From Alphaproteobacteria bacterium (lineage in GTDB: Bacteria; Pseudomonadota; Alphaproteobacteria; Rs-D84), in NCBI GenBank assembly GCA_017642585.1, contig JAGCOR010000021.1:4771-68770 (forward strand): a stretch of DNA of 64,000 nt, read 5' to 3'. Under the pieces are notes generated by a model. That model was not told the DNA's origin. It was given only the letters and a program-made list of their open reading frames with translations, and searched no databases. The position numbers and the translations under genes were made by a program. Shown here in pieces: positions 1 through 64,000 of this stretch. Within the stretch, counting starts at the first letter, position 1; each line of letters begins with the position of its first letter.

Positions 1-191
1 ATTTTTCAAAAAAATGAATTCATCCATAGCCACCGTGACTGATATGTTGGCAACGGATGCGGGAACAATTTTGGCTTTGTTTTCAGGCAAAAACCAAAAT
101 CAGTTCATAAAAATTATCGAATCAACAGGAAATTCGTTTTTAGGGTGTATCGGGCAGTATTGATAAATAAGGCCCTTTTTATAACTTTATC

Positions 192-219
192 TTGATTTTA
201 CTAAAAAAGCAGGTATAAT
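192..219 (+). promoter_or_regulatory. sigma70-like promoter upstream of rpmE
   Basis: TTGATT (192-197), a 16-nt spacer, then TATAAT (214-219), about 40 nt upstream of the rpmE ATG. Confidence 0.45.
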
Positions 220-259
220 CTTCGGGCTATATAGTTAATAAAAATAAAAGGACAACAAG

Positions 260-472
260 ATGAAACAAGGAATTCATCCAGAATATCATGAAATTAACGT
301 TACTACAACTGACGGAAAAACCGTAAAAATGTACTCTTCTGTAAAGAAAGATTTGGTTTTGTCCACAGATAATTTGAATCATCCTGCATGGACTGGTCAA
401 CGCAGTAACGAAGGCGCAAAAGGTAAACGCGCAGAAGAATTCAAAAACAAATTTGCTGGCTTTAAATTTTAA
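260..472 (+). CDS. rpmE: 50S ribosomal protein L31 (Cys-less form)
   Basis: 70-aa ORF beginning MKQGIHPEYHEI, the conserved L31 N-terminus; no CxxC zinc motif; AAAGGA RBS upstream. Confidence 0.9.
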   Translation: MKQGIHPEYHEINVTTTDGKTVKMYSSVKKDLVLSTDNLNHPAWTGQRSNEGAKGKRAEEFKNKFAGFKF

Positions 473-488
473 TAATTGGGTGTGAATC

Positions 489-1199
489 ATGGATTTGCTG
501 ATCAAAGGTTCAACAGAATTAAATAAAATGTTCGCGGCTTTGCAGAATACTGCTGTGGGGTTGCGTCATGATTTTGGTGAAATTGAACATCTTCAGCAAT
601 CTTTGAAAAGTGCACATGATTTTGTGGCCAAAGCATCTGTCAGAATCGAAGAAAGTATTTTAACAGATTTGCAACTGGTTCGTCCAAGTGCTGGTCTGTT
701 AACCCCAAATGTTACGAAACAGGGTGATGGTCGTGATGAATTTGTGTTGGCTTTAAGCGGGGCTGAAAATTTTGTTCGTGGCAATTCATATTTTGCTATC
801 TCTTTGGCTCTGCGTACAAACGGCGAAACAAAAATCGCATTGGTTTATTCCCCAATAGATGAAAGATTGTATTATGCAGAAGCGGGCAATGGTGCATATG
901 TGTTTTCTGCATACCATTCTGAAAAAATACATGTTTCGAATTTAAAAGAGCCTGCAGATTTAACCATTGGTTATAATACAGCCGGTATGCGTCCTTTGAT
1001 TCAAGGTAACGCACGCGAAACAGGATGTCCTGCATTGGATTTGGCATGTGTTGCGGCGGGTAAAATGGATGCATTTATATCCGATCCTTTGGATTATGCA
1101 GAAATGGCCGCTGGCGATTTATTGATTCGTGAAGCGGGCGGTCGCATCTTTGAACAGGGTGGCGATATAATCGCGACAAACGGCATCGCAGAATTATAA
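489..1199 (+). CDS. inositol monophosphatase/SuhB-family protein, metal-ligand motifs degenerate
   Basis: Aligns by eye to E. coli SuhB (FAISLAL, ALDLACVAAGKMDAF, AAGDLLIREAGG). The DPxDGTxNF motif reads LALSGAENF and the EES motif reads PNV. Confidence 0.7.
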   Translation: MDLLIKGSTELNKMFAALQNTAVGLRHDFGEIEHLQQSLKSAHDFVAKASVRIEESILTDLQLVRPSAGLLTPNVTKQGDGRDEFVLALSGAENFVRGNSYFAISLALRTNGETKIALVYSPIDERLYYAEAGNGAYVFSAYHSEKIHVSNLKEPADLTIGYNTAGMRPLIQGNARETGCPALDLACVAAGKMDAFISDPLDYAEMAAGDLLIREAGGRIFEQGGDIIATNGIAEL

Positions 1200-1208
1200 A
1201 AAGATTAA

Positions 1209-1231
1209 ACCAGCAAATGCTGGTTTTTTTA
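1209..1231 (+). terminator. rho-independent terminator
   Basis: accagca/tgctggt hairpin followed by a T-run just after the stop codon. Confidence 0.55.
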
Positions 1232-1281
1232 TTATTAAACATTACTTGCAAAGTCAAAACATTTAACATAAAATTATATCT

Positions 1282-3336
1282 ATGAAATTCAAAAAATTTT
1301 TACATCATTTTATGAGTGTTGTTTTCTGGGGTATTGTCGCGGTAATCGGTGTGTTGGCGGCATTGGTTTTGATTTATGGAAATGATTTGCCAGATTACAA
1401 AAAATTGGCGACATATGCGCCACCGGTGGCAACCCGTTTATATGCTGCGGATGGTTCATTGCTTATAGAATATGCGGTTGAAAGACGTGTTTTCATAGAT
1501 TTCGAAGATATGCCACCACAGTTAATAAATGCATTTGTTGCAGCCGAAGATCAAAATTTCTGGACTCATCCTGGTATTGATGTTCAAGGTATTTTGCGCG
1601 CAACTATGAATAATGCTATGCGTTTAATGGGATTTAATAAAAAATTCACAGGCGCATCAACAATCACACAACAGGTTGCAAAAAATTTCTTTTTAACTTC
1701 TGACAGAACTATATCCAGAAAAGTTAAAGAGGCGATATTGGCCCTGCGGTTGGAACGCAGTTTTTCAAAAAAACACATTATGACATTATATTTGAACGAA
1801 ATCTTTTTAGGTGCGCGTGCATATGGTGTTGGATCTGCTGCGTTGATGTATTTTAATAAACCGGTCAAAGATTTGTCTTTGTCTGAATGTGCGTTCTTGG
1901 CATCATTGCCAAAGGCGCCAAACGACAGAAATCGTGCCATAGAGCGCAGGAACTATGTTTTAAGACGTATGGTTGATGACGGATTTATTACCAAAGATCA
2001 GGCGGAAACAGCAGCAGCGGAACCTTTGAATATCAATTCAGGATTCACAGAACAAATGGAAATGGATTTCCAATATTTTGCAGAAGATGTTCGTCGTAAA
2101 TTGTTGGAAAAATTGGGTCGTGAAAAATTGTATAATGATGGGTTATATATCAAAACAACAATTAACCCTGAATTTCAACGCGCCGCAGCGGAAGCGTTGG
2201 CAAAAGAATTAGATGCGTTTAATAAAAACAAGGGTGAAAACGAACCAAAATTACAGGGCGCAATTATCGCTATGAATCCACATACCGGACGCGTGCTGGC
2301 TATGACGGGGGGACGTTCATTCCGTGAATCTTCGTTTAATCGTGCAACCCAGGCATATCGTCAAATCGGTTCAACAATTAAACCTTTTGTTTATTTATCT
2401 GCGTTGGAAAAAGGTTACAGCCCAGAAAGTTTAATATTGGATGCACCAATTGTTGGATGGCGTGAAAACAACAAAGAATGGAAACCTGAAAATTACGACA
2501 GAAAGTTTTTAGGAAATATTCCACTTCGTTTTTCATTGGAAACATCCAGAAATGTTCCAACTGTGCGCTTGGTTGAACAAATTGGTGTTGCAGATTCTAT
2601 TGAAGCAGCCCAAAGATTCGGTGTGTATCCACCCCAAATAGACAGCAGCAAATTAAATGAATCTATGGCATTAGGTTCGGGCGAAACAACATTGGAAAAA
2701 TTGGTGTTGGGTTATTCTGCGTTTATCAATGGTGGTCGTGTTATTAAACCAAAAATGATTGACTATGTCGAAGACAGATATGGCAATGTATTAGATGGAA
2801 CACCATCAACACAAATAGATTGGAATCCAACATTATTACCGCCCCAGGCAGAAAAACCAACAGATCCATTGTCTGATGCACAAAGTTTATATCAAATCGT
2901 TTCTATATTACAGGGGGCTGTGGAACGTGGAACCGGGAAACAAGCACGGGTCAAAGGCCATACAATTGCGGGCAAAACAGGAACGACAAACCAGGTTAAA
3001 GATGTTTGGTTTATTGGTTTTTCCAAGAATTTAATTGCAGGTGTATATTTGGGCTATGATGTGCCGAAACCTTTGGGCAAGGGCGCAGGTTCACATATGG
3101 CGGCACGTGTATTCGCAGATTTTATGAATGTTGCTTTGAAAGATGAAAGTAATCAACCTTTTCCTGTGCCAGATGGGTTAAGTTTTATCAGGGTAAATCG
3201 TAATACGGGTATTTCTGCATCCCAAGATCCAGACGGTATTATAATCAATGAAGTTTTCAAACCTGGCCAGGCACCAAATCCACCAAAATCTAAAGAATTG
3301 CACGGTGAACAAACCAAGGTTGGTGGCATATTCTAA
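1282..3336 (+). CDS. mrcA: penicillin-binding protein 1A (bifunctional transglycosylase/transpeptidase)
   Basis: N-terminal TM segment, glycosyltransferase motif AAEDQNFWTHPG, and transpeptidase motifs STIKP (SxxK), SRN and KTGTT. Confidence 0.9.
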   Translation: MKFKKFLHHFMSVVFWGIVAVIGVLAALVLIYGNDLPDYKKLATYAPPVATRLYAADGSLLIEYAVERRVFIDFEDMPPQLINAFVAAEDQNFWTHPGIDVQGILRATMNNAMRLMGFNKKFTGASTITQQVAKNFFLTSDRTISRKVKEAILALRLERSFSKKHIMTLYLNEIFLGARAYGVGSAALMYFNKPVKDLSLSECAFLASLPKAPNDRNRAIERRNYVLRRMVDDGFITKDQAETAAAEPLNINSGFTEQMEMDFQYFAEDVRRKLLEKLGREKLYNDGLYIKTTINPEFQRAAAEALAKELDAFNKNKGENEPKLQGAIIAMNPHTGRVLAMTGGRSFRESSFNRATQAYRQIGSTIKPFVYLSALEKGYSPESLILDAPIVGWRENNKEWKPENYDRKFLGNIPLRFSLETSRNVPTVRLVEQIGVADSIEAAQRFGVYPPQIDSSKLNESMALGSGETTLEKLVLGYSAFINGGRVIKPKMIDYVEDRYGNVLDGTPSTQIDWNPTLLPPQAEKPTDPLSDAQSLYQIVSILQGAVERGTGKQARVKGHTIAGKTGTTNQVKDVWFIGFSKNLIAGVYLGYDVPKPLGKGAGSHMAARVFADFMNVALKDESNQPFPVPDGLSFIRVNRNTGISASQDPDGIIINEVFKPGQAPNPPKSKELHGEQTKVGGIF

Positions 3337-3343
3337 CAGGCGT

Positions 3344-3366
3344 ATGAATATATTTTATATATTCAT
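3344..3366 (+). terminator. AT-only hairpin after mrcA (weak terminator candidate)
   Basis: Perfect 10-bp arms atgaatatat/atatattcat with a ttt loop, followed by a T-rich stretch. Confidence 0.3.
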
Positions 3367-3419
3367 TTGTTTACAGCTTTTTTTATGATAAAATATCAAT
3401 ATATTGAAAGGAGTTTTTT

Positions 3420-4553
3420 ATGCTTACGGATTTTATCATCAATCATGGTTGGAGTTTTTTTGCAAGTGGTTGGACACAGTTTGCTGCGGCCTTCGGTATG
3501 GCTTTCATGATAATGTTGGTTTTTGGTCGCAGTTTCATCAAATTGATGCATAAAGTTCAAGGCATGGGACAACCTATCAGTGAAAATGTGCCAGCTAATC
3601 ACAGAAAGAAAGTTGGTACACCGTCAATGGGTGGAATTTTAATTATAATCGCTGTGTTGGTTTCTTCTTTGTTGTTTATGCCTATGCATAACGAAACAGG
3701 TTGGATTGCGCTGTCTGCATTATTGATGTTCAGTTTAATTGGGTTTGCCGATGACTATAAAAAAATCCGCAGTCAATCCAAGAAGGCGTCAAATGGATTA
3801 TCGCCTGCAGCCCGATTGGGATTAGAGGCAATTTGTGTTGCAATTTTGGCATATTTCATAAATAAAACTATGCCGGGTTATGTTCCAAATTTATCTATTG
3901 TTTTGGGGTCAAGTATAGTGTTGCCTTTGGGCAGTTGGGAAATAGGTTATTTGTTTGGAATGCCTATAACCATGGGATTTTTGTATTACATTTTTGCATA
4001 TTTTGTAATTTGTGGTTCTGCAAATGCCACAAATATCACAGACGGGTTGGATGGCATGTTGGCAAAATTATATCTGCCTGTGTTAATTGTTTTGGTTGTT
4101 GCATTGTATGGTGCAACCAGAATTGGATTTATGGATGCGGTTATGTTTTTACCAGAGGCCAGTGCTTTATATCCAGTCTTGGGCGCTGTGTTCGGTGCGG
4201 TTCTGGGATTCTTGTGGTTTAATGCAAAACCTGCGGCCATATTTATGGGTGATGTTGGATCATTAGCTTTGGGTGGATTTATGGGAACAGTTGCAATGTT
4301 ATTGAAATCAGAATTTATAATGGCAGTTGCGGCAGGTATGATGGTTATAATTTTATTGTCTTCATTTTTGCAAACAATGTGTTTCAAAATTACTCGCAAA
4401 ATAACTGGCACTGGTCAACGCATATTCTTACGCGCACCGTTGCATCACCACTTTGAAGAATTGGGTTGGGATGAATCAAAGATAGTGGACAGATTCTTTG
4501 TGTTATCTGTTCTGTTTTCTGGTTTGGCTTTGATTTTGTTAAAATTTGCATAA
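3420..4553 (+). CDS. mraY: phospho-N-acetylmuramoyl-pentapeptide transferase
   Basis: 377-aa polytopic protein with MraY signatures (GTPSMGG, NATNITDGLDG, MGDVGSLALGG, APLHHHFE). Confidence 0.95.
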   Translation: MLTDFIINHGWSFFASGWTQFAAAFGMAFMIMLVFGRSFIKLMHKVQGMGQPISENVPANHRKKVGTPSMGGILIIIAVLVSSLLFMPMHNETGWIALSALLMFSLIGFADDYKKIRSQSKKASNGLSPAARLGLEAICVAILAYFINKTMPGYVPNLSIVLGSSIVLPLGSWEIGYLFGMPITMGFLYYIFAYFVICGSANATNITDGLDGMLAKLYLPVLIVLVVALYGATRIGFMDAVMFLPEASALYPVLGAVFGAVLGFLWFNAKPAAIFMGDVGSLALGGFMGTVAMLLKSEFIMAVAAGMMVIILLSSFLQTMCFKITRKITGTGQRIFLRAPLHHHFEELGWDESKIVDRFFVLSVLFSGLALILLKFA

Positions 4554-4564
4554 TGGGATAAAAG

Positions 4565-5722
4565 ATGCTGAAATTAAAACGCACAGATGAAAGTAAATTA
4601 ACCAGCTGGTATTTTGAAATAGATCGCAAGTTATTGTTTTGGACTTTCGTGTTGATATTTATCGGCTGTGTCGTTGTTTTTTCAGCAGGTTCTGCCCAGG
4701 CCGCACGTATGGGTAAACCATGGTATTTCTTTTTTCAAAAGGCATGGTTGTTATATTTGTTGGGGATAATATCTTTGATTTTTTGCAGCATGTTAAATAA
4801 AAAGCAAATAATCAGATTGTCTGTGGCCGGATTTATTGCGATGTATGGCGCGCTGTTAAGTACAGTTGCACATGGAACAAAATTAAAAGGTAGTGCGCGT
4901 TGGGCTCACATAGCTGGTTTTGATTTTTTGCCTGTCGATTTATTAAAGCCATTTTTCATAGTTTTGACTGCGTGGTTTTTAGCCCAAATGCACGAAACAT
5001 ATGGTGATAATATTTACCTGAATAAAGAGCCATGGAAACCAACATTAAAACGTGTTAATTGGCCTGTGTATATGTTATTGTTTGTGCCATGTGTATTGAT
5101 TTTATTAAAGCATCCAGACCTGGGCAGTGCATTGTTATATAGTGGTGTTTTTGGTGGAATGTTGTTAGTTGCAGGTATCCCATGGAAAATATTTTGGCCA
5201 CTGTTTGGTATTGGATTTACCGGTATGGGCGTATATGCGTTGTTTTGTATGGAACACGTTGGTAAACGTGCAAAAGAAATATTACAAATGGAACACGGCA
5301 GTCAGGTTTGGTTTTCTGTAAATTCAATCAGACATGGTGGTTTATTTGGCAGTGGGGATAAATCATACGTCAAAAATGTTTTGGCGGAATCAGCAAACGA
5401 TTTTGTGTATTCTTCCATAGCAGAAGATTTGGGCGCCATTGCTGCATGTGCGTTAATAGGGTTGTTATTTTATGTTTTTTCTATGCTGATACAGCATGCA
5501 TGCCAGGCCAAAGACAAATTTGTCGTATATGTTCTGGCGGGGGCGGCAACTTTATTTGCAGGTCAAATTTTCTTTAATTTAACCAGTGCTTTGCATCTTG
5601 TGTTTAACAAGGGTATGACTTTGCCATTTATATCTTATGGTGGGGCATCTTTTGTTGGATTTTGTATATTATTTGGTATGATATTGGCATTGGTACGTGA
5701 AGACACATGGAATAATAAATAA
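4565..5722 (+). CDS. ftsW: SEDS-family cell division protein FtsW
   Basis: 385-aa polytopic FtsW/RodA-like protein (ESANDFVYS, PFISYGGAS) lying between mraY and murG. Confidence 0.85.
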   Translation: MLKLKRTDESKLTSWYFEIDRKLLFWTFVLIFIGCVVVFSAGSAQAARMGKPWYFFFQKAWLLYLLGIISLIFCSMLNKKQIIRLSVAGFIAMYGALLSTVAHGTKLKGSARWAHIAGFDFLPVDLLKPFFIVLTAWFLAQMHETYGDNIYLNKEPWKPTLKRVNWPVYMLLFVPCVLILLKHPDLGSALLYSGVFGGMLLVAGIPWKIFWPLFGIGFTGMGVYALFCMEHVGKRAKEILQMEHGSQVWFSVNSIRHGGLFGSGDKSYVKNVLAESANDFVYSSIAEDLGAIAACALIGLLFYVFSMLIQHACQAKDKFVVYVLAGAATLFAGQIFFNLTSALHLVFNKGMTLPFISYGGASFVGFCILFGMILALVREDTWNNK

Positions 5723-6780
5723 TGGGGGTAAGCATGAAAATATGGATTGCAACAGGTGGAACAGGCGGACATGTTTTTCCGGCACTCAGTGTGGCGACCG
5801 AATTGGCAAAACGTGGACACAAAATCACAATTTCCAGTGATGGTCGTGTTATGAAAATGGTCAAGGATGGAAAACCAAATGGTGCAAAAACCGCTTTTGT
5901 TTGGGCATCTGGTGTTGGGGCTAAATCAAAAATCAAACAAATCATCGCTTTGGCAAAAATAGGTTTTTCTGCAATAGCACTGACTTTAAGATTTATGATT
6001 TTCAGACCAAATCGTGTTGTAGCTTTTGGTGGATATGCTTCCGTTCCGGCGGTATTTGCAGCGCATTTATGGAAAATACCAACATATTTACATGAACAAA
6101 ATGCGGCGATTGGACGTGCAAATAAATTTGCTTTGCGTTGGGTAAAAACTTTGATGACCAGTTTTGAAACAGTATCTGATATGCCAAAAAAAACAAGTGC
6201 AAAGGTTGTTTATACTGGGCTGCCTGTGCGTGAAGATATACTTAAAAATTCAAATGCGCCATTAAAGCATGAGAATAAACTGTTAATCACAGGTGGATCA
6301 TTAGGTGCGCAAATCTTAGATGAAATTGTACCCCAGGCAATATCAGAAATGAAAAACAAAAAAATATTTGTTACACACCAAACGCGTCCTGAAAATGTGG
6401 CAAAATTACAAAATTTTTATGCAGAACATAGAATTCGCGCAAATGTGTTGTCTTTCATTCACGATATGGCAACCGCAATTATTGACGCTGATTTAGTCAT
6501 AGGGCGCAGTGGTGCCAGCACAGTTATAGAATTGGAAACGATTGGACGCCCTGCGATTTTGGTTCCTTTGAATATAAATCCAGACCAAGCGGCAAATGCA
6601 GAATCTTTTGCTAAATTGGGTGGTGGATTTGCAATTGAACAATCAAAATTTTCTGTGAAATGGTTATCTGCTACTTTGGATGAATTGTTTGATAACCCAA
6701 CCAGATTAGATAAAATGGCGAAAAAATCGTATGTAGAAAATCTGGCAGTTCAAAAGATAGCAGATGTTGTAACAAAATAA
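5722..6780 (+). CDS. murG: UDP-GlcNAc:lipid I N-acetylglucosamine transferase
   Basis: GGTGGHVFPAL motif and a GT28 C-terminal region. An alternative start at 5734 (MKIWIATGG) sits behind a GGGGG RBS. Confidence 0.95.
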   Translation: MGVSMKIWIATGGTGGHVFPALSVATELAKRGHKITISSDGRVMKMVKDGKPNGAKTAFVWASGVGAKSKIKQIIALAKIGFSAIALTLRFMIFRPNRVVAFGGYASVPAVFAAHLWKIPTYLHEQNAAIGRANKFALRWVKTLMTSFETVSDMPKKTSAKVVYTGLPVREDILKNSNAPLKHENKLLITGGSLGAQILDEIVPQAISEMKNKKIFVTHQTRPENVAKLQNFYAEHRIRANVLSFIHDMATAIIDADLVIGRSGASTVIELETIGRPAILVPLNINPDQAANAESFAKLGGGFAIEQSKFSVKWLSATLDELFDNPTRLDKMAKKSYVENLAVQKIADVVTK

Positions 6781-6787
6781 AAAAAAG

Positions 6788-6809
6788 ACACCCAAACGGG
6801 TGTTTTTTT
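6788..6809 (+). terminator. rho-independent terminator after murG
   Basis: acaccc-aaac-gggtgt hairpin plus a T-run. Confidence 0.6.
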
Positions 6810-6876
6810 ATGCTGTATTTTTTGCTTGCACCGCTTTTGCGATTTGTTCTATGATTGAGTAAGGAAGGAAAGGATT

Positions 6877-8127
6877 ATGCAGCGTTTTTCTGTAACTTTG
6901 TTGTTATGTTTATTTTGTGTGAATGCCACAGCTGGTGCGCATTTGCCGGTTGTTGATGTGTCCACAGGAATGGTTTCTGCGCGTGCCGCATTTGGTGAAG
7001 AAATTGAATCAAAAAGAACCGTTACTGTTGCACCTGTGAAGAAACAGGTTGCAAAAAAAGTTGTCGCACGCAACGCAAAAAAATCTGTGAAAAATAATGT
7101 GGTCGCATCAAATGATGTATTAAGACCCAAACGCCCCAGTTCTGATTTGTGGGCGAATAATGATGCACCTTTGCGTGTGCCAAGAATGGATGAAATTTCT
7201 GTGATAACATCGAATGATTTATTACCGGAAGAATCTCTATCAGCAAAACCTGTAAAAATCGCAAAAAAGACGGTAACAGAACGCGAAACAAAAAATCAAC
7301 AAACTATAAATGAGATAAATGCTTTGCGTGAAGAAATCGCCAGATTAAATGAATTACAAAAACGCACTGAACAGGCAATTGCCAATGTTCGTCCAATGTT
7401 GCAAGAAAAGGACGAAGTGAAAAATGAAATCAAAATTGCCAAGACTTCATCTGGACGTAATGTAAATATTAAACGCGAGGTTGTCCCAATGGACACAGAT
7501 GACGTTAAAATGAATTCTGTCGCGACCAAGAAACATGAAATTTCCGAACCTAAATTTACATCTGTTAATGAAATGTCGCGCATGTCACCAACAGAATTGA
7601 AAAAGGCATTTAAAAAGACGTATATGTCGGAAAACAAGCATTTATCTACATATCAAATAGATGATCGTTATGATGTAGCCAGTGATATGTCGTCAGACAT
7701 AGAAGGTTTTTCTGCACAACGTGATTTATCTGAAACATCAGGTGGCGTTCGTCCATTAGAGGTAAAAATATCTTTCTTGAATGGTGATTCCGCATTATCA
7801 CGTGAAAATTATAATATTTTGAATGAAACCGCTTCTATCGTTGTTAATAATCCAAAACGTGCTATCCAGGTTGCAATCCCAGAATCTGCAACGTATACAA
7901 AAGACGGCAGAAAATTAGCGGCACGTCGTTTGGCAATCGTAGAACAGGTTTTACGTGATACAGGTGTTGCAGAACAACGCATCGTTCCTGTGTTGTCACA
8001 ACGTTCTGACGATGTGTTTGTGTTGCGTGTAATTTCTGGTGATGTTTTTGAAACTTTGACCCAACAAAAACGCAATATGTTTGGCGATAATGTTTCCAAG
8101 AAAACATACAAAAGTATGACGTGGTAA
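6877..8127 (+). CDS. exported coiled-coil protein with degenerate OmpA/MotB-like C-terminal domain
   Basis: Signal peptide MQRFSVTLLLCLFCVNATA, a charged coiled-coil middle, and a C-terminus (ISFLNGDSALS...RKLAARRLAIVEQVLRDTGV) resembling the OmpA_C fold without the canonical peptidoglycan-binding residues. Confidence 0.5.
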   Translation: MQRFSVTLLLCLFCVNATAGAHLPVVDVSTGMVSARAAFGEEIESKRTVTVAPVKKQVAKKVVARNAKKSVKNNVVASNDVLRPKRPSSDLWANNDAPLRVPRMDEISVITSNDLLPEESLSAKPVKIAKKTVTERETKNQQTINEINALREEIARLNELQKRTEQAIANVRPMLQEKDEVKNEIKIAKTSSGRNVNIKREVVPMDTDDVKMNSVATKKHEISEPKFTSVNEMSRMSPTELKKAFKKTYMSENKHLSTYQIDDRYDVASDMSSDIEGFSAQRDLSETSGGVRPLEVKISFLNGDSALSRENYNILNETASIVVNNPKRAIQVAIPESATYTKDGRKLAARRLAIVEQVLRDTGVAEQRIVPVLSQRSDDVFVLRVISGDVFETLTQQKRNMFGDNVSKKTYKSMTW

Positions 8128-8843
8128 AAATATTTAATCGTTTATTAGATTTCTTGTATCCACCAATTTGTCCTGTGTGCGGTGATTTGGTTGAATCACA
8201 TGGTGTTTTGTGTGCATCGTGTTGGTCCAGGTTTAATTGGATATCAAATCCAAAATGCTTTAAATGCGGTTATCCATTTCCTGCCGATTTAGATTTGGGC
8301 TCACACCCAATGTGTCCGCATTGTGCGTCCGGTGAATGCGATTTAGATTTTATTCGTTCTGCATGTGTTTATGATGATGTTTCGAAAAATATAATGTTGC
8401 CTTTTAAACACGCATCCCAATTGAAATACAAAAACTTAATGTCGCGCGCGATGATAAACGCATTACGGGATTTAGATTTATCGGTTGATATTGTGATGCC
8501 TGTGCCTTTGGCGTGGAAACGTTTATTTAAACGCGGATATAACCAAGCGTGTGTTTTGGCGCGACCAATTGCAAAACATTTTAACGCCGCGTTAGATGTA
8601 AATTCTGTATCCAGAAAATACAGACCAGACATGGGGCATAAAACATCAAAACAAAGACGCGAAAATGTTCATGGTGTGTTCAAAGTTATAAACAAAGATA
8701 AAATTGCTGGAAAAAAGATTTTATTGGTTGATGATGTTATGACATCAGGTGCAACATTTTATGAATTAAACAGAATTTTACGCAATGCGGGCGCATCTGC
8801 CGTATACGCGGTTTCGTTTTGCCGCGTTGTTCATGCTATATAA
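8121..8843 (+). CDS. comF: ComF-family phosphoribosyltransferase-domain protein
   Basis: GTG start overlaps the upstream stop. N-terminal double CxxC zinc ribbon (CPVCG...CASCW...CFKCG...CPHC) and PRTase motif LLVDDVMTSGAT. Confidence 0.8.
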   Translation: MVKIFNRLLDFLYPPICPVCGDLVESHGVLCASCWSRFNWISNPKCFKCGYPFPADLDLGSHPMCPHCASGECDLDFIRSACVYDDVSKNIMLPFKHASQLKYKNLMSRAMINALRDLDLSVDIVMPVPLAWKRLFKRGYNQACVLARPIAKHFNAALDVNSVSRKYRPDMGHKTSKQRRENVHGVFKVINKDKIAGKKILLVDDVMTSGATFYELNRILRNAGASAVYAVSFCRVVHAI

Positions 8844-8847
8844 AGTT

Positions 8848-9210
8848 TTAATGTTTAAAACTGCACAGGTGTTTTTGTAAAAAATTTGCAGTTTCTAATT
8901 CTTGGGTGTTCATCATCTGGGCGGTTTCTTGTAAATCTAATTTTTCTTTACATGAATTGATTATATCCAGCATATCTTTTTGTTCTTTAGACAGCGGTCT
9001 GGAATTTGTTTCATCCCATTTTACAGACAAAATAGTCCTGTGATTGACCGATATGTTATAAATATTTATTGCCCAACCATTATTTACAGACAATATTTCA
9101 AATCCCTGTTTGTTATAAATTGTGTATTTGTCACCCATGTTTGTTTTAGAATGAATAATGATGTTATTGTGAATTATTTCTTTTATCAGCATTTTAAGGA
9201 TTTTGTTCAT
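8848..9210 (-). CDS. hypothetical protein
   Basis: 120-aa ORF filling the gap between comF and valS; no recognisable motif. Confidence 0.35.
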   Translation of the reverse strand: MNKILKMLIKEIIHNNIIIHSKTNMGDKYTIYNKQGFEILSVNNGWAINIYNISVNHRTILSVKWDETNSRPLSKEQKDMLDIINSCKEKLDLQETAQMMNTQELETANFLQKHLCSFKH

Positions 9211-9354
9211 GTTTTAGCCTTTGTTTATCATGATAAAATAATATGCTTTTTACCCATTGTTTTCATTAGGAATCTTTTGTTGTGCATTTACTTGATTTTG
9301 TGAATTTATTGTGCAAAAATCTAAGCGGTATATAATATAGTTTAAGGAAACGAA

Positions 9355-11754
9355 ATGAACATAGAGTTAGGTAAAAACATAAATCCGCGCGAATTGGAAA
9401 CGAAAATCCAAGAATTTTGGGATGCTAATGATTTCTGGACAAATGATGTAAACAGCGATAAAAAATCGTTCTGTATAATGATGCCCCCACCAAACGTTAC
9501 AGGTAATTTGCATATGGGGCATGCGTTGGATAATGTTTTGACCGATATTATCTGCAGATATAAGCGTATGTGTGGTTATGATGTTTTGTGGCAACCTGGG
9601 ACTGACCATGCCGCTATCGCTACACAATTATTGATTGAACGTGATTTATCTAAACGCGGTATAAATCCAAATTCTTTGACATTGGATGAAAAATTGCATG
9701 CTGCATGGGATTGGACCAAAGAATATGGTGGTCAAATTATCAATCAATTGCATATTTTGGGTGCAACACCTGTTTGGAAACGCGAAAGATTTACTATGGA
9801 TGCGGGACTGTCCAGTGCGGTTACAAAATTGTTTGTCAGCATGTATAAAGAGGGTTTAATTTATCGTGCAGAACGCATGGTTAATTGGTGCCCAAAACAA
9901 CAAACAACCGTTTCTGATTTAGAAATTGATACCCGTGAAGAACATGGTAAATTCTATTATTTCAATTATCCATTGGTTGATGGTGGTTTTATTGAAATTG
10001 CAACAACACGTCCTGAAACTTTGTTTGGGGATAAAGCAATTGCAATTCATCCAGAAAACGAAAAATTAAAACATTTGATTGGCAAACACGCAATCATTCC
10101 ATTAACAAATATTGAAATTCCTGTGATTGCAGATGAACACGCAGATCCTGAAAAGGGAACTGGTGCGGTGAAAATTACACCTGCACACGATTTCGACGAC
10201 TGGGAAGTTGGTAAACGTCATAATTTGGAACCTTTGTGCATTTTAACACCAGATGCAAAATTAAATAATGAATCTGTGGTTCCTGAAAAATATCGTGGCA
10301 TGGATAGATATGTTGCACGTAAAGCAATTATTGAAGATATTGAAGCCGCGGGTTTAATGGTCAAGATAGAAGACAAAGTTATTCCAACACCATATTCAGA
10401 ACGTGGTGGTGTGCCGGTTGAACCTATGATAACAACACAATGGTTTGTAGATGCTGAAAAATTGGCACAACCTGCTATCAAGGCAGTGGAAGAAGGCAAA
10501 ATTAAATTTATGCCCGAACACAGATATAATTTGTTTATGGCATGGATGAAAAATATTCGTCCTTGGAATATTTCTCGTCAATTATGGTGGGGACATCATA
10601 TACCTGCGTGGTATGACGAAGAAGGAAATGTTTATGTTGCAGAAACCGAAAGTGAGGCAATTAAACAATCTGGTGGTAAAAAATTGACACAAGATCCAGA
10701 TACTTTGGATACTTGGTTTTCATCGGGTCAATGGCCATTTGCTACATTGGGTTGGCCAGATAAAACAGCGGAATTGAAAAAATATTATCCAACAGATTAT
10801 TTGTGCACCGGTTCAGATTTAATATTCTTCTGGGTTGCACGTATGATAATGATGTCTATGTATACCATGGGTGATGTTCCGTTCAAGACGGTTTATTTGC
10901 ATGGTATGGTTGTGGATAAATTCGGCAAAAAAATGTCCAAGAGCAAGGGCAACGGTACCGACCCATTGGAAGCAATCGAAAAATTCGGTTCAGACGCAAT
11001 TCGTTATTGGGTTGCGACTGCACCAATTGGAACAAATTTGCCATATAACGAAGATGAAGTTAAACGTGGTTCAAAATTATTAACTAAATTGTGGAATGTT
11101 GCAAAATTCGTATTGATGAATTTGACAGATTTTGAACCAGATAGTGCAAAACAAATTCCTGTGGCTGAACGTTTTATCGAAGACAGATGGATTTTATCTG
11201 AATTAAATAAAACTGTTGCAGAAACACGCAAAAATTTGGATAAATATTTCAATTATAATGCGCGCAGTGCGATTGATACATTCTTCTGGGATGTGTTGTG
11301 CGATCAATATATCGAATTTGTCAAAGACAGATTCTGGAACCCTGAAAAATACAGTGCGGAATCAAAATTGGCTGCACAATGGACTTTGTACACAGTATTG
11401 CGTGCGGTAATTGCATTGTATGCACCATTTATTCCATTTATCACAGAAGAATTATGGCAACAGATATACAAGAAATACGAAGGTGGCGAAACATTACATT
11501 TGACCCAATATCCAGAAGTTAATTCTGAATATGATACAGATGTTTCCCAAATGGGTATTGCGTTGAATATTTTGAAAAATGTTCGGGGTCTGCGCACAGA
11601 ACGCAAAATTGGTAACGGTGCAAAACTGGAAACTTTGACAATTCCAGATGACACACCGGAAATGTTGCACAGATTGATAAAATCTGCTGCACGTGCAAAC
11701 GAAATTATTCTGGGTAAAGATTTAGATTTTGTTGTTGCGCAAAATAACGGATAA
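9355..11754 (+). CDS. valS: valine--tRNA ligase (short form, no C-terminal coiled coil)
   Basis: PPPNVTGNLHMGHAL (HIGH), KMSKSKGN and TLDTWFSS motifs; 799 aa. Confidence 0.9.
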   Translation: MNIELGKNINPRELETKIQEFWDANDFWTNDVNSDKKSFCIMMPPPNVTGNLHMGHALDNVLTDIICRYKRMCGYDVLWQPGTDHAAIATQLLIERDLSKRGINPNSLTLDEKLHAAWDWTKEYGGQIINQLHILGATPVWKRERFTMDAGLSSAVTKLFVSMYKEGLIYRAERMVNWCPKQQTTVSDLEIDTREEHGKFYYFNYPLVDGGFIEIATTRPETLFGDKAIAIHPENEKLKHLIGKHAIIPLTNIEIPVIADEHADPEKGTGAVKITPAHDFDDWEVGKRHNLEPLCILTPDAKLNNESVVPEKYRGMDRYVARKAIIEDIEAAGLMVKIEDKVIPTPYSERGGVPVEPMITTQWFVDAEKLAQPAIKAVEEGKIKFMPEHRYNLFMAWMKNIRPWNISRQLWWGHHIPAWYDEEGNVYVAETESEAIKQSGGKKLTQDPDTLDTWFSSGQWPFATLGWPDKTAELKKYYPTDYLCTGSDLIFFWVARMIMMSMYTMGDVPFKTVYLHGMVVDKFGKKMSKSKGNGTDPLEAIEKFGSDAIRYWVATAPIGTNLPYNEDEVKRGSKLLTKLWNVAKFVLMNLTDFEPDSAKQIPVAERFIEDRWILSELNKTVAETRKNLDKYFNYNARSAIDTFFWDVLCDQYIEFVKDRFWNPEKYSAESKLAAQWTLYTVLRAVIALYAPFIPFITEELWQQIYKKYEGGETLHLTQYPEVNSEYDTDVSQMGIALNILKNVRGLRTERKIGNGAKLETLTIPDDTPEMLHRLIKSAARANEIILGKDLDFVVAQNNG

Positions 11755-11782
11755 AAGTTATAATGTAAATAGGAAGGGAGCC

Positions 11783-12508
11783 ATGGTAGTAAATAAATTT
11801 GTCCAAGAAAGCGTGTTGAAATCATATCAATGTGATAGATATGGTTTTATGCGTCCTATAACTTTGATGAATGAACTGCAGGGTTTGGCGGGGGAACATG
11901 CTGATATTTTAGGTGCGGGACGTGACGTTTGTCTTTCCAAAGGTATTGCGTGGGTTCTTACCCACATGTTTGTTGATATTGTAGATATGCCACGTGCCAA
12001 GGACAGATTGGTATATGCCACATGGCCGGCGGTTTGTGGACCGGTGCGTTCTGAACGTGATTTTGAAATCAGAGATGAATATGGAAATTTGAAAATTCGC
12101 GCAATCAGCCAATGGGTGTTAATTGATTTACAAACCCGTCGTCCGGTGCGTATATCTGATCATTTCCCAGAATGGACTGGACTGCCAGAACGTGTATGGG
12201 ATCGCGAATTTGATAAATGTCCGGACTTTGTGCCTACAAGAGTCAGGGTTATGGCGTGCAGATTTGATGATATTGACGTTAATCAACACGTAAACAATGC
12301 TGTTTATACCGTATGGGCAACAGAATCTGTTGGTTTTACTTTTAGAAATGAACATAAATTACGCGGTATAGATGTTTACTTTGAACATGAAATATTCCCA
12401 GATACAAAAACTGTTCGTATAGAGGTCGCAATGGATGAAGATGAAACACGTCATAAAATACTGACGGATAATGTAGAACATGCGAAGATGGTTTGTTACT
12501 GGAGATAA
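11783..12508 (+). CDS. acyl-ACP thioesterase family protein
   Basis: Double hot-dog FatA/FatB-like sequence (RYGFMRPITLMNELQ..., DVNQHVNNAVY). Start set at the ATG at 11783 behind an AGGAAGGGAG RBS rather than the track start. Confidence 0.7.
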   Translation: MVVNKFVQESVLKSYQCDRYGFMRPITLMNELQGLAGEHADILGAGRDVCLSKGIAWVLTHMFVDIVDMPRAKDRLVYATWPAVCGPVRSERDFEIRDEYGNLKIRAISQWVLIDLQTRRPVRISDHFPEWTGLPERVWDREFDKCPDFVPTRVRVMACRFDDIDVNQHVNNAVYTVWATESVGFTFRNEHKLRGIDVYFEHEIFPDTKTVRIEVAMDEDETRHKILTDNVEHAKMVCYWR

Positions 12509-12520
12509 AAAAACAGAAAT

Positions 12521-12550
12521 AAAAAAAATCGCCAATCGGCGATTTTTTTT
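12521..12550. terminator. bidirectional rho-independent terminator
   Basis: A-run, atcgcc/ggcgat hairpin, then T-run, between the convergent thioesterase gene and rpmH. Confidence 0.6.
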
Positions 12551-12701
12551 AATTGATTGCGGATACAGCCAAACGTTTACGTCCCGCTGCACGACGACGA
12601 TTCAAAACATCACGTCCGCTTTTAGTTGCCATCTTTTCACGAAATCCGTGTGTCTTTACACGACGGGTTTTAGATGGTTGATATGTTCTTTTTGTTGCCA
12701 T
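12549..12701 (-). CDS. rpmH: 50S ribosomal protein L34
   Basis: My translation of the minus strand gives [50 protein letters not shown], a classic L34 sequence. It falls below the 60-aa ORF-track cutoff. Confidence 0.92.
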
Positions 12702-12866
12702 AATTAAATCCTTTTGCCCCTATATTTAATCACACGTTTTATAAAAACGCAACATTTTTATTTACTTTTTACAAGTCCCAGCTTTTTTAACCCTTCCAGA
12801 AACAAATAATATACAAAAACCGCTGCAAATAAGTTCCAAAATGGTAAAAATATTCCGTGCATTTTT

Positions 12867-13304
12867 TTATCTCCCTTGATTTTTTTGGTATTTTTCTGGG
12901 AAAAATACTGTGCCAATAACTAAAATAGCATATTTATCCCGACAAAGTCCATTTTTTAAATTTTCAAAGCAATGTGCCAATGGATTATACGATAAATCGC
13001 ATTTGCCACATTTCCCAGGATTACAAAATTCAATTTGCAATCTGTATTCAAAAGAACGTTCCCATTCCATGGGTGTTTGATTGGACATCCCGTTTGTTAT
13101 ATATTTTTTATAAAACTGGACATACATATTATACAGACAAGAATCCTGTGGAATAGGCGTAGTATCAAGTTTTTGATGATATTTTACTATTTCATCATTA
13201 GGCATATATCCAACCGGTATTAATTCAGGCCATGCATCATATTTGCCGTCTTTGATGCCAGAATGTACAAGTTTTACAAATATGTTATTTTTTTGTATTT
13301 TCAT
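12867..13304 (-). CDS. hypothetical Cys-containing protein
   Basis: 145-aa ORF with CNPGKCGKCD...HCF...C; no family recognised. Confidence 0.4.
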   Translation of the reverse strand: MKIQKNNIFVKLVHSGIKDGKYDAWPELIPVGYMPNDEIVKYHQKLDTTPIPQDSCLYNMYVQFYKKYITNGMSNQTPMEWERSFEYRLQIEFCNPGKCGKCDLSYNPLAHCFENLKNGLCRDKYAILVIGTVFFPEKYQKNQGR

Positions 13305-13442
13305 GTAAATGATGATAATACATATATTGATTTTGTCAAGGTTTTAGTGTCTTGTTTTTTTATGCTTTTTTTTGCTTTATTTCTTGACCGAAACAGTAAA
13401 AATTGGTAGGGTTTATATATCTAAAAAACAAGGGAAAAAGTG

Positions 13443-16217
13443 ATGTCTGAAATAAACGAAATAAATGAAATCAAAGTGCCACAATCTCCAATTGAACACG
13501 AAATGCGAACCAGCTTTTTGGATTACGCGATGTCGGTTATTGTGGATCGTGCTTTGCCAGATGTAAGGGACGGTTGTAAACCTGTGCACAGACGTATTTT
13601 GTACGTTATGAACGAAGTTGCGCCTGCAACAAAATCTACTGTGAAATCTGCCCGTATCGTTGGAGATGTGATGGGACGTTACCATCCACATGGTGATTCT
13701 TCTATTTATGAAGCAATGGCACGTATGGCACAAGATTTCTCGATGGGTGAAATGTTGGTCCAAGGTCAAGGTAACTTTGGTTCCCGTGACGGTGATAAAC
13801 CTGCTGCTATGCGTTATACAGAGGCACGTTTGTCAAAGTTGGGTGCGTCTTTGATGGAAGATTTGGACAAAGATACTGTTGATTGGCAACCAAACTTTGA
13901 TGGTACATTACAAGAACCAATTGTATTGCCAACTAAATTCCCAAATTTCTTGGTCAACGGTGGTTCTGGTATTGCTGTGGGTATGGCAACAAATGTTCCA
14001 ACATATAATTTAGGTGAAGTTTGCAATGGTATTTTAGCTATTTTAGACAACAAAGATATAACCGATGATGAATTGTTTGGAATTATTCCGGGGCCTGATT
14101 TTCCAACTGGTGGAATTATCATGGGACATGCCGGTGCATACAAAGCACACACAACCGGTCGTGGTTCTATCATTGTTCGTTCAAAAACACATTTTGAAAC
14201 TATGCATGATCATCCAGTTATTATTGTTGATGAATTGCCATACCAGGTTAATAAATCACAATTGATTATTAAAATTGCTGAAATGGTCAAAGATAAACGG
14301 ATTGAGGGAATTTCTGATATACGTGATGAATCATCCAAAGAAGGGTTACGTGTTGTTATTGAATTGAAACGCGACACAATGCCAGAGGTTGTATTAAATC
14401 ATTTATTCCAAGATACAGAAATGCAATCTAATTTCCCTGTGAATATGATGGCATTAAATCGCGGTCGTCCAATGTTGTTCACAATAAGAACTGTGTTGGA
14501 TGCGTTTATCGAATTCCGCGAAGAAGTTATCCGCCGCAGAACTATATTTGATTTGAACAAAGCGCGTAATCGTGCACATACTTTGTTGGGATTGTCTGTG
14601 GCTTGCGGTAATTTGGATGAAGTTATTAAATTGATTAAAGAATCTGCAAACCCAGATGAAGCGCGTGTTGCGTTGATTGCACGTGGTTGGGCTGCATCAG
14701 ATATTGAATCTTATATCAATTTGATTGATGATCCAAACACAGAATACAAAGATGGTATGTTCTATATGTCTGAAGATCAAGCCAAGGCAATTTTGGAATT
14801 GCAACTGCACAGATTGACAGGTTTGGAACGTGATAAAATACATAATGATTTGACTGAATTGGGCGCAACAATTAAAGATTTGTTGGCAATATTGGGCAGT
14901 CATGAACGTATTGTTCAAATTATCCGCGAAGAAACCGCTGCGGTGCGTGATAATTGGTCTCAACCACGCAGAACAGAAATATCTGATGCGGAAATTGATA
15001 TAGATATCGAAGATTTAATTGCACGCGAAGACATGGTCGTTACTGTTTCGAATACAGGATATATCAAACGTGTGGCACTGGATACTTACCGTGCACAAAA
15101 ACGTGGTGGCAAGGGACGCAACGCGATGACAACCAAAGAAGACGATTATGTTGTTAATGTGTTTGTTGCAAATACACATACACCGTTATTGTTCTTCTCG
15201 TCCAAAGGATTGTGCTATAAATTAAAAACATATAAATTGCCAGAAGCATCTGCATCAGGCAAGGGACGTCCATTGGTTAATTTGTTGCCTTTGACCGAAG
15301 GCGAAACAATCACAGCTATTTTGCCGGTGCCAGAAGACGAAGTAAAACGTGCCCAAGAATCAGGTGTTGAACATTTCTTGATGTTTGCAACTGCATCTGG
15401 AACAGTGCGTCGTAATCGTATGTCTGATTTTGATTCAATTCGTGCAAATGGAAAAATTGCTATGAAATTAGACGAAGGCGATTCCTTGATTTCTGTATTG
15501 CCATGTAATGAAGGTCAAGACGTGTTCTTGTCAACATATCGCGGACGTTGCATCAGATTTGCAGTTCCTGAAATTCGTATATTCGCAGGACGTAATTCAA
15601 CCGGTGTTCGCGGAATGTCTTTACAGAAAGATGATTATATCATTGGTATGGCTATGTTGAATCATGGTGAATCTGATTCTGTGGTGCGTGCTGCATATGT
15701 AAAGCAAAGTCGTGCTTTGCGTCGTGCACAAACAGGTATCGAAGAAGAAGCAGATGCCGAAGAAGAAAATACAACATTGGTATTAAGCGATGAACAAATG
15801 GCCAAGATGGCATTACGTGAAGAATTCATTTTGACAATCTCTGAAAATGGATTTGGTAAACGTACATCTTCATATGAATATCGTTTAACACATCGTGGCG
15901 GTAACGGATTCACAAATATTAAATTGGGTGGTAAAAATACCGCGGTTGCAGGTTCATTCCCTGTAACAGATGACCAAGATATAATGATGGTTACAAACGG
16001 TGGTAAAATTATCAGAACGCCTGTCGCGGATGTTCGTATCGCAGGTCGTTCTACAGCCGGTGTAACATTGTTCAGAACTGCTGAAAATGAAAAGGTTGTA
16101 TCTGCAATTTCTATCGATCACGAAGAAGAAAATGCGGATGAAAATGTGGAAGTTGTTGAAAACACAGAATCTGGCAATACGACAGAATCTGTGGCCGACA
16201 ACACAGTAGTTGAATAA
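13443..16217 (+). CDS. gyrA: DNA gyrase subunit A
   Basis: [37 protein letters not shown]-terminal beta-pinwheel repeats and an acidic tail. ATG at 13443 sits behind an AGGGAAAAAG RBS. Confidence 0.95.
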
Positions 16218-16225
16218 ATTTAATA

Positions 16226-16630
16226 ATGCAAAATGGGTTTGGTATGGAAGATACAAATGAATATTTTATTCCTATAAATGAAGTTTCAAAACGGTTGAAC
16301 ATACCGGCCCATACTTTGCGTTATTGGGAAAAACAATTTCCAACAATAATACGTCCAACAACCGGTGCGGGTGGGCGCCGTTATTACAGAAATGAAACTG
16401 TGAATCGTTTTCAAACAATCCAAGATTTGTTATATAATCGCGGTATGACTATTGCTGGTGTCAAAAAAATGATACATAACGGTGAATTTTTGAATACCGA
16501 TACACAGGTGATTAAAAAAACTGCCGATAGAAAAACAAATTTGGAATTTAAATCTGACAATAAAGATAAAAACCAAGAAATAACATTTGCCATAGATTTG
16601 TTAAACCAGGCACATGAATTATTGAGTTAA
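16226..16630 (+). CDS. MerR-family transcriptional regulator
   Basis: N-terminal HTH INEVSKRLNIPAHTLRYWEKQF...GGRRYY. Confidence 0.8.
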   Translation: MQNGFGMEDTNEYFIPINEVSKRLNIPAHTLRYWEKQFPTIIRPTTGAGGRRYYRNETVNRFQTIQDLLYNRGMTIAGVKKMIHNGEFLNTDTQVIKKTADRKTNLEFKSDNKDKNQEITFAIDLLNQAHELLS

Positions 16631-16633
16631 AAA

Positions 16634-17407
16634 ATGGTAAAATATTTACGCGATATAGATAATATTTTTGTCGCCGGCAATCAGCAGATGAAAACTAAAT
16701 CTGATTTGGCTAAATTCATAGAGGCCCCATGTTTGCCCGTATGCGAAGAATTATATGATAAAAATATTTTGACATGTTGGTCATCTGCTAATAAACATAA
16801 TCCAAAAGAAGCTTTTGTTGCAATTCGTTATGAATTTTTAGATGAAGCAAATAAAAAAATCGCAAAAAAATTAGCAACAGACGGAATAATCAAACAATGT
16901 TATCTTGAATCTTTTAACAGCAGTCAAAATCAATATGGTTTGGAATTAAAATTATCTGTGCCAACACATCTGGATATGCCAATTGATGAAATATCTGAAA
17001 AATTAAAAAAATTGTCGGCGCATTTTGTATACCAGGATATAAAATACAATATTTACACACCAACATTTTTACAAAGACAAAATCCATTTTGGAAGGGGGT
17101 TGATTTTCCAAAAGAATATTGTTTCCCAGATTTGAAAAACGCGATTTTTGCACCTGATGATCTATTATATGAAGATATTGGAAACAATCGTCTTTATGAT
17201 GCGTTAAGATTATCTATCCCGTTGGACAGAAAATTAACCACGGATGATATGAAAAAAATCGCCGGAAAAATAGGGTGGATATATAACCCAAATGACGGTT
17301 TGCTGTATAAAGATGCCGAAACTTTAAGACGGCATAATGAATATTTGAAATATAAAAATGCACAAATGGCATTACAAAACCAACAAATTGAAACCCATGT
17401 ACATTAA
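16634..17407 (+). CDS. hypothetical protein
   Basis: 257-aa ORF 3 nt after the MerR gene; no motif recognised. Confidence 0.45.
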   Translation: MVKYLRDIDNIFVAGNQQMKTKSDLAKFIEAPCLPVCEELYDKNILTCWSSANKHNPKEAFVAIRYEFLDEANKKIAKKLATDGIIKQCYLESFNSSQNQYGLELKLSVPTHLDMPIDEISEKLKKLSAHFVYQDIKYNIYTPTFLQRQNPFWKGVDFPKEYCFPDLKNAIFAPDDLLYEDIGNNRLYDALRLSIPLDRKLTTDDMKKIAGKIGWIYNPNDGLLYKDAETLRRHNEYLKYKNAQMALQNQQIETHVH

Positions 17408-17614
17408 TTTATGTTTTTAAAACATTGGGTAAAAATAAATAGGTATGATAAATGACACAAAACAATGGACAGAACACAGGACAAAATAACACCAGCTATA
17501 CACCATTATTAAATTGTGGGTACAGGATGTTTAATGATGATTTTGTTGTTGGCATTGACGACTATGTCTGTGCGTGAATGCAAAAGACATAAAATGTCAT
17601 ATGAAGAATACAAA

Positions 17615-17686
17615 ATAAAACACGAAATGTTTATGGACAGCGTAAATAGGGCCAAACAAAACACAATTGATTACAGGGGAATATAA
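17615..17686 (+). repeat. copy 1 of an about 70-nt repeat encoding the C-terminus of a mini-ORF (...KHEMFMDSVNRAKQNTIDYRGI*)
   Basis: Aligns by eye, with scattered substitutions, to 17834-17904. It lies in a 40-codon ORF (17564-17686) followed by a terminator. Confidence 0.5.
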
Positions 17687-17688
17687 AT

Positions 17689-17716
17689 AAAAAACCGCAA
17701 TATTGGCGGTTTTTTA
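17689..17716 (+). terminator. rho-independent terminator
   Basis: aaccgc..ggcggtt hairpin plus a T-run. Confidence 0.5.
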
Positions 17717-17833
17717 TTTATGGCAATACATACTGTGCAAAGAATTGGGGACTTGTCCAAAATAAATATTTGTTATGGTTATGATTTGTGTTTTTTTTTA
17801 TGCCGTTTTGTGATAAAATATTAATAATTCAAG

Positions 17834-17904
17834 ATAAACATGAAATGTTTATGGCCAGCATAAACAAAGTTAAACAGAATACGTACGAATACAGGGGTAT
17901 GTAG
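17834..17904 (+). repeat. copy 2 of the mini-ORF repeat (...KHEMFMASINKVKQNTYEYRGM*), overlapping the next gene's start
   Basis: 35-codon ORF 17800-17904. Its TAG stop shares a G with the GTG start at 17904 (TAGTG). Confidence 0.5.
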
Positions 17905-18851
17905 TGAAAAAAATATTGATTTCTTTATGTGTTCTGCTGATTTCAAATATCGCGCATGCGGATTTGTTGCCGTTGGATGATGCGTTGCGTGCGACATATA
18001 CAGCATGTGTTGGAATTGAAAGCGAATTGGCAGAATTAAAAAAATTAGCGGGCATAGGTACTGCTGTATCTGGTGTTGGAACAGGATTGGGTGCCGGGGC
18101 AACAGTTGTAGGTATTCTTAAAACCGCAAAAGACAGACAGATAGAATCATACGAAAAGTTATTACAAGAATTACGCGAAATGCAGGAAAAAAATGCACCC
18201 GCAGAATCCACTACAACCGAACAGGCAGAAGCATTCGAACAAGAATTTAATGCTGCCTATGATACTGCTGTGCAAGATATCGAAAAATACAATGCGGAAT
18301 TGGAAAAATTAACAAAACAATCAAAAAGTTTGGGTAATTGGAGAACCGGGTTGATGGCTGGTGCGGCAGTGTCAAATATTGCTGGTGTGGTTGTATCAAC
18401 CAAAGGGCGTAAAGACAATAATCTGGAAGTTAGAATAAGTGATTGTTTAAAATCTTTGGATGATTTAAATAATTCTATGATGCAGGCACGTATTAATGGC
18501 GAAGATATATCGGAAGCCCAGTCTATTATTACTGCATGTCGTGAATATAGTACGGTTGATGTTAAACCTATATCTAACCGTCAAATTGGGGCCCAGGTTT
18601 CATCAATTGTTGGTGCTACAACAGGTGTTGCTGGAACTGTTACATCTGCGATGGCGAACAGCGACAAGGTAAGAAACGACAATACAGATAGTGGAAAAAA
18701 GAAAGAAAAGAATTTGAATACTGCATCAAATGTGTTGGCGGGAACAACGACGGTTGCATCCGCAGCTGCTACAGTGTTCAATGCCACACAGATATCTGCA
18801 ATAAAACGTGTGGTCAGTGTGGCTGAGAAATGTGAGGGGGTGTTAAAATGA
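17904..18851 (+). CDS. exported protein with four glycine-zipper-like small-residue helices
   Basis: Signal peptide MKKILISLCVLLISNIAHA, four G/A/T/V-rich segments and coiled-coil linkers; the stop overlaps the next ATG. Confidence 0.6.
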   Translation: MKKILISLCVLLISNIAHADLLPLDDALRATYTACVGIESELAELKKLAGIGTAVSGVGTGLGAGATVVGILKTAKDRQIESYEKLLQELREMQEKNAPAESTTTEQAEAFEQEFNAAYDTAVQDIEKYNAELEKLTKQSKSLGNWRTGLMAGAAVSNIAGVVVSTKGRKDNNLEVRISDCLKSLDDLNNSMMQARINGEDISEAQSIITACREYSTVDVKPISNRQIGAQVSSIVGATTGVAGTVTSAMANSDKVRNDNTDSGKKKEKNLNTASNVLAGTTTVASAAATVFNATQISAIKRVVSVAEKCEGVLK

Positions 18852-36734: not shown

Positions 36735-36893
36735 GGAGCGCACGGATTGTAATTCCCAACACTGCGTATCGGGCCCCTTTCACTTCGCTTCGCTACGTCC
36801 CGAACCAAACAACTGCGTTGTGTGGCCTAATACCGAAAACGCCCCATACAAAAATAAAAAAATACCCGCAAGGGGTGTTTTTTATTTTTGGTT
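36735..36893 (+). repeat. about 160-bp direct repeat, copy 1 (begins with a tRNA-Gln 3' fragment)
   Basis: Near-identical to 37817-37976; I saw one substitution and one small indel. Starts with ggagcgcacggatt, the reverse complement of the tRNA-Gln T-arm/acceptor 3' strand. Confidence 0.85.
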
Positions 36894-36903
36894 GTGGTGT
36901 GTG
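36884..36903 (+). repeat. 20-nt direct repeat atttttggttgtggtgtgtg (copy 2)
   Basis: Identical to 35719-35738; overlaps the left inverted repeat of the EEP cassette. Confidence 0.8.
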
Positions 36904-37803
36904 GGCAAAACGCGAGTTGAGACAATGCTTTCATCTTTGTATACCAATTTCAAAATCAAGAACAAGCGGGAAATGGTCTGATATATCTGTTTTTATGACT
37001 TTAAAATCTTTGACTCTTATATCATCTGTAACAAAAATATAATCAACAACCATATCTTTTTCCGGTCTGGTTGTTCTTAATTTGTATTGTACAGACAAAT
37101 TTGTTACATGATTTTCTATGATTTTAATACTCGGACTTTCTGGTAACAGATTAAAATCACCTACAACAATAGTTGGTATTTTATCTTTTAATAATTCTGA
37201 TATTATAAATTCTGATTGTGCGATGGTTCTTTCATCACCCATACGAGTAGCGTTCCATATACCATGAACATTTATTATTTTTAGTTTTTTATCATTTGGT
37301 AAATTTATGATTGCCGATAATATACTACGAGCCCAATCTTTTTCTTTGAAATGTGTCGCATCATATTCTGTTTTATAGTTGTTGTAATAGAATTTATTTT
37401 TTGCCGAACAAATTTTATATTTTGACAACATTTGTGTTCCTTGTTCAGCCTTGCCGCCAAAATTTTCAACACACATACCATTACTTGTTACACATTTAGC
37501 AATATATATTGGTGCAAAAAAGGAATAGGGCAGGCTTTTAGAAAAATAATTTAATATATCTCTGCCACTTCTAAATCTTTGGAAAACGGTTTTTTCGTGT
37601 GGCATCATACTTTCCTGTAATGCGATAAAATCGGGTGCCAGATTATTTAATAAATCTATTACTTCTGGTGTGTTATCTTTTTTTATTGATATATTAAAAC
37701 TTACCAATCGCATTTTTATTATCCTTTGTTGTATGGATTTTGGCATATTGATGTATTTTAGCAAGTGTTTTATTACTTTTACATTTCGCCCACACACCAC
37801 AAC
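36891..37803. mobile_element. 913-bp cassette bounded by 16-bp perfect inverted repeats, carrying an EEP-family gene
   Basis: gttgtggtgtgtgggc at 36891-36906 and its reverse complement at 37788-37803. It interrupts the tandem tRNA-fragment repeats. No transposase and no target-site duplication seen. Confidence 0.4.
36931..37713 (-). CDS. endonuclease/exonuclease/phosphatase (EEP, DNase I-like) family protein
   Basis: MRLVSFNI, FIALQE, NVHG, VVGDFN and SDHFPL motifs. Start at the ATG at 37713 behind an AAGGAT RBS; the longer track ORF would start inside the inverted repeat. Confidence 0.75.
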   Translation of the reverse strand: MRLVSFNISIKKDNTPEVIDLLNNLAPDFIALQESMMPHEKTVFQRFRSGRDILNYFSKSLPYSFFAPIYIAKCVTSNGMCVENFGGKAEQGTQMLSKYKICSAKNKFYYNNYKTEYDATHFKEKDWARSILSAIINLPNDKKLKIINVHGIWNATRMGDERTIAQSEFIISELLKDKIPTIVVGDFNLLPESPSIKIIENHVTNLSVQYKLRTTRPEKDMVVDYIFVTDDIRVKDFKVIKTDISDHFPLVLDFEIGIQR

Positions 37804-37816
37804 GATATTGAATAAT

Positions 37817-37976
37817 GGAGCGCACGGATTGTAATTCCCAACACTGCGTGTCGGGCCCCTTTCACTTCGCTGGCGCTACGTCCCGAACCAAACAACTGCG
37901 TTGTGTGGCCTAATACCGAAAACGCCCCATACAAAAATAAAAAAATACCCGCAAGGGGTGTTTTTTATTTTTGGTT
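37817..37976 (+). repeat. about 160-bp direct repeat, copy 2, abutting the intact tRNA-Gln
   Basis: Same as 36735-36893. Its last 5 nt are the encoded ACCA-end of the tRNA. Confidence 0.85.
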
Positions 37977-38045
37977 GGAGCGCACGGATTCGAACCATGA
38001 TAAAGAGAACCAAAATCTCTTGTCCTACCATTAGACGACGCTCCA
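37972..38045 (-). tRNA. tRNA-Gln (UUG), CCA encoded
   Basis: Minus strand reads TGGAGCGTCGTCTAATGGTAGGACAAGAGATTTTGGTTCTCTTTATCATGGTTCGAATCCGTGCGCTCCAACCA. Cloverleaf with a U1-A72 pair; anticodon loop TTTTGGT. Confidence 0.9.
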
Positions 38046-38127
38046 AAGATATGCCAATTATATATTTGTTTTGAATTTTTTCAATAAAAAAATTCAAGAT
38101 GCGATTCTGATATTTATAAACATAGGT

Positions 38128-38691
38128 TTAATAACCGCGTTGTTTTAATATGTAAACCGTTTGAAATCCAAACATACGACATATTGCCGCAAGTTTTGGG
38201 CTGTGCATGAGCGATGGAAGAGCAAAATCTGAGATTAAATCCATCCGATATGCCAGATCCATAGGGTGTGTGGTTGGATTTGGTAATTTATCCAGATGAT
38301 ATATCATGGAATCAACATATAAATGAAAATTTCTTTCGGCATCGCTTAATGGTTGTTTGGTTTTTACTTTTTCACAAACATTTGTTTCTACCAATTGTTT
38401 ATGCAATCCTTCAAAACACAAATCTGAATACCCTTTTGCTTTCAAAATACAGGTTGTGACAATTGGACATGTTTTACATTGTATGCCACCAACATTATAA
38501 CAATTAGGTTCTAAGTTTATATCAAGAAGTTCAAAACCATCGTCAAAACAAGATTTAGGCGAGGTAATTATGGAACCATCAAATGGGCTGGTGGTTTGTG
38601 CACCAACAGGAATACCGCCAATGTACACAGGGGATACAGATTTTTCTGCTGTGGGTTGTTCAAAAAGGTCCAATTGTTTTCCGTTTGCCAT
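38128..38691 (-). CDS. hypothetical protein with N-terminal QLDLF (beta-clamp-binding-like) motif and Cys cluster
   Basis: Begins MANGKQLDLFEQP; contains CKTCPIVTTC...C...C; 187 aa. Confidence 0.45.
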   Translation of the reverse strand: MANGKQLDLFEQPTAEKSVSPVYIGGIPVGAQTTSPFDGSIITSPKSCFDDGFELLDINLEPNCYNVGGIQCKTCPIVTTCILKAKGYSDLCFEGLHKQLVETNVCEKVKTKQPLSDAERNFHLYVDSMIYHLDKLPNPTTHPMDLAYRMDLISDFALPSLMHSPKLAAICRMFGFQTVYILKQRGY

Positions 38692-38794
38692 AATATATCC
38701 TTGTTATAGTATAATGGTATATTTACACAAAAAGTTGTAATGTCAATATTTTTCTGGGTATCTATAATTTGGAAAGTTTTTTCCGAAATAGGTC

Positions 38795-38841
38795 TTGACT
38801 TTATTTTGGGTTTTACATATAATCATTAAAGTTTTTAATGA
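38795..38841 (+). promoter_or_regulatory. near-consensus promoter plus palindromic operator upstream of marR
   Basis: TTGACT (38795-38800), a 17-nt spacer, then TATAAT (38818-38823). Palindrome tcattaaa-gtt-tttaatga at 38823-38841. Confidence 0.55.
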
Positions 38842-38874
38842 TTTATTTTGTAAATAATTAAAAAAGGAAAATAC

Positions 38875-39324
38875 ATGACACATACAGAAATAACCAATTT
38901 AATGGCTGAAAATATGCGGATAATGGGCCGTTTATCCAGCCGTTTGAATACTGTATTCGAAGATTGTTCCAACAAAACCAGACAGCAAATGTCTGTTTTG
39001 GTACGTTTGTATTTGGCTGGGAAAATCAAATTGAAAGATTTTGCCAATCGAGAGGTTATTTCTACTGCGAATTTATGCAGTGTTTTCAAAAAATTGGAAC
39101 AGGACAAATTGGTTGTGCGTTCTATCGATCCAAATGACCACAGGGATACTTGGTATGAAGTTACCAAGGCGGGTAAAAATTTAGCTGAAAAATTGATAGA
39201 TAAATTTATGTTGGCCCTGGAAGGATTGTGCAAGGTTTTGCCCACGGAAGATGAAGATAAATTGGCAGAAACAATAAAGATTATGAACGGAATTTTGAAA
39301 AAGATGGAGGTTTTAAATGCGTAA
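38875..39324 (+). CDS. MarR-family transcriptional regulator
   Basis: 149-aa winged-helix pattern (QMSVLVRLYLAG...STANLCSVFKKLEQDKLVVR...DHRDTWYEVT); overlaps the next gene. Confidence 0.8.
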   Translation: MTHTEITNLMAENMRIMGRLSSRLNTVFEDCSNKTRQQMSVLVRLYLAGKIKLKDFANREVISTANLCSVFKKLEQDKLVVRSIDPNDHRDTWYEVTKAGKNLAEKLIDKFMLALEGLCKVLPTEDEDKLAETIKIMNGILKKMEVLNA

Positions 39325-40624
39325 GTTTTTATTTTGTTTGTTGTCTGGGATTTTTTTGATTCCAAATGCTTATGCAATAGATTTGTCATTAAATGAAGCG
39401 ATTGAAAAAATCGTTGATCAATCAAATGATTTGAAAACCGCCGATGCCAATGTAAAAAAAGCCAAAGCACAATTAAGCGCGGTAAATGCAAATCGTTGGA
39501 TGAACATAGAAGGAACTGTGTCATACATGAATTTGGTAAATCCTATTAAGCCAACCGACCCAGACGGAATTAAATTGCCATCTGATATTGGCGCAATGTT
39601 GGGCAGTGTTTTACCATTAGATGCGATTCCTGATAATATGTTTTCTGCTGGAATCCAAATCACACAACCTATTTATACTTTCGGCAAAATAGGTAACGCG
39701 GTTGATGCAGTGCATGATGCGATTGATATGTCTAAATCTGCAAAAGATTTAACTTTGCGTGAAGTGAAATATGCGGCTGCAAATTTATATTGGACTGCAA
39801 AAATGACAGATGAAATTGTTGCGGCCAGCAAAAGAAATTTGAATAACGCACGTGCAGCCAAGAAAAAGTTAACAGATGCTGGTCGTGCAAATCGCAGTAA
39901 TTTGATTAAAATCGAATCTGATATTGCAACCAAAGAAATCAATTTGTCAGATGCCGAGTTTAATCGTGATACCGCATATGATATGTTGAAAATTATGGCG
40001 GGCATAGATACGACTGAAGAGGTTAAATTAACCGATAATTTCCCAGATAAATTTGAAGCATTAGAAGCAGGCGAATTAAAATCAAATCCTGAATGGGATA
40101 TATACAAAAAACAAATAAAAATGTATGAATCAAATGCTTCTTCGAAACGTTCTGGTGCTTATCCTACATTGGCTGCGGTTGGTTCTTATTCTTATTATTC
40201 TATGGGAACAAATGCAGGCAATTTGTTTGAAAAAGAAGGTTCGCAATCTGCGTATTGGGGTATGGCGCTTCAGGTGCCTTTGTTCAGTGGTGGTTTGCAT
40301 TCTGCAAATGCAACAATCGAAGCCATGAATGCGGAAGCTGCACGTCAAGATTTGGATAAATCTGTTAAATTAAAAACCCAAGAATACAATACTGCGGTAA
40401 ATAAATATAAACATTTATGCGCGAATTTGGATAAATTAAACCATGCACGTGATTTGGCACAAAAGGCGTATGATATATCTGCAAATCGTTTTGCAGCAGG
40501 TCAAACATCTGCTGTGGAACTGGCGGATGTGTCCGGGGCTTTGTTCCAAACAGATATGGCGGTATTAAACGCTAAATACAATATTTTGATGTCAAAAGAA
40601 TCTGTAAAAAAATTGGGTGAATAA
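39317..40624 (+). CDS. tolC: TolC-family outer membrane efflux protein
   Basis: Signal peptide and duplicated TolC repeats (LSLNEAIEKIVDQSNDLK..., AAGQTSAVELADV). Confidence 0.8.
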   Translation: MRKFLFCLLSGIFLIPNAYAIDLSLNEAIEKIVDQSNDLKTADANVKKAKAQLSAVNANRWMNIEGTVSYMNLVNPIKPTDPDGIKLPSDIGAMLGSVLPLDAIPDNMFSAGIQITQPIYTFGKIGNAVDAVHDAIDMSKSAKDLTLREVKYAAANLYWTAKMTDEIVAASKRNLNNARAAKKKLTDAGRANRSNLIKIESDIATKEINLSDAEFNRDTAYDMLKIMAGIDTTEEVKLTDNFPDKFEALEAGELKSNPEWDIYKKQIKMYESNASSKRSGAYPTLAAVGSYSYYSMGTNAGNLFEKEGSQSAYWGMALQVPLFSGGLHSANATIEAMNAEAARQDLDKSVKLKTQEYNTAVNKYKHLCANLDKLNHARDLAQKAYDISANRFAAGQTSAVELADVSGALFQTDMAVLNAKYNILMSKESVKKLGE

Positions 40625-40625
40625 G

Positions 40626-41237
40626 ATGAAAGAAAAAATAGAAAAAATCATAGATAAAATGAAAACACGCAAGGCTAAAAATATTACGTATTTAGTTTGT
40701 TTTACTTTGTTTTTTGTTATGTTTGCATACCGTTTCTATGTGGTAGAGGCAGAACGCAACGCAAATGTATTTAATATCATTCGTAATAATGCCAGTACCG
40801 GAACGCCTGTGAATGTAATAACGGTTTCGGGACAAGATGGTTTTTTACACGAACCTGTGAATATCAGAAATAATCGTGCATATGTTGCGGGCAATCGTGT
40901 TGGAATGTTCAAGGTTGGTCAAAATGTTGGGAACTGTAAAATTTCCTATGTTTCAAATAATATAGATTTAGATACAGGTATGTATGTTATAAAAACATCA
41001 AAATGTGAAGACGGGTTAAGATTTATTGAAAACAAAAAACATGGTTTTTATGTGCCTGTGTCTGCAGTGTCTGGAAATTATGTATACGTTGTAAATGGTG
41101 GTGTTGCGCAAAAACGCGAGGTTGTTATATCAGGGCGCGATTTACAAAACGTGGTTATACAATCTGGGTTAAATGATGGCGATATGGTTATATTATCAAA
41201 CGTCAAAGATAATCAAAAAATCAGAGTTGTAAAATAA
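40626..41237 (+). CDS. short membrane-anchored efflux adaptor (MFP/HlyD-like beta-barrel region only)
   Basis: 203 aa with an N-terminal TM anchor. The C-terminus (YVYVVNGGVAQKREVVISGRDLQNVVIQSGLNDGDMVI) is typical of RND adaptors. No room for an alpha-hairpin. Confidence 0.6.
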   Translation: MKEKIEKIIDKMKTRKAKNITYLVCFTLFFVMFAYRFYVVEAERNANVFNIIRNNASTGTPVNVITVSGQDGFLHEPVNIRNNRAYVAGNRVGMFKVGQNVGNCKISYVSNNIDLDTGMYVIKTSKCEDGLRFIENKKHGFYVPVSAVSGNYVYVVNGGVAQKREVVISGRDLQNVVIQSGLNDGDMVILSNVKDNQKIRVVK

Positions 41238-41257
41238 TCAAGTTGGGGGAAAACAAA

Positions 41258-44200
41258 ATGTTAAAATTTTTTATTCGTAAACCTGTTACCACAATTATGT
41301 TCGTTTTGTTTTTTGTTATATTGGGAATAGTTTCTTTCCCAAAGATGAACATTGAACGAACCCCGTCCATAGATTTTCCATATGTAACAGTTACTTTTGT
41401 TTATCCTGGTGCATCCAGTGAAGAAATAGAAACCCAGGTTGTAAAAAGGGCTGAAAATGCCGTGTCCGAAGTTGCAGGAGTTAAAAAAATTACCAGCCAG
41501 GTTTATGAAAACAGTGCATATGTTATATCTGAATTTAATTTGGGTGTGAACGTTGATGACAAAGCAAATGAAGTAAAGGCAAAGATAGATGGTTTGGCAA
41601 ATGAATTTCCAACCGATTTGAAACAACCTGTGATTGCTAAATTGAATCCTTTGCAAACACCTGTGCTGGATATTGTTATCCAAAATGCAGATGCCAGAGA
41701 TGTTGAAAAATATGTAACAGATACATTATCTAACAAAGTTACTGCGGTTCAAGGCGTTGCATCTGTGAACACATTTGGTGGATTAAAAAGGGCGGTAAGA
41801 ATCGCTATGGATCCAGATTTAATGGCGGCACGCGGTGTTGGTGTTAATGATATAGTTTCTGCGATTGCGACACATAATTTGAATGTGCCAGGCGGAAAAA
41901 TTGAAACAGATATCAATTCTGAAAACGTCAGATTTATCGGCGAATTTAAAAGTGTAGATGAAATCGCAAATCTGGAGATTACAACCGTAGAGGGCAGTAA
42001 TTTTAAATTATCAGACGTGGCATCTGTAACTGATGCGGCGCGTGATATAGAAAATGGCGCGCGTCATAATGGCAAAGATGTTGTTGTATTGTCTGTGGTC
42101 AAAGCATCAGACGGTAACGCAATTAAAATTTCAAATGCTTTGCGTAAAAAGATGCCTGAATTAGAACAAGATTTAAAATCTCATTTTCCAAATGCGTCTA
42201 TGGAAATCGTGACAGATTCTTCAACAAAAGTATCTGAAGATACGGCCAACACAATCTATGCAATTATTTTGGGTATTATATTTACGATTATTGTATTGTT
42301 AGCATTTACAAGAAATTGGCGTTCAACAATTATCGCAGGGGTTGTAATTCCTGCATCTTTGTTGTCTGGATTTTTCTTGATGAATTGGTCGGGATTTACA
42401 ATTAACACAATGACTTTGTTGGCATATGCAACAGCCCTGGGGACATTGGTATCAAACGCAATTATTTTGATTGAATCTGCGTTAACAGAATTGCGGGCAG
42501 GCAAAACCCCAGAACAAGCTGCAGAAGACGGAACGCGCAAAGTTGCGGTTCCTGTGTTGGCGGGGGTTGGAACAAATGTTGTGGTGTTTTTACCTTTGGC
42601 ATTTATGGGTGGAATTTCGGGGCAATTCATGTTGCAGTTTGGAATGACTGTTGTGTATTTAACTTTGTTATCTTTGCTGTTTTCATTTACCTTGACGCCT
42701 ATGATGATTGCAAAATTATTAAAATTGCCAAATAAGAAACAGGCAAATGCAAAAGAATTAAAGGCACATAATAATTCTACACGTCTGCATACATGGTATG
42801 AATATCAATCACGTCATCCATGGGTGGTTATTATGGGGGCAATTGGTATATTGATTATATCTGCCCAATTATTAGGTTTTGTTGGAAACGAATTTTCGCC
42901 AACAACTGATGCAAATGAAATAACAATTACTGCACGTACCCCAATGGGCAGTGTGTATTCAAAATCTGAATCTGTGGCAAAACAAATCGAAGAACGGTTG
43001 AAACAATTCCCAGAGGTTGAATCTACAACGACTAAAATTGGTGAACGCGGTTTGCAAAATATCACAGTCAAAGTAACATTGGTTGATGTAAATAAACGTG
43101 GTATATCTGATAAAAAATTGGCACAAAAAATATTGCCAACTTTGGCAGATATAAATGATGCAGAAATTCAAATACGTGCGGGTGAACGCATCAGTGGTTC
43201 CGGTATTTCTTCGGATATGCAATTAAATGTGTACGGCGAAGATGATGCAATTCGTAATCAATATGCAACCCAGATTATAGATGCGGTTAATCAAATAGAA
43301 GAAGTTCAAAGTGCGGTTTTAGCACAACAAACACCCGCAAATGAAATTCGTTTTATACCAGATAATGAAAAAATGAATTTCTGGGGTGTTAAAAATACAA
43401 CTGCAGGAACTGTATTAAGAACGGCATTGTTTGGAAACGACACATATAAATACAAAGAAAAAGGTGATGAATATCCAATCATTTTGGAATTTGATAAAAA
43501 TTTCAAAACTAAATCTATGTTTGACAATGTTTATGTGAACACACAAAAGGGTATGGTTGCATTGTCCCAGTTGGGAACTTTGGAAACAAAACCTGCGACA
43601 TCAGATATTTATCGTATAAACAAAAACAGAATCACAGAAATTGATATAAATATTGGTAAATCTACGGTTGGTCCTGTGCAACAAGAAATACAACAATATT
43701 TGGATACAATAGATTGGAAACCAGGATACAGCGCATCTTTCGCTGGTATGTCTGAAATCCAAGACGAAACCACAGGCGAAATAGGCCAGGCGTTTTTATT
43801 GGCGACTATATTAACATTTATGTTGTTAGCGGCGATTATGAATTCTGTGATTCATCCTTTCACAATTGCGACATCTATCATAACCAGTTTTGCAGGCGTA
43901 TTCATAGTATTATTCTTGTCCGGTGCATCTATGAATGTTGGCGCCATGTTGGCATTCATTATGTTGGTTGGTTTGGTGGTGAATAATAACATTTTGGTAT
44001 TGGAACCAACTGTGGCGCGTGTGCAAAATGGCGAAGATGCCAAAAAGGCATTATGGACTGAATTGATGGATAAAAAACGTATGATTTGGATGACAACTAT
44101 CGCGGTTGTGGCGGGTATGATACCTCAATTATGGTCAAATGATGGTATGAAGGTCGCAATGGGGTCCGTCATGATAGGGGGAATGATTGCATCATTGATA

Positions 44201-44281
44201 TGGACATTTACATTAACACCTGCTTTGTTCTTTGTTATGGAAAGATTCCGTAAATTTTTAATGCGTTTGACAAACAGATAA
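41258..44281 (+). CDS. RND-family efflux permease (AcrB-like)
   Basis: About 1007 aa. FFIRKPVTTIMF N-terminus, 12-TM/two-loop architecture. ATG at 41258 sits behind a GGGGGA RBS. Confidence 0.9.
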   Translation: MLKFFIRKPVTTIMFVLFFVILGIVSFPKMNIERTPSIDFPYVTVTFVYPGASSEEIETQVVKRAENAVSEVAGVKKITSQVYENSAYVISEFNLGVNVDDKANEVKAKIDGLANEFPTDLKQPVIAKLNPLQTPVLDIVIQNADARDVEKYVTDTLSNKVTAVQGVASVNTFGGLKRAVRIAMDPDLMAARGVGVNDIVSAIATHNLNVPGGKIETDINSENVRFIGEFKSVDEIANLEITTVEGSNFKLSDVASVTDAARDIENGARHNGKDVVVLSVVKASDGNAIKISNALRKKMPELEQDLKSHFPNASMEIVTDSSTKVSEDTANTIYAIILGIIFTIIVLLAFTRNWRSTIIAGVVIPASLLSGFFLMNWSGFTINTMTLLAYATALGTLVSNAIILIESALTELRAGKTPEQAAEDGTRKVAVPVLAGVGTNVVVFLPLAFMGGISGQFMLQFGMTVVYLTLLSLLFSFTLTPMMIAKLLKLPNKKQANAKELKAHNNSTRLHTWYEYQSRHPWVVIMGAIGILIISAQLLGFVGNEFSPTTDANEITITARTPMGSVYSKSESVAKQIEERLKQFPEVESTTTKIGERGLQNITVKVTLVDVNKRGISDKKLAQKILPTLADINDAEIQIRAGERISGSGISSDMQLNVYGEDDAIRNQYATQIIDAVNQIEEVQSAVLAQQTPANEIRFIPDNEKMNFWGVKNTTAGTVLRTALFGNDTYKYKEKGDEYPIILEFDKNFKTKSMFDNVYVNTQKGMVALSQLGTLETKPATSDIYRINKNRITEIDINIGKSTVGPVQQEIQQYLDTIDWKPGYSASFAGMSEIQDETTGEIGQAFLLATILTFMLLAAIMNSVIHPFTIATSIITSFAGVFIVLFLSGASMNVGAMLAFIMLVGLVVNNNILVLEPTVARVQNGEDAKKALWTELMDKKRMIWMTTIAVVAGMIPQLWSNDGMKVAMGSVMIGGMIASLIWTFTLTPALFFVMERFRKFLMRLTNR

Positions 44282-44319
44282 AATATGGTATTTTTATCTG
44301 GGTTAGGGACAGGAAAAAT

Positions 44320-44937
44320 ATGATGCAAGAACAGACACAAACTTTGACTGAAAACAATGAAGTTAAAACCAATGTGGCCACGGTTGCGGTTGGTGTGCAC
44401 AAACAAGAAAATTCCAATAATGTTCACACACAAATTCCGTCTCTTTCTAAATCTTTCAGGGACGTTTTGTCAGACACATACACTGATTATCGCCGTGCCA
44501 ACAAAGAAATGTTAAAACAGGCGGTGGATAAATATGTGCGGGTCAATGTTCGTGATGCAAAATTATTAAAATTCATGTTAAATTCTGTTAAATACGAAAA
44601 TGTTAATATGGGTTTTGAAAATTCATCAGATTGGGTCGGTGAATATAACGAAGATGGGGAATCTTATTCTGCTGAAAACGAACAAATGACAATGATACGT
44701 CGTGATTACAGATGGTTTAATGATTTGATGCTGTATTTAAACGATAAATATTCGGAACGTCAATTATTGAAAACTGAATTTTTCAAAACTATGAATAATC
44801 GCAAATTGATGCAAGATTTCACAAAAAATACAGAAATAATTGAAAGTTTGTCGTGCAGTATTAAACAAGAATATGCAAACGCAAAACAGAATATTGAAAA
44901 TTCTGTTCAAGATAACGTTAAAACAAACAATAAATAA
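44320..44937 (+). CDS. hypothetical protein
   Basis: 205-aa ORF lying between the RND and HAD genes with short gaps. Confidence 0.45.
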   Translation: MMQEQTQTLTENNEVKTNVATVAVGVHKQENSNNVHTQIPSLSKSFRDVLSDTYTDYRRANKEMLKQAVDKYVRVNVRDAKLLKFMLNSVKYENVNMGFENSSDWVGEYNEDGESYSAENEQMTMIRRDYRWFNDLMLYLNDKYSERQLLKTEFFKTMNNRKLMQDFTKNTEIIESLSCSIKQEYANAKQNIENSVQDNVKTNNK

Positions 44938-45537
44938 ATGTTACAGAAAGTAGATGTAGTAGTTTTTGATTTTGATGGAACACTGTCCGCCAGTGATTCT
45001 TGTTTTGAATTTGGTAAATATTGTTTTAAACATAGTTTATCTGCATGGTTGTATTTGCCTGTAATAGGGATCGGTTATGTTGCGCGTATGTTGAATCCAA
45101 ATGGAATATGGTGGCGCCGTGCAATCAGGTTTTTTATCAAATCAAAACATGTTAAAGAATTAACCCCACAATTTATTAAACACCATAAAAATTTAAGATT
45201 TGGTTGGGCAAAAGAGCAGGTTGCCAAAGAACACAGACAGGGTAACAAGGTTGTTTTGATTTCTGCGGGACCTGATTATTTAATTCCGTATTTAGTGGCG
45301 GACATGAAATTTGATGCGGTTATAACATCCAAACAAAACAAAGAAAAACCATGGAATTATGATTTTTTGTGTTGGGGGCCAAACAAAGTCGTTGCGTTGG
45401 ATAATTGGGCAAAAGAAAACAAATATATTCCAAATGTAATTCGCTCTTATTCGGACAGCAAATCTGATTTGCCAATTATGAATATTGCAAAAGAACAAAT
45501 TTGGATAGATTCCAAAACAGGCATGCGAAAAAATTAA
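44938..45537 (+). CDS. HAD-superfamily (IB-like) phosphatase
   Basis: VVFDFDGTLS motif I and SDSKSD motif near the C-terminus. Confidence 0.7.
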   Translation: MLQKVDVVVFDFDGTLSASDSCFEFGKYCFKHSLSAWLYLPVIGIGYVARMLNPNGIWWRRAIRFFIKSKHVKELTPQFIKHHKNLRFGWAKEQVAKEHRQGNKVVLISAGPDYLIPYLVADMKFDAVITSKQNKEKPWNYDFLCWGPNKVVALDNWAKENKYIPNVIRSYSDSKSDLPIMNIAKEQIWIDSKTGMRKN

Positions 45538-45566
45538 GAAAACACCGGCAAATGCCGGTATTTTCT
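45538..45566. terminator. bidirectional terminator
   Basis: accggca-aa-tgccggt hairpin between convergent genes. Confidence 0.55.
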
Positions 45567-45575
45567 TATGAATTT

Positions 45576-46454
45576 TTAATCTTCCCCGAAATCCATATTG
45601 CGAATTTTTTCTGCCCTTGGGGTGATTTTTCGTATTGATATTTGAACCTGGTCTAAATCTTCCGTTACATTTGTGAAATGTTTTTGCAGATTTATTGTGC
45701 GGTCATTCAAACGTGATAAATCTTCCAATAATGTATCCAATTCCTGTTTTATTTGATTCGCAACGCGTTTGATTTTTATGTCTGATAATACCGCACGAAT
45801 TGTATTTAATGTCGCCCATAAAGTTGCAGGCGATACAATAAATACCTTTTTACGCGCAGCATATTCAACCGTGCCTGGAAATTCGCGATTTAATTCATCA
45901 AATATAGATTCCGAAGCAATAAACATCATGGCTGATTCTGCGGTTTCGCCAGAAATGATATATTTGTCTGCTATGTCATCTATGTGTTTGCGAACATCTA
46001 ATTCGAATTGTTTGCGGTATAATTGATTGTTTTTTTCGGTTACAATACGATTATAACTTTCCAATGGAAATTTGCTGTCTATGACCATGTCGCCCGGTGG
46101 GTATGGCAATCTGATTACGCAATCAGGGCGAACGCCTGTGGACAATTTACATTGAAATGCATATGTTTCGGGTGCCATTATGTCCGCGACTAAATCTTCC
46201 AGTTGGCGTTCACCAAAAGAACCGCGGGCCTGTTTATTCCCCATCAATATATCTTTGAAATTGGCTATGTCGGCACTGATAGTTTTTAATTCATTTGCGT
46301 TTTGGGCCAAAGTTCCCAATCTTTCCGCCAATCTTTCACGCAATCTGGCATTGTCTTCACGTAATACAGATATATCAACATGCGGTTTTTTGAAAATCAC
46401 CACCAACAATAAAAAAACGATAATGACTAAAAGCATTAAAATATAAGTTGTCAT
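45576..46454 (-). CDS. rmuC: DNA recombination protein RmuC (short)
   Basis: N-terminal TM, coiled coil, GERQLEDLV, PDCVIRLP...VIDSKFPLESY. Confidence 0.8.
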   Translation of the reverse strand: MTTYILMLLVIIVFLLLVVIFKKPHVDISVLREDNARLRERLAERLGTLAQNANELKTISADIANFKDILMGNKQARGSFGERQLEDLVADIMAPETYAFQCKLSTGVRPDCVIRLPYPPGDMVIDSKFPLESYNRIVTEKNNQLYRKQFELDVRKHIDDIADKYIISGETAESAMMFIASESIFDELNREFPGTVEYAARKKVFIVSPATLWATLNTIRAVLSDIKIKRVANQIKQELDTLLEDLSRLNDRTINLQKHFTNVTEDLDQVQISIRKITPRAEKIRNMDFGED

Positions 46455-46506
46455 TTGAAAATCCTTTGCTACAATCCTTACGTTAAGATTATAAAAGGTT
46501 TTGTAA

Positions 46507-47007
46507 ATGTTGCAAATGAAACTTTGTGGTGATTTGATTTTAAGACAAAAATGCGAGCCTGTGGCGGATATTACGCCAGAATTGTTGAAAACAATGGATG
46601 AAATGGTTCAAATGATGTCCAATCAAAATGGGGTTGGTTTGGCCGCACCCCAGGTTGGTATTACCCAAAGATTTCTGGTAATGATGGATCCTGATACACA
46701 TCAAATTTATCGCATGATAAATCCTGAAATCATTTCCAGAAGTGATAAAACCTGTGTTATGGAAGAAGGATGCTTGTCCGTTTTGGGCGCTGATAATATG
46801 CCTGTTTATTCAAATGTGGCCCGTCCTGAATCTGTGGATGTAAAATGGTTGGATGAAAACGGTAAACAAAATCAAATGCACATGGAAAAAACCTTGGCGC
46901 GTATTGTGCAACACGAAACAGACCATTTGGACGGTGTTTTATTCATAGATTATTTGACCGGGGTAAAACGTGAAATGTTAATGCGCAAAGTTAATCGGAG
47001 ACATTAA
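46507..47007 (+). CDS. def: peptide deformylase
   Basis: GVGLAAPQVG, EGCLS and HETDHLDG motifs. Confidence 0.92.
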   Translation: MLQMKLCGDLILRQKCEPVADITPELLKTMDEMVQMMSNQNGVGLAAPQVGITQRFLVMMDPDTHQIYRMINPEIISRSDKTCVMEEGCLSVLGADNMPVYSNVARPESVDVKWLDENGKQNQMHMEKTLARIVQHETDHLDGVLFIDYLTGVKREMLMRKVNRRH

Positions 47008-47009
47008 AT

Positions 47010-47822
47010 ATGAAATTGGTTTTAATGGGGACTAATGATTTCGTTGTTCCTGTATTTGATGATTTATCAAATAAATACGATATTATCGCGGTCTTTACCC
47101 GTGCCCCAAAACCAAAGGGTCGCAAACATATTTTAACACCTTCACCTGTGCATGCGTGGGCTATGGAAAAAAATTTACCTGTGTTCACATCTATTAAAGA
47201 TTTTGATAATTTAACAGATAAACCTGATTTCATAATTGTTATTTCATATGGTGTTATATTGCGTGATAATGTTTTGAATACCGCAAAATGTATAAATGTT
47301 CATCCATCAACTCTGCCTAAATATCGTGGCCCATCACCAATCAAAACGGCTATATTAAACGGGGACAGAAATACAGATGTTTGTTTAATGGAAATGAATG
47401 CTGATTTGGATACGGGTGATGTTTTAATGCGTGAAAATATTTTAATTGGTGAAAATGATACCTGTAGCGATGTTGAAAAAAATGTATCGAATGTCGCAAT
47501 TAAAATGTTAAATGAATATATAAATAATCCGGGTAAATACCCGCCAATTAAACAACAGGGTGATGCGATTTATACGCGTAAATTTACTGGTGCGGATGAA
47601 ATAATAGATTGGACCAATTCGCCACAACAAATTCATAATCAAATTCGTGCGCTGTCGGGGGGGCGAACCAAGATAAATGGCATGGATGTGAAAATTTTGG
47701 AAACAAAAATTGAAAACGGCGAATTGAAGATAGTTAAATTACAACCTGCGGGCAAAAATATTATGGATTGGAAAAGTTTTATAAATGGCCTGCATGGTGC
47801 AGAAATAAAATATGGGGAATAA
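47010..47822 (+). CDS. fmt: methionyl-tRNA formyltransferase (short, 270 aa)
   Basis: MGTNDF, HPSTLPKYRGPSPI; lies immediately after def. Confidence 0.85.
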   Translation: MKLVLMGTNDFVVPVFDDLSNKYDIIAVFTRAPKPKGRKHILTPSPVHAWAMEKNLPVFTSIKDFDNLTDKPDFIIVISYGVILRDNVLNTAKCINVHPSTLPKYRGPSPIKTAILNGDRNTDVCLMEMNADLDTGDVLMRENILIGENDTCSDVEKNVSNVAIKMLNEYINNPGKYPPIKQQGDAIYTRKFTGADEIIDWTNSPQQIHNQIRALSGGRTKINGMDVKILETKIENGELKIVKLQPAGKNIMDWKSFINGLHGAEIKYGE

Positions 47823-47828
47823 AGGGCT

Positions 47829-48584
47829 ATGCCACGTTTCAAAATAAATCTTGAATATGATGGAACAGATTTAATTGGTTGGCAGGAAAACCAAGATGGC
47901 CCATCCGTGCAATCTGTGTTGCAAGATGCGATATTTAAATTCAGTGGTGAAAAAACAACTGTGTTGTCTGCAGGACGCACAGATGCTGGGGTGCATGCAA
48001 TTTGTATGACTGCACATTTTGATTTAGATAAAGATTGGGACAGCGACACCGTTATGCGTGCGGTCAATTTTTATTTGGTTGGTAAACCTGTATCTGTTTT
48101 GGGTTGTGAACGCGTGGCGGATGATTTTCATTCGCGTTTTAATTGTGTGAAACGTTATTATAAATATATCGTGTTAAATCGTTCTGCACCTGTGGTGTTG
48201 GATAAAAATCGCGTTTGGTGGGTGCCACAAAAATTAGATGTTGAAAAAATGAAAAGTGCAGCCGAAAAATTGATTGGAAAACATGATTTTACATCTTTTC
48301 GTGCCGCACAATGCCAGGCAAAAAGCCCAATAAAAACATTGGACACCGCAACCATTACCCAAGATGGCGACAAAATCATTTTTGAATTTTCTGCCCGTTC
48401 TTTTTTACATCACCAGGTTCGCAATATGGTTGGGACTTTGGTTGAAATCGGTTTGGGTAAACCATATGATATAGATGAAATCTTTGCCCAGAAAAAACGT
48501 GGCGCAGCGGGTGTTAATGCACCTGCATCGGGGTTATATTTTATCAGGGCTTCATATGCCACAGACGGCGATTTGAAAAAGTAA
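47829..48584 (+). CDS. truA: tRNA pseudouridine(38-40) synthase
   Basis: YDGTDLIGWQ, GRTDAGVHA, HHQVRNMVG. Confidence 0.9.
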   Translation: MPRFKINLEYDGTDLIGWQENQDGPSVQSVLQDAIFKFSGEKTTVLSAGRTDAGVHAICMTAHFDLDKDWDSDTVMRAVNFYLVGKPVSVLGCERVADDFHSRFNCVKRYYKYIVLNRSAPVVLDKNRVWWVPQKLDVEKMKSAAEKLIGKHDFTSFRAAQCQAKSPIKTLDTATITQDGDKIIFEFSARSFLHHQVRNMVGTLVEIGLGKPYDIDEIFAQKKRGAAGVNAPASGLYFIRASYATDGDLKK

Positions 48585-50538
48585 TTGTTTTGCCAGAGGG
48601 ATAAATTAAATTTCCATTTGTTAAAATTTTTCCATGACAATTTGGGGCATCAACATCAAATACTGTTATTATATAATCTATTGATTTATCATCACAGATT
48701 TTATCAAAATTATCTAAAATCGCAGTGAAATTTTGCATGTATGCCAATTGCCATTTATCTGTTTTATACATACATAATCCGTGATTACATTTATATCTTT
48801 TGTTTTTATCTTGTGGGTGTTCATTATTTATTTGTCGCCATGTATTGAAAGCGAAATAATGTTGTGCAGAACGTGATTTATTAAACTGTAATTCATCATT
48901 TACAACAAAACCTATCAATTGATGATCTTCGCTGGAATAAACAAGTGGGCGATTTGAACACGCAAAAATAAGAATCGCCAAACCCAAGACAGCGCCAGCA
49001 CACACGCGATTTAAATTTCTTTTGATAAAGTTCCCAGAATCAAATGCCACAATCAAAATCAGACACAACATTGATATAATACACAAGATTAAAACTGTAT
49101 TTGAAATATTTGGCATATTTATATTTGCATAGGGTAATTTTGTTATGTGTTCTGCGATGTGTAATGCAAATCGATAAATATGGTCTGCAAAATTTAATAG
49201 GAAATGAATATCAAACAAAGCTAACACAGTTCCAATCATAACAATCGGCATAATCAGCACAGAAAATATTGGTAATATAATTAAATTTCCAATAATACTG
49301 TACAGCGGTATAAAGCCAAAATGGGTAATTGTGAATGGCAGGGTAAATACCGTTGCGGTTATTGTTGTAATTGTTGCGAGATATAAGATATGTTTTATTT
49401 TATGCCAAAAATCACGTTTGACATAGGTATGATTTTGAAACACCCACAACAATCCAAATACCGCGGCGAACGATAATTGAAAACCAGCACTCATAACAAA
49501 AAATGGGTTTATCAGGAATATTATCAAAAATACTATTGCTGCATTACGCAGGGATAAAATGCCACGTCCCAAGATAAAAGCTATGAAAATAAATGTCGTC
49601 ATGAAAAATGCACGTATGGTTGCAACATTTATCCCCGATATAATTAAATATCCCAACAAACCCAACCAAGCACAAAATAGGGCTGGATATCTGGCGGGCA
49701 TGCGTTTTGATATAGGTGCGATTAAACGGAATAAAAAATAAAACAGAGCAAACAGCCATCCACTAATCAGTGTCATATGAAAACCACTGATTGACCAAAC
49801 GTGTCCCAAACCAACAGATTGCCATATTTTTCTTTCCGTTGTTGGCATTGATTTTTTATATCCCAGTATCAAACTGTCGGTTAAATTTGAATCTGATTGA
49901 TGATGAATATAAGTTCGCAGATTATTTGTATTTGATGAATTTATGATTTTATAATCTTTGAAAAAGCCGGTCCCTGATATGTTCTTGAAATATGCCCAAC
50001 GTGCAAAATCAAATGATTCTGGTGCCGCCTTCGGTGAAGGTTTAAATATCACGGCGGTTCCAGAAATTGTATCATTTATATTTATTGCGTTATCTGGATT
50101 TTGAATAGACAGGCGAATATTCACATTTTTATTTGAATCATATTTATCATTAATTTGATTCATGGGGATATTCAAAATTATATGGTCATTTTCATTTGAA
50201 AAATCTATGTCCATTACAGTTCCGGAAATTTTGACTTCGCCAAAAGAGTTTTGTATCTGTGGTGTGTTTAAGATATGTGTAAAAGACATAGAATAAAAGA
50301 ATCCAAAGAAAAACAGCGCAAATGCACGAATAACAACATTTTTAGTTTTGAATATCAAAGCCGTTAATAACAATGTTATTAAAATTGGAAACTGAAATAC
50401 GGGTTCCGAATCTAATGAAAAATATAAACCTGCACCAAAGGCAACTAAAAATGGCGCCCATAAAAATAAATTTTTATACTGATTATCCAGGATTTCTTTC
50501 ATATTGCAATTATAGTTTTTTATTTTGTTGCACTGCAA
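48544..50538 (-). CDS. comEC: ComEC/Rec2-family competence membrane protein (no metallo-beta-lactamase domain evident)
   Basis: Polytopic, with the competence domain (SVGLGHVWSISGFHMTLISGW). Possible alternative start at MKEILDN. Its 3' end overlaps truA by 41 nt. Confidence 0.8.
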   Translation of the reverse strand: MQCNKIKNYNCNMKEILDNQYKNLFLWAPFLVAFGAGLYFSLDSEPVFQFPILITLLLTALIFKTKNVVIRAFALFFFGFFYSMSFTHILNTPQIQNSFGEVKISGTVMDIDFSNENDHIILNIPMNQINDKYDSNKNVNIRLSIQNPDNAININDTISGTAVIFKPSPKAAPESFDFARWAYFKNISGTGFFKDYKIINSSNTNNLRTYIHHQSDSNLTDSLILGYKKSMPTTERKIWQSVGLGHVWSISGFHMTLISGWLFALFYFLFRLIAPISKRMPARYPALFCAWLGLLGYLIISGINVATIRAFFMTTFIFIAFILGRGILSLRNAAIVFLIIFLINPFFVMSAGFQLSFAAVFGLLWVFQNHTYVKRDFWHKIKHILYLATITTITATVFTLPFTITHFGFIPLYSIIGNLIILPIFSVLIMPIVMIGTVLALFDIHFLLNFADHIYRFALHIAEHITKLPYANINMPNISNTVLILCIISMLCLILIVAFDSGNFIKRNLNRVCAGAVLGLAILIFACSNRPLVYSSEDHQLIGFVVNDELQFNKSRSAQHYFAFNTWRQINNEHPQDKNKRYKCNHGLCMYKTDKWQLAYMQNFTAILDNFDKICDDKSIDYIITVFDVDAPNCHGKILTNGNLIYPSGKTITFSNRRLWHMKP

Positions 50539-50580
50539 CCAATAATTTTTTATTATATATGTACATAAGGAGAAAAACTT

Positions 50581-52149
50581 ATGTCCAGATATATTTTTGT
50601 TACCGGTGGGGTAGTTTCAAGTTTAGGTAAGGGCGTTTCAGCGGCATCGTTGGGCGCCCTTCTTCAATCGCATGGATTTTCTGTTCATGTTCGTAAATTC
50701 GATCCATATTTAAATGTAGATCCTGGCACTATGTCGCCATTACAACATGGTGAAGTGTATGTTACAAATGACGGTTTTGAAACCGATTTAGATTTGGGAT
50801 ATTACGAAAGATTTTTGGGTGTTAAATTGACCCGAAATGATTCTGTATCGGGGGGGCGCATTTATTGGGATGTGTTAAATGCCGAACGTCATGGCGATTA
50901 TTTGGGGGCAACGGTTCAAATGATTCCGCATGTCACAAATAAAATCAAAGAATACATAGGTCGCCCAACAAATACAGATTTTGTTATTTGTGAAATTGGC
51001 GGAACGGTTGGCGATATCGAAGGCAAGGTATTTTTAGAATCCATACGTCAATTTGCAAATGATATAGGGCGTAAAAATGTTATGTTTTCACATTTGACTT
51101 TGGCACCATTTTTGGAACAAAGTGGTGAATTAAAAACAAAGCCAACTCAAATGTCTGTACGCAGTTTGTTGGAAAATGGTATCCAAGCAGACATTTTATT
51201 CGTGCGTTCACCACGTATGTTGACTGATGAAGAACGTGCAAAAATTGGTATGTTCTGTAATTTGCCCGCAAAGAATGTGATTACCAGCATGAATGTTGAT
51301 AATATTTATAAAATCCCATTGGTATATGATGCACAAAATGTGTTTGATATTATGATGGAACATTTTGGAATAACACCACCAGATGGGGACGTATCTAAAT
51401 TTCAAAAAATTGAAAAATATTTAGATGCAGATTTACCAACCTGCACAATCGGTATGGTTGGCAAATATTTTGATGTGCCCGATGCCTATAAATCATTAAA
51501 CGAAGCATTATTCCATGCGGGCATTCAAAACAATGTGCATGTCAAAATTAAAAAGATAAATGCTGAACATTTTTCAGGTACAGATTGCAAAGATGTTGAT
51601 GGTATTTTAATACCTGGCGGTTTTGGTAATCGTGGGGTAGAGGGCAAAATCGCAGCGGCCGGATATGCCCGTGAACATAATATTCCATTTATGGGAATAT
51701 GTTTAGGAATGCAGGTTGCAGTCATAGAATTCATGCGTAATGTTGTTGGGGTCAAAGATGCAAATTCCACAGAATTTTCCGATAAATGTACACCTGTGAT
51801 AAACATTATGTCTGATTGTGATACAGGCGATATGGGTGGAACTTTGCGTTTAGGGGCATATCCATGCAATATATTACCAAATACTTTGGCAGAACGCGTT
51901 TATGGCAAAAACAATATATCAGAACGTCATCGCCACAGATATGAAGTGGATATAAAATACAAAGATATGTTGGAAAAAAACGGTATGATTATATCGGGTA
52001 TATCGCCAGATGGAAAATTGCCAGAGATGATAGAAATACCATCACATAAATTTTTCATAGCGGGACAGTTCCATCCTGAATTCCAAAGCAATCCATTCGA
52101 TGGACACCCAATATTCAATGCGTTTATTGCAGCATCTATGAAGAAATAA
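50581..52149 (+). CDS. pyrG: CTP synthase
   Basis: IFVTGGVVSSLGKG and GICLGMQ glutamine amidotransferase motifs. Confidence 0.95.
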   Translation: MSRYIFVTGGVVSSLGKGVSAASLGALLQSHGFSVHVRKFDPYLNVDPGTMSPLQHGEVYVTNDGFETDLDLGYYERFLGVKLTRNDSVSGGRIYWDVLNAERHGDYLGATVQMIPHVTNKIKEYIGRPTNTDFVICEIGGTVGDIEGKVFLESIRQFANDIGRKNVMFSHLTLAPFLEQSGELKTKPTQMSVRSLLENGIQADILFVRSPRMLTDEERAKIGMFCNLPAKNVITSMNVDNIYKIPLVYDAQNVFDIMMEHFGITPPDGDVSKFQKIEKYLDADLPTCTIGMVGKYFDVPDAYKSLNEALFHAGIQNNVHVKIKKINAEHFSGTDCKDVDGILIPGGFGNRGVEGKIAAAGYAREHNIPFMGICLGMQVAVIEFMRNVVGVKDANSTEFSDKCTPVINIMSDCDTGDMGGTLRLGAYPCNILPNTLAERVYGKNNISERHRHRYEVDIKYKDMLEKNGMIISGISPDGKLPEMIEIPSHKFFIAGQFHPEFQSNPFDGHPIFNAFIAASMKK

Positions 52150-52152
52150 AAA

Positions 52153-52452
52153 TCAATCTTTGTGAACAGATACCGCAATAATTGTGTTTATATCGTCATC
52201 TGGGGATGCGTGTTGGCGGATTTCTTTGCCACACTTTTCACATTTGTGTATGATGATATAGGTATCTTGTTTGATTTCAACACCAATTGGGCGCATCATA
52301 CCACCACAATTTGATTCGCGGTCGCCCGGGTTGTTATCAACATGTTTAGAATATAAACATTTGGGGCAATGGTTCGTATATCCATTACCCGAAACCACAG
52401 CCCCACAATGTTCACATGTAAAATTTTCTATGCGTCGTGTGAATTTTTTCAT
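52153..52452 (-). CDS. RNHCP-domain zinc-ribbon protein
   Basis: FTCEHCG...YTNHCPKCLYSKH...CEKCG. Confidence 0.65.
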   Translation of the reverse strand: MKKFTRRIENFTCEHCGAVVSGNGYTNHCPKCLYSKHVDNNPGDRESNCGGMMRPIGVEIKQDTYIIIHKCEKCGKEIRQHASPDDDINTIIAVSVHKD

Positions 52453-52701
52453 TTATAAACCCAATGCATCACGATACATTCTGGTTAATTCGTCTGCTTC
52501 GTCCAATTCATCAGGATCCAGTTTTCTTAAACGTATCATTTGACGAATGTATTTTGGATCATAACCTGCAGATTTTGCTTCGTTATAAACTTCTTTGATG
52601 TCGGCGGCAATTGCGGCTGCATCTTCGTTTAATTTTTCAATACGTTCGATAATGCTGGTTAATTGAGCGTTATCTATTGCACCATGATTTGCGTTTTTCA
52701 T
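52453..52701 (-). CDS. DUF2312 (UPF0335, GapR-like) protein
   Basis: QLTSIIERIEKLNEDAAAIAADIKEVYNEAKSAGYDPKYIRQMIRLRK, a characteristic alphaproteobacterial DUF2312 sequence. Confidence 0.85.
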   Translation of the reverse strand: MKNANHGAIDNAQLTSIIERIEKLNEDAAAIAADIKEVYNEAKSAGYDPKYIRQMIRLRKLDPDELDEADELTRMYRDALGL

Positions 52702-52793
52702 GAACCTTCCTCTTGTTTTTTCTGTGTAATATATGATATATTAATAATCGTAAAAATCAAATATTTTTATAATTTATGTAGAAGGGGACAAAC

Positions 52794-54164
52794 ATGACCA
52801 GATTTACCAAGATGACCGCATCCATAGGTCCAAAATGTGAAGACAAAGCAACCCTGATGCACATGATTCAAGCAGGGGTCAGTGTTTGTCGTTTGAATTT
52901 CAGTCATGATACAGGCGATGTCCAAGGTGCCAAGATAGATATGATACGTTCTATCGCTCAAAAGGTTGGTAAACCTGTGGCGGTTATGATAGATATCCAG
53001 GGCCCAAAACACAGAATTGGCGATTTTAAAACAGAAGACCATTATCCATTAAAGGTTGGTCAAAAATTTATATTAGATTCTGATGAAACGCCTGGCGATT
53101 CAAACAGGGTTCAATTGCCAGATATAGATGTTATGCGCTCTTTATCAGTCGGGGACAGAATTTTATTAAATGACGGCAAAATAGAATTACGTGTTGATGC
53201 AGTGTTTGATGATAAAATTGAAACCACTGTTATTCATGGTGATGAAATTTGGTCCAGACGCGGATTTAATCTGCCAGACACAGATATAGATACAGATATT
53301 TTAACCGAAAAAGACAAAGCAGATTTGGAATATGCGATTACTAAAAAACCTGATTTTGTCGCTGTTTCTTTTGTACAAAGGGCGGAAGATATTTCATCTG
53401 TGCGTGATTTTATAACGCAACGCACATCTCATCCTATCAAGATAGTTGCAAAAATAGAACGGCCAAACGCGGTTCGCAGAATAACAGATATCGCAACTGC
53501 GGCGGATGGTATAATGATTGCGCGTGGTGATTTGGCGGTCGAATTACCTTTTGAACAGGTACCAGCGGTTTCACGTCATATTATTCGTGAATGCAGAAAA
53601 TTAAATCGCCCTGTGATTATGGCAACACAAATGTTGTCTTCGATGGTTCATTCTCAATTCCCAACGCGTGCAGAAATATCAGATGTGGCGACCGCTGCGT
53701 ATTTGCGCGCTGATTCTACTATGACATCCGAAGAAACAACAATCGGCGATTCACCGGTTAATGTTATCGAAACTATGAATAAAATTTTGACCTATGCAGA
53801 TTCAGATACAATCGCAAATCCATACGATTGGTCGCGCATAGATAATGTACCTGAAAATGATTGGTCGCGTTCGGTTGTTTCTATGGCTACATTGAATAAA
53901 GTTAGTGCGATAGTCGTTTTTGCACGTGAAACAGATGCAACAATTCAAATATCTTGTCGCAGACCTGATATCCCAATTATCGCGGTGTGCTGTGATAATG
54001 TGATTGCAAATCAATTATGTTTATCGCGTGGTGTATTCCCGATATGTGATGGATATTTATTTGGACAACGTGATGCATTTGGTGCGGTGCGATTGTTTGG
54101 TATAGGTTCTGGTAAATTGGTAATAGTGGATGAAGAAAAAATCAGTTTAAGAACATTGGATTAA
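52794..54164 (+). CDS. pyk: pyruvate kinase
   Basis: TKMTASIGP, RLNFSH, MIARGDLAVE, MATQMLSSM. Confidence 0.9.
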   Translation: MTRFTKMTASIGPKCEDKATLMHMIQAGVSVCRLNFSHDTGDVQGAKIDMIRSIAQKVGKPVAVMIDIQGPKHRIGDFKTEDHYPLKVGQKFILDSDETPGDSNRVQLPDIDVMRSLSVGDRILLNDGKIELRVDAVFDDKIETTVIHGDEIWSRRGFNLPDTDIDTDILTEKDKADLEYAITKKPDFVAVSFVQRAEDISSVRDFITQRTSHPIKIVAKIERPNAVRRITDIATAADGIMIARGDLAVELPFEQVPAVSRHIIRECRKLNRPVIMATQMLSSMVHSQFPTRAEISDVATAAYLRADSTMTSEETTIGDSPVNVIETMNKILTYADSDTIANPYDWSRIDNVPENDWSRSVVSMATLNKVSAIVVFARETDATIQISCRRPDIPIIAVCCDNVIANQLCLSRGVFPICDGYLFGQRDAFGAVRLFGIGSGKLVIVDEEKISLRTLD

Positions 54165-54167
54165 AAA

Positions 54168-54200
54168 TAAAAAGGTCGGATTTGTATCCGACCTTTGATT
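54168..54200. terminator. bidirectional terminator
   Basis: aaggtcgga...tccgacctt hairpin between convergent genes. Confidence 0.6.
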
Positions 54201-54434
54201 TTATTTTTGATTTTGATTATCTAACAAAACTTTTCTGCGAATATCTTTTATTACATTATGGTGTAATCTTGTCGCTGATAACGCGGTAAGAATACTGGCC
54301 AATAAATCTGGGAAATTAGGTTCTTTTATTATATTGCCAATAAAAATACCTGTCGCAATACAGCATCCCATATACGCCATTACATCAAGAGCCAGATTTT
54401 TATTATTTGTTTTTTTGAATTCTTCTTTGGTCAT
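54201..54434 (-). CDS. small membrane protein (hypothetical)
   Basis: 77 aa from MTKEEF behind an AGAGG RBS; one or two hydrophobic helices. Confidence 0.35.
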   Translation of the reverse strand: MTKEEFKKTNNKNLALDVMAYMGCCIATGIFIGNIIKEPNFPDLLASILTALSATRLHHNVIKDIRRKVLLDNQNQK

Positions 54435-54541
54435 TTTATACCTCTTTTTTGGGATAATAAGACAAAAAATAAAAAATGTCAAGCAGTAAACCTGTTTTTC
54501 ATATTGACCCGCAATCAATATTTTTACTATGATTACTGATT

Positions 54542-55669
54542 ATGAAGAGAGTTTTGTTTTTTCTTTTGTTTTGTATGTCTATTTTTCAGTCGGTAATTGC
54601 CGCTGAATATCGTGCTGCGTTGGTCGCAGATATTGATTCAGGCCATGTTTTATACCAAGAAAATGCCAACCAATTAAATTATCCTGCATCTTTAACCAAG
54701 ATTATGACCCTATATTTGACATTTGATGCGTTGGAACATAAACGTCTTCATCTGGACGATTATTTGATTGTTTCGCAATATGCGGCGGATGCCCAACCTG
54801 TTAAATTGGGTTTAACCGCGGGCAGTAAAATCCGTGTTGAAGATGCAATCAAGGCCGTTGCTGTTCATTCTGCAAATGATGTGGCGCGTGTGTTGGCTGA
54901 AAACCTGAAGGGTGGCAAAGAGGGCAATTTTGCAGACCTGATGACACGTGTTGCAAATGAAATTGGTTTGCAAAATACAAATTTTGAAAATTCTTCGGGA
55001 TTGCCAAATGATGATCATATGTCCACCGCGCGTGATATAGCTTTGTTATCTATGGCGGTTTATAAACATTTCCCACAATATTGGAAATATTTTGGCATTA
55101 AAACATGGACTTATAATGGTAAGACTTATACAAACAGCAATCGTTTGTTGGGAACTTATCCAGGCTGTGATGGTATGAAAACGGGCTTTACAAACAAATC
55201 AAAATATTCTTTGGTTGCAACTGCCCAGCAAGATGGTCGTCATTTAATTGCTGTTGTGTTGGGTGCTGAAAACAAAGATGTTCGTGCCAATGTTGCCAGA
55301 AAAATGTTGAATATTGGTTTTGGCAAAATGGACAAGGTAGCACCCGTTAAAAAAGAATCTTATTCAGAACCAACAAATAATAATCCTGTGATGAAATATG
55401 CGCAAAAGCCCGTTCAAAAATCATACAGGGAACCAGCAAATGCATATGCGCCGGGACATGTTGGTGTTCAATTTGGTGCTTTCTCTACACGGGAAGCAGC
55501 CGAATCCCAGGTTAAAAAGGTTAAATCAATGTTGGGTATAACTACAACCATAGAAAGAAATGAAACAGGGCTGTATCGTGTTCGTATAAATAATATATCT
55601 GAAACCTATGCCCAAGAATTAAAATCACGTGCCAGTGAAAACGGTATAGATTCTTATGTGTTCCATTAA
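54542..55669 (+). CDS. D-alanyl-D-alanine carboxypeptidase (PBP5 class) fused to a C-terminal SPOR domain
   Basis: Signal peptide; SLTKIMT (SxxK), SANDVA (SxN), KTGFT; C-terminus VGVQFGAFSTREAAES...GLYRVRI is SPOR-like. Confidence 0.85.
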   Translation: MKRVLFFLLFCMSIFQSVIAAEYRAALVADIDSGHVLYQENANQLNYPASLTKIMTLYLTFDALEHKRLHLDDYLIVSQYAADAQPVKLGLTAGSKIRVEDAIKAVAVHSANDVARVLAENLKGGKEGNFADLMTRVANEIGLQNTNFENSSGLPNDDHMSTARDIALLSMAVYKHFPQYWKYFGIKTWTYNGKTYTNSNRLLGTYPGCDGMKTGFTNKSKYSLVATAQQDGRHLIAVVLGAENKDVRANVARKMLNIGFGKMDKVAPVKKESYSEPTNNNPVMKYAQKPVQKSYREPANAYAPGHVGVQFGAFSTREAAESQVKKVKSMLGITTTIERNETGLYRVRINNISETYAQELKSRASENGIDSYVFH

Positions 55670-55679
55670 AGAATAAAAA

Positions 55680-56270
55680 ATGAATGTTAAAATAGAAAAA
55701 TTAATAAAACAATTTGCAAAATTACCACGTGTTGGAACACGTGCCGCCACGCGTATGGTGTTAAGTTTATTGCAGGATAAAACAGGCAAAGCGGAAAATT
55801 TGGCTGAATTATTATCTGATGCGGCGCAAACAATTCACCCGTGTAACATATGTGGTGTGTTAACTGATAATGACGTTTGTGAATATTGTTCTGATGTATC
55901 CAGAAAAAACGGTCAATTATGTATTGTTCGTGACTTATCGGATGTTTTAGTGTTGGAAAAATCAGGTGTGTTTCATGGGCGCTATCATGTATTGGGGGGC
56001 AATTTGTCTGGGGTTGCGGGTGTTACACCGGATGATTTAAATATCGCAAATATACCAACACGTATTAAAAACGAAAATATAACAGAAATAATTTTTGCTT
56101 TGCCCAACACAGTGGAGGGCAAAACAACCCAACAATATATAATCACAACAACACAAAATCAAAATGTTGTGTTTTCTGAATTGGCATCTGGTGTTCCATT
56201 GGGTGGCGATTTAGATTACATAGATGACGGGACATTAACTTTGGCTTTTGGTGGACGTAAAAAATTATGA
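55680..56270 (+). CDS. recR: recombination protein RecR
   Basis: LPRVGTRAATRM HhH, CNICGVLTDNDVCEYC zinc finger and Toprim region. Confidence 0.92.
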   Translation: MNVKIEKLIKQFAKLPRVGTRAATRMVLSLLQDKTGKAENLAELLSDAAQTIHPCNICGVLTDNDVCEYCSDVSRKNGQLCIVRDLSDVLVLEKSGVFHGRYHVLGGNLSGVAGVTPDDLNIANIPTRIKNENITEIIFALPNTVEGKTTQQYIITTTQNQNVVFSELASGVPLGGDLDYIDDGTLTLAFGGRKKL

Positions 56271-57100
56271 CGGATAAAATATCATCTTTGCCACCTGTAT
56301 CAGAAATGATGCGTGATTGCGGGTTGGAACCCAAGAAACAATTTGGTCAAAATTTCTTATTTGATTTAAATTTAACCGGTAAAATCGCACGTTCTGTGCC
56401 CGACATAGAAAAAAATATAGTGTTAGAGGTTGGGCCAGGACCGGCCGGGTTAACACGCGCTTTGTTAATGGCGGGCGCAAAAAAAGTCGTTGCGATTGAA
56501 AAAGATAAAACAATACAGCCTATTTTATCAAAAATTGTTGAAGCCGCGAACGGCAGGCTGGAAGTTATTTATGGTGATGCATTAAAAACGGATTTATCAA
56601 ATTTGAATAAAACAGGTTTCGCAATTTGTTCAAATTTACCGTATAACGTCGGGACTGAATTATTGATAAATTGGTTGCATGAAATTGCAAATGGAACAAA
56701 TATAAAATCTTTGACTTGTATGTTTCAAAAAGAAGTTGCGCAACGCATAGTTGCAGATGTCAAAGATGCCCAATACGGCAGATTATCTGTGATAGCGAAT
56801 TTAATTGCCGACACAAAAATATTATTTGATGTTCCAAATACTGCATTTGTTCCGCGGCCCAAGGTTCAATCTGCAGTGGTTCAAATTATTCCAAATAAAA
56901 ATAAAATTGCAAAAATCAAAGATATTAAAAAATTGGAAAAATTAACCGCAAAATTATTTGGACAAAGACGTAAAATGATACGTGCGATTATAAAAACAGA
57001 TTGGGAAAAATTCGGTTTATCAGGGACAGAACGCGCCGAAGAATTGAACCCTGATTTATTTTTAAAAATTGCATGTAATATAGACGCAAATTTGTTATAA
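56267..57100 (+). CDS. rsmA: 16S rRNA (adenine1518/1519-N6)-dimethyltransferase
   Basis: KKQFGQNFL, VLEVGPGPAGLT, NLPYNV. Confidence 0.9.
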   Translation: MTDKISSLPPVSEMMRDCGLEPKKQFGQNFLFDLNLTGKIARSVPDIEKNIVLEVGPGPAGLTRALLMAGAKKVVAIEKDKTIQPILSKIVEAANGRLEVIYGDALKTDLSNLNKTGFAICSNLPYNVGTELLINWLHEIANGTNIKSLTCMFQKEVAQRIVADVKDAQYGRLSVIANLIADTKILFDVPNTAFVPRPKVQSAVVQIIPNKNKIAKIKDIKKLEKLTAKLFGQRRKMIRAIIKTDWEKFGLSGTERAEELNPDLFLKIACNIDANLL

Positions 57101-57129
57101 TATAGAAGAATATTAACGGGGGAGAGAAA

Positions 57130-58827
57130 ATGTCAACAGCAACACTTGCGTTTTTTATGATCGCTTTTCTGGCGGTGTTTTGGATGCGTATGTGCAAAAT
57201 GGGTACGCTGTTGGCGTTTTTGATAACTGGTTTATTGGCGGGTCAGCACGTTTTTGGTTTGTTTGAATTATCAGGGGCATGGAATTTCCTTGGTGATTTA
57301 GGAATCATGTTCTTGTGGTTCAGTATGGGTTTGCAAATCAATATGAAACGTTTGTGGCAATTACGTAAAACTATTTTCGGTCTGGGTGCATCCCAGGTTT
57401 TAATGGTTGCGATAATGTTATTCCCATTCTTGGTTGGGGTTACAGATTGGACTTTGATTTCTACGGTTATGATTGCGTTGGTGTTGGCTATGTCCAGTAC
57501 ATCTGAAGATTTGCAAATTTTGATTGATAAAAATCAACTACAAACCAGTATGGGACATCAAACATTTTCTATTTTGTTATTCCAAGATTTATTATCAATT
57601 CCGCTGCTGGCTATGTTGCCTGTGATGGCCGGAAAATCTATCAATTTGGGTGCATCTGCCATAGATATTGCGGTTATGTCGTTGGGTTTAATATTGGGTG
57701 TTATAGTTGTATCTAAATTTATAATCAATCCGTTATTAAGAATGGTATCAAAACTGCAATCGAATGAGGCCTTTGTTTTGGCGATTATGGTAAATATCGC
57801 GATTTGGGCTTTCGTGTTGAAATTGATGGGGTTGCCACCTGCATTGGGTGCGTTTTTGGCGGGTATGTTAATGTCAGAAACTGTTTACAGACACCAGGTC
57901 AGTGCATTGGTCGAACCATATGCTATGCTGTTTTTATCCTTCTTTTTCATAGTGTTGGGAATGGGGTTAAATTTGCCTTTCTTGATTCAAAATTGGGCGA
58001 TTGTTTTATTGGGGGTTGCTGGTTTGGTTCTTATAAAGTTTTTTGCATTATTCATTGTTGCACGTGTAAGACATGTGTCGGGCAAAGATGCAACATTAAT
58101 GTCGCTGATTTTGGCCCAAGGCGGTGAATTTGGTTTGTTGATATTGCAAACTATGAAGACAAATGACATAGAGGCGATTCCACCAGAACATCAAGAATTA
58201 TTGATTGCGATAATCGTTGTTTCCATAATGGTAACACCTATCGTGATAATGATTCACGATTGGCTGTTAAAGTCGGGCCACATATTCAGTGGTAAAAACA
58301 ACAAGGGTATAACCGAAGTATTAAAACAAGATGTGCCAACTGTTGTTATTTGCGGGTTTGGTCGTATGGGACAAATCGTTGCGCAAATGTTAGAAACAGA
58401 AAACATTTCCTATGTTGCGATTGATTCAAACGTGGACAATGTGATTATGGCACGCGAACAGGGATTTAATGTTATTTTTGGGGATTCCAAGAAACAATCT
58501 ATATTGTTGGCTGCAGGGCTGAAAGTGCGCAAAACCCGCGCGGTTGTAATTGCGTTAAATGACGAAGAAGTTGCGTGTGATATTTTGGAAACCTTGCATT
58601 CCATAGCCCCAAAGATGAAGGTGTTTGCACGTGCGCACAGTTTAAAAACATCACAAGATTTGATCGCGTTGGGCGCAAGATCTGCAACGCCAGAAATCAT
58701 AGAATCTTCGTTTATTTTGGGTGAAAATTTAATGACATCATTGGGATTGTCTAAAAATAAAATAAATGCTTTGACGGAATCTTTGCGTGAAAATAATTAC
58801 GCAAATGTCAAGAAACCTATTGATTAA
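57130..58827 (+). CDS. CPA2-family K+/H+ antiporter with RCK/TrkA-N domain (KefB/KefC-like)
   Basis: Polytopic N-domain and VVICGFGRMGQIVAQ Rossmann motif. Confidence 0.8.
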   Translation: MSTATLAFFMIAFLAVFWMRMCKMGTLLAFLITGLLAGQHVFGLFELSGAWNFLGDLGIMFLWFSMGLQINMKRLWQLRKTIFGLGASQVLMVAIMLFPFLVGVTDWTLISTVMIALVLAMSSTSEDLQILIDKNQLQTSMGHQTFSILLFQDLLSIPLLAMLPVMAGKSINLGASAIDIAVMSLGLILGVIVVSKFIINPLLRMVSKLQSNEAFVLAIMVNIAIWAFVLKLMGLPPALGAFLAGMLMSETVYRHQVSALVEPYAMLFLSFFFIVLGMGLNLPFLIQNWAIVLLGVAGLVLIKFFALFIVARVRHVSGKDATLMSLILAQGGEFGLLILQTMKTNDIEAIPPEHQELLIAIIVVSIMVTPIVIMIHDWLLKSGHIFSGKNNKGITEVLKQDVPTVVICGFGRMGQIVAQMLETENISYVAIDSNVDNVIMAREQGFNVIFGDSKKQSILLAAGLKVRKTRAVVIALNDEEVACDILETLHSIAPKMKVFARAHSLKTSQDLIALGARSATPEIIESSFILGENLMTSLGLSKNKINALTESLRENNYANVKKPID

Positions 58828-58897
58828 AACCAATAATTATATTGTGTTGATTTTGTATGTCTAAATTGCTATATTCCAATAAGCTAAGGTTCTACGT

Positions 58898-59479
58898 ATG
58901 AAAAAATATTTGAAATATATCGCGGTTATGGTTGCTGTGTTTGTTTTAGATTTTGTTTCTAAAACTGCTTTATTACATTTTTTAGCTGCGAAATATGGTG
59001 CGATTATATATAACCCAAATGTTATCTGTGCAAAATGTCATATAGAGGGCGTATTTGTTTCGTGGAAATATATTTTGGGTGGCGATTATGGTTTGTCCAA
59101 TTTATTTAATATCCAATTCGTGTGGAATCGCGGTGTTTCATTTTCCGCTTTTAATCATGTTATGCCCACGATAATCAGCTGTATCACAGCGGTAATCATC
59201 TGCTATCTGGTATATTATTTGTTCAAGAAATCTGTCGTTTACGAACGCTTGCCAATCGCGATGATAGTTGGTGGTGCGATTGGTAATTTGGCGGACAGGG
59301 TGCGTTTTGGTGCCGTGGCTGATTTCATCCAATGGCACATTGGTGGGTTATGGACATTCCCCGCTATATTTAACATAGGGGATGTTTTCATAACATTTGG
59401 TGTGTGTTTATATTTAATAAATTTATTTATAAACAGACGCCGTTGTATTAAACATATTAAATCTGTAAAGGAAAAATAA
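58898..59479 (+). CDS. lspA: lipoprotein signal peptidase II
   Basis: WNRGVSFS, GGAIGNLADR, FNIGDVFI. Confidence 0.88.
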   Translation: MKKYLKYIAVMVAVFVLDFVSKTALLHFLAAKYGAIIYNPNVICAKCHIEGVFVSWKYILGGDYGLSNLFNIQFVWNRGVSFSAFNHVMPTIISCITAVIICYLVYYLFKKSVVYERLPIAMIVGGAIGNLADRVRFGAVADFIQWHIGGLWTFPAIFNIGDVFITFGVCLYLINLFINRRRCIKHIKSVKEK

Positions 59480-61033
59480 ATGGTATCTTATCTTGATAAT
59501 AATTCTGGCTTTAACAGTTGGAATGCAATGCAACAACAAAAACAGCAGAAAAAATCATCATCTGGGTTTTTCAAATGGATGTTGATATTTTTGTTGGCTT
59601 GGTGGGTGTTTGGTTCATTTTTTGAATCTAAAAATGTTCCAGTTGAACCACAAAATACAGTTATTGTTGAAAATTCAACCGTTGAATCATCTAAGATAGA
59701 AGCCGATAAAATATCTTTTGATGTCCAGGGGTTACGTGTTGCAAATATCGCATTAAAAGATCATTTAAAAGATGTAAAATCTACTGAAAAAGTATCTTTG
59801 TTGGATGGTGAAAATAATTTCATAGAAATTGGATTTTTATCTGCTGATACCCAAACGCCAAATATAAACACCAAATGGAAAATGAATAACAATAATATGG
59901 TGTGGGATAATAAAGATAAAATCAATTTCACACGTGATATTGTAATTGATGATTATGTTATAAAGATATCAGATACAATTAAAAACAATTCCAAGAAAGA
60001 AATAAGTTTGGCGCCGTATGCACGTGTTATTCGTGGAATGGGCGATGTTAAATCGGCTGTGGTTGAAACAGGCGGTGTTGTTTATGCTAATTCTGATTTA
60101 GATTATGCAAATTGGAATAAATTAAACAAGAAATCTTATGCTTATTCGACTGTTCGTGGTTCCTTTGGTTTTGCAGAACAATATTGGGAAACAGTTGTTT
60201 CCATGGATACCAACGATCAAACAATCAGTTTAAAGAAAAACGGCGAATTATATTTGGCTGATGGTAATGCGGCACCTGTAAAAATATCGGCAGGCAAAGA
60301 CATCACCTTTGATACATATGTGTTTGCAGGTCCACGCGACAGTAAAACATTGAACAAAGCAAGCGAACATATACCAGGGTTATCTGAAACAATGGATTAT
60401 GGTTGGTTTTGGTTCTTTGCACAACCAATGTTATGGATGATAAATTGGCTGTTTGCGTTGGTTGGAAATTATGGTGTTGCGATTATTTTAATGACTTTGG
60501 TGTTAAGATTTTTGATGTGGCCATTAACACGTAAATCTTATACATCAACAATGGCTATGCAAAGAATGCAGCCAGAAATGCAACGCGTTCAAAAATTATA
60601 TGCAAATGACAAAGCGCGCATGCAAATGGAAATGATGAAGATTTATCAAACACACAAAACATCGCCCATGTCTGGATGTTTGCCTATGTTAATTCAAATC
60701 CCAATATTCTTTGCGTTGTATAAAGCATTGTTGATATCTGTTCCGATGCGGTCTGCGCATTTCTTGTGGATATCTGATTTGGCGGCTATGGATCCATATT
60801 TCATATTGCCAATTTTGATGGGTGTAACAATGTGGATACAACAGGCATTACAAACAGACAAAAGCAAATCAAACAACAATATGATGGCATCAACACAACG
60901 TGTTATGAAATGGATGCCTGTGGTGTTCACAGTAATGTTTGCATGGATGCCTGCGGGGTTGGTGTTATATTGGACTGTGTCTAATATATTTGGAATTGTT
61001 CAAATGCAAATTATCAAGAAAACTATTAAATAA
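59480..61033 (+). CDS. yidC: membrane protein insertase YidC
   Basis: Large periplasmic domain then a 60-kDa-IMP core (GVAIILMTLVLRFLMWPL, MSGCLPMLIQIPIFFALY). Confidence 0.92.
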   Translation: MVSYLDNNSGFNSWNAMQQQKQQKKSSSGFFKWMLIFLLAWWVFGSFFESKNVPVEPQNTVIVENSTVESSKIEADKISFDVQGLRVANIALKDHLKDVKSTEKVSLLDGENNFIEIGFLSADTQTPNINTKWKMNNNNMVWDNKDKINFTRDIVIDDYVIKISDTIKNNSKKEISLAPYARVIRGMGDVKSAVVETGGVVYANSDLDYANWNKLNKKSYAYSTVRGSFGFAEQYWETVVSMDTNDQTISLKKNGELYLADGNAAPVKISAGKDITFDTYVFAGPRDSKTLNKASEHIPGLSETMDYGWFWFFAQPMLWMINWLFALVGNYGVAIILMTLVLRFLMWPLTRKSYTSTMAMQRMQPEMQRVQKLYANDKARMQMEMMKIYQTHKTSPMSGCLPMLIQIPIFFALYKALLISVPMRSAHFLWISDLAAMDPYFILPILMGVTMWIQQALQTDKSKSNNNMMASTQRVMKWMPVVFTVMFAWMPAGLVLYWTVSNIFGIVQMQIIKKTIK

Positions 61034-61060
61034 AAACAAATACCCATTTGATTTACGATT

Positions 61061-61417
61061 TTAATCGTTTTTGGATGGGTATTTTTTATGTAAATAATTA
61101 AATAAAGAATCTGGAGTTTGAATAAAGATATTTTTTATACCACAGATTTTTTTAGTAAATTGAACACATGTAAAACCTTTGAATCGGGGCAGGGATGGAC
61201 AGGAAATATTATATTTTATAAATACCCAACCATATTGTTTTAAAATTTCTATATCGCGTTTTTTTATTGGAATTAAAACGACACGATTTAATTTTGTAAA
61301 TTGATAAATAAAAGCTTTGTTTGTTGTAATTATGACGGGTGCACAATGACGAAAATGTTTGCACAATATATTAGCAGATATTTTATGAGATTTTGTTGAA
61401 AATCCAACGTATAGCAT
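61061..61417 (-). CDS. hypothetical protein (weak His...Cys pattern reminiscent of permuted papain-like/NlpC-P60 folds)
   Basis: 118 aa; SHK...HFRHC early and GFTCVQF late; no firm assignment. Confidence 0.35.
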   Translation of the reverse strand: MLYVGFSTKSHKISANILCKHFRHCAPVIITTNKAFIYQFTKLNRVVLIPIKKRDIEILKQYGWVFIKYNISCPSLPRFKGFTCVQFTKKICGIKNIFIQTPDSLFNYLHKKYPSKND

Positions 61418-61485
61418 ATTTTGTCCCTTTTATATTTTAATGTGTTTCTGACTTATCTCCCCGTCCATAAATCAGAAATAAATTA

Positions 61486-61833
61486 TTATTCTTCAATCCA
61501 ACCATTTTTGCGTGCGACATCGCCAATTATTTGCATAGCAGAATTCCATAATGCTGCGGCACGATTTTCAGAATAAATATATTGATGTGGTGCGCGTTTT
61601 TTATCGCCAAATTTTTTCATAACTAATAATTGTTCTTCGGTTAATTTACCAGATAGAAACAATTTAGTTATCAAAGTTTCTACATCCAATATTTCGCAAG
61701 GTCTGTGAACACAAGATTGTTTCCTGAATCCATTTTGAATTGATTTAGAATACAAAAACCAAAACCACATTTGTTCTGCGTTTTGAAATTTTTGTGTTAA
61801 ATCAAGATTTGTATTTTTTAATGTATTTTCCAT
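61486..61833 (-). CDS. hypothetical protein, possible small DNA-binding protein
   Basis: 115 aa; the segment GKLTEEQLLVMKKFG resembles an HTH; preceded by palindromic repeats. Confidence 0.35.
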   Translation of the reverse strand: MENTLKNTNLDLTQKFQNAEQMWFWFLYSKSIQNGFRKQSCVHRPCEILDVETLITKLFLSGKLTEEQLLVMKKFGDKKRAPHQYIYSENRAAALWNSAMQIIGDVARKNGWIEE

Positions 61834-61943
61834 TTTTTTCTCCTTTGTATATTTTGTTAGCGCACCAGATATTTATTCTTGATGCAATGAAAGTTAAAAT
61901 AAAAATTGAAAAGTGTAAAATGTTACAACCAATAATAGAAATG

Positions 61944-61996
61944 CGAATCGAATTTTCGATTCGAAATGGCTTTTTTAATATTTGGGTTCGAATCGA
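61944..61996. promoter_or_regulatory. cluster of CGAATCGA palindromic repeats
   Basis: cgaatcgaa-tt-ttcgattcg (61944-61963) plus a third ttcgaatcga at 61987-61996, between the virB10 stop and the 115-aa gene start. Confidence 0.4.
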
Positions 61997-62012
61997 TTTT
62001 TACCAATAAAAT

Positions 62013-62045
62013 AAAACAAAATCTGCATTACGCAGATTTTGTTTT
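62013..62045 (-). terminator. strong hairpin terminator after virB10/trbI
   Basis: Perfect 14-bp arms aaaacaaaatctgc/gcagattttgtttt with a 5-nt loop and flanking A/T runs. Confidence 0.65.
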
Positions 62046-62060
62046 ATTCATGATTTATTC

Positions 62061-64000: not shown

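What the first reader, a model, noticed from the sequence alone, without database searches (positions are those of the whole stretch)
36891..37803. EEP (DNase I-like) gene enclosed by perfect 16-bp inverted repeats: a minimal cassette inserted between the att-like repeats
Seen: gttgtggtgtgtgggc (36891-36906) and its exact reverse complement (37788-37803) bound 913 bp. The match extends to 20 bp with one mismatch. The enclosed DNA holds only one gene, with intact EEP catalytic motifs (SFNI, ALQE, GDFN, SDHFPL). The insertion point is exactly where the 160-bp repeat would otherwise join the tRNA core: tttttggtt followed by gtgg, versus tttttggtt followed by ggagcgc. I see no flanking target-site duplication and no transposase. 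Established: the EEP fold supplies the endonuclease of non-LTR retroelements, CdtB-type genotoxins, sphingomyelinases and inositol 5-phosphatases. Inference: one possibility is a cargo effector gene carried on a non-autonomous, TIR-bounded element. A more speculative one is a mobile unit whose own EEP nuclease contributes to its mobility.
Basis: partly seen in the sequence, partly recalled or inferred. Interest (0 to 1): 0.62.

Follow-up and report, generated by a model that had tools for sequence, protein, structure and literature searches.

The report
Single-gene cassette inserted at tRNA-Gln
The inverted repeats are real and mark one member of an undescribed family of small, recombinase-less gene cassettes that insert next to the tRNA-Gln gene of uncultured rumen Alphaproteobacteria; the EEP enzyme is one of many interchangeable cargo genes.

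Summary
In detail: a 16/16 (19/20) inverted repeat brackets one intact EEP gene next to tRNA-Gln(UUG).

The repeat is not local. The same 20-mer occurs in 27 metagenome contigs. There it brackets unrelated single genes: methyltransferases, an SDR, a peptidase S51 and unknowns. These pairs lie 200-390 nt downstream of the same tRNA-Gln gene.

Conspecific strains (about 97.5% identical flanks) have an empty site lacking exactly 1083 bp. Another carries a VanY-type peptidase cassette at the same junction (…CTCCAAC|CA…). In both filled states the cassette's distal end (…CCACAAC) joins the resident tRNA trailer.

The inserted unit is therefore a non-coding leader plus the repeat-bounded cargo. New units enter next to the tRNA and older ones decay; the neighbouring 266-aa ORF is a decayed cassette.

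EEP homologues at 83% identity or less lack the repeats and sit elsewhere, so the gene was captured. No integrase or transposase lies in the window or in the arrays examined, so the enzyme must act in trans and is unknown.

The EEP has a generic fold and is not CdtB/DNase I-like. "Cargo on a non-autonomous element" is partly right. A classical TIR transposon and EEP-driven mobility are not supported.

The parts
37972..38045 (-). tRNA-Gln(UUG) gene. Its 3' end ...GCGCTCCAAC|CA is the integration junction (attB-like).
   Evidence: ARAGORN; Rfam 58.7 bits. The same tRNA lies next to cassettes in at least 13 other loci.
36891..37973 (-). The 1083-bp unit present in this strain and absent from conspecific strains. 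It comprises leader, L-end, EEP gene and R-end. Because of the 161-bp repeats the indel can equally be drawn as 36734-37815.
   Evidence: L133 and L131 align to window ..36894 and 37816.. with a single copy of the 160-nt block.
37816..37971 (-). tRNA-proximal leader. It holds the trailer with a bidirectional terminator, about 100 nt (R), and a 15-nt copy of the tRNA 3' end (A, AATCCGTGCGCTCCA). R-A folds as a pseudo-tRNA closed by TGGGGCG/CGCTCCA.
37804..37815 (-). Truncated 'L-outer' box (TTATTCAATATC). Family consensus is ..CTTGATATTATCGTTCAATGTG.
37784..37803 (-).
37714..37783 (-). EEP upstream region. It is conserved with the cassette in L018, L019, L022, L108 and L011, and holds the presumed promoter and an AGGA ribosome-binding site.
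36931..37713 (-). Cargo: EEP-family (PF03372) protein, 260 aa, no signal peptide.
36889..36919 (+). On the minus strand it ends ...CCACAAC|CA, mimicking the tRNA end.
36734..36890 (-). Distal copy of the trailer-R-A block. It is followed by ACCA.
36695..36733 (-). Second trailer with terminator (hairpin 36702-36721), of the type that follows tRNA-Gln in other genomes.
36627..36677 (-). Decayed L-end of an older cassette: L-outer box plus only GTTGTGG of the 16-mer.
   Evidence: nhmmer 23.8 bits.
35808..36608 (+). Cargo of the older, decayed cassette: 266-aa ORF of unknown function.
35715..35790 (+). Decayed R-end of the older cassette (GTTGTGGTGTGTGatc, 13/16) with the R-inner promoter (TTGTCA..TGATATAAT).
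   Evidence: L127 has an intact R-end at the same place.

Best explanation
The EEP gene is the cargo of a small integrative gene cassette that encodes no recombinase. It belongs to a family found in a clade of uncultured rumen and gut Alphaproteobacteria.

A complete unit has four parts:
1. A non-coding leader. It holds a tRNA-type trailer with a terminator, remnants that contain the tRNA-Gln 3' end, sometimes a TTCGAAC-palindrome module, and an 'L-outer' box.
2. A 22-bp L-end repeat, TG-GTTGTGGTGTGTGGGC-GAAA.
3. One cargo gene with its own promoter, in either orientation.
4. The same repeat inverted (R-end, with an extra inner box GAAAYGCGAGTT).

Read in the tRNA direction, the R-end finishes ...CCACAAC, which mimics the tRNA-Gln end ...CTCCAAC.

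Shown: units sit at the junction between the tRNA-Gln 3' end and its trailer (CAAC|CA). The tRNA then carries the unit's trailer, and the R-end carries the resident trailer. The unit next to the tRNA is the best preserved, and more distal ones are decayed.

In this window the unit is the 1083 bp at 36891-37973. The neighbouring 266-aa ORF is an older, decayed cassette.

Inferred: integration is catalysed in trans by a sequence-specific recombinase encoded elsewhere in the genome or on a helper element. A tyrosine integrase that targets the tRNA 3' end is the most likely candidate. The 22-30-bp repeats are its recognition sequences. They also act as breakpoints at which cargo is swapped between leaders.

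The EEP protein is an uncharacterised cytoplasmic metal-dependent phosphodiesterase. It was captured from an ordinary alphaproteobacterial chromosomal gene and has no role in mobility.
For: **The repeat family**
- The exact 20-mer occurs in 27 JGI contigs, where fewer than one is expected by chance from my own estimate of 4^20 against the collection size (not a tool output). It occurs in no viral contig.
- Of 50 unique ends, 19 are L-type and 19 R-type, each with its own conserved flank.
- Convergent pairs enclose single genes of 457-1336 bp with unrelated functions.

**One locus**
- At least 13 of these loci, plus L019 and the window, have the same tRNA-Gln 200-390 nt upstream of the L-end. 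The MarR-RND operon lies on the other side of the tRNA.
- In contigs of 32-125 kb, all matches lie in that one stretch.

**Polymorphism within the species**
- Flanks are about 97-99% identical between these strains.
- L133 and L131 are empty and lack exactly the 1083 bp.
- L130 has a VanY/M15 cassette with a different leader. Its R-end is joined to the resident trailer of this species.
- L127 has a 402-aa cargo in place of the 266-aa one.

**The same cargo in different flanks**
- Homology ends at the outer edges of the repeats. The EEP cassette is 98.5% identical to L018 over window 36889-37803, 95.9% to L019, 89.5% to L022 and 87.9% to L108.
- The cupin cassette of L108 matches L124 at 90%.
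- Core flanks among these loci are only 73-86% identical.

**Decay and capture**
- Repeat decay increases with distance from the tRNA.
- All 60+ EEP homologues at 83% identity or less have no flanking repeat above shuffles and lie in other contexts.

**No local enzyme**
- No integrase or transposase appeared in the window ORFs scanned or in 32 array-side ORFs of five loci.
Against: - No recombinase has been identified, so the enzymatic step is inference.
- The shared core at the junction is short (CAACCA plus A-rich trailer), and the 22-mer has no internal dyad symmetry. This is unusual for a tyrosine or serine recombinase core site.
- For the EEP unit, the leader brought in is 98% identical to the resident block. 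RecA-dependent loop-out or Campbell integration through the 161-bp repeats explains the empty/filled pair equally well. The direction of that event cannot be read from two states.
- The same cargo is found with different leaders, so at least one more kind of recombination, at the L-end repeat, must be invoked.
- No excised circle, inversion or alternative junction was seen. Only assembled contigs were available, not reads.
Confidence: 0.6

Rival explanations
1. Classical non-autonomous TIR transposon (a mobile insertion cassette). The IR-to-IR segment is cut and pasted by a DDE transposase supplied in trans by a related insertion sequence.
For: - The repeats are perfect inverted ends with the conserved terminal dinucleotides 5'-TG...CA-3' and no internal dyad symmetry.
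- Homology between copies of the same cargo stops within 2 nt of the repeat ends.
- Cargo occurs in either orientation relative to the outer flanks.
- Mobile insertion cassettes are a documented kind of element (PMC5444012, PMC6199540).
Against: - None of the cassettes inspected has a target-site duplication.
- No copy lies outside the tRNA-Gln locus.
- The units gained in this species include 160-390 nt of leader outside the repeats.
- No autonomous element with these ends was found in 27 loci, the viral contigs or the plasmid collection.
Confidence: 0.12
2. No dedicated machinery. Cassettes are gained, lost and swapped by ordinary homologous recombination after DNA uptake. The crossover points would be the tRNA gene, the 160-bp blocks and the conserved 22-30-mers. 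The repeats would be conserved for another reason, such as transcriptional insulation or a protein-binding site.
For: - The empty/filled pair differs by exactly one repeat period, flanked by 161-bp direct repeats. That is the signature of RecA loop-out or Campbell integration.
- A ComEC competence protein is encoded in the window.
- Between genomes 15-25% diverged, the only long identical stretches are the tRNA and the repeats, so crossovers would concentrate there.
- R-ends carry outward terminators, and some carry inward promoters.
Against: - The VanY cassette (L130) shares no long homology with the resident locus at its tRNA-side junction beyond the tRNA itself. It is nevertheless joined precisely at CAAC|CA on both sides.
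- The R-end mimics the tRNA end and carries a tRNA-type trailer in all lineages. Homologous recombination alone does not predict this.
- The 16-mer is as conserved as the tRNA across genomes whose core DNA is 73-86% identical. Its two ends do not co-vary: 1 shared versus 10 unshared variant positions. This points to sequence-specific recognition.
Confidence: 0.2
3. The repeats act at the RNA level. The 5' and 3' copies would pair to close the mRNA in an acceptor-stem-like duplex with a 3' ACCA-like tail. This would be for stabilisation or for RNase P/III processing, and the repeats would merely travel with the genes.
For: - A transcript carrying both copies could form a 20-bp duplex.
- The R-end followed by CCA/A-rich trailer and a terminator resembles a tRNA 3' end.
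- The inter-cassette element folds into an 18-bp stem as a single strand, z = -4.8.
Against: - In many cassettes the conserved promoter lies inside the R-end, so transcripts would not contain that repeat.
- Cargo orientation varies relative to the two end types.
- Variant positions in the two ends are not compensatory, 1 of 11.
- The idea does not explain insertion at the tRNA junction.
- No RNA data were available.
Confidence: 0.05
4. The EEP nuclease itself mobilises the unit, in the manner of a homing or retroelement endonuclease.
For: EEP domains provide the endonuclease of non-LTR retroelements (general knowledge). There is a weak match to PF14529, below its cut-off.
Against: - The same ends bracket methyltransferases, an SDR, a peptidase S51, a VanY peptidase and unknown proteins.
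- The protein family is widespread as an ordinary chromosomal gene without repeats in Clostridia, Bacilli, CPR and DPANN.
- There is no reverse transcriptase.
Confidence: 0.02

Closest known systems
Integron gene cassettes and chromosomal cassette arrays (superintegrons, CALINs)
   Same: - Arrays of small, mostly single-gene units with diverse accessory functions.
- New units enter at one fixed end of the array.
- Each gene lies between inverted repeat arms of conserved inter-cassette elements that fold into a hairpin as single strands.
- The terminal triplets are AAC...GTT.
   Different: - There is no intI, attI or Pc. The entry point is a tRNA-Gln 3' end.
- The arms are a perfect, sequence-conserved 20-22-bp duplex without extrahelical bases.
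- Arm spacing is 150-390 nt rather than the 57-141 nt of attC.
- The non-coding element that travels with a cargo is the one upstream of it (the leader), not a downstream attC.
- Cargo genes have their own promoters.
- From my own knowledge, Alphaproteobacteria are reported to lack integrons.
Acinetobacter pdif (dif) modules (PMC13141974, PMC6449649)
   Same: - Modules are bounded by inversely oriented copies of one asymmetric site, alternating along the array.
- No recombinase is carried in cis.
- There is no target-site duplication.
- The same module appears in different contexts.
- Cargo consists of accessory genes.
   Different: - The site is not a 28-bp XerC-6-XerD site. It has no dyad symmetry and no similarity to dif.
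- The arrays are chromosomal, at a tRNA gene, not on Rep_3 plasmids.
- Insertion is polar at one junction.
tRNA-targeting integrative islands: tycheposon arrays (bioRxiv 10.1101/2020.12.28.424599) and integrase-less cis-mobilisable elements (CIMEs) accreted at att sites
   Same: - Integration is at the 3' end of a tRNA gene and regenerates the tRNA.
- Tandem accretion occurs, with partial tRNA copies left behind.
- Cargo-only units lack an integrase.
- The result is a flexible island, here between tRNA-Gln and tRNA-Glu.
   Different: - The units are tiny (0.7-1.7 kb, one gene).
- Each cargo is bracketed by a conserved 22-bp inverted repeat, which those elements do not have.
- No integrase-bearing parent element has been seen.
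Mobile insertion cassettes and MITE-flanked passenger genes (PMC5444012, PMC6199540)
   Same: A single passenger gene lies between terminal inverted repeats with TG...CA ends, and there is no transposase.
   Different: - There is no target-site duplication and no related insertion sequence.
- The elements occupy a single site instead of being dispersed.
- The mobile unit extends beyond the repeats.

Membership tests
EEP superfamily (Pfam PF03372) | Profile match above the gathering score, with the catalytic Asn/Glu/Asp/His residues present | tested here: met
   49.9 bits against a cut-off of 24.5. N7, E34, D186, N188, D246 and H247 are invariant. The model has pLDDT 96, and 153 PDB EEP matches reach E<=1e-3.
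CdtB / DNase I subfamily of EEP | Closest sequence or structure relatives are DNase I or CdtB, and the protein is secreted (signal peptide) | tested here: not met
   The top 50 Foldseek hits are uncharacterised bacterial EEPs (4ruw, 3g6s, 3teb), TDP2, CNOT6L/nocturnin and sphingomyelinases, with no DNase I or CdtB. The PDB sequence search found nothing. The N-terminus is the first beta-strand, so there is no signal peptide.
Integron cassette / attC | attC site: R'' RYYYAAC ... R' GTTRRRY, an imperfect stem with extrahelical bases, 57-141 bp | tested here: not met
   The arms are CCACAAC/GTTGTGG. The AAC/GTT triplets are present, but 2 of the 4 degenerate positions fail. The duplex is perfect over 20-22 bp, and the arms lie 150-390 nt apart. 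No attC covariance model was available.
Integron cassette / attC | intI integrase with attI next to the array | tested here: not met
   No integrase appeared among the window ORFs scanned or among 32 array-side ORFs. A tRNA-Gln gene occupies the entry position.
Integron cassette / attC | A cassette carries its own downstream recombination element into new arrays | tested here: not met
   Copies of the EEP cassette have different downstream trailers. In L130 and in the window, the upstream leader came in with the cargo and the resident trailer follows it.
pdif / Xer modules | 28-bp site made of XerC and XerD arms with partial dyad symmetry around a 6-bp spacer | tested here: not met
   The consensus TG-GTTGTGGTGTGTGGGC-GAAA(YGCGAGTT) has no dyad symmetry and no dif-like arms (inspection).
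pdif / Xer modules | Modules bounded by inversely oriented sites that alternate along the array | tested here: met
   Orientation alternates (+,-,+,-) in L098, L108, L109, L117 and the window.
Non-autonomous TIR transposon (MIC/MITE type) | Terminal inverted repeats | tested here: met
   16/16 and 19/20 here. The ends are conserved in 50 unique instances.
Non-autonomous TIR transposon (MIC/MITE type) | Target-site duplication flanking the ends | tested here: not met
   No direct repeat abuts the ends in the window, L018-L022, L099 or L130.
Non-autonomous TIR transposon (MIC/MITE type) | Copies dispersed at different genomic sites, and a related autonomous element with the same ends | tested here: not met
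   All informative copies are at tRNA-Gln. No transposase-bearing copy appeared in 27 loci, the viral contigs or the plasmids. Whole genomes could not be scanned.
tRNA-targeting site-specific integrative element | Insertion at the 3' end of a tRNA gene that leaves the tRNA intact, with a short identical core at both junctions | tested here: met
   The empty site is tRNA..CTCCAAC|CA-trailer. Filled sites have ..CTCCAAC|CA-new leader and ..CCACAAC|CA-resident trailer.
tRNA-targeting site-specific integrative element | Integrase encoded by the element | tested here: not met
   Units hold one cargo gene only. In this respect they resemble integrase-less CIMEs.
tRNA-targeting site-specific integrative element | Excision to a circle and re-integration catalysed by a recombinase | not testable with these tools
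   Only assembled contigs were available. No RNA or raw-read runs could be used. No circular contigs were found.

The most novel reading that the evidence does not exclude
This would be a previously undescribed cassette-capture platform, functionally parallel to integrons but evolved independently in Alphaproteobacteria.

- The 3' end of tRNA-Gln would play the role of attI.
- The circular cassette's two inverted 22-mers would anneal, perhaps as folded single-stranded DNA, to build the recombination site. Its stem mimics the tRNA acceptor end (…CAACCA).
- A still unknown trans-acting recombinase would insert units polarly next to the tRNA.
Probability: 0.25. Interest if true: 0.85.

Novelty: new variant of a known kind. 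Interest (0 to 1): 0.68.

Why it matters
If correct, this is a compact way by which uncultured rumen and gut Alphaproteobacteria trade single accessory genes between species. The cargo seen includes methyltransferases, acetyltransferase and phosphotransferase-type enzymes, a VanY-type peptidase and this EEP hydrolase. From my own knowledge, this class is reported to lack integrons.

The system has a very small, well-defined set of cis elements: a tRNA-Gln junction, a 22-bp repeat and a leader. That makes the missing recombinase findable by phylogenetic profiling and testable in E. coli. A site-specific system with such short sites and no cis-encoded enzyme could be of interest as a tool.

It also explains why metagenome assemblies of these organisms break at this locus. 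Finally, it warns against reading the EEP gene as a toxin or effector.

Tried and rejected
- **Rfam.** Neither the gathering threshold nor E<=10 matched the 160-nt R-A block, the leaders of seven related loci or the repeats. Only the tRNAs were found.
- **ARAGORN.** With intron, low-threshold and tmRNA options on the R-A block it gave only spurious calls.
- **Invertible segment.** Contigs of four runs show no strand-switch joints, and the EEP segment has the same roughly 10x depth as its flanks, so it is single-copy. Contigs cannot exclude rare variants.
- **RNA data.** No RNA run could be listed.
- **Plasmid or phage carrier.** There was no match in the plasmid collection and no 20-mer in the viral contigs.
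- **Free circles.** No locus under 6 kb has overlapping ends.
- **Defence-system link.** PADLOC gave nothing for the EEP or its neighbours beyond marginal P-loop/NTase hits.
- **A shared regulatory motif.** I first considered that the third copy, upstream of the 266-aa ORF, was a regulatory motif shared with the EEP gene because of its similar distance to the ATG. I rejected this when it proved to be the decayed R-end of a second cassette whose partner L-end remnant lies at 36627-36677.
- **A false lead.** The 266-aa protein next to the EEP gene in L011 is unrelated to the window's 266-aa ORF; the equal length is a coincidence.
- **PDB sequence search.** It gave no informative hit for the EEP.
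Full report
**1. The observation**

The window carries GTTGTGGTGTGTGGGC at 36891-36906 and its exact reverse complement at 37788-37803. The match extends to 20 nt with one mismatch. Chance does not explain it. With up to 3 mismatches the 16-mer is expected 0.53 times in shuffles of the window. The best inverted repeat between shuffled flanks scores 9-11, against 16 observed.

Between the arms lies one gene on the minus strand. The mechanical ORF starts at a GTG inside the repeat. The real start is the ATG at 37713, preceded by AGGA, and the gene ends at 36931 (260 aa).

tRNA-Gln(UUG) lies at 37972-38045 on the minus strand. A block of about 161 nt occurs twice, at 36734-36894 and 37816-37977, about 98% identical, with period 1083. 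Each block holds a copy of the last 15 nt of the tRNA (AATCCGTGCGCTCCA), about 100 nt of further sequence, and the tRNA's trailer with a bidirectional terminator.

**2. The repeat is not confined to this locus**

All contigs that encode the identical EEP protein have the same arrangement. Contigs encoding 97% and 89% identical EEP proteins (L018/L021, L019/L020, L022, and later L108) also have both repeats. Outside the repeats, however, their sequence is different. Homology to the window starts and stops within 2-25 nt of the outer edges of the repeats. For example, L018 is 98.5% identical over window 36889-37803. L011 (87%) has decayed repeats.

All other homologues were checked in 74 loci from GTDB genomes. 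They come from Alphaproteobacteria (55-83% identity) and from Bacilli, Clostridia, CPR and DPANN (24-55%). None has a flanking inverted repeat above the shuffle level. They sit in other contexts, for instance directly after secA or after a GNAT gene. The gene was therefore captured into the repeat-bounded form recently, within one sub-clade.

**3. The repeat brackets other genes**

An exact search for GTTGTGGTGTGTGGGCRAAA found 27 contigs in the JGI metagenome collection. By my own estimate from 4^20 against the collection size, fewer than one chance match is expected. The viral contigs held none.

Fifty unique instances fall into two end types:
- **L-ends** are preceded by a conserved box, ..CTTGATATTATCGTTCAATGTG.
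- **R-ends** are preceded by a terminator hairpin plus TTGAATTTTTG and followed by GAAAYGCGAGTT. In some, an inward promoter comes next.

Convergent pairs enclose single genes of 457-1336 bp. These include two SAM methyltransferases, a short-chain dehydrogenase, a peptidase S51, a small cupin-like protein and several unknowns. None is a recombinase. Cargo can face either end.

The window's right repeat is an L-end with a truncated outer box. Its left repeat is an R-end with the inner box AAAACGCGAGTTG.

**4. Everything happens at one locus**

In at least 13 of the 27 loci, in L019 and in the window, the same tRNA-Gln gene lies 200-390 nt upstream of the first L-end. The MarR-OEP-MFP-RND operon lies on the other side of the tRNA. 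In contigs of 32-125 kb, all matches lie in that one stretch. The island ends distally at a tRNA-Glu gene (window 24057-24131; L103 5306-5377).

Only one to three cassettes have intact ends, and these are always the ones nearest the tRNA. In the window, a profile of the ends found two more copies. One is a 13/16 R-end at 35726. The other is a truncated L-end at 36627-36677. Together they bracket the 266-aa ORF. Homologues of that ORF in other genomes keep differently decayed ends and the R-inner promoter. The 266-aa ORF is therefore an older cassette. The GNAT, PNP/UDP-phosphorylase, P-loop kinase and nucleotidyltransferase genes beyond it may be older still; that last point is inference.

**5. 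Empty and alternative sites within the same species**

I looked up contigs encoding a MarR 99% identical to the window's. They gave strains whose flanks are about 97-99% identical to the window.
- **L133 and L131** have a single copy of the 161-nt block between the distal terminator and the tRNA. They lack exactly 1083 bp.
- **L130** has a VanY/peptidase M15 gene between an L-end and an R-end at the same place. Its leader is different (another trailer, a tRNA-end-containing remnant and a TTCGAAC-palindrome module). Its R-end is joined to this species' resident trailer.
- **L127** has a 402-aa cargo with an intact R-end where the window has the decayed R-end of the 266-aa cassette.

The junctions, written in the tRNA direction, are as follows:

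| State | Junction |
|---|---|
| Empty | ..GCGCTCCAAC\|CAAAAAATAAAAAACACCCC |
| Window, tRNA side | ..GCGCTCCAAC\|CAAAAATAAAAAACACCCC |
| Window, EEP R-end | ..CACACCACAAC\|CAAAAATAAAAAACACCCC |
| L130, tRNA side | ..GCGCTCCAAC\|CAGAATAAACAAAAACGCCC |
| L130, R-end | ..CACACCTCAAC\|CAAAAATAAAAAACGCCCC |

The unit that enters is therefore leader + L-end + cargo + R-end. It enters between the tRNA's CAAC and CA. The R-end mimics the tRNA end. The same logic explains the order of leaders and trailers in the multi-cassette arrays L098 and L117.

**6. Mechanism**

Shown:
- Insertion is site-specific and polar at the tRNA-Gln 3' end.
- The unit includes the leader.
- Cassettes turn over within a species.
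- The same cargo occurs with different leaders and trailers, with breakpoints at the repeats.
- The EEP cassette is far more similar between contigs (96-98.5%) than core genes are among the genomes that carry such arrays (73-86%).

Inferred: a sequence-specific recombinase acts in trans. None is encoded in the window. The remaining genes are housekeeping: gyrA, tRNA synthetases, CTP synthase, PBPs, YidC, ComEC and others. None was found among 32 ORFs on the array side of five large loci either.

The 16-mer is as conserved as the tRNA, and its two copies do not co-vary (1 shared against 10 unshared variant positions). This favours protein recognition over a purely structural role.

The repeat has no internal dyad symmetry and ends in TG...CA. 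That looks transposase-like. Against a transposon stand the absence of target-site duplications, the single locus and the leader-inclusive unit.

For the EEP unit itself, the incoming leader equals the resident block. Homologous recombination through the 161-bp repeats could therefore equally have produced the empty/filled pair. The L130 state is what argues for a site-specific step.

**7. The cargo protein**

AlphaFold with a 40-sequence alignment gives a confident EEP fold (pLDDT 96). The best PDB matches are uncharacterised bacterial EEPs (4ruw, 3g6s, 3teb). After them come TDP2, CNOT6L/nocturnin and sphingomyelinases, at TM 0.55-0.77 and 13-20% identity.
- NCBIfam gives only sub-threshold hits to PRK05421-type EEP models and to the N-terminus of Xth.
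- The PDB sequence search found nothing.
- There is no signal peptide.
- PADLOC gives no defence-system link.

The function is that of an uncharacterised cytoplasmic metal-dependent phosphodiesterase. Calling it CdtB-like, an effector or a mobility nuclease is not supported.

**8. Comparison with known systems**

It works most like an integron array or a pdif-module array in topology, and like tRNA-targeting integrative islands or CIME accretion in its junctions. It fails defining features of each:
- It has no attC-type site and no intI.
- It has no XerC/D-type site.
- It has no target-site duplication and no dispersed copies.
- It has no integrase in the element.

I found no description of such tRNA-Gln-linked, repeat-bounded cassettes in the paper library. 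That is a limited search, not proof of absence. I file it as a new variant of the integrative gene-cassette kind, with a real chance that the recombination chemistry is new.

Noticed in passing
window 35715-36677: The 266-aa ORF of unknown function (no Pfam, NCBIfam or PADLOC hit) is a second, older cassette. It has a 13/16 R-end carrying a promoter and a truncated L-end. In strain L127 it is replaced by a 402-aa cargo with an intact R-end.
   Followed up: yes
window 38094-38776: The cysteine-rich 187-aa ORF between the tRNA-Gln promoter and marR is itself a presence/absence polymorphism. It is present in the window, L133 and L136. It is absent from L127-L132, L134 and L135, which are otherwise about 97% identical. 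No repeat-type ends were seen. The function is unknown.
   Followed up: partly
window 36749-36894 and 37831-37977 (minus strand): The repeated block ends in a 15-nt copy of the tRNA-Gln 3' end. It begins with TGGGGCG, which pairs with that end, giving a 113-nt pseudo-tRNA-like fold (z = -2.3). It has no Rfam match. Other genomes carry two other types of such tRNA-end-containing modules in the same position. These may be remnants of a T-loop-targeting integrase's att sites, or a functional part of the leader.
   Followed up: partly
L099, L103, L110, L113, L117, L123, L130 leaders; also L010, L011, L018: A module with three TTCGAAC boxes (GTTCGAAAGT..N35..ACTTTCGAAC..CATTCGAAC) recurs between tRNA-Gln and the L-end. 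It looks like a set of protein-binding (arm-type) sites. It is absent from the window's leader.
   Followed up: no
window 24057-38045: The 13.9 kb between tRNA-Glu and tRNA-Gln has lower G+C (0.30-0.36) and holds accessory genes: GT8 glycosyltransferase, NADAR, phosphodiesterase, aminopeptidase-like, PQ-loop, a 618-aa unknown, nucleotidyltransferase, P-loop kinase, PNP/UDP phosphorylase and GNAT. The homologous interval is only 4.4 kb in L103. This is a flexible genomic island, probably built from decayed cassettes.
   Followed up: partly
L117 4681-4940 and 7754-8012: A second array also has its tRNA-proximal leader module duplicated (260 bp, 95% identical) around cassettes. This parallels the window's 161-bp duplication.
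   Followed up: partly
one window ORF among those scanned (position not resolved): A ComEC-type competence protein (PF03772, E=3.8e-51) is encoded among the housekeeping genes. It is relevant to DNA uptake as a route of cassette acquisition.
   Followed up: no
L130 (both ends): Both ends of the VanY cassette share the same T-to-C change at position 12 of the 16-mer. This is the only shared variant among 11 variant positions in ten cassettes. It may be chance or concerted change of the two ends.
   Followed up: partly
L065 (Woesearchaeota MAG): A 40%-identical EEP homologue is flanked by a 14-nt inverted repeat TTTGATTTGTGGGC, above its shuffle maximum of 11. It shares TGTGGGC with the 16-mer. 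This is probably coincidence.
   Followed up: no
EEP family, loci L024-L097: This EEP subfamily (about 260 aa, no signal peptide) is widespread as a single-copy chromosomal gene in host-associated, small-genome lineages: gut Bacilli/Mollicutes-like MAGs, Clostridia, Saccharibacteria and other CPR, and Woesearchaeota. No member has been characterised.
   Followed up: partly
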